This document shows, in pieces, positions 1-64,000 of a stretch of 64,000 nucleotides of DNA. The stretch's first letter is position 1; each line of letters starts with the position of its first letter. This DNA comes from Trichosphaerium sp. ATCC 40318 (lineage: Eukaryota > Protista > Tubulinea). Position numbers and translations under genes: made by a program. The stretch covers positions 191,006-255,005 of the forward strand of contig JALMLS010000100.1 in NCBI GenBank assembly GCA_038496445.1, written 5' to 3'. The notes beneath the pieces were generated by a model, which searched no databases, was not told the DNA's origin, and worked only from the letters and a program-made list of their open reading frames with translations.

Positions 1-105
1 GACTACGAGGGCTCTTTTTAGACTTACTACCACTAGTCTTTCTTAGTTTTGCTTTCGCTTGTAACCTAAACATAAGAGTGTTAGTTTTTAGGCAATCTCA
101 TAATG

Positions 106-2069
106 CTACACATACAATTCATTGGCACTTTGACGTAATTTCTTCTTTAGTGCGACCATAGGGTCTAAGATCTCTCTCAATACTACAACGATTTGTTCAA
201 AGCTTGGTCTATCCTTCTCATCATATTTACAACACCAAAAAGCAAGGTGCACGAGTACAGGTGGGCACTCTTTTGGTATAATACCAGAACTCTTAATTTT
301 TTTGACATTTATGTCAAATGCATCTTGAGGTACTCGCGGTATCACCTTATTGATTTTTTTTCTTGTTATAATCTCAAAAAGAACAACACTACACGTCAAA
401 CAGATTGTCAGGTCCAAAAAAAGAGACAACAACGTACCCAAAAGAAAATACATCACATTTTGGAGTGTAGTCCATACCTAGCAAAACTTGAGGTGCCTAA
501 AGGTGTAGGTGAGTGAGTCAAGATAGTATTAGAACAAATCTGTCTATCGTTTTTTGGAAGAAGGAGGAGTCTTACCATAAATTCGTCGGTACCACAAATA
601 GTGTGTAGTTTTTGTTTGTCGTGTTTTCGTGCAAACCCGAAATCTGTAAGCTTAACCTAAAGTTGTAGTTTGTACAAAACGTCAGAATTTAAAGTCAAAT
701 GTTTCCACGTTTCTGAAAAAAAACAAAATCATCTTTAATTTATCCCTCTAGTATTTAAACGTACCCGCAATCCATTATCGAGCTAGAAAAAAAAAAATAC
801 AGGCATCAACGCTCAAAACAATGAAGAAAAAAAAACAAACACATTTTGACACGTACCAAAAAATTTTGGCATTTTAAATCTCTAAAGACAATATTACGCT
901 CATGCATGTAATATACTGCCTTCGCTATATCCAATGCCATTCTTGTACGTACATCCCAAGGTATTACTTTATGCTTTCTTACATTATTAAGGTACTTTCG
1001 AAGGTCTCCCTGTCGTAAAAAGTGTCAGTTGCGAAAAAATGATCACTCGGTCGGCACCTTTGGCAAGTACTCCATCACTATGTCCGCAACATCATTTTCT
1101 CTATCGTTGTGGTACACGCAACCAATGAATACTACAATATTAGGATGACGACAAGCTCTACGAGTGCGTTAGTGATCATTTTCATTAGTGGTTGAGGAAA
1201 TGAAATTGTATGGCGTATGCGCGCTTGCTAGCGCATAACGTACTTTAGTAGCGCTATTTCGCGTTTTTTAAATATACATTCCGCTTCATAGTCTCTGGTG
1301 AGCAAAGCATTTGGAGGAAGCGTCTTCTTAACAGCAACCTGCTAGAGATGAATAAAGAGAACAAATAAAAGGCTTACATCAAGTCCTAAATACGTCGCTT
1401 TGTAAACGACACCAAAGTGGCCTAAAACCATTATTACATGACTATTGAGGGCTTTCTGGGTGTGCCTCTTCCTATTTCCTTTACTACTTTTATTTTGTCA
1501 CTGTCAATAGACCAGATGGTCTCTAATTCTGGTAGTGCCCCTTCTAACGCTAGTTCCATTTTGCGATTTAGTAAATTTGGAAATGTGACTGAAATTCAAC
1601 AGTTTTCTGTGGAATTACAAACTTGAGCGGTGCAACTACATTGTTTCTTCAAAATGAGTGTTTTTATGTATTTTACAAGCGTTTTAAACGCAACTAATCC
1701 AAATGAGGCTAGTTGTTGGCACCTAGCACGGCGAGCACCCTCCCTTTACGTAGTTCTTTCTCTTCTTCTAATCCTAGCCGGTAAGCCCAATCTGACATGC
1801 CTAAATGTCGGTTAACCAACGCGTAAATACGTGTAGAACGTACTGTTTAGTTTTTCAGCGAGCATTTGTGGCGGTAGACGTTCTAATACTTGAAGTATAC
1901 GGGTTGTGCCTTGTAGATCATTTTCTTGAAGGCTCTTTTCGATTTCACGCATTTTAGACGTTGGAGGCGGCGTCTGGGCACTTGTAGCTGGAACAGGGGT
2001 GACAGGTGGCGCATTTTCCAGGCTAACGTCTAACTTCTCCTCCGCAAGCAGTGATAGTACGTTTTGCAT
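106..2069 (-). CDS. Tyrosine-kinase-like (TKL) protein kinase, LISK/TESK-like, multi-exon
   Basis: Spliced translation gives EIGRGHFGVVYKA (G-loop), VAVKK, CRHPNIVVFIG, IVFRDLKCQNFL, DFGFARKHDKQKLHTICGTDEFM, FGVVLFEIITRKK and DRPSFEQIV. The start codon is uncertain. Confidence 0.85.
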
Positions 2070-2237
2070 GTCTAACTTTAATTTTAAACTTCGAGAAAGA
2101 GAAATAGCATAAACTAAACGTACGAGCAATTTTGCGCCGTTTTTGACTAGTACAGCCAAGTATGGTTCCCGTTAGCAGCTGTTACAATTTTTTTAATTGT
2201 GTTGACTCTCATTTAAAATAGTGTAGCTACAGCCATC

Positions 2238-3364
2238 ATGAGCACTCGCAAAATGTTTGTGCCTAACCTACCCGCCAAGAAGAACAAAGGCAACAAAGCG
2301 CGGGGCAAAAAGCGTAAAAATCAACCAATAGACACTTCTGCAATGCCCATGCGAGATATTATGCGCAACTCTAACCATGGAAAGCCAACACGCGCTGCTG
2401 CAGAACAAATGGTATAATTTTCACAAAAAAAAATTGTATTAAATGCCGTTGTAAAGGAAAGACGTAAGCGACAGAGAATTGAGCGCTTAAAACGTAAGAA
2501 AGAAAGCACTGGAAGCACAACTGCAGACCAAATAATAACGAAGGTTGTTAAAAAAGCGCCAACTCCTGCGCCACGCGCGGAAAAAAACAAATACTCAGGT
2601 CCATCAGTTCAGGTTGTCAACGGAGAACTAGGTACCGAAAAAACCTCCAATATCTTAACGGTTCTGTAACTGACGTTGCATCACTAGTGTTGAACCCGAA
2701 TTCCTTGTATGTAGAATCAAAATCAGACTATGACGCAGGTGACGCTATTATTGTAGAGGAGAATGAAAGGTAAACTTTTGAAAAATGATTATTTTTGTAT
2801 TTTCGATTCTCCTTTAACCATTCTATTGTATAGGCATATTACAAGTGCAACTTATGCAAATCGTGTGAGAAGCGAAAAATGGACAGAAGACGAAACAAAT
2901 GAGTTTTATGAGGTGCTGTGACAAACATTCTGAGAATTTTCTTTGTTTTCTTGTTTTTCTTAATGTCATTTGAAGTACGGTGTTCCTAAAATTTTTACTA
3001 GGCTTTACGTATGTGTGGTACCGATTTTAGTATAATTGCAAAGTTCTTTCCTACAAGAACACGTCGTCAAATAAGAAATAAGTTTAAAAAAGAAGAGAAA
3101 GCAAATGAGCAAAGAATAGAAGAAGCAATACTAAATCCAATCAAGATGGACGTTGCAAAGTTTAGAAGATTAGCAGGGCTTGATAAAGGTGCTCAAGCTA
3201 TATTAGATACCGCTGTTGTAAATATAGAAGGTGAAGAAGGTGAAGAAGGTGAGGAAGGTGAAGAAGAAGAGCAAAATGATGAAGAAGAGGAGCCAGTTTT
3301 AGAGCTTACAAGAAAGAAAAGAAGAAAATCAAAAAAAAACGAAAAGGAAGAAATGAGTGAATAG
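2238..3364 (+). CDS. BDP1: TFIIIB B'' subunit (Bdp1-like) SANT/Myb protein
   Basis: GPSVQVVNGELVLNPNSL...HITSATYANRVRSEKWTEDETNEFYEALRMCGTDFSIIAKFFPTRTRRQIRNKFKKEEK matches the Bdp1 SANT region. Acidic C-terminal tail. Confidence 0.88.
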
Positions 3365-3550
3365 GAGCTTGTTGGGTTCTTTTTTTAATGCGGGTTGTTC
3401 CAAACCTTTCTTAGGTGCATGGAGCTTATGTAAATAAATTATCGGATAAATAGTTCTTGTACAAAAAAGAGGTGAAGTAAACTGCAAAAGGTGGCAACTG
3501 GATATTAGGAGTCAATCTTTATTTATGACTGAATGCTTAACAGGCGTCGA

Positions 3551-3930
3551 TTACTGCCTTAAAGGCATTCCCAAAGAACGTCGTAAGTAGAATCCGTAAG
3601 TACCCATATAAGGACCCTGAGGAGTACATCCAATCTGCTTGCACCTTTCATTATGTTTTACAACAGCATAAAGTTCTTTTAGAGACAGAGCTGCTTCATT
3701 TGAGATTTCAGGGACTAACGCTAAGCGCGTGAACGCCTGAAATGCCTTAACCTTCATCGGTATCTGAAGTTGCCAAGTATAAAGATTGCGGCATACTCCT
3801 GCAAGTACTTTGACACCTTTGTTTGTGACATTAACTCCATAGAGGTCATCGGCATTAACACTTGCAAGTTGTTTGATGCTGTCATCTGTTACGAAAAAGT
3901 ACTACGAATACTTAATGTTGTGACTTATGA
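3551..3930 (-). pseudogene. Decayed fragment of the LRR family seen intact at 23088-24585
   Basis: Reads VTDDSIKQLASV..VTNKGVKVLAGV and then, after frameshifts/stops, ISNEAALSLKELYAVVK. The intact gene has VTDEGIKQLAGV and ISDEAFLSLKGLYAVEK. Confidence 0.75.
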
Positions 3931-3970
3931 TCCAAGTCAAAAGTGAAGTTTTATTAATTGTATTTAGCAG

Positions 3971-5618
3971 TTATAGTACAACAGCAAAAGTGACAATAGT
4001 CAAGAGCCACAAAGCGTGTACAGCATGAAAAGCGGCAGATGGAGGAGCAGTTGTCATTGGGCTAGCTGTAGTAGGAGTCACAGTTGCCATTGGGCTAGCT
4101 GTAGTAGGAGTCATAGGTGTTGATGCATCAGTAGGCTCAGTTGGCGACATGGGGAATACCACCTTTTCAATTTCATATTCTTGTTGGTCTGGAACGAAAA
4201 AATGAGCGTTCAGTGCATAAACGTCGTTCACTCGTGCTGTGCAAGTTGTAAGGCTTCCTTCTAAATATACAATTAAATAGATTGACATTTAGGATCAGCG
4301 ACTTACGGAAAGTGGAGTTATAAACACCAGTAACAGCAATTGTTGTAAAATCATCTGTTGTTTCCAAACGATACACTAAGTTGTTGGAACCAACTGCAGC
4401 AATACCACCTATGCAAAGTATTTTATTGGATACCCATAAGCTAGATTAAATGAAACTTGAAAAGATTACCTGATGCGGGATCATCACACAAACCATCATA
4501 ACCAGCAGGAGCATCTCCAATAAATTGTACTTTTGTAATGTCGGAAGTGTTCGTCAAGGACACTTTGTAGAGTTCACCTTCAGTGCGCACTATAGCAACT
4601 AACAATACATCTCCAACTATAAGAATACCATTGGGACCAATACCAAAACCTGAACCACCTACAAATAGAGCGTCACGTGACAAGGAAAAGCGCCAAACAC
4701 TTGTTCTTTTACCTGCCCACTCAGTTGGCCTGGAAATCGTAGTAACTTCGTCGGTATTGGCTTCTACCTTCCATACCTTCGCACCAAGTGAATCTGTCGC
4801 ATAAATATCACCTGTAGATTCGTGTACAACTAGTTGTACTCAGTTAGAGCAAGAGGCAAAAACAGAAGAAAAAGCGAAACAGGCGTACTCAAATCATTAC
4901 AAAATGGCGTCAAGTCGGTGCCTGTTAAATTAATAAGCTTGATAAAGTCACCTGTATCCAATTGCCACTCTGCTACCTATTTACGAATCACGTGTTAGAC
5001 CCAATTTAAAAGCCGCTTATCGTGGAGGTACACAACGTACGTATGAGGGTCCTGGTACATTTGGAAACCCTAGTAGTACAGTTCTATACGAAACACAACC
5101 GTATACTCTCTAGTAAAAAGAACACTCCTTAGCGTTAACCCTGGTACTTTTTTACGCACGTTTCTGCCTTCGCTCATAGCGAGACCAATTATTGAACTCC
5201 CAGGAGCCCCGGTTATAGGACCATATGCTGTGGTTGTCCTACACGTGATTATTAATCACTAGCTAATTTGGTAACTTCAAAATAAACTGAAAAATAAAAT
5301 TTTGCCCTCGATTGGGAAACGAACCCGTTGTCTTGTACCATAAATAAGCTACCATTGGTGAACGAAGATAACAAGAAATTTGATGAGCTTGACTACAAAG
5401 GACACAAGTTAACAAACTAGAACAAAACATCAAAATGACATACCCAAGCAATGCCTTCAGGCGAAATGCCGGTTGCCATCGCTTTAATCCTACGTATCGG
5501 TGTTAGCCGGAGGAATAGGGAAAACAAGTAAGCGGTTTAAAAAAGTGTACACGTCGGCAGAATGAGCCACGAACAAGAAGGAAATGAAACACGCGAGGAA
5601 GAGATGTTGTTGTATCAT
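3971..5618 (-). CDS. Secreted, probably GPI-anchored SMP-30/gluconolactonase-like beta-propeller protein with Ser/Thr/Pro stalk
   Basis: Signal peptide MIQQHLFLACFISFLFVAHSA; blade motifs SPEGIAW, FCNDL..GDIYATDS, GPNGI, GYDGL; TPTTASPM repeats; hydrophobic C-terminus. Confidence 0.7.
4055..4113. repeat. Coding tandem duplication (33-nt period) encoding TPTTASPM
   Basis: cattgggctagctgtagtaggagtca occurs twice, 33 nt apart. Confidence 0.8.
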
Positions 5619-6023
5619 TGATAATCAGAAAATGACTTAACAAAAAACAAAAGCACCAAATAGGGAACACAAAAGCTAGAACAGTGAACAAGGCAAAACT
5701 TACTTGCTTTAAGCTGATAAACGGTAGAAAAACAAGGGATATGTAATTGGAACCACGACACAAAAGATCAAGGCACTTGCCTTAAAAAAAACCAACAATA
5801 CCACAAAGCTACAAGTGGCTTTTTTTTTGTTCATGTATTTCACCTTCCTTGCCTTATGGTAGCTGTAGGTAAAGATTCGTATCTCGTAACGGTTCTATGT
5901 CAAAACTTTACTTGCAAGCATGCTATCAACACAAAATTTTGACATAAGAATACGACGTCTGCAGGGTTTTTTCAAACATACACAAAGTTCTGCTGATGTT
6001 TACTTAGAGAATAAAACAAGACG

Positions 6024-6426
6024 CTAACACTTGTCCCTACAGCTAAACGCGACATTGATACAATCTTCTCCTCCGTTTTGTCTACATTCTCTGTATTCTA
6101 CCATGCATGCGGTTACACAAGGGTTCCTGGTTGGTGGTTTCCTCTTGATACAACCTATGGTGCAGTCTATCTTGTCTCTTGAACATGTCTTCCTTTTATT
6201 ACGAGATCTCCCGTCTACACACTTATTGTATGTTTTATGGCATGCCTTTTCACATTGCTGTCGCTGATTACTTTGCTGTCGTGGATTGCCTGAAGATTGG
6301 CAACAAAAGGCAAACGTTAACGTGATATTAGCTTGTTGGGTCTTTTTTCGCGTTATATCACAGGAAACGTACGGAACATAGTGCTACTAGAGCGAGAAGA
6401 GATAGTATTAGTGACAAGTGATGCAT
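6024..6426 (-). CDS. Small secreted cysteine-rich peptide with two 6-Cys helical-hairpin units (not in ORF track)
   Basis: Exon 1 MHHLSLILSLLALVALCS, a GTACGT donor, then ...QQCEKACHKTYNKCVDGRSRNKRKTCSRDKIDCTIGCIKRKPPTRNPCVTACMVEYRECRQNGGEDCINVAFSCRDKC*. The acceptor site is ambiguous. Confidence 0.72.
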
Positions 6427-7132
6427 TGTTCGTTACTGTTTTTTACAATTATGGTCAAGTTTTATCTTGCTCTCCTTTTGTGCACTCTGTACAAACTAAA
6501 ACTAGCGCTAGTTAAACACCATAACACATATATCCTATTTCTTCATTAACACATGATATCACGTGAATTGAACTTTAAGAAATAGTTAAAAAACAGCCTT
6601 TGTCCCAATCGATAATCCAGTACTTCTGCAACAAGTCAAAACCAAAGTTTGGTGCTCATGAAAGCGACGCTAGCGCCCAACTAAATTACTAATCGGAATT
6701 GAACCGATTTTTTGACAACATAGCCAGCTGGTTCTTTAAATGGTATGTATGCTAAAATATTCATGTTTTCGTATGTGCGTAGCTCAGAACAGTAGCCTGC
6801 ATTTGTAGAGTTCATACTGTTTTAAACAGTTATGTAGATTCCACAGAACAAGTTCAGAAGAAATAGGTACATTGGCACTTACGAAAATGTGCTCAAGGTT
6901 AAAAGTTTTTTGAACCAAAGTAGCGAAATCAAACCAAAACCTTCAGTTGTTCTCTTCTTTCAAAACAACAATCCCTCGTGGACTTGAATTAGGTTCGCAG
7001 GAAGAGGCGCGTTATGTTCCTCTGAGGTCGTCTTAGCAGGTCCTCGGGTAATTCTAAAGACTGTGGTCTAACAAACACCAATAGAAGAAAAAAACAAATT
7101 TTTTTATCATTACAGAAAAAACAGTACATTTC

Positions 7133-8800
7133 TTATCGAGAACGTTCTCTCTCTCGTCTACGCCGTCTATCACCTGACCTACTTCGGCTACGTCTTCTCT
7201 TATGATGATCTCTACTTCTACTCCTGCTTCGACTTCTTCTGCGTTTATAACTTCTTCTTCTATCATCTCTTCTTCTGTCGTCGTCTCTGTATCTCCTAGA
7301 CCCTCTACGATCACCTCTATCTCTTCTATCATCTCTACGATCTACTCTATCACTTCTACCGTTACGATCATTACTACTTCCGCCACCATTTTTCTTATTT
7401 TCTTCCTCTTCTTCTTGAAGATACAACTCGAGTTCTTTACACTTATCACGTACAAGAACAAAGCCTGTATACATCTTACCAAGCTTGTGATCCCGAATTC
7501 TAGCATCAGAATCCTTACGAGATAGGTACGAGCCACAAATATCAGAAACACTAAAAAAAGAGGAAAAAAATGAGATTACGAAGAAGTGCATGAACAGCAA
7601 CAAATAAAAAAATCAGAAAGTCCAAAAGCGCTTTCTTAGTATGCAAAAATATTCGAATATACACAACATAGGTACTAAAGCTGTGTGGACAAAAAACAAA
7701 TCGAATAAGACAACGTCAGTTTGTTCAAAAAAAAATTGTTAAAATGTGGTCGTACATTAGGTTCATTTGCTGTTCATCGCTTTGGTATGTAGGTTCTTTA
7801 AGTAGCTCAGTACGTAAAGTATTTAACTGTTGCTCTAGCTCTCCATAAAGAGTCAAATCTCCGCTCTCTCCTGCTTCATTCATTTTCTCTTCTAACTCAT
7901 TTTGTTCGCGTCTTAGTGCATTTGTTTCAAGCTACAAACAAAATGTGAGTGAAAACAGAAAACAACAACAAAAAATGAAACAGAAGACACTCAATCACGC
8001 AGAATTAGTAACCTCTCACATATTCAAAGTCAAATAAAAATACTAGAGAGTATTTTAAAAGAGTTAAATTGAATTAAAGAGAAAACAAGCCGTTTTCGTT
8101 TTTTTTGTCTCTTTTTTGTGCTTTTGAGTCTCACTTTTTTCACTAATAATAACGTACAATTTGACGTTGACGTTCTAGTAGTTCACCTTTACGTTTTTCT
8201 ATCTTTCTATCGCACTTGTCAACCAGATCTTTCAAAAAAAGATATAACTCACGTTCGTAGCCATAGCTTTTTGCCTTACGTGCTTGAAGATATCTAAATA
8301 TATATAAGATAAACACATCTATACTATAAAATAGAAGAAAGAGTGTAATGTGATTGTGAAATTTGAAAAAAAAAAAAAGTGAAAAAAATGGAAAATGGAA
8401 TGAAAATGTTATTAAATCGTTAGAAACGTACTCTTCTCGAAGCACGTCTGAACAAACACGCGGATTAGGACCTAATTTTTCTTTCTGTGCAAAAAGAGTG
8501 TTTTAGAAGATTTGTTTATTTTAAATGTCTCCTTTCGTTCTAATAACGCTAACGTACTGTGTTTACAAAGAGATCGTATACATCCAACCCTTTTTAAAAG
8601 CCTTTAGTGCTTAAATGAAAAGATAACGCATGGGAACGTACCCCAAACTAGATAAAACTTGCATACATCGCGGTCTGTAAATTTCTTTTTCTTTCCACCG
8701 CCTACTTCATCCCTACGCCCTTATTAGCTATGGCAAAGGTGTAAAAGTACCTATCAGCGCCCATAAGGGCATCCAACTGCTTCCTGAAGTCGTCTGTCAT
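7133..8800 (-). CDS. LUC7: LUC7-family U1 snRNP-associated splicing factor with RS domain and degenerate zinc fingers
   Basis: MTDDFRKQLDALMGADR, FTDRDVCKFYL, YGYERELYLFLKDLVDKCDRKI, VSDICGSYLSRKDSDARIRDHKLGKMYTGF, and a C-terminal RD/RS tract. Confidence 0.88.
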
Positions 8801-8990
8801 CCGCAGAGGCCGCGCAACCAAGAAAGACTTGCTGTTGACTATTTTTTTTTTCTATGTGTTAATTTGGTTATTACGCCGCGTGATTGTAACGTCCTTGCTA
8901 GCTAGACTGTACAGGTTTAATTATACCTATTGTAATATTGCTGTATAGCGGTTAGAGAATAGCAATCACAATAACCACTGTATAACATAA

Positions 8991-11900
8991 ATGAGCGAAC
9001 AAAAGACCAGAAAGCGAAGGCGGAGTGTAAGTTTTTGAATTTCAAACAATAACACATTGTGACGCTTGACAGGGCGTTAGTACGAACGGTAAAGAGCCAA
9101 AGAAAAGGCGCACAACAATACCTGACGATTCTTCAAGCGATGAACTCTCTGACTCCAACGACGGCGAGTATTCAGCTAGGGTACGCATTTAAACGCCTCA
9201 AACGCATTGTAAATTACATTATCATCATTTTTAGACTTCCAAATTAAAAGACACTCATAAGACCCAACGGAGTGTCTTCCTCGCGTAATACATTAATAGT
9301 GCATCGATTTGATTGTTATTTAGCGCGCACAGTGGGCCAGCAAGCATACTTCGTCTAATGTTTATGATGCTGTAGCTGTAGACAAGATTATATACAAGAG
9401 AGGTGACTTTATATCAGTTGCAGGTGACTCTGGTAAATGGTATGGAAGGATTGATAAACTCTTTCAGAGAGGGTTAAATAAAATGATGACAATAAGATGG
9501 TTGTATCCTGAAAGTAGTATTCAACAAGTACTTAAAGTAAGATATTCACTTGCAATACTCGACATACAAGAGATAGTGCTCTTTTTTCTTGTAAGTAATG
9601 CCTTTTTTAGACTAAAGTCAAGTTCCGAGAGAGGGAGTTTGCGATCTCACAGCACCTTGATGATAATCCTGGCACGTGTTATTTTTTTCTTTTTAGCTTC
9701 AAATTCTTTGTCCCTTTTGGTTGTTTTGCATCTACTTACTTGGCTTTAGTTGCCACTATTCTTGAAAAGGTTACGGTGAAAGAATTAAAAGATATGAAAC
9801 AAGGAGACAAAGAAAATGTACTGAAGACATCCTCACGTAACTTCCAACTTGTTGTTTTGTTGATGTTTTTTCAAGGAGAATATCTTTTGGTACAAAAGGA
9901 TGCTCACCAAGGATCTCAAATTATTCGCAATGAATAATAAGGTACCTCAATTTGAAGATACAGTTATGTTTAACACTAGAACCTGACCCTCTTCAAGCTT
10001 CGACAAGATTTGATTTTAAAAAAGCCCAAACCAATAGAAATCTCTTTACTGTCGGATTCAGATAGCTTAGATTCCGATATCCAAATGGATACACCAATCA
10101 ATGAGTTAGATTCTTTGGTAATCAACTATAAATCGTTTCAAACGCAACTTTCCTTTCGCTGAATTTTGTTTCAAGGACGAAGACTCAGATGAAGAATCTG
10201 ATGAATCAAGTGTCAGTGAACCTAGGCGCCGACAACCGAAAATTAAAAAAAAAACATTAGCTGAGGAGTTCTTAGTAACACCAAAGTCACTATTTGATAC
10301 ATTGAAGAACCCTTGGCTATCTCGGAAAAAATTTTGGAGACAAAAGTTCGGCTTGCAGGTAACATCTTCAAAGAGTAACACTTTTCTTACTTTTTTATTC
10401 ACTGTTTGTGTTTAGGATGCCGGAGGTCGTTATGCTGATATGAAGACTCCGAACGTATTCATAGATTTAGATCCGCGGTTTTATAACAAAAAGAACGCAG
10501 CAGAAAAGAAGCTTGGTCACAAGATGACGAATAAAGAGTTTAAAAAGAAATACGAGAAAAAACTAAGAAATGTCTTTAGTAACATATCTTTATTTGATCC
10601 TGTACTTGCAGAAGTAATGTACAGATGGTTTGCCCCTGCAAATGGATACATATTAGGTACAATATTTCACATATTAAGTGAGAAAAAAAGCCCTTAACTT
10701 AGCTTCTCCTAATTCCAAGAAGATTTCGAGAATTTTACACTTTTCTGAGTGTTGTGGTAATCCATGCTGACTTTTTTATTAAGATCCGTTCGGAGGTGGT
10801 GTAACTCGTGGATGTGTAGCAGCTGCAATGAATCTACATGTTCGTATCTTTGTTTTCTCGTTTTCTCTTTCAACAAAGCATTAATTTCTCTTTGCTTTTG
10901 TTTCACTGACTCTGTTTTTGTAGTATGTTGGTGTTGATTTGGCACCATTTCAAGTAGCTACTAATAAAGATTATGCAAAATCAATACCTTTCAATGTACA
11001 ACCAACGTGGATACAAGGAAACTCGGAAGATATTAAAAAACTTGTTGCAAAAGAAAATAATCCCGCTGCTCCTCCAGGTAAAACATTTTTCAATATTTGC
11101 GCATTCTTGTATCCTACTGACCAACTATAGACGGGCAATACGATATGCTTTTGACATGTCCACCATACTGGGGTACGAAAATACATCAAGAGTTGAACCA
11201 ATATTGACTTACTTTTTGGTTAAGATCTTGAACGCTATTCTGACGACCCTGATGATTTAAGTAATGCCAAAGATTACTCACGGTTTTTAAAAACATATAC
11301 TTCAATATTAAAACGCTCATGTAAACTTGTAAAGTACGTTGTTGACTCGTTCTGAGGTCAAAATCATTTCTTCTTTTTTTCTTCTTTTTCTTACAGTTTT
11401 TTTGCAGGAAGAACAGGTTTATCATCATTGTTGTATCTAATTTTAGACGCTCTATAAAACGACAAGGTGTCTTAGGAGCATATTATCCTTTTGAGGCTGA
11501 TACAGTTAAGGTACATACCCTTCAAAAAAGAGGTTTTCAAAAAAACTTGCTTATTTTTATTTACAGATTATGGAATCTCTGGATATCTTGCTTTATAATC
11601 AATTCACTTTATCTCAAGTACAACGCTCTACCGAAATATCATTGATTTACGGACTCATAAATTCATAGACATTTGGTAATAAACGGCTTGGTTGTAGACG
11701 TACATATGTCGCTTCTAAAAAGATATACAGTACAACACAATCAGTGCTTGTATTCCTTAAGGGAGGTGAAACTTATCTTCCAGAAACAATACAACAAACA
11801 AGTGTAAAAGAATACGAAGGTACAAAAGAAACAACTGATACAGTTCTTTCAAAAATGTTTTTTTTTTTTTGGTTCCCAGGCTGAGTTTTTTATTAATTTT

Positions 11901-12708
11901 ATTTGGTAACACGTGTTGGATTTCATGTAGTACTGTGGCTTTTTGGCTAACACATATCATAGCTAATATTAAACGGATAATAAAAGAAATGAGAGAAGCT
12001 AAAAGAAAGGCAAAAGCCTCAGGTTCTAAAGAGATTAAATCCAGACCTAAAAGTCGCTTTACTACATTCAATGGCTATGAGAATGACGATGACGATGACG
12101 ATAGTGAAGAGGATGATGATGATGCTGGAGTTGCACAGAATATATCTTCTGAAGTAGTAAGCTCTTTTACCGATATATCTAGTAAGGATTACATTGACAA
12201 CATTCAGAGCAACGAACCAAAAAATTCACATAGTCCAAGCATGCCTGAATTACTAAAATTGCTTAAAACACCTAAAAATAAGATAACAAAGACTAAAAAG
12301 AAAGCTCCAATATCAACACCATCACAGACAGGATTTCGCAGGCATAAAGAAAAATCAAAGTCTACAGGAGACCAACAACCATCTTCTTCAAGTTCGTCAT
12401 CTTCTGAAAAAGTTATATCCCTTGATAGCACAGAAAAAGGAAGTATGCTTGAAGGCATGGATGAACCAGCTTTAAAAGGTACTGTAATGATAGCAAAGGC
12501 TGCAAAAAGTGTTGTAAAAGTAAGAGTTGATACAAAACAATCGCAAAAAGATGACGATGACTCAGATCTTGAAATGAAAGTAACAAATGATGACTATGAA
12601 ATAGACATTCCATCATCCAGTGATGATGAAATAGACATCCCATCATCATCCAGTGATGATGAAATAGACATCCCATCATCCAGTGATGAAGATGAAGATT
12701 CAAACTAG
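8991..12708 (+). CDS. BAH domain fused to phage/bacterial-type amino-group (N4-C/N6-A) DNA methyltransferase, with acidic low-complexity tail
   Basis: BAH about 9360-9940: YKRGDFISV..WYGRIDKL..IRWLYPE..REFAISQHLDDNPVATILEKVTV..IFWYKR. MTase about 10255-11765: SLFDPVLAEVMYRWFAPANGYILDPFGGGVTRGCVAAAMNLHYVGVDL...YDMLLTCPPYWDLERYSDDPDDLS...QSVLVFLKG. In frame from BAH to the stop via GT-AG introns and one GC-AG intron. One N-terminal junction near 9270-9325 is uncertain. Confidence 0.85.
12592..12690 (+). repeat. Three coding tandem repeats encoding (D)EIDIPSS(S)SD
   Basis: gaaatagacat(t/c)ccatca(tca)tccagtgatga occurs three times, 30-33 nt apart. Confidence 0.9.
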
Positions 12709-13191
12709 CAAACACAACTAGCTCTGAATTTTTTTAGTATAATACAATCACGTACAGAAACAAACACGTGCTCTCAACAAAGTGAGAAATAAAATTATTT
12801 TGAGCATCACCTTATCTGTTTTATTGCAATAGACATTGTCTGTCCCATACTACCACGGCAGCAAAACGTTGAAGTGGCAGTACTGACATGGCGTTTCACA
12901 CTGTATTGGATAGTTCAACTTTGTACTTTTAATGAGGATTAACTTCCATAGTCAATTCATAGTACGATACATCCCTTAAAAAAGAACAGTACCTAATATA
13001 AGTGGAAGGTTGCAAAACATGCTAAAAATGGCTTACGCACTGTTTCTGATGTGCACGTGTTTGCGAAGCGATAGTGTACAACAACTTGCCCGAGACCCAA
13101 CCACTTTAAGGTTACTGGTAACAACACTAATTTTACTATGTACATACAACTTTATTGTAACGGTGTTATTTTCTTTTTCTTTCTATGACAT

Positions 13192-14618
13192 TTATGTTGC
13201 AGGTTTTGCAGCAGCTTTAGCTTTTTTCTTATCATTTGTTTCTTTTTGGATTTGCTTAAGACGACGTAGTATCCTTATAGTATCTTGATCATAAGATTCC
13301 TTCTTTGCTCTAAATTCTTCTTGCTCAGTTTTTCTTACTTTAACAAGTGATACAAGCTTGCTTCTTAAGTCATTATTTTGTTCTATCTGAGCCTTCAAAC
13401 GAGTTTGTAGTTGTCTTAGTTCACGACATATCTCATCATCCTCTTTAACCATCTCAGTGCTCTAAAAGCAAAGACAAGTAAACAAATTGCTAAAGTTTCA
13501 CTTTCTCATAAAAAAAAAAAATTGTGTTAATAGCCCCACTTCAAAGCGCAAAGCCAAGGGGAAAGGAAAACAAGGGTTTTTGTTTTTTCTCATGTCAGCA
13601 TGGGACAATTTATGAAAAAAACGTTGAAATTTCAAACAGGAATTAGTAGTGCACGTGACCAGCAAAAATTGTGAGTGTTGAATGTTATAAAATAATACAA
13701 CTGGAAATATATCGAAATTGCCTCTTACGCAAAATCAAAGCGAGCATACATCACGACGCGTAATTTTTCATAAAAAAGCAAAGGAAAAAATGGTAACAAA
13801 AGGTGTCTACTCACCTGAACGTCTTCAAGTAGACCAAGTGTACGTAGTTCGAACTTCATCCTCTCTTCTATATCTAGTATTATAGAGTGTGAATATGAAG
13901 CCACAGGCGGTTTATCAAGAGGTAGAGCCAATAGAGTTGAAGGATCATGTTTTACTGTTACTGATTGCTTATCATTCTTTGCTGCTGCGCTTGGGTCTTG
14001 TAGGAGACAAGCCAATACACGCTCTGTAAAAACCTCAACTTTAACTGGTCCATGAGAAGGAGCGTCGTTCATAATATCGTCGCTTCCCCATGCATGCTCA
14101 AAGCCAGATGCTCCAAGCGGTGGAATTCTCCATTCTTCGTCTGTGTCATCGATTGGCTTTATTCTTGTGTAAGTACTACACTATGCTACTATCCTAGGTA
14201 CCTTTGGCGCACAGAAGGTAATATCGTCTTCTGTGTAGTCTGAAAAATACGGTTGTATTTGCTTCCAGAAACCCTGTTGAAATCCGTCTGTTGGCGTGTA
14301 CAAGTTGTCATCACTCCTAATTTCACATTAAACTAATGTTCGCAATGCGTGTAGAGCTTACTTTTTAGTTCGTTTGTTACGTTTTGGTTTTGCTTGTTTT
14401 TGTTCCCTTTTACACCATTAATTACAAGACATTCGCCGAGGAGTAGCGTACTTTTTAATAACGGTTGGTTCTACTTGCATTGGGTCTTTTTTGATTGGTG
14501 GCGTAGTATCAGCCTTTTTTTTATCTACATCCATTGGATCTGATGTCTGAGCATCCTCTTGTTTATTTTGGCTTCCATTCAGCTTAATTGTTATTTTCAA
14601 ATTTCCTGCTTCGCTCAT
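13192..14618 (-). CDS. ADA3: SAGA/ADA histone acetyltransferase module subunit Ada3 (NGG1/TADA3-like)
   Basis: FWKQIQPYFSDYTEDDI, IPPLG, FTERVLACLL, IEERMKFELRTLGLL, EDDEICRELRQLQTRLK. Confidence 0.8.
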
Positions 14619-15519
14619 TGTGTTTGTTTCTTACTGGTTCAATTGTTTCTTAAATATTTTGTACCACTAGACGCATTAAACAGAGGAAGAAAACGTTTTT
14701 GTTTGAAGAAAAGGAACGACTTTTTCTACTGGCGCTTGATGCATTTTTTATTATTTAAAAGAGCCAACAATGCGCTTGACTCTCTTATTGATGGGTGGTA
14801 GACGTATTCCAGGCAGGAAAATGAAGTATGTTTGTTACTTGTGGATTCACCCTTTTACTAACACAAATACGCAGCCCTAACCGCCTACGAAATGATAAAA
14901 CACAAGCAAAACGAGTCAAGCGTGTAGAAGGATTTTTGCGAAATTATGAGATGAAGGCGTGGCGTTCTAAGGCGTACGTGCTCGCTCATTAGCTACTTAG
15001 TAATATTTATATAGGGTACAACTTGAAAGGCACGAGTTTTACGTTGCCGAGCGTGCAAGGCAAGAAAAGGTTATTGAACAAGCGAAACTAGACAAATCTT
15101 AAGCTCCAGAATCGGTTGGCGCTTTATTGACGTGCAAAGGCGCACAAACGTCACTATGTCACTCTTGTATAGTCATTTTCTAAAACACTGGCGTAATAAA
15201 CCAGATTTGTATTGTATACAACCGTGTTTTGAACATGTCAAATTTTATACTCACTTGACCTCGTTACAAGTAGTAGACCGTTTATTCTCGCTTTTACACT
15301 TTATGGCCACATATGACGTAACCACAATAACTTGCACAACCCTATGATCTTTTTTGAAGTTGTATTTGCTCTATTTCGGGTAATTCGTTTTGAACACCAA
15401 TTATGAAGGTTGGTAGCATGTAAACTCGAAATCTTGCGGGCCTGGTGGTTAAAAGAAATAAAAATGGGTAATTATTCTCGTGAATTACATAATTGCAACA
15501 TCAAAACAAGCATTAAATC

Positions 15520-16323
15520 ATGCAGTGCAAAGTATTCGATTCGCTGGACGTAAGAACGATAACAGACGTTCAGTTATTAGAAATAAGGAAAGCAGTCCCA
15601 ACATTCGGCCTTGTGTGCATTCGTGGTCAGAATTTGACGCCAACGGAGCTCATTTCTTTCACTGCAAAGTTTGGCGAAGTGATTACTCTCCCTACTAGCT
15701 TCAAGCTTAAGAATGAATGGCCAGACTACCCAACTATCACTAGAGTATCCAATATACGTCCTAACGGCGATATAATTAGAAAACATCGAGGAGCGGAGTA
15801 CTGGCACAACGACGGAGACTTCTGGCAACCTGATAAGAAGTACGTCTTTAGCTTCTTGAATTCAAAGGTGGTACCAAAGGAAGGAGGTAAAACAGCATGG
15901 GCTGACGTAAGAACTGCATACGAGCGACTTGACGCTAAGACAAAGCATGAAATTGACAAGCTGCGCATTTGGGTGTCATGCAAAAAAATTCCAGATTTCA
16001 AGGGTGCCAAGGAAGAAGACTTGCTCCCTGATGCGTACCACAATATTAAACATGTACACCCTGATACAAAGCGTACGAGTTTGTACCTTGGATGCGCAAC
16101 ATCGTCTATTGAAGGCATGGATGACGAAAAAGCCAAAATCCTGATTGGCAAGCTCTTGGATGTTGTGAAGCGCGAGGATAATGTATACATTCATCAATAC
16201 AAGGAAGGAGACTTGATGATATGGGATAACACATCAGTAATGCATAGAGGACAAGGCGGTTATGGAGATAACCCAAGATTGTTGTTTCGCTCCCAAGCTT
16301 TCATTAAACCACTCCACGAATAG
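15520..16323 (+). CDS. TauD/TfdA-family Fe(II)/2-oxoglutarate dioxygenase, intronless
   Basis: YWHNDGDF (HxD), GGKTAWAD, HPDTKRTSLY, GDLMIWDNTSVMHRG, RLLFR. Single 267-aa ORF. Confidence 0.9.
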   Translation: MQCKVFDSLDVRTITDVQLLEIRKAVPTFGLVCIRGQNLTPTELISFTAKFGEVITLPTSFKLKNEWPDYPTITRVSNIRPNGDIIRKHRGAEYWHNDGDFWQPDKKYVFSFLNSKVVPKEGGKTAWADVRTAYERLDAKTKHEIDKLRIWVSCKKIPDFKGAKEEDLLPDAYHNIKHVHPDTKRTSLYLGCATSSIEGMDDEKAKILIGKLLDVVKREDNVYIHQYKEGDLMIWDNTSVMHRGQGGYGDNPRLLFRSQAFIKPLHE

Positions 16324-16670
16324 TGTGTCACATTGTAATAAACTTGCTTCATACAAGTATTGCGTTCTCGTAGAGCTATGTGTTGATGCCTAGTAGCTTG
16401 TATAGCGTTTAGTACATGTGCTTGCCAAGTAATGGTAATTTTTGTCATAGTCAGACTCACAGAACGACTGTACCTTCCGGTGATGGAATTTACCTGAAGA
16501 CTTTGTTTGGCGGCGTTTTCGACTAGGCGTCACCCAAGATTATCGTGTAGAAAAGGCGATAAAACATATTTCGGTAGGTCAGCATACACCAGCACTTTTG
16601 ATACAAATAAACCAAAACTGGCCTAGTCACGGAATTTCTCGCTCAATTTGTATTAAAACAGCTCAAAGCA

Positions 16671-19600
16671 ATGTCACAGGAAGTATGGGTGCGCATGGTG
16701 GAAGGGAAGGTACGAAATACCGTTATAGAAAAATCATGTACTGAACTATTAGGATTTGATCAGTATGGACAAAAACGGATACTCTGACCCGTTTGTGGTG
16801 ATAACAATTGGAAAAGACAAAAAGAAAACAAAAGTGAAAAAAAAGGTTAGTTAACTGCATATTTCCGATACTCATACCACAAAGACGCTCAACCCAGTAT
16901 GGAACGATGAATTTATTTTCAAAGTTAAAAAGCTTTACATTGGTACGCTCTAACTACTGTTTCAAAACTCTAACGCACTTTTAGTACATTTTAAATGCAT
17001 CGTACGTCTTTTTGGGCCACTTTTTTTTTTGAAGTATTTAGTTTTGGTTTACCCGCTTTAGGACAAAGACACTTTTTCTAAAAATGATCCTCTTGGTGAG
17101 TGTGAAATTCCACTTGCAAAAGTTCAACGTGGTTCTGTACTAGATTGTTGGATGAGTCTCAAAGTGCGTCATAGAATAAAAATTTGGAATAAAAACCTGT
17201 CATCATCTCATTTGTCTCTTACTAACGAGTATAAAAAATAGGGTGTGCGATCTGGTCAACTCCATTTTCAGATTGCATTTGGTGGTCGTCCTAATGTACT
17301 ACAACGGAAAACAATCTTTAACAATTAATCATAAATATTAGCTGCCTCCCAGTCGACAATTATCAACACCTCAGCGTCGAGCACCTGCTCCTCCAAGACC
17401 AACTAGTAAACCGTCCCCAAGAGCACCTCCTAGAGCATCTCCTAGATCACAACCAGCTCCTAAAATTAAAGCGACTTCTCCTAGAGCACAAGCTTCAAAG
17501 TTCCTTGCTAAAACTCAATCGTTGATGTTCAAGGATAATAAAAAACAAAAAAAAATACAAAATCAAGAAAACAATGAAAGACTGGTCAAGATATTCTGTT
17601 CTCCAGAGCGTAAGTGAAAGGTTTTGTTTTCTTTTCTTGTGGACACTAATCTAACTCCTTTCTTCTAGTGGCGCAAAAAGCAAGTGCACAAATATTCACA
17701 AAGCTTGACAAGGTAGGTTACCTTCTCTTGTAAAATCTTCTTACTTCCTTCTTCTAGGATAGGTCAGGAACCTTGACAGTATCAGAAATATTTGCTGGCG
17801 CTAGAAGCTTAGGTGTAGAAGTAGAACGTGGTACATTGGGTGAACTGGTATGGTTATTCTTTCAATAAGAATTAAAGGCTGGTTTTCAAGTATTTACACT
17901 TGTTAGGTTGAGGTGTTTAGTAGAGGAGGAACGACTGTGAATAGAGCTCAATTCATGCAATTGCTCAAGTATTTAGTAAACTTGAGAAGTACATATTTGA
18001 CGTATGATAAGGATGGATCTAACTCTATTGATAAACGTGAACTTGATAAATGCTTAAAAGATCTTGAATACAAGTTTTCTGCAAGCACTCAAAAGAAGTT
18101 TATGAGTTTTTTCGATAAAGGTACTTGCTACTTTCTTTGTGGCTCAAGTCAAATCGTAAGTAGTTAAAAATAATGTCCTGTTATCTAGATTCTAGCGGTC
18201 AGTTTGAGTTTATAGAGTTCGTCAATATCATGTGGCATCTAAAGAAATTAAGTCACCATTTCCAAAAACAAGATAAAGATGACAACAAATTACTTGGTAA
18301 CAAACGACTCGAAATTTCTCCTCGTTTAACTTTCTCTTGTAGATCCTCCAGAGTTTCAAGCTTTACTTCGTGGTCTCGGATTTAGTGTTACTGTAGCGGA
18401 AGCCAAAGTCTTTATGAGACGTCACGCAAAGAAAGGATTATCACTTGAAAACTTTATTGATCTCATGTTTGATTTTAAAAATCACTATGAATCTATTAAA
18501 AAGGGTACTCATCACTGCTTTTATAAAACGCCTGTGTTATATAACTAACCGAGATTAGAGGCTGGAAAACAACGTATGCAAAGTCGTGTTAAGAGATTCG
18601 CAAGGAACCCAAGTCAGCAAGCACCGCTTCGTGTTGATTCAAGTGCAAAGACGGCTTCCAATGAAGGTAAAGCTGAAGCAAACAAGATCATGGCTTGGTG
18701 TAAGAAAAATTCGAGAAAATGGGAGGATTCAAGCTTTCCTCCAAATAGAAAGAGTCTTGGATGTACGTGTCACAAATATTTTTCTTTTTTATTCTTTCGT
18801 TTTGTTTGGTGCTTACAACTGTTCTTCAGCTGTTTCTGTTTCAATTTCTGAATGGAAGAGGCCTTGTGAGATTGTTCAAAACCCAGATTTATTCGTTGAT
18901 GGTGTAGATGAAGGTGATGTTGTGCAAGGAGCACTTGGAAATTGCTGGTTTTTATCAGCCTTATCTGGTTAGTAACTTAGTGGTTTTTGTTTGTAATTAG
19001 CTAATTTTGTGGTTTTTTAGTATTAGCGCAAGAAGGTATTAAAAAGATTGAGTCACTATTCGTTTGTGCACAACCCAAGTTGGGATTTTATGGGCTTCGG
19101 TTTTTTAAAGATAACGAATGGAGGGTTGTATTTGTTGATGACAGATTACCTGTCAAAGGTAATAACAAAAGTAACGGTGAGCTTCCGCTAAACTTTTTAA
19201 AAATAGGTGGCAAACCAGCTTTTGGTGGTGGCCAAGATCCACGGGAGTTTTGGTATGTTAAATCGTGTAATTAGCTACTTGATCATACTAACATTAATCT
19301 TAGGGTTGCTTTACTAGAGAAAGCGTACGTATGGAAGTGATTGAACCTAGTATTTAATTTCTTAGATATGCCAAACTACATGGAAGTTACGGAGCCATAG
19401 AAAGGTAATAGCATTAAGTCAGTAATATAAACGCTAAAATTATCACTAGTGGAAGTATTGTTGATGGATTAGTCGATCTTACAGGCGAGGCAGGACACAC
19501 AGTGTGCGCCCTCTAAATAAACTGTTAACTTTTGTTTGACGTAAATTTCAGGAAGCAACTGGAACCTACAAAACAATTTTGGAATCGTCTATTACTGAAC

Positions 19601-20859
19601 CAGAAAGAAGGGTACAAAGGATTACTCATTTCGGTTTTTTAGTATTTATTACTATTTAAGGTTCTTGATGGGTTGCTCGAGCACACATCCAAGTGCGGGT
19701 GCTGAATCTGAGACTGCCATGGGTATTTTATTGGTACGATAAACTAATTGTTTTTATTGGCTTTGCATCACATGAGAATGGAAACTTTTGATTGGTTTTA
19801 GTAGCTCTTCAAAGCTTATTTTTGTTCTAGAATCATGCGTATGGTATATTAGTTGTAAAAGAGGTTGATGGTCATAAATTATTGCGCATAAGAAATCCGT
19901 ACGGTGCTTGATATTGTTCTTTTAATAATATTCTCAAAAGATGGGGAAGACGCGAATGGAAAGGAAGATGGAGTGACGGTGCTAAAGAGTGGAACGCCAA
20001 ATACAGAGTAAGTTTTCAAGAGCTTACTTGCATTACCCGATTGCACGCGATGCACTGACAAAAACCATTGTAGCGTGCATTTAATCAAGTTGATGCTGAT
20101 GATGGAACTTTTCATATTTGCTTCGAAGATTTTTGTAGGCACTTTAACAGCCTATACTTGGTCCGTGTATTGACAACAAGGGTACGATCTATTGTTACAT
20201 ACCATGAATATTAGTGTTTGTTAATATCTCTTTTTTTTCTAGTCTCCTTATGATAGGCAAAGAGTCGCAGGTAGATGGAGTGGTAAGTCTGCTGGTGGAT
20301 GTATAAATAATTCATCATGGCCGAATAATCCTCAGTATCAAATATGTCCCAACCGTAGACAAAATGTGTATATATCTGTGAGACAGTCAGACAAGAGATA
20401 TGCAAAGAAGAGTGGAAAGGCTTCTTCTCATTCGATAGGATACATGTTATTCAGGAGTACGTGCAAGTTTTTACTTTTTTTTTTTGGTATTTTGAATAGC
20501 GTTGCTATCATTGCTTGTCCTGACAGGCCTTAAACTTTTACCGCCTAAAATTATGATGACAACGTTTTGGTGTTTGAAAAAGTATGTTCTGCTTAAACAC
20601 CATCAGTCACGTGACCAGAAAAAGTTTGTTTCTTTTTTTTGACTTTTTTTTTTCAGGCACTGGAAGGCTTGCTGCATACCCACAACAAGACGCTATGGTT
20701 CATATGGCAAACTTTATTGATGCTAGAGAATACACTGAGGAAATTGAGTTACAAGGGAATACGAATTATGTCATCATTCCTTGTACTTTTAAATCAGGTG
20801 TCAATGATAATTTCTTCATTACAATCTATCATAGTGGTGTAAAGCTACATAACTTATAA
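16671..20859 (+). CDS. Calpain-family cysteine protease with N-terminal C2 domain, Pro-rich linker, multiple EF-hands, CysPc and domain III
   Basis: C2: DLISMDKNGYSDPFVVI..TLNPVWNDEF..DKDTFSKNDPLGE. EF-hands: DKDRSGTLTVSE, DKDGSNSIDKRE, DKDDNKLLD. Catalytic triad: QGALGNCWFLSAL, NHAYG, RNPWG. Domain III: GRWSGKSAGGC..WPNNPQY..YVIIPCTF. Confidence 0.9.
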
Positions 20860-21187
20860 AAACAAACAAAAATAAATCAGTTCAGTGGCACTCGTTAATT
20901 AAATAAAAACTGGTTTTAACATTTCTTCAAACTGTAGCTCAGATTGTCCTACAACAGGTGCTGTAAAGTGCTTATTGGTAGCAGTTTATTGTTTTTTCTA
21001 AGGCTCGGTCTCCACCATTGGTTTAATGACCACCAATTTGGTAGTCGTTTAGCTTCAACTTTGAGTACAACGAAATAAACTAACCTACAAAAGCTGTCAA
21101 CCACGTCTAACGAATATAACCAACGTCAAACAATTTCTACACGTAGAATTTCTTCGCGTATTTAAAAATCAATCAAGGATTGAAAAG

Positions 21188-22819
21188 ATGGATAAACAAA
21201 ACATTTCTACAAGCTTCCTATCAGCAACACCTCTTGTAATTAACTACAAACCAGTATACATCATACCATGCAACCTAAAGTGAAAAGAGTACACAAACTA
21301 CGCACATTTAACGTCATCGTTCTAATGAATTAAATAGGTAAACAAAGCAGCCGTAGCGCCCCTGGATCATATATTGGACCTTCCAAAGGAGCTTCAACGC
21401 TACACAACCGATCTTGACAGTGAAGTATACATAAAGTGGCCACTGCTATCCAAACTCGCAGCATACTGCTCTCGCTTTGATGGAGACCTCAACAAGGTCG
21501 GTAAATGGAAGAAGTTCAATATGATTGATTCATTCGACCCAGTAAAAATATGCGAAGCACACTTTCGTGCAGGAAAACGTGATGGGCAATGTAGATCATT
21601 TAGTGAAGACGGTCGGTTGATAAAAGAGGCCAACTACAATAACGGTAAACTTAACGGAGAATCCAAGGAGTGGTATGAACATGGGCTACTTAAGACGCAG
21701 TACACGTGGGTTGACGGTAAACTACATGGTGAATGCAACGAGTGGTACGAAAGTGGACTGCGCAAAGCACGATCCATGTTTGTTGATGGCGTACAAAACG
21801 GAGAATGCAAAGAGTGGCATAAAAATGCAAGATTGAAATTGGACTGCAGTTTTTCGAATGGAAAACGAGAAGGCGAATGCAAGAGTTGGTTTGCCAATGG
21901 CCGAAGGCAAGAGAAATGCAGATTCGAGGGTGGAAAAAAGTGTGGCGACTTGCAGATTTGGTATAACTCTGGTACACTGAAAGTAGAAGTTACATTCTGT
22001 CAACAAACAGGTGAATACAAAGAATGGCATGATGATGGCACGAGATTTGAGCAATATTTCTTCATAGATCACAAGAAACATGGAGAGGCAAAGCTTTGGT
22101 ATCCAAATGGCCAATTGGGCTCACACAGCATGTATTCGAACGGAGAAAAGAACGGGACGTGCCGGCAATGGTCTGACGCTGGTATATTGACGTCTGAGTG
22201 TAATTATGTCAATGGTAAAGCAGATGGAGAATATAAATCTTGGGAGGATGACGGCAAAATAGCTTTTCATTATTTTTATAAAAATGATAAATTGCACGGA
22301 GAATTCAAGCGTTACTACGATGGAAAGCTAGAAGAGCAATATACGTATAAACATGGTAAAATTGATGGGGTATCCAGGAGTTGGTATGCGAGCGGCAAAT
22401 TGGAAAAGCACCTCTTTTATGTCAACGACAAGCGTTATGGGGAGTGCAAAAAGTGGTATAGTAATGATCAATTGAAGGAGCATTGCCATTACGTCAATGA
22501 CAAATATGATGGGGAGTATAAAAAATGGTTCGAAAATGGAAAATTGGAGGATCATAGCCATTATGTCAACGGTGAGTACAACGGAGAGCGGAAAACATGG
22601 TGGGCCAATGGTCGCCTTTATGCAACAGAAAATTACACTCTTGGTAAGCGTGATGGAGAGTGGAAATCATGGACGAATCGTGGGGCAGCTACAGAGGACT
22701 TACACTACGAGAGTGGTGTTCTAAAGCGCCGGATATGCTATAAAAATGAGATCAAACACGAATACGTGTATACTCCGATTAAGGTTGTATCAGAGCTCAA
22801 TGATGGAAGGGAGGATTGA
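21188..22819 (+). CDS. MORN_2/YwqK-type repeat protein with F-box-like N-terminal motif
   Basis: Roughly 15 repeats of about 24 aa of the type G-x-x-K-x-W-Y-x-N-G-x-L...Y-x-N-G-K. ILDLPKELQRY...PLLSK is F-box-like. Probable short first exon from ATG 21188, then one exon of about 1.5 kb. Confidence 0.8.
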
Positions 22820-23087
22820 TCTTATTCATGCTCGGGGTGCAAACTATCATTCTACTTGTGGTTAAAGTAACTAATGCTCAAGTTAGCTTCTGGCAGATAG
22901 TCAAATTCCAAAAGTCTAACGAAAATAATATTTTACTTTGTTCAAAAAAAAACGCTTTTGCCACATAAACATTTTTTTAATTTTAAAGTTCTTGAATTAG
23001 GTACAATTATTGTACACTCTAAATTTACTCAATGTGTTCGAAACGTATTATACATGCAGGCTATGCTTATATATGCTCAATTGTACT

Positions 23088-24585
23088 TTAGAGGTAAGGT
23101 ATACCTTCGTACTGTCCCAAAGAGTATTCTATAAAATAGTCTAAATAATCTACACGACGAGCACCAGATCGTGTAAGACGATTATCAGTATTTTCACAGA
23201 ATCTTGTACTGTGTCTAGACTTTTCAACCGCGTAAAGGCCTTTCAGTGATAGAAAAGCTTCATCTGAGATTTGATCACAGTTTTTAAGACCAATTGTATG
23301 AACACCTGATAGCGCTCTTACTCCTTCATCTGTAACTTCAGTACCATCAAGATTAATTGAATACACTCCCTTCAATGCTTTAATACCTTCATCTGTTACT
23401 GTAGTACGAGCAAGGTCAATGGAATGAACGCCCTTCAGTGCTTTGATTCCTTCATCTGTAACTAAAGTGTCTCCAAGATGAATACTATGAACACCTGCAA
23501 GCGCTTTTACACCTTCATCTGTGACTGATGTTGTGTTAAGGAAAACAGTATGAGCACCCTTCAATGATTTGATACCTTCATCTGTTACTGCAGTACCTTC
23601 AAGATAAATGGTGTGTACACCTGCAAGTTGTTTGATACCTTCGTCAGTTACTGCACTGTCAGTGAGGTTGATAGTATGGACACCCTTTAGTGACTTGATG
23701 CCTTCATCAGTCACATTTTTACAGTTTAATATATCAATGGTATGAACTCCAGCAAGTGCTTTGATTCCGTCGTCTGTCACCAATGTGGAAGTAAGATCAA
23801 TTGTATGAACACCTTTCAGTGCCTTGATACCCTCATCTGTAATTGTTCTACAACGATATAGACAAATAGAATGTACTCCTGCAAATGCCTTAAGATCATT
23901 ATCATTGATAACTCCATCTTTCTCATATCTTACCTGGAAGTTTCTTTTGAATGAAGTATCAATGTGTTTACATCCAGATAACAATGAACACAAAGTATTG
24001 TTTTCAACATTCATCACTATGACACTGTTGTTCATGACACCCTTGTACTGTCTGACTTTTAAGATATCTGGAATGTCGTAAATATGCACTGTTTCATATC
24101 CAACGACATGATGGATGATATCAGCCATCAAACGACATGACTGAGCAACAGCAAACCTTGCTTTCGCCTCTGTATGATGAAGAATCGTGGATATAACTTC
24201 TGGTGGGAAATTAAGAATGTTCACTACTTTATGTGGACGAGTTTGTGTTCTTTTAAATTGTACAATGTTAGTATCTTGAATATTTCAGTATCAGAACGTA
24301 CATTCTTACTTGCTTGTGCTTTGGTAGCGACAAGTCTTCGGATTGCGTCACAGGTATAACTGTTGGTACTGGTACTGTGTGCTTTTCGGGTGTAGAAGTC
24401 TCCGTGGTTTTAAAGAGATATTGGTCGATTTGGTGTAAAAGGTTCTTGTTTGCAACGTTTAAGATATTTTCAAGCTGGTTTATAAACACTTTACGTTGTT
24501 TTGTGCTTATTTTACTAAACTCTTCTTTGTGGTTGTTGTGATAGTATGTGATTGCTTGCTCCACTGAAACGCCTGGTAAATTCAT
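23088..24585 (-). CDS. F-box plus leucine-rich-repeat protein
   Basis: F-box ILNFPPEVISTILHHT..AVAQSCRLM; about 10 repeats of 21-22 aa (VTDEGIKALKGVHTIDL). An N-terminal exon (ATG 24585) joins in frame through intron 24250-24301. Confidence 0.85.
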
Positions 24586-24757
24586 CTGTTTGAGTCTCGT
24601 TGCTAAAATGAAAATAGAAACCAAGTTCACCGTTAAGTACAGGTTGACACTTGACTTGATGCATTCTGCATGAGTAGCAAATGGAAGTCAAAGTTACAAA
24701 AGTTTACATTTTGGGCGATCTCTTTTGCTGTTTATTTCATTATTTTTAAAAAAAAGT

Positions 24758-27700
24758 TTACTTTGTAGAGCTCTTTACAGCTTCACGAATAACGTAATTC
24801 AAAACACCACCATTCTAGCGAGGAAAAAATTAGAATATTTGACATGACAAAAAAAAGAAAGGTGTCGCTTACTTTGTAGTATGTAACTTCAGAAGCAGTG
24901 TCAAGCCTTAGTACTGCTTTGAAGCTTGTTACATCCTTGTTACCAGCAACATTAATAGTGACTTCTTGACGTGGCTTAATATCGGCAGTTAAGTCGAATG
25001 AAAATTTTTCTTTTCCAGTCAAGCCCAATTTATCAGCATCGGTACCCTCAACAAATTCAAGAGGTATTACACCGAATAGAACAAGGTTAGAACGGTGAAT
25101 CCTGATATGAATTAGTACAAAGACAACACGTAATAAAGAAAAAGTCTCACCTTTCAAAAGATGTTGCGATTACTGCTTTTACACCTTGCATCCATGTTCC
25201 CTCTAAACGCTGGTAAGAAAAACGGCAAGAAATTGTTTGTTCATCAAGCCGTACTTGCTGCCCAATCTCTTGAACTTCCAGAACCGTATTGTGCGCCAGC
25301 CAAGATGATCAAATCGTTACCCTACAATTGATTAACATTTGAAGCCGAGGTGAGCATTCCATACCTTGTACTTTTCAGCAGCGTCAAATACGTCCATAAT
25401 TTCACCGGATGGAATGTGAAGAGTCTTTGGAGCAGCTTTACCGACAAACTAAGGAATATTGAGTACTAAAATTTCGTGATTGTTGATTTCCTTTTGTACC
25501 TTGTTCAGGAGTCTAATGTTGGCAAATGTTCCTCTAACCATAACTTCGTCGTTACCACGTCTAGAACCGTAACTGTTGAATTGTTTTGGTTCAACACCAC
25601 GACCTTGCAAGTAACGTGCAGCTGGTGATTTTCTTGAAATGGAACCAGCAGGGCTAGGACGCAAATATAAGAAACAACCAAAAACGTTTTGCTACAAGGC
25701 GTACCTGATATGATCTGTGGTGATGAAGTCACCCAAGTTGAGGAGGCAGTATGCATCTTTGACAGTAGTAATAGGCTCGATATCACGTTTCATTGTAGCG
25801 AAGAAAGGTGGGGAGTTGATGTAGCTGAACATAGATATTAAAAACCGAAGGAAGATAATAGATAATATTGAATTTCTTGACATACGTAGACTTTGGATCC
25901 CATGGGTACAACTTGTCGTCAGAGGCTTCGAGCATGTTCCATTGTTTGGTTCCGTTTGTTACTTGACCGTATACTTCTTTGAACATGGTAGACAATACAG
26001 ACTCAGTAACAATCTTTTCGATTTCCTCACGTGAAGGCCAGATATCCTTCAAGAAGACGTCCTTTCCGTCTTTACCTTTACCCAAAGGCTCTTTTTCAAA
26101 GTCAATGAGTACGTTGCCTGCCAAAGCGTATGCGACTACGAGTGGAGGTGACGCCAAGTAGTTGGCACGAATGTAAGCATGGATACGTCCTAGGAGTGGC
26201 TTTTAGTTGGAGGATAATATAAAATATTTAGGTTACCTTCGAAGTTTCTGTTACCGGAGAGAACACCGCAGGTGACGAGGTCTCCTGATTCAATAGCTGT
26301 TGATACTTCTTCTGGAAGTGGACCAGAGTTACCAATGCAAGTAGTGCAACCGTATCTACAGGCTCAATTAATGTGATAATGATATATTCTTTTGATTTCA
26401 TACCCGACAAGGGAGAATCCAATTTTGGCGAGTTCAGGGAGAAGTCCGCTTCTTTCCAAGTACTGTGTTACTACACCAGATCCAGGTGCGAGAGAAGTCT
26501 TGATGTAAGGGCTTACATCGAGACCAGCAGCAACAGCGTTCTTGGCCAAAAGACCAGCACCGATCATTACACTTGGGTTTGATGTGTTGGTACAACTGGT
26601 GATAGCAGCAATGACTACGCTTCCGTGTTTGAGGTTGTACTTGCTTCCTTTGTACTCAAAAGGTACTTCAGTGCTTCTTTTGTCTTCAGGAATAGCGAAT
26701 CCTTTAAAGCCAACAGGGTTTGCCAAACATTTCTAAAACAGGGTCAATAACAAGTTTAGGAGCGTCACAAGTGGTACGAACCTGGAAATCAGCCTTCATG
26801 TCATTAAGAGCAACGTAATCGTGAGGACTATTTTGTGTTACAATAAAACGGTAAAACAAAGAAATAAGTACCGTTTTGGTCCAGAGACAGCAGGAACAAT
26901 AGTGTCAAGGTTGAGTGTGACATTTTGTGTGTATACAGCATCTTGTGACTTATCTGTAAAGTCACGGAACATACCCTAAACTCGCTTATCAGATATGGAC
27001 ATTGGCACGTATAAGTTTACCTGAGCTCTCAAGTATTTCTCAGTAAATTGGATCTTGACGTCATCACGTCCACTCAATTTCATGTATTCCAATGAGCGTT
27101 CATCAACAGCAAAGAAAGAAATTGTACAACCCATTTCTGGAGACATGTTTGATATTGTAGCGCGATCAGCAATGCTCAATGAAGCTACACCAGGTCCGTA
27201 AAATTCAACGAATTTTCCAACAACACCAATATCACGAAGTTGCTGTAAAAAAACGAGTAAGCACGTGGTAGAGAAAAAAATTCTGGCGAAAGAAATGTCG
27301 GAAACTATTTCCTGTACCTTTGTAATAGCCAATACCATATCGGTAGCAGTAGCACGAGAATCAAGTTTACCAGTAATTTCAAAACCGACAACTTCAGGCA
27401 AAACCATAGAGATCTTTTTCCAGTGTTAGATGTTTACAGTAAAACCAGATATATTCCAGCTTGAGTTACGTACAGATTGACCCAAAATTACAGCTTCAGC
27501 TTCAATACCGCCAACACCCCAACCGACACTTTTAAAAAAAATAAGCAAAAGTTTGATATTTTTTCAAGAACTGTTCTACGTACACGCCAAGGCCGTTGAT
27601 CATAGGTGTATGACTGTCAGTACCGACAAGTGAGTCTGGGTATAATAGACCGTCTTTATGGAATACAACACGAGCAAGGTATTCGAGGTTTACCTACAAA

Positions 27701-28631
27701 GCCATAAGTAAAAAAAGTCCAAAATAGGACTCACAATTTTTACTTTTCAAAAAAAAAACTTTCGTGGTCAGGAAGAGCACGATAAACTCTTCCCCTTATA
27801 CTTCCACACTGAATAAGAAAATATTTTCAGAGCAAGGATGGATGTTATCGTCATTCCAACAAAAATTACAGGAGAAAAAAAAATTCCGAAAGAAATTATC
27901 ACGTTTGATGACAAGTGCGTACTTGATGGACAATACCGGCACCTGGTGGTACAATAGTCAATCCAGAGAATGCTTTAGCACCCCACTTTAAGAACACAAA
28001 GCGCTCGTGGTTTCTCTTCATCTCCATTTCAAGATTTACTTGTAAGGCGTCTTTACTACGGAATTTATCGACCTAAAAGGAATATTACGCTCGGATTGTT
28101 CGTTAGATTTACGTTACCTGTACGGAGTGATCGATAACGAGATCTACAGGAACGCTAGGTTCAATAGATGTAGCGTCACCTCCCAAACGCTTTGTTGCAT
28201 CTCGACAAGCGGCTAAATCGATCGTTATGAGACGACAGGATGTTTTCTAGGCGTACCCAAATCGACAACGGCTGGTACACCTGTAAAATCTTGCAAAATG
28301 ACACGCGCTGGTTTGAAAGCAATCTCAGTTTGGGTTTTGCTCGTTTTTTCTAAATTACCGGTGAGGTACATTTTCGTTAAACTCAGTTACCCCAGTCAAG
28401 TATGTTGTTGACGTCCTTTTCGCTGATGGCAACGCCATCGCAGTTACGAATAGCGCTCTCTAACAAGATCCTGATACAGTACGGCAAACGGCCTAGAAAG
28501 TTTTTCAGATAGAAGCAACTTACGTCTCACGTACATAGACGTTCGTCTTTAAGGTCTGGGAGCGAGAAGTACGACGCTTCAACGTCTCCAACTTTTATTG
28601 TCTTTTTAAGGTTTGAGTACGGGTTTGACAT
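24758..28631 (-). CDS. ACO1: Cytosolic aconitate hydratase, AcnA/IRP1 type
   Basis: [105 protein letters not shown]. All introns canonical; no mitochondrial presequence. Confidence 0.95.
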
Positions 28632-28926
28632 GCTTTGTGCTTGGGAAAACCAAAACTACATACTTAGTGATCGCTTACAGCAGACTTAACATCGAAACGG
28701 GTAATTTGTGCCCTCAATACCCCTGATATGGGCCCTTTCGCTGTATCAAGCGTATAGGGCTTTGTAGTGTTTTGAGAAATTGTAAATAGATTTTTAAGCT
28801 TATTAGAGAGCTTACAAATACGTTGTAGGTAAATAGAAACTGAGTAAAATAAGCCACTACAGAATGTGTGAAGCAAGAAAGTCGTTGAACATCTGAAAAA
28901 AAGACCGTCAGCCAAATTGATCCACT

Positions 28927-29989
28927 ATGCTTGCACCTTATCTAAAGAAGCTAAACTCGCAAAAAAGAGTCATTTTGGCTTCAGGTAATGATTGTACATG
29001 TGTAAATAATAATTAATGATATTAACAGGCTCTCCACGCAGAAAAGATATACTAGAGAAATTGGTAACTCAATTGAGCCTGTCAGAACTATATTTTACTA
29101 AAATAACCTCAAAAGGGCCTCAAATTTGAAATAGTAGTAAGCCAGTTCGATGAGCTGCTCGATAAATCAACTTTTTCTCATCCAAAAGAATACGTTCTTG
29201 AAACAGCGAAACAAAAAGCACTTGACGTCTACAACAACGACAGATCGGTACGTAGCAATAAAAATGATACATAAAACGCTAAGAGAGTACACAGAACGCC
29301 AAAAAGAGTGATATTATCATATCTTGTGACACAATAGTTGTACTCGGTACTCAGATTATTGAGAAACCAAGAGATGTACCTCATGCAAAGGAAATGCTTC
29401 AGTCACTTTCAAACAAAGACCATTGTGTATATTCAGGCACGTGCACTTCAGACAAAATTGATATTGTTTTCCAAACAGAATTATAAGAATAAAGATATTA
29501 ACGGGTTGTAGCAATATCAATTTTGTTGCCTGCCAAAATGGAACAAGACTCTGAAAAAGCAATAACCAGCTTCGTTAAGGAGGTACATTCGATGAAGTCT
29601 CAGCTTAAAATCTAACGGCAGGTAGACAACAGTTACATTTGATACACTTGAAGATGATGTTATTGATGCTTATATTGCTACTGGTATTCCAATGTACGAT
29701 TTCTTCAAATAGTCAACTTGATGCTAATCTGGAGAGTAGGGACAAAGCTGGAGGCTATGGTGCAAATTAGAAACGAGTGTTGTTATTTTAATATTGTTGT
29801 AGGCATTCAAGATCCATTGGCTAGTTCCTTTGTAACTGGAATTAAAGGATGTTATTATAATGTTGGTACGAAAACTAAAGAAGATGTACTATCATTCTTA
29901 TTCTTTTCTTACTAGTCGGATTTCCTGTTAACTTGTTCTGCGTAAACCTTATCAAGCTTCTAAAAGATAGTAGTATTAAACTAGATTAA
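28927..29989 (+). CDS. Maf-family nucleoside triphosphate pyrophosphatase (YhdE/ASMTL-like)
   Basis: VILASGSPRRKDIL, AKQKA, SCDTIV, IIEKP, DKAGGYGIQ, GCYYNVVGFP. Confidence 0.88.
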
Positions 29990-30097
29990 CAAAACACAAG
30001 GCACGAGTTACAAAACTCAACAAAAAAATAAGTAAACACGTGGAAAATTTGAAAAGGTTTTTTGTGTAACAAATAATAAAAATTGTCGAAATGATTC

Positions 30098-32386
30098 TTA
30101 TTCAGTATCGGAATTGTACTGAGATAATCTACGTGTTATCTCTGTCCTTAAAGTCTGTAAATACAATCCAACACATCTAGCAGTATTCTCTAGTACATCC
30201 ATAGACATGGCACCTGTAGGCATGGCATCAAACATGTCTTGTATTTGAATATCAAAACTTTGTTCGTTAGGTTCAATATGATGTGCACCAAAAGAAAAGC
30301 TTGTATCAAGTCTGAACCCAGAATTTGTCAAACCATCTCTTTCATCCTCAGAATCCTGTAGGCTCCTTCGGCTTTCTGTACTAGCAGCATTTGACCTACC
30401 AACAACTCCAGGCATACCAGGACAAGTATACTTAACACCTCCAGCATCAGAATCAATGATTAGCATCCCAGGATTTGTGATTGGGATTACATTACGAGGC
30501 CAATCAATGGGTACTTTTAAAACACGTGTTTCTGTTAGTGATGACTGGGAAGGTTGTTGAAGATCTTCTGGTACTGCTTCTTCCATTTGTTGGTCAACGT
30601 CTTCTATTTCTTGAATAACATCTTTTAGTTCTTGTTTTATTTTTACCGCTCTTTTAGTTTCCCAAGAGTTTATTTCGTCTTGTCTTCTCTTCTGGTATGG
30701 TAATATAATTGTATCACCCATTTTAATATCCTTACTTGCAAATATTAAATTACGAATTTGTGAGCAACAGTAGAACGTCATCACAGCTATTTTAAAAAAA
30801 AAGGTTGATTAGCAATCACGAGAACATTAAAAGAAGAAAAAAAAGTTTACCGGGTTTTTTAACGTACAACAATTAGCAGTGTTAGGGTCCATATTCTCAG
30901 AGACGCTACAACCTCGTGTTAAAGGTATGTTTGAATAAAAACGTGGAGCTACCTTTTTATAAATTGTGTTTCATTACCTCCATCAGATGCGTCTATCACC
31001 AACTCGGGTAAATCTGAATAGTTCGGTGAGCAAGTAAGAACTTGTACACGAGATATCTAAAGTATATGTGTACATACTAGAGAACTCTGGCGGTAGAATG
31101 ATATCAGTGGTGTAATAATAAGTAGCACAATCGCCAATATACCGTACAGTGCCAGTGTATTCACCTTGATCAACTCTTAGTATAAAACAAACTTTTGTTT
31201 GACAGGTCAATTTTCGCACCAATGAGGTTTCCAGCTTGAATATCAATACCAGCAATAACTTCATATTGATCTAACCTACCTATAAATTTTGTGTTACTAA
31301 AGCGGTATCATATCAATAAGATAGTACCAACTTCTTCTCTGACACTTTTATTCCAAGCCCAATTTCGTCTATTAAAAAAAATAAGTAATTTCCAAACAAA
31401 TGATGGGTAGTACTGCTTCATCTTTCTTATCTTTAGCCTTGGTTCAAGATCAACTTTAAAAAAACTTGCTAAACAATACTATGAGCAAAGGCTAACGCTA
31501 AGAAAAATAAAAACTGCTTACCAGCAATGTCTTGCCATACATGTGTGTTACTCTGAAGTAATTCAGAATCCTTGTCGGTCAAGCTATACCACTGTGTCTT
31601 ATGTACATAGCGCATACCGCTAGGAAATCCAACGGCTTGCTTTTTTACTACACGTGACACATTAGTTTCAGGCACTAGTAGTAACTCTGAGCAACTACGT
31701 ACTATTTACGGCTTCTGGTATATGCTCTGAACAGAAAAATTGGCAAGTGCCAACAGAGTTTCCTAATTGTACACTTGTCAGTACTATTATCCATTGTCAT
31801 TTCATGTAATATGTGTCACCTATGACTTCACCACCGTGGTGCCTTGAGCAAACGAAATGATAGACCTTATTACAACCTAAAGAATGTCAACAAATATTTG
31901 ATCAAAATCTTTTCAAAAAGAAAAAAACGCGGAATATTTCCGGAGCTGTAAGCTTGTTTGAAAACGTACCAGGTACTTGACACTCTAAAGATGCATGCTT
32001 TGTATGACAGTAAGAGCACAACTAAGTTACAAGCGTTAAATGTCAGTTGTAGGAGATTAAATTGTACATTATTTTCTTTGCAGTAACGTAGAATAACGTC
32101 TTGATCAGGTTCTTCTGCGTACCGGCGTGTTGACCAGTTTAAGCAATTTCTATGTACATAAACCTTATTAAGAAGTTAGTTGGTTATTCATAAGCGTTTT
32201 ATGTCACCTGACGTGTGCCTGCGAAGTCTGTCACTTCTACTGGGAATAATCGCTTGGCATTTGAGCCAACTACAATTGTTTAAGCGTATTTTACAATATT
32301 AGCGATTAAAGAGTACGTGATGATCTAGCAAACTGGGAATGCTGGCAAAAGGCACAACCGTGGCCTTGTCCCTGAACAATAGCCAT
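30098..32386 (-). CDS. PHD-like zinc finger plus degenerate SET-domain protein
   Basis: CSYCHTKHASLECQVPGCNKVYHFVC...FFCSEH (PHD-like, preceded by CAFCQH). SET motifs IAGIDIQAGNLIGEYTG, LVIDASDGGNETQFIKS, DPNTANC, IFASKDIKMGDTIILPY. 5' end uncertain. Confidence 0.7.
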
Positions 32387-32581
32387 TATGTCGTCTTATG
32401 GAGATGTTGTAGTATGGCTTGAAGCCATTGGCTTTTTGACAACAAACAAGGCGCCAAAGGAGAACAAAATGCAGCCTCACTAAACAAATGAGACTTAATT
32501 GCGCAATAAAATCGTACAAACCATTACGTAAGCTTACCGTAACTTCGGGTGTTCATTCTTATATCGTTTAGTGGCTATCAA

Positions 32582-33175
32582 ATGTCATTGAGACTATTTA
32601 CCTCCAAGTCCTTTTTACGAACTCAGACCAAAGCCTGTACGCGCACAAATTCGCATGTGGAGCCAACCAGAGGTGCGTTATTAACATTTACAAATAAAAC
32701 ATAGCAATTCACACCAATTTTTAGCTAGACGCACTTTTCGTCGCTCACTGTGTACTGCGGTACCAGAAAAAACAGCATTAGAAAAAAGAATAAAAATGTT
32801 GCAATGGAGAACAACTGAAAGAGGCATGAAAGAAACAGAAGTACTTATGAGGTACCACATGCGTAATAAACAGCAAGACAATAACAAAATGGTGTTTTCT
32901 AGAGGATTCTGTCATAATAAACTGCCACATCTAAATGACGCTCAATTGGACGAATATAACGATATTGTAGAAGAAATTGACACTGATTTGGTAAAGTACC
33001 TAACAGACAAAGAGCCAGTCCCTGATCACATTAATAATTCAGTATGGAAGCTCCTAAGAGATTACATGGCCAAAGTACGCTTTTACAGCCTAACTCAACA
33101 AAGAACCCTTCACAAGCCTTACTTCTAACCACTTGCATTTAGCACCCACCACATGAAGACGAACAACTTAATTAA
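32582..33175 (+). CDS. SDHAF2: Succinate dehydrogenase assembly factor 2 (Sdh5/SDHAF2)
   Basis: Arg/Ser-rich presequence; KRIKMLQWRTTERGMKETEVLM..F..LDEYNDIVEEIDTDLVKYLT. Confidence 0.85.
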
Positions 33176-33267
33176 ACAGCAGTATATTATGTAGAGTACC
33201 AGCAACAAAAGAAGAAATGTCATTTTTTATTATTATCTAAGTGCTTCTTGTCAATCTTTTTGTCACT

Positions 33268-34064
33268 TCACTCTATCGAGTTTCGTGCGTTCTCTTTTTT
33301 AATTTTTCTAAACGATAATGGGGATTTGTTACGAGAGCTTCTCAATGTAGATGCCTTTCTTGTTCTCATTGGGGATTTACTACGTGACAGACGCCGTTGT
33401 TTTGTTTGTGCTCTTCTTGTCATTCTTGATATTCTACTCCTTCGAAGTTCTGCTTTCTTTTGACTCTTGTTGTCTCCTCCATCTTGTACTACTGAATCTC
33501 TTAAAGCAAGGAATTTACCAGTAGGCTCTTTATGCTTCTTCGAAGGGTCTAGAGAAAAAAAACGTGATCAGCACGTGAGAATTCGATAAAACATGAAGCA
33601 TTTTCCGATTCTTAACGCACTAGAAACTGTTTTCGCCGGTTTCCAACCACTTGAGCTTGATTGCTTTCCCTTCTGTGGATTACCTAGAATATCAGTTCGA
33701 GAACGCCCAGATTTGCGCCTAGTCCTTGTAGAAGGCTTTGGAGGTGATGTAGCTGAGCGCGATCTTCTCGCACGTGACCACTAGGTGCTAGTTTAGACAT
33801 TTCGTTTATTTAATGTCAATTTGTACTTTATTCCCATTCACTTGCATATCAACGCACCTATCTAACGCAGCGAAGGCTTGTCTATAAAACTCTTACTAAT
33901 TGTAGTTTATTTTCATCACGTTATACTCACCTAAGCTCTTTATGTACATCATCGTCTAGTCTGAATATATCAGTCTTTTCTGTGTTTGTTTTCATGTTCC
34001 TTTTCTTCAAGAAGTCGTAATTATCAGTATGACCGTCTACTGTCTCTGCTTTCCTCCATCGCAT
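33268..34064 (-). CDS. Hypothetical highly basic Arg/Ser/Lys-rich protein
   Basis: Four exons joined by GT-AG introns give MRWRKAETV...WSRARRSRSATSPPKPSTRTRRKSGRSR...RRLSRSKSPMRTRKASTLRSSRNKSP...*. Confidence 0.55.
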
Positions 34065-34246
34065 CCCTTTTACTGACTAGTTTACTATAATTAGTTAAGT
34101 AGGACCATACAATAATTAGTTGAGACTTCAACAAGTCACCTCTAGTCAACATGAAATGTAATCATGCTATCACAGTGTGATGAGTAGCATACTACTTCTA
34201 TCTTTACTCGTCTATGAAGGTGTTGTGTGTCAAGAAATTTTTGCAA

Positions 34247-34474
34247 TTAAGGGGGCAATGGCCTACTGTTGAGGCATTATTGTAACAGTAATTAGGTCAA
34301 ATAGCCTTCACTGATTAGGATCTATGGTCGTTTGCGTTTAAATTACAGTTAACAGAATGGTAATTCAATTTTCTAAAACACATGACTGTAAAAGTATGCT
34401 GCCAATGGTCTAAAATCAGGAATAAGTTCATGTGTGTAGTCCAACTAGTAAAATTAGAGGACTGTGCCCCTTAA
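34247..34474. mobile_element. Possible degenerate non-autonomous element (TTAA-flanked, GGGG...CCCC ends, Kolobok-like)
   Basis: TTAA|GGGGGCA at 34247 and TGCCCC|TTAA ending at 34474, in an intergenic gap. The inverted match is short and imperfect. Confidence 0.2.
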
Positions 34475-34725
34475 GTGATAGTAACTTATATTGGCCCAAT
34501 AGGATACGACTTTGCACAGGCAACGCACTTCCAACTAGTACGCTATTAAGCACACATACTTAACACGTTAGTGCACCCCTTCGTGCACCTCTTAAATCAT
34601 TAATTTTTTTAAAGGCACGTGTGTATTCATTCTATAGTACAAGTTTTTTTTCTTCTCTTTGTGTTTCTTTTGGTTTTTCATTATTAAAACAAATTAATGG
34701 CTGTTGGCCAACCAACAACTCGTAT

Positions 34726-37700
34726 TCATGAAAAGAGATCATCTTCACCATCCTGTACATCAACAGAGAAATCAAATGATTTCTTAATCATATCGAATGT
34801 AGGACTCTTAGTGACAACAAGATCACTTGGAGAGGATGAAATATCATGCTCAGGAGTATCAGAAACAAGTTGTTGCATAAATTGAGAAGCTTCTTTTGAA
34901 AAGGACTTTGTCCAGTCTTCGCCTTGTTGAACATTTGGCGGTTGATTTTCTTGATCTGCAAATCTACCCGTATCATTTTCATCAGGAAGTGACAGAGTAT
35001 CACAATCATCAGGTAATCCAATATCATTCACGCCACGCAAATCAATATCATCAAAAAGGTCTGGCGTCTTATTAACCGAACTAGAGGAACAGAATGTCAG
35101 TATGAATCAGTTAAACACTTTTAAATTTTAAAAAAATCTAAAGCAAATGAGGTGCCAAAGGTTGCGTACCAGTCTGATAAAAAGCCAGTGCTCAAAGGAC
35201 TAAGATCAGCTGTGGTCAAATCCATGAAACTTTGATCTAAAACGTCCTCATCTTCATCAGTACCAATACCATCAATAATATCACTCTGCGAATCCTCAGC
35301 AACCGAATCAGGTGTAAAACATGGTTTAGGAACTGAAGCTGAAGGTACAACCAAGTTTTCAGGTGTCACTTGACCAACTGGCGTCACCGGTCCACTGACA
35401 GGTGTAGCATAACCATTCATATCATCGGGAGCCGTTGGCGTAACTGGTGTAGCTGGTGTCTCAGAAATTGATGAAACACTTTGCACAGGTGTTTGATGGT
35501 CGAGTTTTGTATCTGGCGCAGCAGGTGATGTTGTGGCTGAACCAAAGACAGGTAGTTCTGCCAGATCAAAGGCAACATCAAAAGCAGTTGGTGGCACAGG
35601 TACAGGCGCTCGGTCAGGCGCCACACTTGATTGAACAGGTTGTGGTAACCTACCCATGGCACGTGTTTTAGCCTTCACACTTGGCTTAGAATCCTTTGAA
35701 GATCGTTTAATGTCTTGAATGTAAGATTGCTCCTCTTCTTCCTCTTCATCAGAATCACTATCAACTTCTCGTGCCTGAGGAGTACGGAAAGAGGATTCAG
35801 GAGTATCAGGAACACTTTCAGGAGTCATAGGTGTAGTACTAACACTCCTAATAAGAATATGAGAAACAACAACAACAAAAAGCAATAAACTTACGCTGGA
35901 GAGCAGGGTAGAGGTGATATCTCAGGTAAAGGAGGAGCCGTCTTCCCTACGGGTGTAGTAAACGATGGAGAGCCACTAAAGATACGAGTTAATAAAGTTA
36001 ACTAGTAAGCAAGTGAAGTACCTAAGTACTGGAGACTGCATTTGATATGTTGGTGTTGGAGAAGGTAATGCAGGGCTTTTGAGAGTAGATTGTGGTTTAG
36101 GTAATGAAGCTGGTTCTGGAGTAAACTTAGGGCTCTCGTAAGAATCTACCTCAGCATGGCGGGTAGGTGTCTTTGGAGATAAACTACCATCCATATAACT
36201 AATCATTGTAAGGAACAAGTGTAAAAACTGAAAATCGATTTCTAGGTCTACCTCAAGCTTGCAAAATCCAATGGACGCATAGGAGAATCAGCATCACTAT
36301 CTGAACCATCCAAATCAAGATTAAGACTTCCTAATGGTGACAAGGCAGACATTTCTATTTCAAAAAAAAGTTTTAGCTTCATTTGTTTCGAAGTAAGTCT
36401 TCATGTCATTCACTCTAATACATACCATCACTATCAATATGTAGATCAAAATCAGCTGTAGATCTAGTGAAAACCGGAGATAACTCAAAGTTACTCTTAT
36501 CAACAAGCATCAAAGACTTTCGCACGCGGTTTTTCCTGCGTTCTAAAAGGGAAAAAAAATCAGCTAAGTAAGAATCTAAAGAGACAACGCACTTTTTGTT
36601 ACTGTTGTAGGCAACGGTTTAGTAAAACCTGAGCGACCTAACTTGTTAGGCTTTGTAGTTCTCACAGTTCTCTCTGACGTCAATACTTTGCTTCTATTGG
36701 CATCAAAAACCCTCTACATTACATATGTTAGCAGTCTGAAGTACAAAAATAAGACTCTTATCTTACCTTAACTTCAGCGTCAGTCACTGCGTATTGGTCA
36801 GGTAATGGTTGGAATAGATCCATATAAGCCTCTGTTTCTTTTTCGTTAGGAGATAGCCTTAGAGCTTGCACCTTGGGCATAGATGGAGGAGCCATAAGTT
36901 GCTGTATAGCAACTCTATCGTAGAGTACAAGTTAGTACAAGGCGCTCAATAGAACAACAAACGTACGGAGGCTCGTATGCTTGATTTGAAGTGACCATAC
37001 TCTTTTGGACCAATTGTTGCTGTAACGTCCTATTAACAAAGGAGTAAGCGAGTGTTGTAGAGAATCTCAAAAAAGAAAAAAAAAAGCAGACAAAAAAAAG
37101 ACATAAGACGCACTTTATTTTGCGTTCTAAGAGCGGAACAGACGCCAGCAAGTTATTGTTCAAATTTGCCATCGTCGATGCGTTCTTTGCATGTTGTGTT
37201 GTTGCGTTATCTAAAGAAAAAAATAAGTTTTTTGGTTTTTCTCCAAATGTTGTTTGTGTGAGGAATAGATTGTTTCTTACCTAGTTCTTTATTCACTTTT
37301 ACAAGATCCTCGCTTGTGGTTGTATTCGAGAGACACTTATTCAACGTATTGATAGTTTCCAACCACTTTTGAGTCAATTTCAAGACATCCAACTTGTTGT
37401 CTACATAAATACCACTGTAGTTCTGTTCGAGCTGTTTATCACTATCTAGGTCTCGCGCATCTATTGTAGGAGTGCCTGAACCAGAAATGATGTCTGGCAC
37501 GTTTGCTATAAGCGAAAATCGTTAAAATTGTTTTAATAACATAAATATTTACCTTCTGAAGTGTCAGTACTCAAATGCTCGGCGAGATGCGCCCACAACT
37601 CCTCAAGGCGAGCTTTCGTTTGATTATCTTCTGCACTCACTTCTGATGTATTTTTCATGAGCTTAGACTCCCTCTCAAATACTTGCCTGGCAGCAGAAAG

Positions 37701-38522
37701 TTGCGCCTACGTAAAAGTGTCACAACCAATAGAACAAGATTGTTTACTGCACCATTTGGGATTTGAGAGATACGTATTCTTCCTGTAAGTGTGTAGCAAA
37801 TGTGCGCCATTTATTACGTTCTTCTAAAACACCGTTTGCGTGCTCACGAAAGAGCTGTGCTTGTACCATAATTTGTAACTAATAAAAGTGTCAAATATTG
37901 ATCATTTTGAAAAAAAACATTTTAATGATAGCCAGATAGAAACACACCTCCGTTGCTTTTTCAATTGCGTCCAAGTCAGCTTCGTTGTCTCTTACAGAGG
38001 GTATCTGAGGACATTTCTTTCCGAGTCTATCCTTAACCACGTGGGTAGAAAATCGCCAAAGTAAGTTGTAGATCCTGTGTGCTGTTAGCTAAGTTTTATG
38101 GATACTGTCTTATTGTACCGATGGCCTTGGCAAGAGTGTAGATACGACAAATACACCGTTTTGGGAGGAAGGCACCCTTTTTTTCCAAGTCCATCAGCAG
38201 ACTGTGCGCATTGGAACGAAATTCGCGTAAAGAAGCCCCACGTATCTCAACTGGCCAACAAAACTCAAACAACTAAAAAAGTTTAACGTTTTCACACGGA
38301 AAGCGCGTAAAATACCTCCTTAGCCTTTCTCGGCCACAATTTTGTAAACAAGAAATGCAATACAGCTACAGCGCCGAGTACGTTCGCTAAATCGAACATA
38401 TTTCTTTTTATAACCACGCCATTGTACTTTTGAGCGGCGACATTGTTGTCCAGGCCCAAGAGCAATAAATTATTGTACAAAGCATCTTTTATTGTATAAT
38501 CTTCACCTGTACTACGTTCCAT
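34726..38522 (-). CDS. HAUS6: Augmin subunit HAUS6/AUG6 with long Pro/Ser/Thr-rich tail (apparent 1-nt frameshift at about 38180)
   Basis: LYNNLLLLGLD..MFDLANVLGAVAVLHFLF..LFEFCWPV..LREFR..LEKKG//LPPKTVYLSYLHSCQGHRIYNLLWRFSTHVV resembles the HAUS6 N-terminal domain. Confidence 0.78.
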
Positions 38523-38642
38523 ACCATCACACTTCCCGCCTTTTTTTGTAAAATGGCAAGGTGTCAGAATTTTTTGGCTAAGGCAGCATGTCGTGACGTT
38601 ATTAAGTTTGTCCTTTCATAAAATTATTTGCTGACTGTAACC

Positions 38643-39891
38643 ATGTCTGAAGCTAAACCCCTTATCGAAGAACCTAACGAAGAAACGGATCAAGTAGTAG
38701 ATCCAGTCTCTGTCTCCGCAGGTGCGTTAAATACTGAATTTCAGTTTTTACCTAAACAAAAAAAACCGCATTGTCTCATAGTACTCTTCCAGAAAAGCAA
38801 GAAGACGTATCTGACGACGAAGCAGAGAGCCGCACCGAAGCAGATGACGGCTCAAAAGCAACTGGAGAATCCCTTTTTGCGCCTCTTGTATCGGCAGTAA
38901 AACGCCACCCAGCTTACGAGTCGAGTGCGTGATTTATTTCTGTTATTCCTTTAGTATTAGGCTGATTTGCCGCTGATCACTTTTTGTAGCTCTAAAAGTG
39001 CTCTACTGGGAAGACACCGTAAAGTCCGGTCTTATTTTCGGTATTGGAAACTTTTTCTTCTTTTTGATCACCTATGGCGAGTACACGATTGTAACTTTGG
39101 TATCCTACCTTCTATTGGCCCTACTATTGGTATGTTTCGGCTACTCCAAGTTTGTAACCTTCCGTGGCGGACAGAATCCATTCGCGTACGTTTTTTTTTT
39201 GAAAACTTGAAACTACAACAAACTCCAACTCTCCGTTTGAACCCTTGGAGTCCTCTATTCTAGTAAAACAACGCAGAAAGCGTTTTTTTTTGCGTAACTA
39301 ACTGTTCTCATAGCGAACGTCTAAAGAATATCGACTTTTCAATCAGCAGAGAAACACTTACTGAACACGTTGAATGCGTATATGCAGCATGGGAAGCACT
39401 ACGCGCTATCTCAAGAAAGATCTTCTACTGCTCAGACCTTGCATTAACAGGAAAGGTAAGCGCATACGCGTCAAAAAGATCAGAACGGAGAATTCTTTTA
39501 TTTTATTTTTTTTTGTATCTTGTTTTGACGTTTTTTGTTAATAGGCTGCTGCCAGCTTCTGGGTCATGTCTGTAATTGGTAACTGGTTCTCTGGCGTCAT
39601 CTTGTTGTACAGCTGTGCGTACACGTGCAATTTTCCTTTTCACTGATTTATTATAAGGTTTCTTGGTTTTCTTCATCTGGCCTCGTGTCTACCAAGAGAA
39701 AAAGGCTGAAATTGATGCCGCTGCACAAAAGGTAAGGCTATGAACTTGTATATTGTTTATTGCGCCAGTTTTTGTCAAATCGGTTGTACTTATTCTAATA
39801 GGTTATGGCTGTTGTAAAAACACAACTCGCTGTTGTCTTGGAGAAATTGCCAATGGATAAAATCCTTGGTAAAAAGAAGAAAAAGGAGTAA
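38643..39891 (+). CDS. Reticulon-family ER-shaping protein
   Basis: VLYWEDTVKSGLIFG followed by two long hydrophobic hairpins; FFIWPRVYQEKKAEIDA; C-terminal KKKKKE. Confidence 0.88.
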
Positions 39892-40107
39892 ACGTTACTC
39901 AGGAACTCTTTTGTATATCCGTCATTTGTGTGTCAAATACTCATTAAAAATTTGACCTACACCTTCTTGTGTTCAAATTTTTGTTTATTTTAGTGAGATT
40001 TTTGATAAAATTGCTTCACGTGAGGGGTTTTTTTTATAATACAATTGTAATGCTTTTTTTTTAGCGATTGGTAGTGATTTTAATTTTCTTTTATGACGTA
40101 AAGTGAC

Positions 40108-42413
40108 TCATCTTGTTCTTTGTTGTTTTTTAAGTCGAGCGAACTGTGCCAGTTCGTTTAGTTTACGTTTAGCTCCATTGCAATCTGTCTGGATGAAATG
40201 CGGCGTTAAACCTAACCTTTGAGCGTTCTTGATGCGTGCTGGATTAACTTGTAGCGAAGGTACATCATCGTTCACCATAGCGCGTGTGAACTGTCCTGCA
40301 CGTGAAGCATAATCTTCCGAACGTGAAGGCCCATTAATTATAGATCGCAAGCTCATAGGTTCATTCGAAGTTGGCCTTCTTGTAGTTACAACAGTGGCCG
40401 GGGTTGGCGACGGAGAAGAGTGAGTCAAATCTCTGAAGAAAATAAAAGTTAGCGATCGTATAGCGCAATAGGCGTACGTGATAACGGCATTCCTATTTAT
40501 ATTAGAGGAACCCTGGGACATACTACTGTCTAAAGGTCCGAAGCGTTGGCGATAAAGATCAACTGTCTTTGCTACTTTTCTCAACTCTCCTTCAAGCTTA
40601 CTCTTGTCCGCCAACAGTTGAGCACGTTCTGTTTCAAAATAGTAACTGTGAGGTACTACATACGCTGGGTATGGCACTGAATGAAATTGGTGGGGGTGGT
40701 GGAACGGGTTATTAGGAAGAGTATACGAGGTTACTTCAGGACTGTGTACCTATGCTATTTTTAGTAAATTTTTCTAACAAACAGGCCACAATTTCAATCC
40801 ATTTTTTTGTGCGACTTTTTTCTTAGTTTCGTTTAAGAAGGTTTACAACCGTACGTTTGCGTTTAGCCTTGGCATGTGGTTGTGGTTATGAGGTGCTAAA
40901 TATGTATAGGGTGTCCGTGAAGGTATCTGCGGAAGTAATTGAGAACGCGATGATAACGCGGGTAGAGCATTGCCGTTTCCCTCGGAAGTAAATTCAACCT
41001 TTAAGTATCCTTGAACAAAGCAATGAGTGCCTGGAATTCAATAAAAGAAAAAACCAAAAAACCCAACCCAGCAAGCCGGTTGTTTTAATGTGTACCTTTA
41101 CTAGCCAACTTGGCTTGGCTCAGGTGAGTGTATTCGTAAGGGTCCGTGTCTACGTTAAAATGGGTAACGCCAGGGTGCCATAAAACTAAAGAAACTAACG
41201 AAACGCCGCCTATTTCTCTCTTTCGAGGTTGGCACTTCCCAGCGTCGTCCGAACTACGTATACAAAACTGTCTCCACCCCCGAATGTAAGCTTTATAAGC
41301 CTGCTTGATGTCCAATAGGTCTGTCTCGTTTATAAAGATGAGAAAACCGCGGTATGCAACTTTTGATGTTTTAGACTCTTCTGAGAAATCACGAGGTCCG
41401 CTGCTAAAAAAAAAACCGGTTGGTGAGCACGTGAAAATAACTTCAGACGTTAAAACGTACTTTTGGTACTGCTTGTTGGGTTCTCTTTGCCAGCAGATCA
41501 CCTGTAAACAATGTGTTACACATGAGATCAATTCGAGGCATATAAGGGTTGGTTTATTGCCAAAATTAATATTGGTCCGTTTGGCATAGTTTATATTATT
41601 GTACAATAAGAAAAAAAATATTTTATCAAAAAAAAAATTAGCGTTAGAGTCTAATTCCTTGCCTCCTTTCGCTTTACAACGGTATGTTTTAACAAAGGTA
41701 ATGATACATAAATTTTACGAAGATGTCCGTAGGTTTTTTTAAAGCGTTCGAAGCATAGAAAGATCATCGGCAAGGCATAAAACCCTTCCTTTTCTTCCCC
41801 AAGATCTGAATAAAACAGCTAGCGCACCTTACATTGTTTGCTCAAGTCTATATACTTTTTAGCGCGCAGTAGCGTCGATACGAGTATAGTTGGTCTTTGT
41901 TCAACTAGAGCCATGTGTGTAGAGCAAATTCCTGGTGTTATGAAGTCACGAATTTGATGGTCAATATCGCATTTTTGCCATGGTTGACGCGATTATAATA
42001 AAAAAAAAAAAACGTGATTGTAATCTTGTTTCTTATTGATACTACCATGCGTTTAGTGATAACTAGGAACTGTGTATTTTCTATTTTATGAAGTTACGAA
42101 AACGTAAAAAGCTACATTAAATACTTGTGACAAAAACAAAGGCCTTTTTAGAAATTCTATAAAGTGACCAGGAAATTTTTTTTTTTCACTCGAGATTGTA
42201 TTGTATTTTTTTTTTTTGGTGCACCACGACCGGAGCGAAAAAAAACCCCCAAGGATACTAACTGATAGGAGAAAAAAAAGCTGTAAAAAGAGGGAATAGT
42301 GTACCTTTGATTGGTTCGCGTCTCAACAGCATTCTGTTGATCATTTCATCGTCGACGCATTGACTAACCTTTGACTGCGATCGTTCTATATTAAACATCA
42401 GGTTCCTCTCCAT
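40108..42413 (-). CDS. Hypothetical multi-exon protein with globular N-terminal region, His/Pro-rich linker and short coiled coil
   Basis: Open exons bounded by splice signals; C-terminal ERAQLLADKSKLEGELRKVAKTVDLYR and basic AKRKL..RLKKQQRTR. No family recognised; boundaries approximate. Confidence 0.5.
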
Positions 42414-43689
42414 TCCGAGTGAAACAGTGTGCGTTGTATCTTACAAATTGAAAAGCGTTCAAAAAAGGTACCTTGTACCAGACATGAATACCAGTCGAAA
42501 AGTATTGAATTAAATCCAATTTGAACAAGTCGAAGGCATTCACAAAGTATTAGGTGTAAACCCCGAGTATATTTAATGTTGTAAAAGGTTTGCTGTGTCT
42601 AAAGGAGAAGTTTGTTACAAAACTAGAACGTACTCTAACGTTATTACTAAATTTTTTTTGCCTACCTCTTCGTTTGTCCCACGCGAGCGTTGTCGTGCCC
42701 TTAGAGGAACGCGAGCCCGTTTTATTTTTCTATCCAATCACAGCTATGGCCCACGTGTATTCGTGCTCATTATGATGTATACAACTGTGTTGTCAGTAAC
42801 ATACAGTTCTGTTTAGTGTCAAATAGCAACCAACTGTAAATAGTTAGTTCAACCTATAGTGGTCACGTTAGCATGCTGGGCACCGTAGCTCGCCATGATG
42901 CTAGTGCGGAGTATCACTAGCTTTGGTAACTTATCTAAAACGGTTAGCATTTACGAGGTTACGATGTAGATCATAGGTAGTGAGCTCTTTGGTGTTTTTG
43001 GTTTGGTTGTGAAGTAACAACTAATAACGACTTAATTGTTACATCCTTACACGTCACTAGACTACCCACAGCATGATGTCACGTGATGGCCTAACGTATT
43101 TACATTTTAGATAGTTTCAAACGGTGTTTTTATGTTACACCGAATCCTAATTGTTACATAATGCGTTGTAGAAAAGCTATGAATTGGATAGTCAAGCCAT
43201 AAACAGTAAAAAAGCAGTGATAAGTAAGAATTCTTAGCGGTTGACATCTCCGCTTCAAAATACAGCAAAAATATGTAGTACAAATTTTGTATTGTATGTA
43301 CATTATCATTCAGACGTCATAGCGTGAAAGTACGTTGTGTTACCCAAATAAGAAGCGATACTAATATTTTTTGTTCGAGTAAGAAAACAAAACATGACAT
43401 TTTTCAATCAAAAAAAAATGAGCTAACAACTAACCTGAAAGCGTTGACACTGCAAAGTACTTTGTCTCGTAATCCCTATCGCGAGATGTTGACTCCATTC
43501 TATCGCACGTTTGTTCTTTCAAGAAAGCATAAGCGTAAAACCAGAAAAAGCATTTTTTGTGGCACCTAGGAATTTTCGTCCACCAATAAACCCTCCAAAC
43601 AATGCTGTCAGCAATAAGTACGTTTTGACAGATCTTTTGTGATGCCGTTGTGGGTAAAACTAGCAAGTTATAAGATGCACTGTACAGTG

Positions 43690-46380
43690 GTTCACACAGC
43701 ATGAGTTATTTATGAGGTACCTCCTCAAACAGGGCGTATGTAACGTCATTAACCACCTTTAGGTATATGAAGGCCGCCACTAGCGCTGGAATGCGCCATA
43801 GGCCATTGTGTTGTGAAAATAGATCAAATAGCTTTGTACGCTCGAACCACTCGCGCCCTACGCTTAGTGCGTTTTGTAAGTTCATTTTACACCATCGTTT
43901 TACGAAATGAGCGTTAAGTGTCACAGTAGCTAAGCCAAATTTAATGTGATGCTTGATGTACACCCATGGCGCCGGTAATTTATCTAGAATAGCACATAGA
44001 ATAAGAAACCAGCCAAAGCAAAAATACCCGTCAAATGGCTCAAATAGTTCTAAAGACGCTGTTCCAAACCCACGCGATGCCAATAAACGCGTTAAAGACC
44101 AACAACAAATACGTTTATTAGAGACGAGCTCAAACATAGCTCCTTCGTACCACAGGGCATTCATTGAGAAGGTAAACAATATTCTCTTCGCTGCACTAAC
44201 ATTCCTACAAGATTGAGCAAACATTTCACATCAAAAAGCCAGAACAGTGGTATAAATATGTGACAAAGGATTTGATAAACCTGGGAGGAAAAGGAGTGTT
44301 GGCGTGAGTGAACGAAAGGTAAACAATTAAAACCTTAACGGAAATTTGTAGCCACTACAACAATTCATTGCTTGAGTTTTTAAAGCGTATGTACCCAACC
44401 TTCGATTGGGTTCCCTGGAAGTTTAGTATGTACTACATCTGTACCGTTTATGACTCGCTAAATAAGGTTATATAGAGAGTGTACCAAATGATTTTTGGAT
44501 GTCAAAGACAAACCAACTTATTTATGTTGATCATGTGCGTGCATAAAAGTAAAAACAAACTTTCTTCTTACAACACTAAAAGGTAGGGAGAGATCTAAAT
44601 ATCAAGATGTTAGCAGATTGGTATGATGTTCATACAACCGATTTTAAAGCGACAGGTGGCGGTGGACTCATGTAGTACGTCGATACATTTGACATTGAGG
44701 TGAGTAACACAGTATAATAGCATATACAACAACTCAATGCAAAGGATGTTAAAAAAAGTGTACCCTGCCTATAACTGGAAAAAGACAAGCTTCTGTACGT
44801 ACTGAGAGCCGCATGTAATTTCTCATACTTTGTAATAGCTACAGCGTGGTTTAGATGGAAGCACCGAAATATTCAAAATGCTTTCATTATTCGGGTACAC
44901 TACCGACTTATGTTTTACGTTGACGTCTTTCTGCAGGCTGAACGTTATTTCAAAATCAATAAACTAGAGGATTGGTATAACGTTACAGTCATGGAGTTCA
45001 TAGAATTTGGTGGGCGCAGTCTAGTGTTGTAAGTAATTGATGTCATAGCTTTTGTCATACTAAAAACATAATTAAGCCATTTTGGTTCTTTGTCCAGTAT
45101 TCTTACCCACATTTACCCTGATACTAAATGGTTGCCGTGGAAGTTTGGTACCTCAATACTATTTATAGTGATTGGTTATTCACTTTCCGTGCTAGTAACA
45201 TGCCCACGGAATTTCTGGAGTTCGATGGAAAATATTAAAACTTATATCATTCATGTATACATAGTATTGATTTTGTGGTTAAGTGACGAGTTGTAGATGG
45301 AGGAAGATTTAGGAATAAAGAAGCTACCAGATTGGTATGGTATAATGGTTAGAGACTTAATGGTTCGAGCTGGTAGAACTCTTTTAGAGTACGTTCTTAT
45401 TATATAACCTTGTAATATTAACACGTGCAAGAAAATACAACGAATCATTACACCAAACCTTACTTGCTGTGTACCCAGATTATAAATGGCTTGGTTGGGA
45501 ATTTAGTAAGCATATTTTATTGTTAAATCAAGGCGTCTAACAGTACTTTGTTAACAGAGAAAACACCAACACATTTTTGGAGTGACATGCATAATATTAC
45601 AGAATTCATTAAGCACTGCGAAGGTGAACTTAAAATTACTGAACCAGAACAATGGTATCGTATTTCAAGAGATGCTATTTCAAATATTGGAGGCGGTGGT
45701 TTCGTTAATAGGCTTTGGCCTCAGATACTAGATGTTCTGTATCCGGAGATTTCGTGGAAAGAAGTACTCGTTGCAGCAACAGAAAAAAGAGCTTCTCAGA
45801 GAGTACTTCATGCTTTCATGTCTAGAATGTTTCCTAAGCATGATGTTCTTGAAGAATATAGACTTGGCCTTCAGTGGGGACATACAGGCCATGAAGTTAC
45901 ATTGGATGTATTTATCCCTGCTCTACGACTAGCTGTTGAGTACCAAGGTAAATTTATTTGTTGTGAAAACAGATTTTGACGTCTTCCAAAGGCAAACAGC
46001 ACTATGTTGACAATAATGAATGGCTTGGTCCGTCTTCCCTCTATGAAGCCAGGGATAATGATAAACTGTTCATTTGCAAGTATCAAGGTACATATCTTAT
46101 TTCAACGAGATGTATAACACTAAAAAGGTGTCACAATTGTATCTATTCCTTTCTGGTGGGATCAAACTGATTATGATTCTTTACTGGCAACGATCGCTCA
46201 CCACAGGTAACTTACAACTTCTCTAGTTTGTAGGCGCAGTTTTTGACAAAGTGTAGGTCGGATCTGGGCCTTGAAGTACCGGCGGATGCTGTTCCTATGC
46301 CGACAGATTCAGACGCTACTATGGCGTGTTTGAAACTTATGCAACCTAACAGACACAGTGCCACTCCTGTAAAATTATAA
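43690..46380 (+). CDS. Protein with about five Trp-rich repeats of about 70 aa and a C-terminal restriction-endonuclease-like (RAP/DUF559-like) domain
   Basis: Repeats IKKPEQWY..GGKGVL..YPTFDWVPWKF..VPNDFW; IKMLADWY..GGGGL; INKLEDWY..YPDTKWLPWKF..CPRNFW; IKKLPDWY; ITEPEQWY. Then LDVFIPALRLAVEYQGKQHY..RDNDKLFICKYQGVTIVSIPFWWD. Start uncertain. Confidence 0.75.
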
Positions 46381-46485
46381 CATTACTTCAAACAAAAAAA
46401 GATTCAAATTAGTCGTTAGCGCATTTCGATCTAGTCTTGTCAAGTCACTAGATATTTAGTTACACGTTAGCCCAACACATCTAAA

Positions 46486-48110
46486 ATGTTTGCTCGTTGC
46501 TCTACTTATTCGTTGCGTTCCACAGCATCGGTAAAAAAAAACCGTCACGCTACCCGCTTCCGTGTTAATCGCCCTTCGCCTGTACTACACGCTCAGAACT
46601 TCTTATCTCCTTCTTTTGCTTTTTTTGCAGCGAATAACTACTGCACTTCAGCAGCTACGCCTAAAGGTACTAGCCATTGCAACAAACTCCGATAACCCAT
46701 TTTAGAGCTATCACTTCTTGTCGATGGCGCTGGTGTTCTATCGCTCGCAGTACCACTACCATCCAACCAAACGGAAGTATTTCGCATGTCGCAAACATCG
46801 TCAGTTCGCACTCTACTGAACGACATTCAAACCGAGGATGCGTCCGTCAAAGTTGCCCAAATAAAACGCAACGATGGAAATATAGTGGCAAGAGCAACAT
46901 TGTTGAAGGTACAACGGTTTTTATTATATCTTTTTAGTCGGGGTCTCTAAACAACGTTCTAAGGACATCCTCTATACTCCATGGCGCTTGGAGATAAATG
47001 ATCAGGAGTACATTATCAAATCTGCGCGTTCGAAGAGTGCGTACCTGATTCTATTGTAGATGTTAACAAGTGCACTATAGTAAGCGCCACTGGCGAGTAC
47101 ACCGACATTGTAGAGACGGCAGAGTTTCAACAAATAAAACAACGTATTGAGAAAGCCGGTGAGACCAAGAAGGCAATAACCTTCACAGAGTTCAGCGAGT
47201 GGTGTGAAGATCTCGGCGTAGAAGATCCAAAGGTAAATCTTTGCAGAAAAAAAAATTCGTCAAGCCCGATAACTTGTACTGATTACTCTTCAGGGTGTTT
47301 GCTCTGTATTGCACGATATGGAAGTGATTTTCCACTTTAAAGAACACTCAGAGCTTCAAGGACTATTGTTCCTTCACGCCAAAGATATTGTATCGCGAGT
47401 GCAGGTAATTTAAAACTATTTGTTTTTTTATTTGTAGACTGTGAGTGACTCCTTCTATAGGAAGCTATGGACGTTAGCACCATCAAAACTACACAAGAAG
47501 AAAGACTTCAATTGGTCAAGCAACTTGAGGAGGAATTGAAACCTATGCACGAAGAGTATCAAAGATTGCGTGCTAAGGCATCACGATCTGCTGCTATTTG
47601 GGTACATATCAGCACTTCTAAGTAGAGATTTATTGATCGTCCTTGTAGGCATGGGGTGGTCTCGGTGTTCTTTGCGGTCAATTTCTCATTTTCGCACGCT
47701 TAACGTGGTGGGAATATGCTTGGTACCTAGTTGTTTACTCGCTTTTATATTGGCGCTAACTTTCGTGATAGGGACGTTATGGAGCCTATCACATACTTTG
47801 TAACTGTAGTTGAGACAGTTGTTGCAGGTTACATCTTCTACATGTACTCTAAAAACGAGTTTACATTTATCTCTGCACGTAAGATTTGGGTTGAGAATAA
47901 ACTCAAATCTCTTATTTCATCCGGTGGTACGTGATTTCTGAGTTTGTTTTCACTACGCATACGTGCTTATACCTTTTTTTTATAGGCTTTCCAATCAAGG
48001 ACTATGAAGACAAGAAGCAAAAGAGGCTTAATACTTTGGCTGAAATCGAAATTTACCGTGACCAACCAAAAGAGGACGACATTTTCGCTGATGACGATGA
48101 GGAATTGTAA
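46486..48110 (+). CDS. MCU: Mitochondrial calcium uniporter
   Basis: Mitochondrial presequence, coiled coil, then [34 protein letters not shown] containing the WDxxEP pore signature. Confidence 0.92.
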
Positions 48111-48382
48111 TCGCTTTTTTACGGACTTTCTACGCCTTTTCACTACTTGCTTGTTTTGTATGCCAATAAATACTGAATAAAAGGGGTAAATATCCCTACA
48201 GAACTATTACACGACCAACGTATTGTTAATTGACTTGGACGTTAATTAATTGTCTTTTTCGGAGTCTCACGCTTTTTGGGTACTAAAACTGTGACTTAAT
48301 GTTCAGCGTGCCAAGGTATTATCTTACAACCATGCCGGAACAGTAGTACATTAACTAAGCGCTCACTGTAGAGTATTGTCGA

Positions 48383-51300
48383 ATGGACCGTCCTCCTAGC
48401 AATCCTAGCACGCCTAGGAGCTTTACGTTTAGGAAGAAGACCTTTCAAACGCTCAGTGCATACCAAAAAAATGAACGAGAAGGTCTTACGCTTCATCACA
48501 GGTGCGTGTTATAAGTGACAATGCGTAATTAGCGTACGCTATCACGTCACACGTTAAAATATCGTATTTTCAATTTACGTGTTCAGCGAGAGACTATTTG
48601 CACTGGAAAGCACAAGAGATGACGAAATCAAAGCACTAGAGGTTAGTTTGAGAATGCTGCTTTCCAAATGTCACATGCCAACGCAAAAAACAATATTATT
48701 AATTGTCAATAGCTGGAACAAAAGCAAACGCTAATGGAAGTTGAACAAAGGCATGCCGACGGTACGTTAAAATGAATAACAATAAAACTAGATCCAAACC
48801 GACAAAAATTTGACAAAAACAACACAGAGCTTGCACGTATTCACAAACAACAAAAGAAAGAAAGAAAAAAGTTACAAAAGGAGCACTCAGCTGCTTTGGA
48901 TGAGAAGAAATCATGTTGGAATGCAAAGGTGGACGAAGAAAAGTGTGTTTTTGTAGGATTTATTTTTTCCGGAAAAAAACTTTTGCTTTTTTTTGATTTT
49001 TTTTTTTGCTTGGTTTCAAAGGCCCTTACTGAATTATGCACGTGTCAGGTAGTTAATATATATTTTTTATTAGAAAAGGGCAAGCTATAGAATTGGCTGA
49101 GCTTGAAAAGAGGCATATGCGTGAGGAACTATGGGAAGGTGAACCTGAGAGATTTCCAGCAAATTATGATATTGATGACTTTCTGAAATATACTGTCCGT
49201 AATATATTACACGTACGTTTTAATAATTAAACCTTGTCACATTGGTGTCAAAAAAATTGACATCTTCTTTCTAAAGCTCAAAAATATCGATACAAAACCT
49301 TATGCAGACATTTTACGAAGTCATCTTATTTGTACTGTTGGATGGCTAAGAAAGCTTGATTTGGAGAGGTACAAATATAACAATGCATGTGTGGTCGTGG
49401 TTATCTTATAGTATACTTCAAGACTAAGTAAAATGGGTCTTCCGTTAATGTTAGAGGAACAATTAGAACGAATGATTTTACATTACCCTCAATACATTGA
49501 AACCAAAAAAGAGCAACGAAGGCAAGCTATGGACCTTATTATTACTTCAAATAGACGCGTACGTTAATAATAATTGTTATTGAATATCCTTTGTGATTAT
49601 GATGAAGTTAACAGCGACATTTTAGAGCACTGGAAACACTAACGAAAAAACTGACACACCGTACAACTTTTTTATTAGGAGAATACCTTACCTCATTTTT
49701 ATACTTCGCTAGGAAAGTAAATTACGCCCATAAGGACTCTGATGCTACACAAATACAATATAAACGTGTCAAAATGATTTTTGTTGGTGAAGGCGGTGTT
49801 GTACGCGAAAATTTTTGGCTTCGAGCCTTGGGTTTTTTTTATCTTTGGCGTGACACTAACAAATCGGCAAATAGGGCAAAACGAGTCTTGTGCGCTATTT
49901 ACACAGCGGCAAAACATGTAAAAAGAATAATCAGTTCAGTAAAGCTACTGATGGTATTGATATCATAGAGCATGGAAGCAAGAAACAAGGTTAGTACTTT
50001 TTTATTTTTTATTGAAAATCCTTTAAAGAAAAATGTGTTCGCGTCATGACGTTAATGTTCTGACTTTTGTAACCAGCTTTTTCTTTTGATTTCTTTGATT
50101 TCGCTGGACAGGAGCTTTATTATACTACACACCAATTTGTACGTGCTTACATAGCTATAGTAGACGTCAAGTTAATTTTGTCAAAAGTACCCACCTAATC
50201 TTTTTTTTCTATTTAGTTTTTGCTTAGTCGCGCTATTTACGCTGTAGTATATGATATATCAAGCGACAATTATACTAAAATAGAGTATTGGTTAAAATCC
50301 ATACGGTTGAGATCACGTGAAGCTATTATCCTTGTCATTGGTACTCATGCAGATGAACCAAAATGTACAGAAGAGTACTTGGAAAATGTTGCTCGACAGC
50401 TAAAAAAGAAGTATAAAAAGTATCGTGTTAATAACTTCTTCCAAGTTACACTTATAAAGAAGAACGCAAAGGGCGTCAAACTGCTAGAAAAGTATATTAA
50501 TGAATTGGTACAAACGCATCAATTATTTCAGGTATGGATTTAAAACAAAGGACATTGGGCGTTGAGATTAGTTTTTTTTTAATTCACTTTGTAGGTCTTT
50601 TTGGAACCTAGATTACACCGTATTGCTACGAGTATAGATTCCAGTAGATTAAAAAAACATGAAACAAATAATAGAGCTATCATCAGTGTCGATGATTTTG
50701 CTGATATGCATCAGTTAGAGGTTTGTGTTTTTATTTTTGATCTTTTTTTTTGTTGTCGGTTCTCTTTTTCCTTGTTGATAGATCAGTGCTGAATTTTATT
50801 TAGGACTCTGAAGTTAGTAGTACACTTCAAGTATTGAGTGAGTTGGGTGTTGTTATGCATTTCCCTACGGTGCCAAATTTAAACGACTTGGTACGTACTA
50901 ATCATGTTTTTTTTATTAATGTTCAACAGTTACTTATTTATACTTGCATAGGTCGTCTTGGACGCCAAATACCTCGCTGATTTAATGGCACTAATAGTGA
51001 CATATAAGCATAACTATATAAAGAATGGTATTATCTATCCAGAGGTACTCATACAACAGCCGGTTAGAGATGAAGTTTAATTTTTTATTTTAGGATTTGC
51101 GAAGAGTTTTTACAACGGACGCTGGGAACCACAAAAGCTTAGTCAACTTACTTGAGCGCTTTGAAGTTGTATTTCAACTTAAATTGAAAACTACTTCATC
51201 CATAGATCAGGATATCTGTCCTGTTCTTGTGCCATGTACTCTTCAAGACAAACAGCCAGTATCGTATAGGATTGCTCTTAACAAGATGCTCGTACGAAAT

Positions 51301-53776
51301 ACGTAGAACATTCTATTTCTTACCGCTGTATCGCAGGAGACTTTACCAGCCAATATGACACAGTACAGACGCGTTTATAACTTCGAGTTCTTGCCGATAG
51401 GTTCGTTTTCTTCGCGTGAGTTTTTCATGAGACTGATCTTTTTTAAACAGGGTTTGTACCTCGATTAATCGTCAGAATTGTACACTTGAAGGGCGTGAAA
51501 TGGTCTGATACATGGCGACGTGGAATAAAACTTGAAATGGGTGATGAGAAGGTACTGATAAACCGTTTCTCTTGCGCGATATTTCTATTGATTTTTCTTA
51601 CATGTTACTTTAGCTGATTGTAGATTATGACAACGTTGAGTGTAAACTTCAAGTTATATGCCAAACAACGACAGAAAATTTGCTTACAACAAAGTCTCTG
51701 TTTACTAATGTTATTGCATGTATTGATGCACTTGTTGCAATGTTATATAGAAACCGTCTTGAAAACGATGCTATTAAGGTACAAAGATTAATGTCCCTTT
51801 TGCACTTTACCTCTTCGTTATTCTAACTCTTACTCTCTTAAAGATAAACCTCCCTTGTATTCATTGTATAGAGACAAGAGACGGTTTTGTCTCTATGAGG
51901 CCTACAATGTTTCCATACCAAGACGTTGTTAATGCATTCATTTCGGTAGGAGTTTTGAAGGAAAAAGAAAAAAAAAAGAAAGAAACTTGTTATATTGACT
52001 CTGTTTTAAATAGGGAGAACACTCTATGAAATGTATTAACTACAGTGTACCTCTTGAGAGACTTGCTCCAGATATTTGTGTATCATACCTACCAGTAAGC
52101 CTAGTTATGAGTTTTTCAAGAGAAATAACTTTTTTTTTCACCAGATCTGCAAAGATGTTGTCGTGGGTAAGCAGCTAGGTGCTGGTGGTTTTGCAGTTGT
52201 TTATGAGGGAACAAGTGATGGTAAAGTTGTTGCTATAAAGGTAAGCCAATTAAGCGATGAGAAAGACAACAAGAGACCATGTTGTTGCACTCTTTTTAAA
52301 ACGATACTCGTCTCTAACTTTTTTCCCTTAGCGTCTGAAAGAATGGGATAAACCAGGTGAAAATCTAGATAACTTGAGAGCATTTAGAGAGTTCCAACAT
52401 GAAGTTTATTTGCTATCGTACGTGATCATTATCAGTTTGAACAAAGCTACATTCTTTACATTTTTTGTGTTCGTAAAACTTAAGAACTCTTAAGGAAGCT
52501 TGATAGCGATTATCTTGTTAGATTTTATGGTATAACACTTAGCCCTGTTCAAATAGTATTAGAATTGATAGAAAAGGGTAGCTTAGATATAATACTAGTA
52601 GATAAGGTGAGTTATTTTTGTTTTCTGCTTCCACGCCTTTTAACAGAATTCTTTTTGCAGACTTTAAATGATGCTGTCTTTAACTGGATGGTCCGTCTCC
52701 GGATAGCAAGGGATGTTGCCAAGGGAATGGCTTACCTACATGCACAACAACCAGCTATACTTCATAGGGACTTAAGAAGCCCTAACGTTTTTGTACGATT
52801 TTCGATGATGTAAGCTAAACTAACATAAAGTTGTAGATAACATCACTTGATACTTCTCAAGAAGTTATAGCAAAGGTTGGAGATTTTGGCATGGTACGCC
52901 ACGGATGTTAAGTAAGACTTCGTTCTTACTCTTTAAAGGCACAATATGCAGCCCCTTATCTATCAGAGCTACTGCCGACATGGCAATGGTGCGCACAATT
53001 GAGTTTTTTAATGTCAACTAACGTAATGTCTTGATAGGTTAGCACCTGAAGTGATTAATCCAAAATCAAAAGTTTATTCAGCGTCTAGTGATGTTTACAG
53101 GTTAGATTTTGTATTGATTGTTATCATCTCATTGTTCTTTAGTCTTGCTATGGTTTGCTGGGAGCTAGCTGCAAGGAAGACTCCTTTTGCTGAGTATCTT
53201 CAGTTTGTAATTAAAACAGAAGAAACATGGACAGAGGAACAATTTAATGATGAAGTTGTGTTAGAACAAAGTATTTCTTCTCGGTTAAAAGGTGAAGGTA
53301 AAACAGAAGAAGAGATAAAAGATTATATAAGAATAAAGTTATCTGATGCAAATAATACTGTAAAAGCTCTATTAGTGGAAGAGCTTGGTACGTAACAATT
53401 CACAACGTTAAAACGAGAAAAAAACAAGAAAAAAGCTAAAGATACTTTTTTTTTAGCGCAGCACGGATTTTCTGTTGTTGGTTCAAGAGTTTATCGTGAG
53501 GAGTTCAAAAAGCATGAGATTATTGACGCTATTATTACTAAGGATTTGAGACCTACTTTTCCTAAAAGCACACCAGAGAATTTTAGAAAACTTATTTATA
53601 CTTCATGGGTAAGCACTAAATAATTTTTTTCTAAAGTTTGAGTTTCTAAGTTGTTTTTTTAGGTTGCTTCTCCAGTTCGTAGACCAAAGTGTTCGGATTT
53701 GGTTATAGATCTTGAAAACCAGATAGCATCCTTAAAAAATAGCGTAAAAACAAGTGCTGCGCGGAATGCAAAGTAG
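48383..53776 (+). CDS. Roco protein (ROC GTPase-COR-TKL kinase)
   Basis: VKMIFVGEGGVGKTSL, ATDGIDI, FDFAGQELYYTTHQF, VIGTHAD; COR: LGVVMHF, LLERFEV, FEFLPIGFVPRLIVR; kinase: LGAGGFAVVY, HRDLRSPNVF, KVGDFG, TWQWLAPEV. Confidence 0.9.
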
Positions 53777-54026
53777 TGTAAAATAAAAACATTGTATTTT
53801 TGAACAAAGTGATCACGTGACTTCTCGCCCACTTTACAATAGGTTTTAAAAAGGATGACATCTTTGTTATACTCCAAGGGTAAAGAAATTAACTCTATGG
53901 GACTTGCGGTCATAGTATGGGACGTCTGTCATTTTGTTTTACTTTTCACGTGCCGAGGTTTTGCCAGCCAAAAACTCGTTTTATTGTCTAGTGCACACTA
54001 CCCACTGGTTAAACGTAGTGTTTTAG

Positions 54027-55201
54027 TTATCCATATGGATCAGTATCACGAAGAAACATCAGGTATAAGATAAAAACCACTCGGTTATTTTTTCCGTTAT
54101 TTTTTTTTGGAGTCTCGCAGTTTTTATGCTTTATACGCCTATAGAACCATCCCATACGCTTTCTTACTACAATAGAACAAACTGAGATCCTAAAGTTCCA
54201 GAAACAAAGTCCAAAGAGTCCCTCGCCTATTGTACAGCATAAAAAAGATAAACTCCTGTCACACGAGGTACAATTTGACCTACAAAACAGTGGAACGCTT
54301 CAATGTAGTTCTGGATCCACCAATGATCGTCAACTATCCGATGTAGACGAAGAAAGCGGCTCGTATATTGAAGAGTACGAGATTGAATCTATACTAGGTG
54401 AACGTAAAAAACATGTGCGTTGTCACGTTTAATTCCAAAAAAAGATACAAACATGGCTTAGGGGAAAACTGAATTTCTTTTAAAATGGAAGGGCTATGAC
54501 GAGCCAACTTGGGAACCTACAGGTGCCAAAAAAGAAAATATAGTTACGCCTTAATGTTAACTGTAAAAGACTGCATTGATGGAGGTGAACAGGCTGATGC
54601 CGTTACAGAATATAGGAATAGGTACCCATACAATCTCTATTGTTTTTCAGTATTGATTTAGGCAGAGTACCTCTGTGAGGAAAAGGGGATTAAAGGTTTG
54701 TCTGTCAGTATTTTGTAGCAGTAAATTTATACTTTGTAGCGAAAGAGGGAAGTAGAAAGAGTTAAAAGCAAACAAAGTATGCGAGAATTCATCAAAACAT
54801 AACTGATTTTTTGCTACAAGTTGAAGCTTTGCGTTCAGAGCAAGCAGTACTTAACGAAATAAGCCATATAACTAGAGATGAGAATGGGAAATGGCTAATA
54901 GGATTACTTCAGTACGTAACAATAAAGACATGAAAACTAGAGTTTGTTAACCAAAACAAACAAAAGACAAAATAATGGAATTATTTATGAACCAGCAAGT
55001 TGCTATATTCAGAGGCATGGTACAATAAAATTACAAAAGTATATAAGACGTCACTTAGAGGTGCTTTTACGAACCTATTAAATAAGACTAAGTCCTCTTT
55101 GTTTCAAGCATGAAGAATTTGCGTACATTACAATTAAAGAAAAACATGAAAGTCAGAGCAAAACACGGAGGAAGAAAAAAAAAAGAAGACGAACAATTTA
55201 A
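54027..55201 (+). CDS. Chromodomain protein, possibly HP1-like
   Basis: [34 protein letters not shown] with aromatic cage Y/W/Y intact; weak chromo-shadow-like C-terminal region. Both ends uncertain. Confidence 0.7.
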
Positions 55202-55326
55202 CAAACAAAGTTCTTTTGCGTGGACAACCCTCCTCAGTGAGCCATGGACAAAATTACAGTACTCTTGTCTGGTTTAAGCAATGAAAGAAGTTACAATAAC
55301 TTATTAAAGGTCACATTTATTACAAG

Positions 55327-56475
55327 TTATTGTTTATACTGTCTAGCTCTCTTTCTACGATTCTTCTCATAGTACTCCTTGTAGGGTTCAATGTATTCCT
55401 TGTGGCATTTATGCCATATTTTTTCTTCCTCCTCGGAAGCAGCAAGCATAAAGCCAGAATCCACCACCACGCCAAGATGGAATATATTTCCTTGGCGGAA
55501 AAAGAACGGTGTAGCGTACTGACCTTCAATACGCTCCGCAAGAAACTGTTCCAATAGAACAAGATGTTTATATAGAACATCTAAAGAGACGTTCTTTTTA
55601 AATAAGGCAACCCTGCCTATCTTTAACATGGCGTAAAAGTCTGAGACCAGAAAGCCACCAATGTCTTCTAGCGTCAGTATACCAGCTAACTGACGCGCAG
55701 CGTTAAGGAAACAACCCTCGTTATACGCTCTTTTGTATAACGCCATATTTTTTAGAGCGTCTACAAGAAATTAGAAATTACAACAGAGTCAAAGCGAGGA
55801 AAAAAAGCCAAAAAAAAAATCGAGTTTTCACAATTGCAGAGAAAACCGCTAATTTAAAGCAAAAAAAAAAGCCACTAAACAAACATGCCTGTGTGGTGTT
55901 CAACAGGAACAAAGCATTTCAGCTGAAACGCTTTAGTTCTAAGGTAGTTTGGTAATTTCCACGTGAACCAGCACTCGTCGCCATTTGGTACTGTTCGCAG
56001 AAACTTCACTACCATTTCTTCAAAACATTACGCGGAAGTTGAGGTAGCGATACAACTCCGCTGTTTGTTCCTAAATTCTAAACTTAGCCAAAGGAAAAAA
56101 AAACAAGTGAAAAAAACCAAAAAAAAAGCTTTACTTACCAACGTTCCAGACTAACACAGGCCGCGTTTGCGTATCGTTGACGATATTACGACGCAAGTTT
56201 GCGTTGTGGTAATTCTTTTCCTCTTGTGGAACCTTTCTGAGACGTAGATGCTCAGTGGCACTCTGCGCATGCTCGGCAAGCCTTTTGAGGTGTTCGAGTA
56301 GTTGCTTTTGTAACACCTGCAAGGTCATATCTCGGAACTTCTTGCATGTGACTCGAATTCGCCGTCTACTGTGTAGACACCGCAGTAAGGTCTCTATTAC
56401 TGAGTCTGGCAGCGTGTCAAGGGAGTAGTACCCAATATATGAACGGCTGTTTTGTCTCTTTAGTGACCTTTGCAT
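55327..56475 (-). CDS. Hypothetical protein with F-box-like N-terminus
   Basis: SLDTLPDSVIETLLRCLHSRRRIRVTCKKFR is F-box-like; downstream exons are open with splice signals. Confidence 0.5.
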
Positions 56476-56593
56476 TTTGTAGAATATGTTGGCTGGAAAT
56501 AATGTGTGCGTTGTTGAGTGCTGTGCAATTGCAAAATATCTCACAGCTGTTTGTCAGTCATGGTCATTCTCGCTTGTATTAATTTATGCAAAT

Positions 56594-56860
56594 AGATCAC
56601 GTTTTTCGACCGAAAAAGTACTGAAAGGGTATTAAAACTTCGGGAGCGACGTCATACAACTTGTTTATATTATTCACACAATTGTAGAGTGGTTTTAAGC
56701 TTTTTAAAAGGCTTCGATCACGTTTTTTCAGCCGAAGCAAAAGCAAAAAAGGTTTAAAGCACCGCTGACGCTGTATGAAGGTCTGTTACAAATATAAGAT
56801 GAGGTTTTAAACAAAAATAAAGAAAGAAAAGCTGAAACGGTGCGATCACGTTTTTTTGAA
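56594..56860. repeat. Degenerate repeat with a period of about 122-128 bp and core GATCACGTTTTT, upstream of the F-box-like gene
   Basis: GATCACGTTTTT occurs at about 56595, 56717 and 56844; copies 1 and 2 share downstream similarity. Confidence 0.45.
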
Positions 56861-57859
56861 TCGCACACCTTCCTAAACGACTATTTCAAGCGGAAAAGTC
56901 CGAAAAATGGTACTCTTATTGATTTTAAAGTGTTTTAAAGTGGATTTAACGTACATACAGGACGAGAACGCTCTAAACAGAGTTTCCCGCTCATAGCCAC
57001 AGCTGAGATGCTTCCTCGTTAGAATTTTCAGATAACAAAACGAGTGCACAAGTGCACATTGCTCGTAAAGGAGCTGTGTGTTGTGCAATTGCGTATGTAA
57101 GGGGCTAAAGAGTGTTTAGGCGCATTTGGTATATTCGTACGCTTCGCACCGGTCGAGTAAAAATTAAAGTTTGATCAAAGCTGTTTCTAAAGGTGCGCTG
57201 TGGCGTTAGAAGCAGTTTGGCGCAGTTTCTCCAAAACCACTTTTTTTTTCAGGATATTTTGTAGCGGTATTTAAATCGAAGTCTAAACTTTTATTAGTGG
57301 AAATTAATCAGCCTTCCATACTTAATAACTATGGTTGTAGTGTCCGCTACTTCACGTTGAGTGGAGAGGGCGTCTATACATGTTGACTGCTGCTACCATT
57401 GTTACGGTATTAGTCTAAAGTATTAACCTGGTACAAACTAATTCCAGGGCAGCGCCATCCTACTTTCGAACAGTAGATGGAGTTCAACAGACGCTAACAG
57501 GCAAGGATCTCCGTAACACAGAGACACATTAGCACCTTGCCTAAGACATTGGTAAAACAATGAATTTTTTTTGGTATTTGTCAGAGCCATATCACTGCCT
57601 GGCTCTTACCTTGACGCTTGTTCAAGGCACTGTCAGATCCTCTGTGTGCTTCAAATGTAACCTGAGAAACAATAAACTACTCTAATACATCTTACTGTCG
57701 GCCATTGCTTTCTTTTTTGTACCCTGCAATGAAACCATTCAGTGTAAGCCAAGACAATAGCTTCCTTGCAAACCTTAATGATACAACGCGTCTGGAAGCT
57801 ACACTTGACCAAGAAAAGTACAAGAAACAGTTTTTATTTACAACAATAGACAAGGGTAT

Positions 57860-60830
57860 TTAACTCGTGCATCGTGCAACGAAGACGAGTGTATTCAAAA
57901 GAATAAGAGCACCATCGCTGTTTACATTCCAAAAGGTTGAGCAGACACGAGATGAAGGAGGAAAGAAATTAGTTGTTGCACTCCAACCTTAAAAGAAAAA
58001 AAGGATTACTTTAACCGTTCATTTGAGTACTTTTCTTTTACCTTTTCCTATCTGCTTTACAGCCACCAGTGGTGTTCCATCATCCCAAGTAGATACAAGG
58101 ACACTTCCTTCACTCAATTTACAGTTCGACCTAAACACAAATCAACAACCAGTAGGTCAATACAACATAGGAAAAAAAACAAATCTGGTAGTTTTTTCTT
58201 CAGTAGCACACCTGTATGAATCTTTACCGCCATCAAAGCTATTAACACCAATCATCCTTTAGCGCGGAGATATTAGTACTAAAATATTTTGTTTTGTCCG
58301 TACGTAGGATGACCTGGAAGGATTTTTTTGCCTAAAGTACAACGCTTGCCATTAATTTGAGAACCCTATTTTTTTCGTTAATGAACGGTTTATAAGTTTA
58401 AATTACAACGCTTCGTACAGGTAGAAGTGCGTGATATGCCTCAGAGGTGAATCTACCTGAAAGACCAAGTCCTGACTTATTCTAGAACTAACGTTAAGCC
58501 ATAAATGAAAAAAGTTCAAAAAGCAAGTCTGCTGAGTGCTACAACAACGTACTGTTGCAAATGCTGCGACCACTACTCCGCCACCATTGTCTATATAATC
58601 TGCTAGTTGATCACCAACCTCTTCTGTGTTATAGTAGCTATAATTAGACCATGTCAAGATTGCATTGTACTGGCTATAGTCGACAACACGCTGAGAATTA
58701 ACTGCAATATCACTTGTGAGTGGTCACCAAAAAAAGGTAGCAGTGGGTTTAAAGACAATTGACGATCTTTTAGGACCCTTTTAAGCACTCACCTGGGACT
58801 ACGTGTACGATCACTAGTATTTAATAAGCGAACATGTTTTTGCTTTGTAGAAAAATAAGTGATATGTTTACCTTGTTCCTCCTGGTTGAGGCAAGCCTTT
58901 ACATCCTCTGAAAAACAAAAAAGTTACATAAAAGTTTGGCTATGAAATAATTCTTTTCTGAATTTGTTCTCACCTATGTAATCCTACGGTAAAAATAAGT
59001 TAATCAGGTTTTCTTTACCAAAAAAAAAAAGTTGTAGTACGTCTGTTGCTTCGGCTGCTAGTATCAAGAATTTCATTTTCTATTCAGTTTTGTAAGTTGT
59101 TTCCATAGCTGATAGAACAAAGTAGTACCCCAACGTCCTTACGACCAAACATTCTCGTTGTTGAGTTAAAAGTTGTACTAACAACACCTCCACTTGCTTT
59201 GTTACAAAAAACATTTTTAAGTTCCTCAGCTGTTAAGATACCAGACTGATTGATATCAATAGACAACTATTAACAAAGAATACGTAAGATTGCATTCAAT
59301 TCCACATAAAAAAATTAAAAATCACGTGCCTGACTCATCGTCATAAGAGGAAATCGAACATGCTCCAGAATCTAAGGACACGAATTAACCATCTTTTTTT
59401 GAAAATTGATGATTGCTTACGCCATCAAGGACATCTCGAATATTGCTTGTTTGTGTGGGCAAGTTCTATTTGTATAATTAAAAAAATACGATTTCTAAAA
59501 CCCATACTTGTTCTTTGCATTGACCTTTTGCCCATCTGATAATTGCATCGAATAATTCAATCTATGTAAAAAAATTAGAGTTAAAACAACACTCTAATTA
59601 CCTCTTCGAAAAATAGCGAGTTGTCCGTTACAATTAGTGCCAGGCATTCCTAGGTATCTTTAGTTTTATAAGTAAGAAATACACTAACCCTTGGAAGCTG
59701 GTAGAATCCCTCAGTCTCAAAAACAGCAGGTCCGTTAATCTACCTCAAATATTAGGTTCATAAAACCACTAGAAAAATAGCAATGTATTAGGCGTACTGT
59801 AATATATTTAATGCAACAATCAACTATTTGAGACTGCCCTAAATCATGCGCTTGTCTGATATATTTTGTTACCTACATTGTTCTGAAAGCGAACTTTAGA
59901 CGATAGAAAAAAAAAACAAGTGCTTTCAAATCAAAAGATGAAAAAGTTGATTAAAACAAGCGTACCACTTCAACCGACAAACTTTTATCCAGAAATTCTA
60001 GACACAATCTTTCCAATTCAAGCAACTGATATTTTTTTGCAGCGTATAAGGTTTCCATTACTACACAGAATAAATATCACGTGACAGACAAAAAAAAACC
60101 AAAAAAGTTTTAATTTGTCCCAAACAGCGTACCATTTGATTCTTTCAAAACAACAACGTTAGTGTATATGAACCGCAGTAATAGCTCAAATGCCTCTGGA
60201 CAAACATCGGGTATTTCTATAGCCACTTGAGGTTTTTCCGATTCAATCATACCACCATAAAGCATACGCTCAAAAACCTAGACCAGTAAATGTTTCGGTT
60301 TTTTTTTTATTTGTTTGAGTTTTTGAGTTTTCTCCTTCACGAATAAACTTACCTCACTTCTCATAGCTAGTATAAGACGATGTGTAGTGAAATGCACTTG
60401 ATCTTCGCCAACCACGAATTCAGCATCGGCCAACCTAAGCACCACAGTCACGTGATTGCCTATACAAGTTTATTTGTACGTTTTATTATCGTACAGGCGC
60501 ATTACTGCACTTTCTATCGCACTAGGGGGACTATCATCGCTTTTGTCGCTAATTACTTTCTGCAATAACAAAATAAATTACAAAAACAAAGCGTAAGATA
60601 CTTGTTCAACTGTGTAATAAACCAATGATTTAAAAAGTTGGCCGAAACTAAACACTTACTTTTTGTGGTTTTTGGGGTAGTAAGTGACGAGAGAACCATG
60701 GATTATACTCTTTAACACTATTATAGTTCCACTGTCTATTATTTGGCTCATTTGGCGAAATCGGCGAGTAGGTTGAATGGAGAGTTGGCGTGGATCTACC
60801 CGAACTTCTCTTGCTGTTAGACTCGGCCAT
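57860..60830 (-). CDS. BTB/POZ-BACK protein with an alpha/beta C-terminal domain
   Basis: ADAEFVVG..THRLILAMRSEVFERMLYGGMIES..DVCPEAFELLLRFIYT..LYAAKKYQLLELERLCLEFL. C-terminal GDQLADYIDNGGGVVVAAF..SFDGG..WDDGTPL..NFFPPSS..DGALILLNTL. Confidence 0.85.
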
Positions 60831-61119
60831 CTAAAAAATATTTGACACGTTTTGAAAAAACAATACAAAAAAAAAGGGACCGAGTATGTAGTACAGAGTT
60901 TTAGTCTAATGGAGAAATAGATAACCCGATTTCGCTTTACAAGCGTCTTTAGGAATCCACATAATCAATAGAGAAAGAGAGCGCAATAATAGAAGGTTGT
61001 GAGTCAAACCAGTAAAAAAAGAAGAGAGTTCTTTATTACGCTGAGAGAGTAAAAAACACACGTCTCAACAATCAAAACTTTTTTTTTGTTGTCACAAAGT
61101 GAAACAAAAAGAGCGTGGT

Positions 61120-63085
<1,966 letters not shown>

Positions 63086-63323
63086 GTTTGAAGGTTAAAA
63101 AAGTACAAAATGTGTGCCCTGGACGAAATCTACCAGGGCTAACCAACCACCCGCAACAAACGACACAAGATATTTGGCATTCGCCTCTGTTATTTTACAT
63201 GGTCACTACATACAAACTAATAGTTGATGCCAGCCTAAAAAAAAACATTTTTTCTCTTTTTGGCTTGTGCAAAAAATCTGAAATATTCGAATGGGTTGCA
63301 CTCTCGCATTTTCTTTGGTTGTC

Positions 63324-64000
<677 letters not shown>

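What the first reader, a model, noticed from the sequence alone, without database searches (positions are those of the whole stretch)
8991..12708. BAH chromatin reader fused to a phage-type N4-C/N6-A DNA methyltransferase: candidate domesticated epigenetic system
Seen: one spliced reading frame joins a BAH domain (about 9360-9940) to an amino-MTase with motif I DPFGGG (10783-10800) ahead of motif IV TCPPY (11154-11168). The flanking blocks LAEEFLVTPKSLFD..W..RKKFW, FYNKKNAAEKKLG..T.KEF, SLFDPVLAEVMYRWF, DLERYSDDPDDLS and QSVLVFLKG resemble, from memory, the phage/prophage (often ParB-associated) methyltransferase family. Eight introns fall inside the MTase domain and the neighbours are LUC7 and Ada3, so it is nuclear and long integrated rather than contamination. 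Established: BAH domains bind nucleosomes or methylated histones (DNMT1, CMT3, Orc1/Sir3); (S/D/N)PPY marks amino-MTases, not C5 MTases; a bacterial N4-C MTase fused to a chromodomain marks silent chromatin in bdelloid rotifers. Inference: an independent, BAH-guided 4mC or 6mA writer in an amoeboid protist. Surveys have noted related prokaryote-derived MTases with chromatin domains in eukaryotes, so novelty of this exact fusion needs checking.
Basis: partly seen in the sequence, partly recalled or inferred. Interest (0 to 1): 0.93.

Follow-up and report, generated by a model that had tools for sequence, protein, structure and literature searches.

The report
BAH reader fused to phage methyltransferase
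An amoeba-like protist has a 17-exon nuclear gene that joins a histone-reading BAH domain to a DNA-methyltransferase domain taken from bacteriophages, so it may write a bacterial-type DNA mark onto chromatin, but activity and expression are unproven.

Summary
A 17-exon, all GT-AG gene (8991-12708, +; 837 aa) lies between LUC7 and Ada3.

**BAH domain (aa ~62-186).** It is homologous (E 3e-17) to a Pfam-verified BAH domain. It keeps the residues that plant SHL uses to read H3K27me3.

**Methyltransferase domain (aa ~253-590).** It belongs to the phage family found next to ParB and terminase genes (phrog_12517/498). It is 30-39% identical to phage proteins and keeps 66 of 83 near-invariant family positions. 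Motif I (DPFGGGVTRG) and motif IV (CPPY) are intact.

**Relatives.** The only other BAH fusion found is an environmental eukaryotic protein (P0062/P0283), 35% identical over both domains. The two are sisters (99/97) inside the phage/bacterial radiation. BAH sits where phage proteins carry ParB.

**Unproven.**
- The Cys in CPPY is outside the canonical motif, and I found no study of this family's base specificity.
- The best fold matches are tRNA m2G methyltransferases, although sequence profiles point to DNA methylases (PF01555) in swapped motif order.
- A probable match in the Trichosphaerium genome paper (TRSP19856, 16 introns) is listed as a bacterial transfer not detected in the transcriptome.

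**Verdict.** This is a new variant of the "histone-read, DNA-write" kind. The scan's first stage flagged this same stretch once before.

The parts
8991..9026 (+). Exon 1 (aa 1-12), start codon and basic cluster KRRR (NLS-like, inferred)
   Evidence: ATG at 8991, donor GTAAGT at 9027
9073..9180 (+). Exon 2 (aa 13-48), second basic cluster KKRR and an acidic/Ser stretch
   Evidence: Open frame, acceptor AG at 9071-72, donor GTACGC. N-terminal model least certain.
9324..9536 (+). Exon 3 (aa 49-119): first half of the BAH domain, with cage residues W87, W107, Y109
   Evidence: Aligns to the BAH domain of P0062. Top PDB hits are BAH 7xpk/7xpj, E 0.12. Cage positions mapped onto SHL Tyr41/Trp63/Tyr65 through and PMC6013494.
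9611..9677 (+). Exon 4 (aa 120-141): BAH, with H134 and D136 (SHL His88/Asp90 positions)
   Evidence: The donor GTTATT is weak and intron 4 (72 nt) is stop-free in frame, so its removal is inferred from the P0062 alignment.
9750..9817 (+). Exon 5 (aa 142-164): BAH
9876..9941 (+). Exon 6 (aa 165-186): end of BAH
9998..10117 (+). Exon 7 (aa 187-226): Ser/Asp-rich linker
   Evidence: No homology outside the gene.
10176..10358 (+). Exon 8 (aa 227-287): acidic linker, basic cluster, then the start of phage-family homology (from aa 253; conserved W273, R276, K277, W280, G285)
   Evidence: Aligns to the region that follows ParB in phage proteins. Conserved positions.
10416..10656 (+). Exon 9 (aa 288-367): N-terminal helical module and the FDPVL..E..Y.WF block that precedes motif I
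   Evidence: tblastn to phage methylases. phmmer gives 210 hits at E<=1e-3 among 1.84 billion representatives. phrog_12517 E 4.5e-12.
10784..10839 (+). Exon 10 (aa 368-386): motif I DPFGGGVTRG (AdoMet-binding loop), at 10784-10812 plus G10656
   Evidence: D368, P369, F370, G372, G373, R376 and G377 match family positions that are >=98% conserved
10924..11077 (+). Exon 11 (aa 387-437): strands 2-3 region (Y387, G389, Q396, N400, W415, G418 conserved)
   Evidence: phrog_12517 E 2e-4, profile positions 130-177
11131..11172 (+). Exon 12 (aa 438-451): catalytic motif IV, CPPY at 11157-11168
   Evidence: D439, C444, P445, P446 and Y447 are invariant in the family
11225..11333 (+). Exon 13 (aa 452-488): DLE.YSDDPDDLS block after motif IV
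   Evidence: phrog_12517 E 2.3e-6 and phrog_498 E 5e-5
11408..11510 (+). Exon 14 (aa 488-522): methyltransferase core strands (R488, F489, V493, V494, R498, T513 conserved; G521D is a change)
11567..11617 (+). Exon 15 (aa 523-539): methyltransferase core (Y525, N526 conserved)
11669..11819 (+). Exon 16 (aa 540-589): last strands of the methyltransferase (QSVLVFLKG). The family-invariant His is Thr here (T555).
11963..12708 (+). Exon 17 (aa 590-837 plus stop): Ser/Asp/Lys/Glu-rich low-complexity tail with no relatives found
12596..12689 (+). Three tandem ~30-nt repeats that encode (D)DEIDIPSSS at the C-terminus
   Evidence: Tandem Repeats Finder: period 30, 3.0 copies, 89% matches

Best explanation
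The gene encodes a nuclear, chromatin-directed methyltransferase built from two parts.

The catalytic part was captured by an ancestor of this amoeba-like protist from the phage/prophage methyltransferase family that sits beside ParB and the terminase genes. In phages this enzyme is thought to modify phage DNA around packaging. After capture, the ParB targeting module at the N-terminus was replaced by a eukaryotic BAH domain, and the gene acquired 16 introns and host codon usage.

The proposed mechanism has three steps.
1. The BAH domain has an SHL/EBS-type aromatic cage (W87, W107, Y109) and the His/Asp pair (H134, D136). It docks on a methyl-lysine histone tail, probably of the ARKS type such as H3K27me3 or H3K9me.
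2. This brings the AdoMet-dependent domain (motif I DPFGGGVTRG, motif IV CPPY) to nucleosomal DNA.
3. The enzyme methylates an exocyclic amino group of a flipped base. N6 of adenine is most likely and N4 of cytosine is possible.

Shown: the gene structure, both domain homologies, intact motifs, phage ancestry, and a second eukaryote with the same fusion. Inferred: nuclear location, the histone mark read, DNA as substrate, the base, and that the enzyme is active and expressed.
For: **Gene model.** 17 exons, all GT-AG, no stops. It lies between LUC7 and Ada3. GC3 is 0.27-0.29, like the neighbours.

**BAH domain.**
- E 3e-17 and z 23.9 to the BAH domain of P0062, which scores 68 bits on PF01426.
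- P0062 BAH matches SHL, EBS, BAHCC1 and polybromo structures.
- All five SHL H3K27me3-contact positions are aromatic or conserved in both proteins.

**Methyltransferase domain.**
- 30-39% identical to phage proteins over 245-396 aa.
- Exons hit phrog_12517 in colinear order.
- 66 of 83 positions that are >=90% conserved are kept, including all of motifs I and IV.

**DNA as the likely substrate.**
- 95 of the 96 full-length family members scanned match PF01555.
- A family profile hits DNA methylases TTHA0409 (E 2e-14), CcrM, an N4C methyltransferase, MboIIA and DpnA.
- NCBIfam partial hits are all adenine-specific DNA methyltransferases.
- Bacterial members sit in prophages directly upstream of the small and large terminase and portal genes, often fused to ParB_N.

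**Long-term retention.** The window protein and P0062 are sisters (UFBoot 99 / SH-aLRT 97). They share three identical substitutions at family positions that are >=93% conserved. They are only 35% identical yet keep both domains.

**Precedent.** Bdelloid N4CMT joins a chromodomain to a PF01555 enzyme (PMC8885841).
Against: - No activity, methylome or expression data exist.
- The window protein has the longest branch in the tree (1.7 against a median of 0.51).
- It has lost the family-invariant His (T555) and a 99%-conserved Gly (D521).
- Cys in CPPY is outside the canonical [DNSH]PP[YFW] motif, so the base cannot be read from the motif.
- The top fold matches are tRNA m2G methyltransferases.
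- The spliced window protein could not be submitted to Pfam or folded, so its domain calls rest on exon pieces and on alignment to P0062.
Confidence: 0.5

Rival explanations
1. The gene is a silent or catalytically impaired relic of an old transfer. It is intact as an ORF but little or never expressed, or it is kept for a non-catalytic role such as a BAH-containing chromatin-binding protein with a dead methyltransferase fold.
For: - The probable published model TRSP19856.t1 is scored '-' for detection in the transcriptome.
- The window protein has the longest branch in the tree.
- It has lost the invariant His (T555), G521 and 15 other highly conserved positions.
- It was not found among transcriptome-derived proteins in the large protein search.
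Against: - Seventeen exons stay open across 2.5 kb of coding sequence, with 16 canonical introns.
- Every residue of motifs I and IV and the FDPVL..E..Y.WF block is kept.
- The BAH cage residues are kept.
- A partner 35% identical in another eukaryote retains the same architecture, which implies long purifying selection.
- Absence from a limited transcriptome could reflect stage-specific expression.
Confidence: 0.25
2. The enzyme is active but its substrate is not DNA. It could methylate RNA (for example N2 of guanine) or a protein amide or amine on chromatin (for example a histone), with BAH only providing chromatin tethering.
For: - The best structural matches of the homologue's model are tRNA m2G methyltransferases: TrmN Z 18.3, aTrm11 18.1, Trm14 17.9, Trm11 17.4. 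The next match is 16.0.
- Weak Pfam hits to RsmD-type (14 members) and cap guanine-N2 (6 members) families.
- The wider [DNSH]PP[YFW] superfamily includes RNA m2G and protein glutamine methyltransferases (PMC4738411).
- The Cys of CPPY is unlike any characterised DNA enzyme that I could find.
Against: - Sequence profiles match DNA methylases of PF01555 most consistently: 95 of the 96 full-length members scanned, none to PF01170 (PDB hits).
- Sequential structure aligners cannot rank the circularly permuted beta-class DNA methylases properly, so the ranking is biased.
- The phage context is ParB fusion, a position next to terminase and portal genes, and C5 DNA methylase neighbours. This points to DNA.
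- No THUMP or other RNA-binding domain is present.
Confidence: 0.12
3. The fusion is an artefact: bacterial or phage contamination, a mis-assembly, or two adjacent genes wrongly joined by my model.
For: - I built the model by hand.
- One donor (GTTATT, intron 4) is weak.
- The spliced protein was not found in the protein databases searched.
Against: - Nine spliceosomal-type introns interrupt the phage-derived part itself, and none of the phage homologues has them.
- The gap between the last BAH exon and the linker exons is 56-58 nt.
- The flanking genes are eukaryotic.
- Composition matches the neighbours.
- An independent eukaryotic contig encodes BAH plus methyltransferase in one 617-aa ORF with a Kozak-like start.
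- A published gene model with the same intron count (16) exists.
Confidence: 0.03

Closest known systems
Bdelloid rotifer N4CMT (PMC8885841)
   Same: It is a horizontally acquired prokaryotic amino-methyltransferase of the PF01555 kind, fused to a eukaryotic methyl-lysine reader and carrying introns. Its authors describe it as a 'histone-read-DNA-write' enzyme. Its bdelloid lineage also clusters with phage methyltransferases.
   Different: N4CMT is the permuted beta type (catalytic motif before the AdoMet motif), with SPPY and a C-terminal chromodomain. Its 4mC activity is proven.
Phage/prophage ParB-terminase-locus methyltransferases (phrog_12517 / phrog_498). Examples: Mycobacterium prophiT37-1 gp72, Microcystis phage Mae-JY30 XAI96326, Listeria phage B054 gp77, Enterococcus phiFL3A gp36.
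   Same: The catalytic domain is the same from the W..RK..W helix to the ..VLVF.KG strand. Identity is 30-39%. Motif order I then IV is shared, and the invariant CPPY and DPFxGGxxRG motifs are kept.
   Different: The phage proteins carry ParB_N (24 of 96 sampled) or nothing at the N-terminus. They lie next to terminase genes and have no introns. Here ParB is replaced by BAH, and a long acidic tail is added.
Iyer, Zhang and Aravind 2016, Group-1 Clade 6 eukaryotic N6A-methyltransferases (haptophytes such as Emiliania; PMC4738411)
   Same: They are described as unpermuted enzymes derived from methyltransferases of the phage ParB-terminase large subunit locus. That is the same prokaryotic source context as here.
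   Different: They are reported only in haptophytes and fused to an FHA-fold domain. That paper makes no mention of BAH. I could not obtain those sequences, so whether they are the same family or the same transfer is untested.
SHL / EBS / BAHD1-type BAH readers of H3K27me3 (PMC6013494)
   Same: SHL is the best PDB sequence match of the partner's BAH domain (5znp, E 2e-11). The aromatic cage and the His-x-Asp pair are conserved.
   Different: Those readers are BAH-PHD or BAH-only proteins without an enzyme. The histone specificity here is only inferred from five aligned residues.
DNMT1 / CMT / DIM2 (BAH plus C5 DNA methyltransferase)
   Same: A BAH domain is coupled to a DNA methyltransferase in one polypeptide (PMC12344493).
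   Different: Those catalytic domains are C5-cytosine methyltransferases of ancestral eukaryotic origin and are unrelated to the amino-methyltransferase here.

Membership tests
Phage ParB-terminase-locus methyltransferase family (phrog_12517/498) | Significant, colinear sequence match to the family profile | tested here: met
   Window exons 9, 11 and 13 hit phrog_12517 at profile positions 41-110, 130-177 and 191-222 (E 4.5e-12, 2e-4, 2.3e-6). The spliced domain scores E 2e-47 to a phage member.
Phage ParB-terminase-locus methyltransferase family (phrog_12517/498) | Family-invariant residues: DPFxGGxxRG, D..CPPY.DLE.Y, FDPVL.E..Y.WF, KTHQN | tested here: inconclusive
   66 of 83 positions that are >=90% conserved are kept, including all of motifs I and IV. 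The invariant His of KTHQN is Thr (T555), and G521 is Asp.
Phage ParB-terminase-locus methyltransferase family (phrog_12517/498) | Phage or prophage context beside terminase genes, often with a ParB_N fusion | tested here: not met
   Shown for bacterial and phage members. The window gene has BAH instead of ParB and lies between LUC7 and Ada3. It is a derived eukaryotic offshoot, not a phage gene.
PF01555 N6_N4_Mtase (DNA N6-adenine / N4-cytosine methyltransferases) | Pfam profile match above the gathering score | tested here: inconclusive
   The spliced window protein could not be submitted, and single exons give no hit. Its partner P0062 scores 29.2-32.7 bits against a cut-off of 26.7. Of the 96 full-length family members scanned, 95 match.
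PF01555 N6_N4_Mtase (DNA N6-adenine / N4-cytosine methyltransferases) | Motif order of the beta class (catalytic motif IV before AdoMet motif I) | tested here: not met
   Motif I (aa 368-377) precedes motif IV (aa 444-447). The family profile matches TTHA0409 (2zie) in two pieces in swapped order.
PF01555 N6_N4_Mtase (DNA N6-adenine / N4-cytosine methyltransferases) | Catalytic motif [DNS]PP[YF] | tested here: not met
   The motif is CPPY, and the Cys is 100% invariant in the family. The definition [DNSH]PP[YFW] is from PMC4738411.
PF01555 N6_N4_Mtase (DNA N6-adenine / N4-cytosine methyltransferases) | Methylates DNA adenine N6 or cytosine N4 | not testable with these tools
   I found no biochemical data for any member of this subfamily.
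BAH domain (PF01426) | Profile or sequence match to BAH | tested here: met
   The match is indirect. Window aa 62-186 aligns to P0062 BAH (PF01426, 68 bits) at E 3e-17, z 23.9. Exon 3 alone has BAH 7xpk/7xpj as top PDB hits, E 0.12. Single exons get no Pfam hit. The AF2 model of the BAH part failed (pLDDT 44).
Methyl-lysine-reading BAH (SHL/EBS type) | Aromatic cage (SHL Tyr41, Trp63, Tyr65) and the His88/Asp90 pair | tested here: met
   By alignment only: W87, W107, Y109, H134, D136 in the window, and W/W/Y/H/D in P0062. Binding is untested.
'Histone-read, DNA-write' acquired amino-methyltransferases (N4CMT-like) | Prokaryote-derived amino-methyltransferase fused to a chromatin reader in a spliced nuclear gene | tested here: met
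'Histone-read, DNA-write' acquired amino-methyltransferases (N4CMT-like) | The corresponding base modification is present in the genome and depends on the enzyme | not testable with these tools
   No methylome data are available here.
tRNA m2G methyltransferases (Trm11/TrmN/Trm14, PF01170) | THUMP domain and a PF01170 profile match | tested here: not met
   None of the 102 sequences scanned hit PF01170 or THUMP. The similarity is at fold level only (Z 17.4-18.3).

The most novel reading that the evidence does not exclude
The CPPY enzymes could be a distinct catalytic class whose product or target is not the usual 6mA or 4mC at short motifs. In that case this protist would use a BAH-guided member to write a new kind of chromatin-linked DNA mark. 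One concrete version links it to the genome's unexplained excess of the palindrome CACGTG. That palindrome occurs 38 times in this window against 9.7 expected, and three copies lie in or beside this gene. Nothing here tests that link.
Probability: 0.07. Interest if true: 0.9.

Novelty: new variant of a known kind. Interest (0 to 1): 0.62.

Why it matters
Eukaryotes have only a few proven cases in which a bacterial-type DNA methyltransferase was captured and wired to chromatin. Examples are 4mC in bdelloid rotifers and in Marchantia.

This gene would be an independent case in an amoeba-like protist, with a different reader (BAH) and a different source. The source is a phage packaging-locus methyltransferase whose own chemistry has not been described in the papers I could search.

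It gives three direct experiments:
- Does this protist carry 6mA or 4mC?
- What does a CPPY enzyme methylate?
- Which histone mark does this BAH domain read?

Swapping ParB for BAH at the same position is also a clear example of how a targeting module can be exchanged when a gene crosses domains of life.

Tried and rejected
1. **Pfam on single exons.** No meaningful hits, because the pieces are too short. I switched to homologues and to PHROGs on exons.
2. **Finding the window's own protein or an orthologue.** The representative search with exon 9 gave only relatives at <=53% identity over that exon. The word-indexed search with P0062 listed no other BAH fusion among its top 120 hits.
3. **BAH-only search with P0062 residues 1-145.** It found only itself.
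4. **Metagenome and viral scans for more fusions.** These found nothing, or only a BAH-PHD protein, L006.
5. **Organism identification through the neighbouring TauD ORF.** This failed because the ORF is itself bacterial-like. The identity as Trichosphaerium rests on earlier scan notes plus matching GC (37.9% against 37.69%), mean intron size (75.25 against 75.4 nt) and the 16-intron table entry. It is probable, not proven.
6. **AF2 model of the BAH domain from a 3-row alignment.** pLDDT was 44, which is unusable.
7. **Possible retained intron in L010.** Contig L010 splits the P0283 gene into two ORFs, but the cause is a 1-nt indel.
8. **Lead that M.EcoGIX/M.BceJIII (PMC7736820) belong to this family.** The paper text gave no support, and I did not pursue it.
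9. **Contamination and two-gene readings.** Both rejected; see the rival explanations.


Full report
**Gene structure**

Three-frame translation of 8980-12720 and the raw sequence allow one reading frame to be spliced through 17 exons, from the ATG at 8991 to the TAG at 12706-12708. All 16 introns begin with GT (14 with GTA) and end with AG. They are 46-143 nt long (median 58, mean 75). The product is 837 aa with no internal stop.

The weakest points of the model are:
- the N-terminal two exons;
- intron 4, whose donor GTTATT is weak and whose 72 nt are stop-free in frame. Its removal is supported by the alignment to the partner protein.

The gene lies between two ordinary eukaryotic genes on the other strand. 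LUC7 (PF03194; 7136-8821) starts about 170 nt upstream of the ATG. Ada3 (PF10198; 13195-13452) lies downstream. The coding sequence has GC 0.37 and GC3 0.29. The methyltransferase part has GC3 0.27, like LUC7 (0.27) and Ada3 (0.19-0.28). This is a resident nuclear gene, not contamination.

**The methyltransferase part**

Exon 9 alone finds phage 'DNA modification methylase' and 'ParB-like nuclease domain' proteins by tblastn. It also finds 210 proteins at E <= 1e-3 among 1.84 billion representatives.

The spliced domain (aa ~253-590) aligns:
- over 245 aa at 39% identity (E 2e-47) with Microcystis phage Mae-JY30 XAI96326;
- over 396 aa at 30% identity (E 6e-44) with Mycobacterium prophage prophiT37-1 gp72, a ParB_N plus methylase protein two genes upstream of the terminase.

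Window exons 9, 11 and 13 hit phrog_12517 in colinear order. The partner protein hits phrog_12517 (E 3e-86) and phrog_498 'DNA methyltransferase' (E 2e-62).

In two bacterial chromosomes, family members sit in prophages directly upstream of the small and large terminase and portal genes. This is the 'ParB-terminase large subunit locus' of Iyer, Zhang and Aravind (PMC4738411). Only 27 of 50,697 phage records carry the family, including an archaeal virus.

**Conservation**

I compared the window protein with 94 prokaryotic and phage members. It keeps 66 of the 83 positions that are at least 90% conserved. These include every residue of motif I (DPFxGGxxRG), motif IV with its surroundings (D...CPPY.DLE.Y), and the FDPVL.E..Y.WF block.

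It has lost the invariant His of KTHQN (Thr 555) and a 99%-conserved Gly (Asp 521). Its branch is the longest in the tree.

**What kind of methyltransferase**

By sequence the family belongs with PF01555 DNA amino-methyltransferases:
- 95 of the 96 full-length members scanned match PF01555, and none matches PF01170.
- A family profile finds TTHA0409 (2zie, E 2e-14). More weakly it finds CcrM, a DNA N4-cytosine methyltransferase (8s9n), MboIIA, DpnA and PvuII.
- NCBIfam gives only partial hits, all to adenine-specific DNA methyltransferases.

The match to 2zie comes in two pieces in swapped order. This family is therefore circularly permuted relative to the classical beta class, with motif I before motif IV.

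An AlphaFold2 model of the partner's catalytic half (pLDDT 86) gives different top matches. They are tRNA m2G methyltransferases: TrmN (Z 18.3), aTrm11 (18.1), Trm14 (17.9) and Trm11 (17.4). The next match scores 16.0. These are unpermuted members of the same amino-methyltransferase superfamily. Sequential aligners cannot rank permuted DNA methylases fairly, so I read this as a caution rather than a refutation.

The catalytic motif is CPPY, with Cys invariant across the family. This lies outside the [DNSH]PP[YFW] definition. I found no paper linking CPPY to a methyltransferase and no study of any member's specificity. The base therefore cannot be called from sequence.

**The BAH part and the second eukaryote**

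Among the 150 best hits, one (P0062, 535 aa) aligns with the window protein from aa 62 to 589. Identity is 35% and E is 1e-96. It carries a Pfam BAH domain (PF01426, 68 bits, E 9e-19) ahead of N6_N4_Mtase.

Its full-length form is P0283: 617 aa, with an acidic and basic N-terminus and a Kozak-like GCCACCATG start. It is one uninterrupted ORF on a contig seen in three JGI samples. Its organism is unknown.

The BAH regions alone align at 60 bits, E 3e-17, z 23.9 against shuffles. P0062's BAH domain matches solved BAH structures: SHL (5znp) at 2e-11, then polybromo, RSC2, EBS and BAHCC1.

I mapped the SHL H3K27me3 contacts (Tyr41, Trp63, Tyr65, His88, Asp90; PMC6013494) through these alignments. 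The equivalents are W87, W107, Y109, H134 and D136 in the window protein, and W/W/Y/H/D in P0062. This suggests a methyl-lysine reader of the ARKS type. That is inference from five residues.

An AlphaFold model of the BAH part failed (pLDDT 44).

**Phylogeny and origin**

In a 171-row FastTree, and in a 55-row IQ-TREE run (LG+C20 PMSF), the window protein and P0062 are sisters. Support is 98 in the first tree and UFBoot 99 / SH-aLRT 97 in the second. The pair sits inside the phage/bacterial radiation. Both branches are long, so long-branch attraction is a concern.

Two further observations support a single capture and fusion before the two lineages split:
- Both proteins share three identical substitutions at family positions that are at least 93% conserved (S to D, V to T, R to G).
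- Both have the same BAH-linker-methyltransferase layout.

In both proteins, BAH occupies the N-terminal place that ParB_N holds in 24 of the 96 sampled family members. One targeting module was exchanged for another.

**Literature and novelty**

Iyer et al. report eukaryotic descendants of ParB-terminase-locus methyltransferases only in haptophytes, fused to FHA. The word BAH does not occur in that paper. I could not fetch those sequences to test whether they are the same family.

A 2025 survey found no PF01555 proteins in Acanthamoeba, Cyanophora or Naegleria (PMC12344493). Searches combining BAH with these methyltransferases returned nothing relevant.

Earlier notes of this scan suggested that the genome is the marine amoeba Trichosphaerium. 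The published draft genome fits: GC 37.69% against 37.9% here, and mean intron 75.4 nt against 75.25 nt here.

That paper's table of putative bacterial transfers lists TRSP19856.t1 as follows:
- Alien Index: 101;
- introns: 16;
- putative donor: Selenomonadaceae;
- detection in transcriptome: '-'.

The intron count and the annotation style make it probable that this is the same gene. If so, it has been catalogued as a transfer. Its BAH fusion and methyltransferase nature were not described, and its expression was not detected.

**Verdict**

The closest functional analogue is bdelloid N4CMT (PMC8885841). This gene differs from it in reader domain, motif order, catalytic motif and source family. 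I rate it a new variant of a known kind.

Noticed in passing
window 15520-16323 (+): An intronless 267-aa TauD/TfdA 2OG-Fe(II) dioxygenase ORF (Pfam E 1e-39). Its best relatives are bacterial at <=50% identity. Its GC3 is 0.455, against 0.19-0.29 for neighbouring genes. It is probably a younger bacterial transfer, 2.8 kb from the BAH-methyltransferase gene.
   Followed up: partly
window, whole; copies at 9673-9678, 11910-11915, 12765-12770 in or beside this gene: CACGTG occurs 38 times against 9.65 expected (sd 3.2; none of 100 shuffles reached 38). This agrees with earlier scan notes of a genome-wide excess. Any link to this methyltransferase is speculation.
   Followed up: partly
L001 2167-4587 (Erythrobacter phage vB_EliS_R6L gp1); also P0204, P0236, P0196: Some phage members of the same family have a PLP-dependent enzyme (PALP) domain inserted between motif I and motif IV, or carry an Asp/Arg-hydroxylase-type domain (PF05118). 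This hints that the family may take part in more complex DNA modification.
   Followed up: no
window 8822-8990: Only about 170 nt separate the start of LUC7 (minus strand) from the ATG of the BAH-methyltransferase gene. The two probably share a divergent promoter.
   Followed up: no
window 12596-12689: Three tandem ~30-nt repeats encode (D)DEIDIPSSS at the C-terminus, inside a 242-aa Ser/Asp/Lys/Glu-rich tail (aa 596-837) that has no relatives found.
   Followed up: no
PMC10521059 Table S3 (not in window): A second entry, TRSP9936.t1 ('methylase', donor Anaerolineae bacterium, 8 introns, not detected in the transcriptome), could be a paralogue or a partial model of the same family. One family member (P0209) is named 'DNA modification methylase [Anaerolineae bacterium]'.
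   Followed up: no
L006 110-922: A metagenome contig encodes a BAH-PHD protein (SHL/EBS-like). It is the only hit of the BAH-pattern scan and is not a methyltransferase fusion.
   Followed up: yes
window 21374-22819 (+) and 23088-24224 (-): Long single-exon ORFs encode MORN repeats (PF07661, E 5e-42) and leucine-rich repeats. Both are unrelated to the finding.
   Followed up: no
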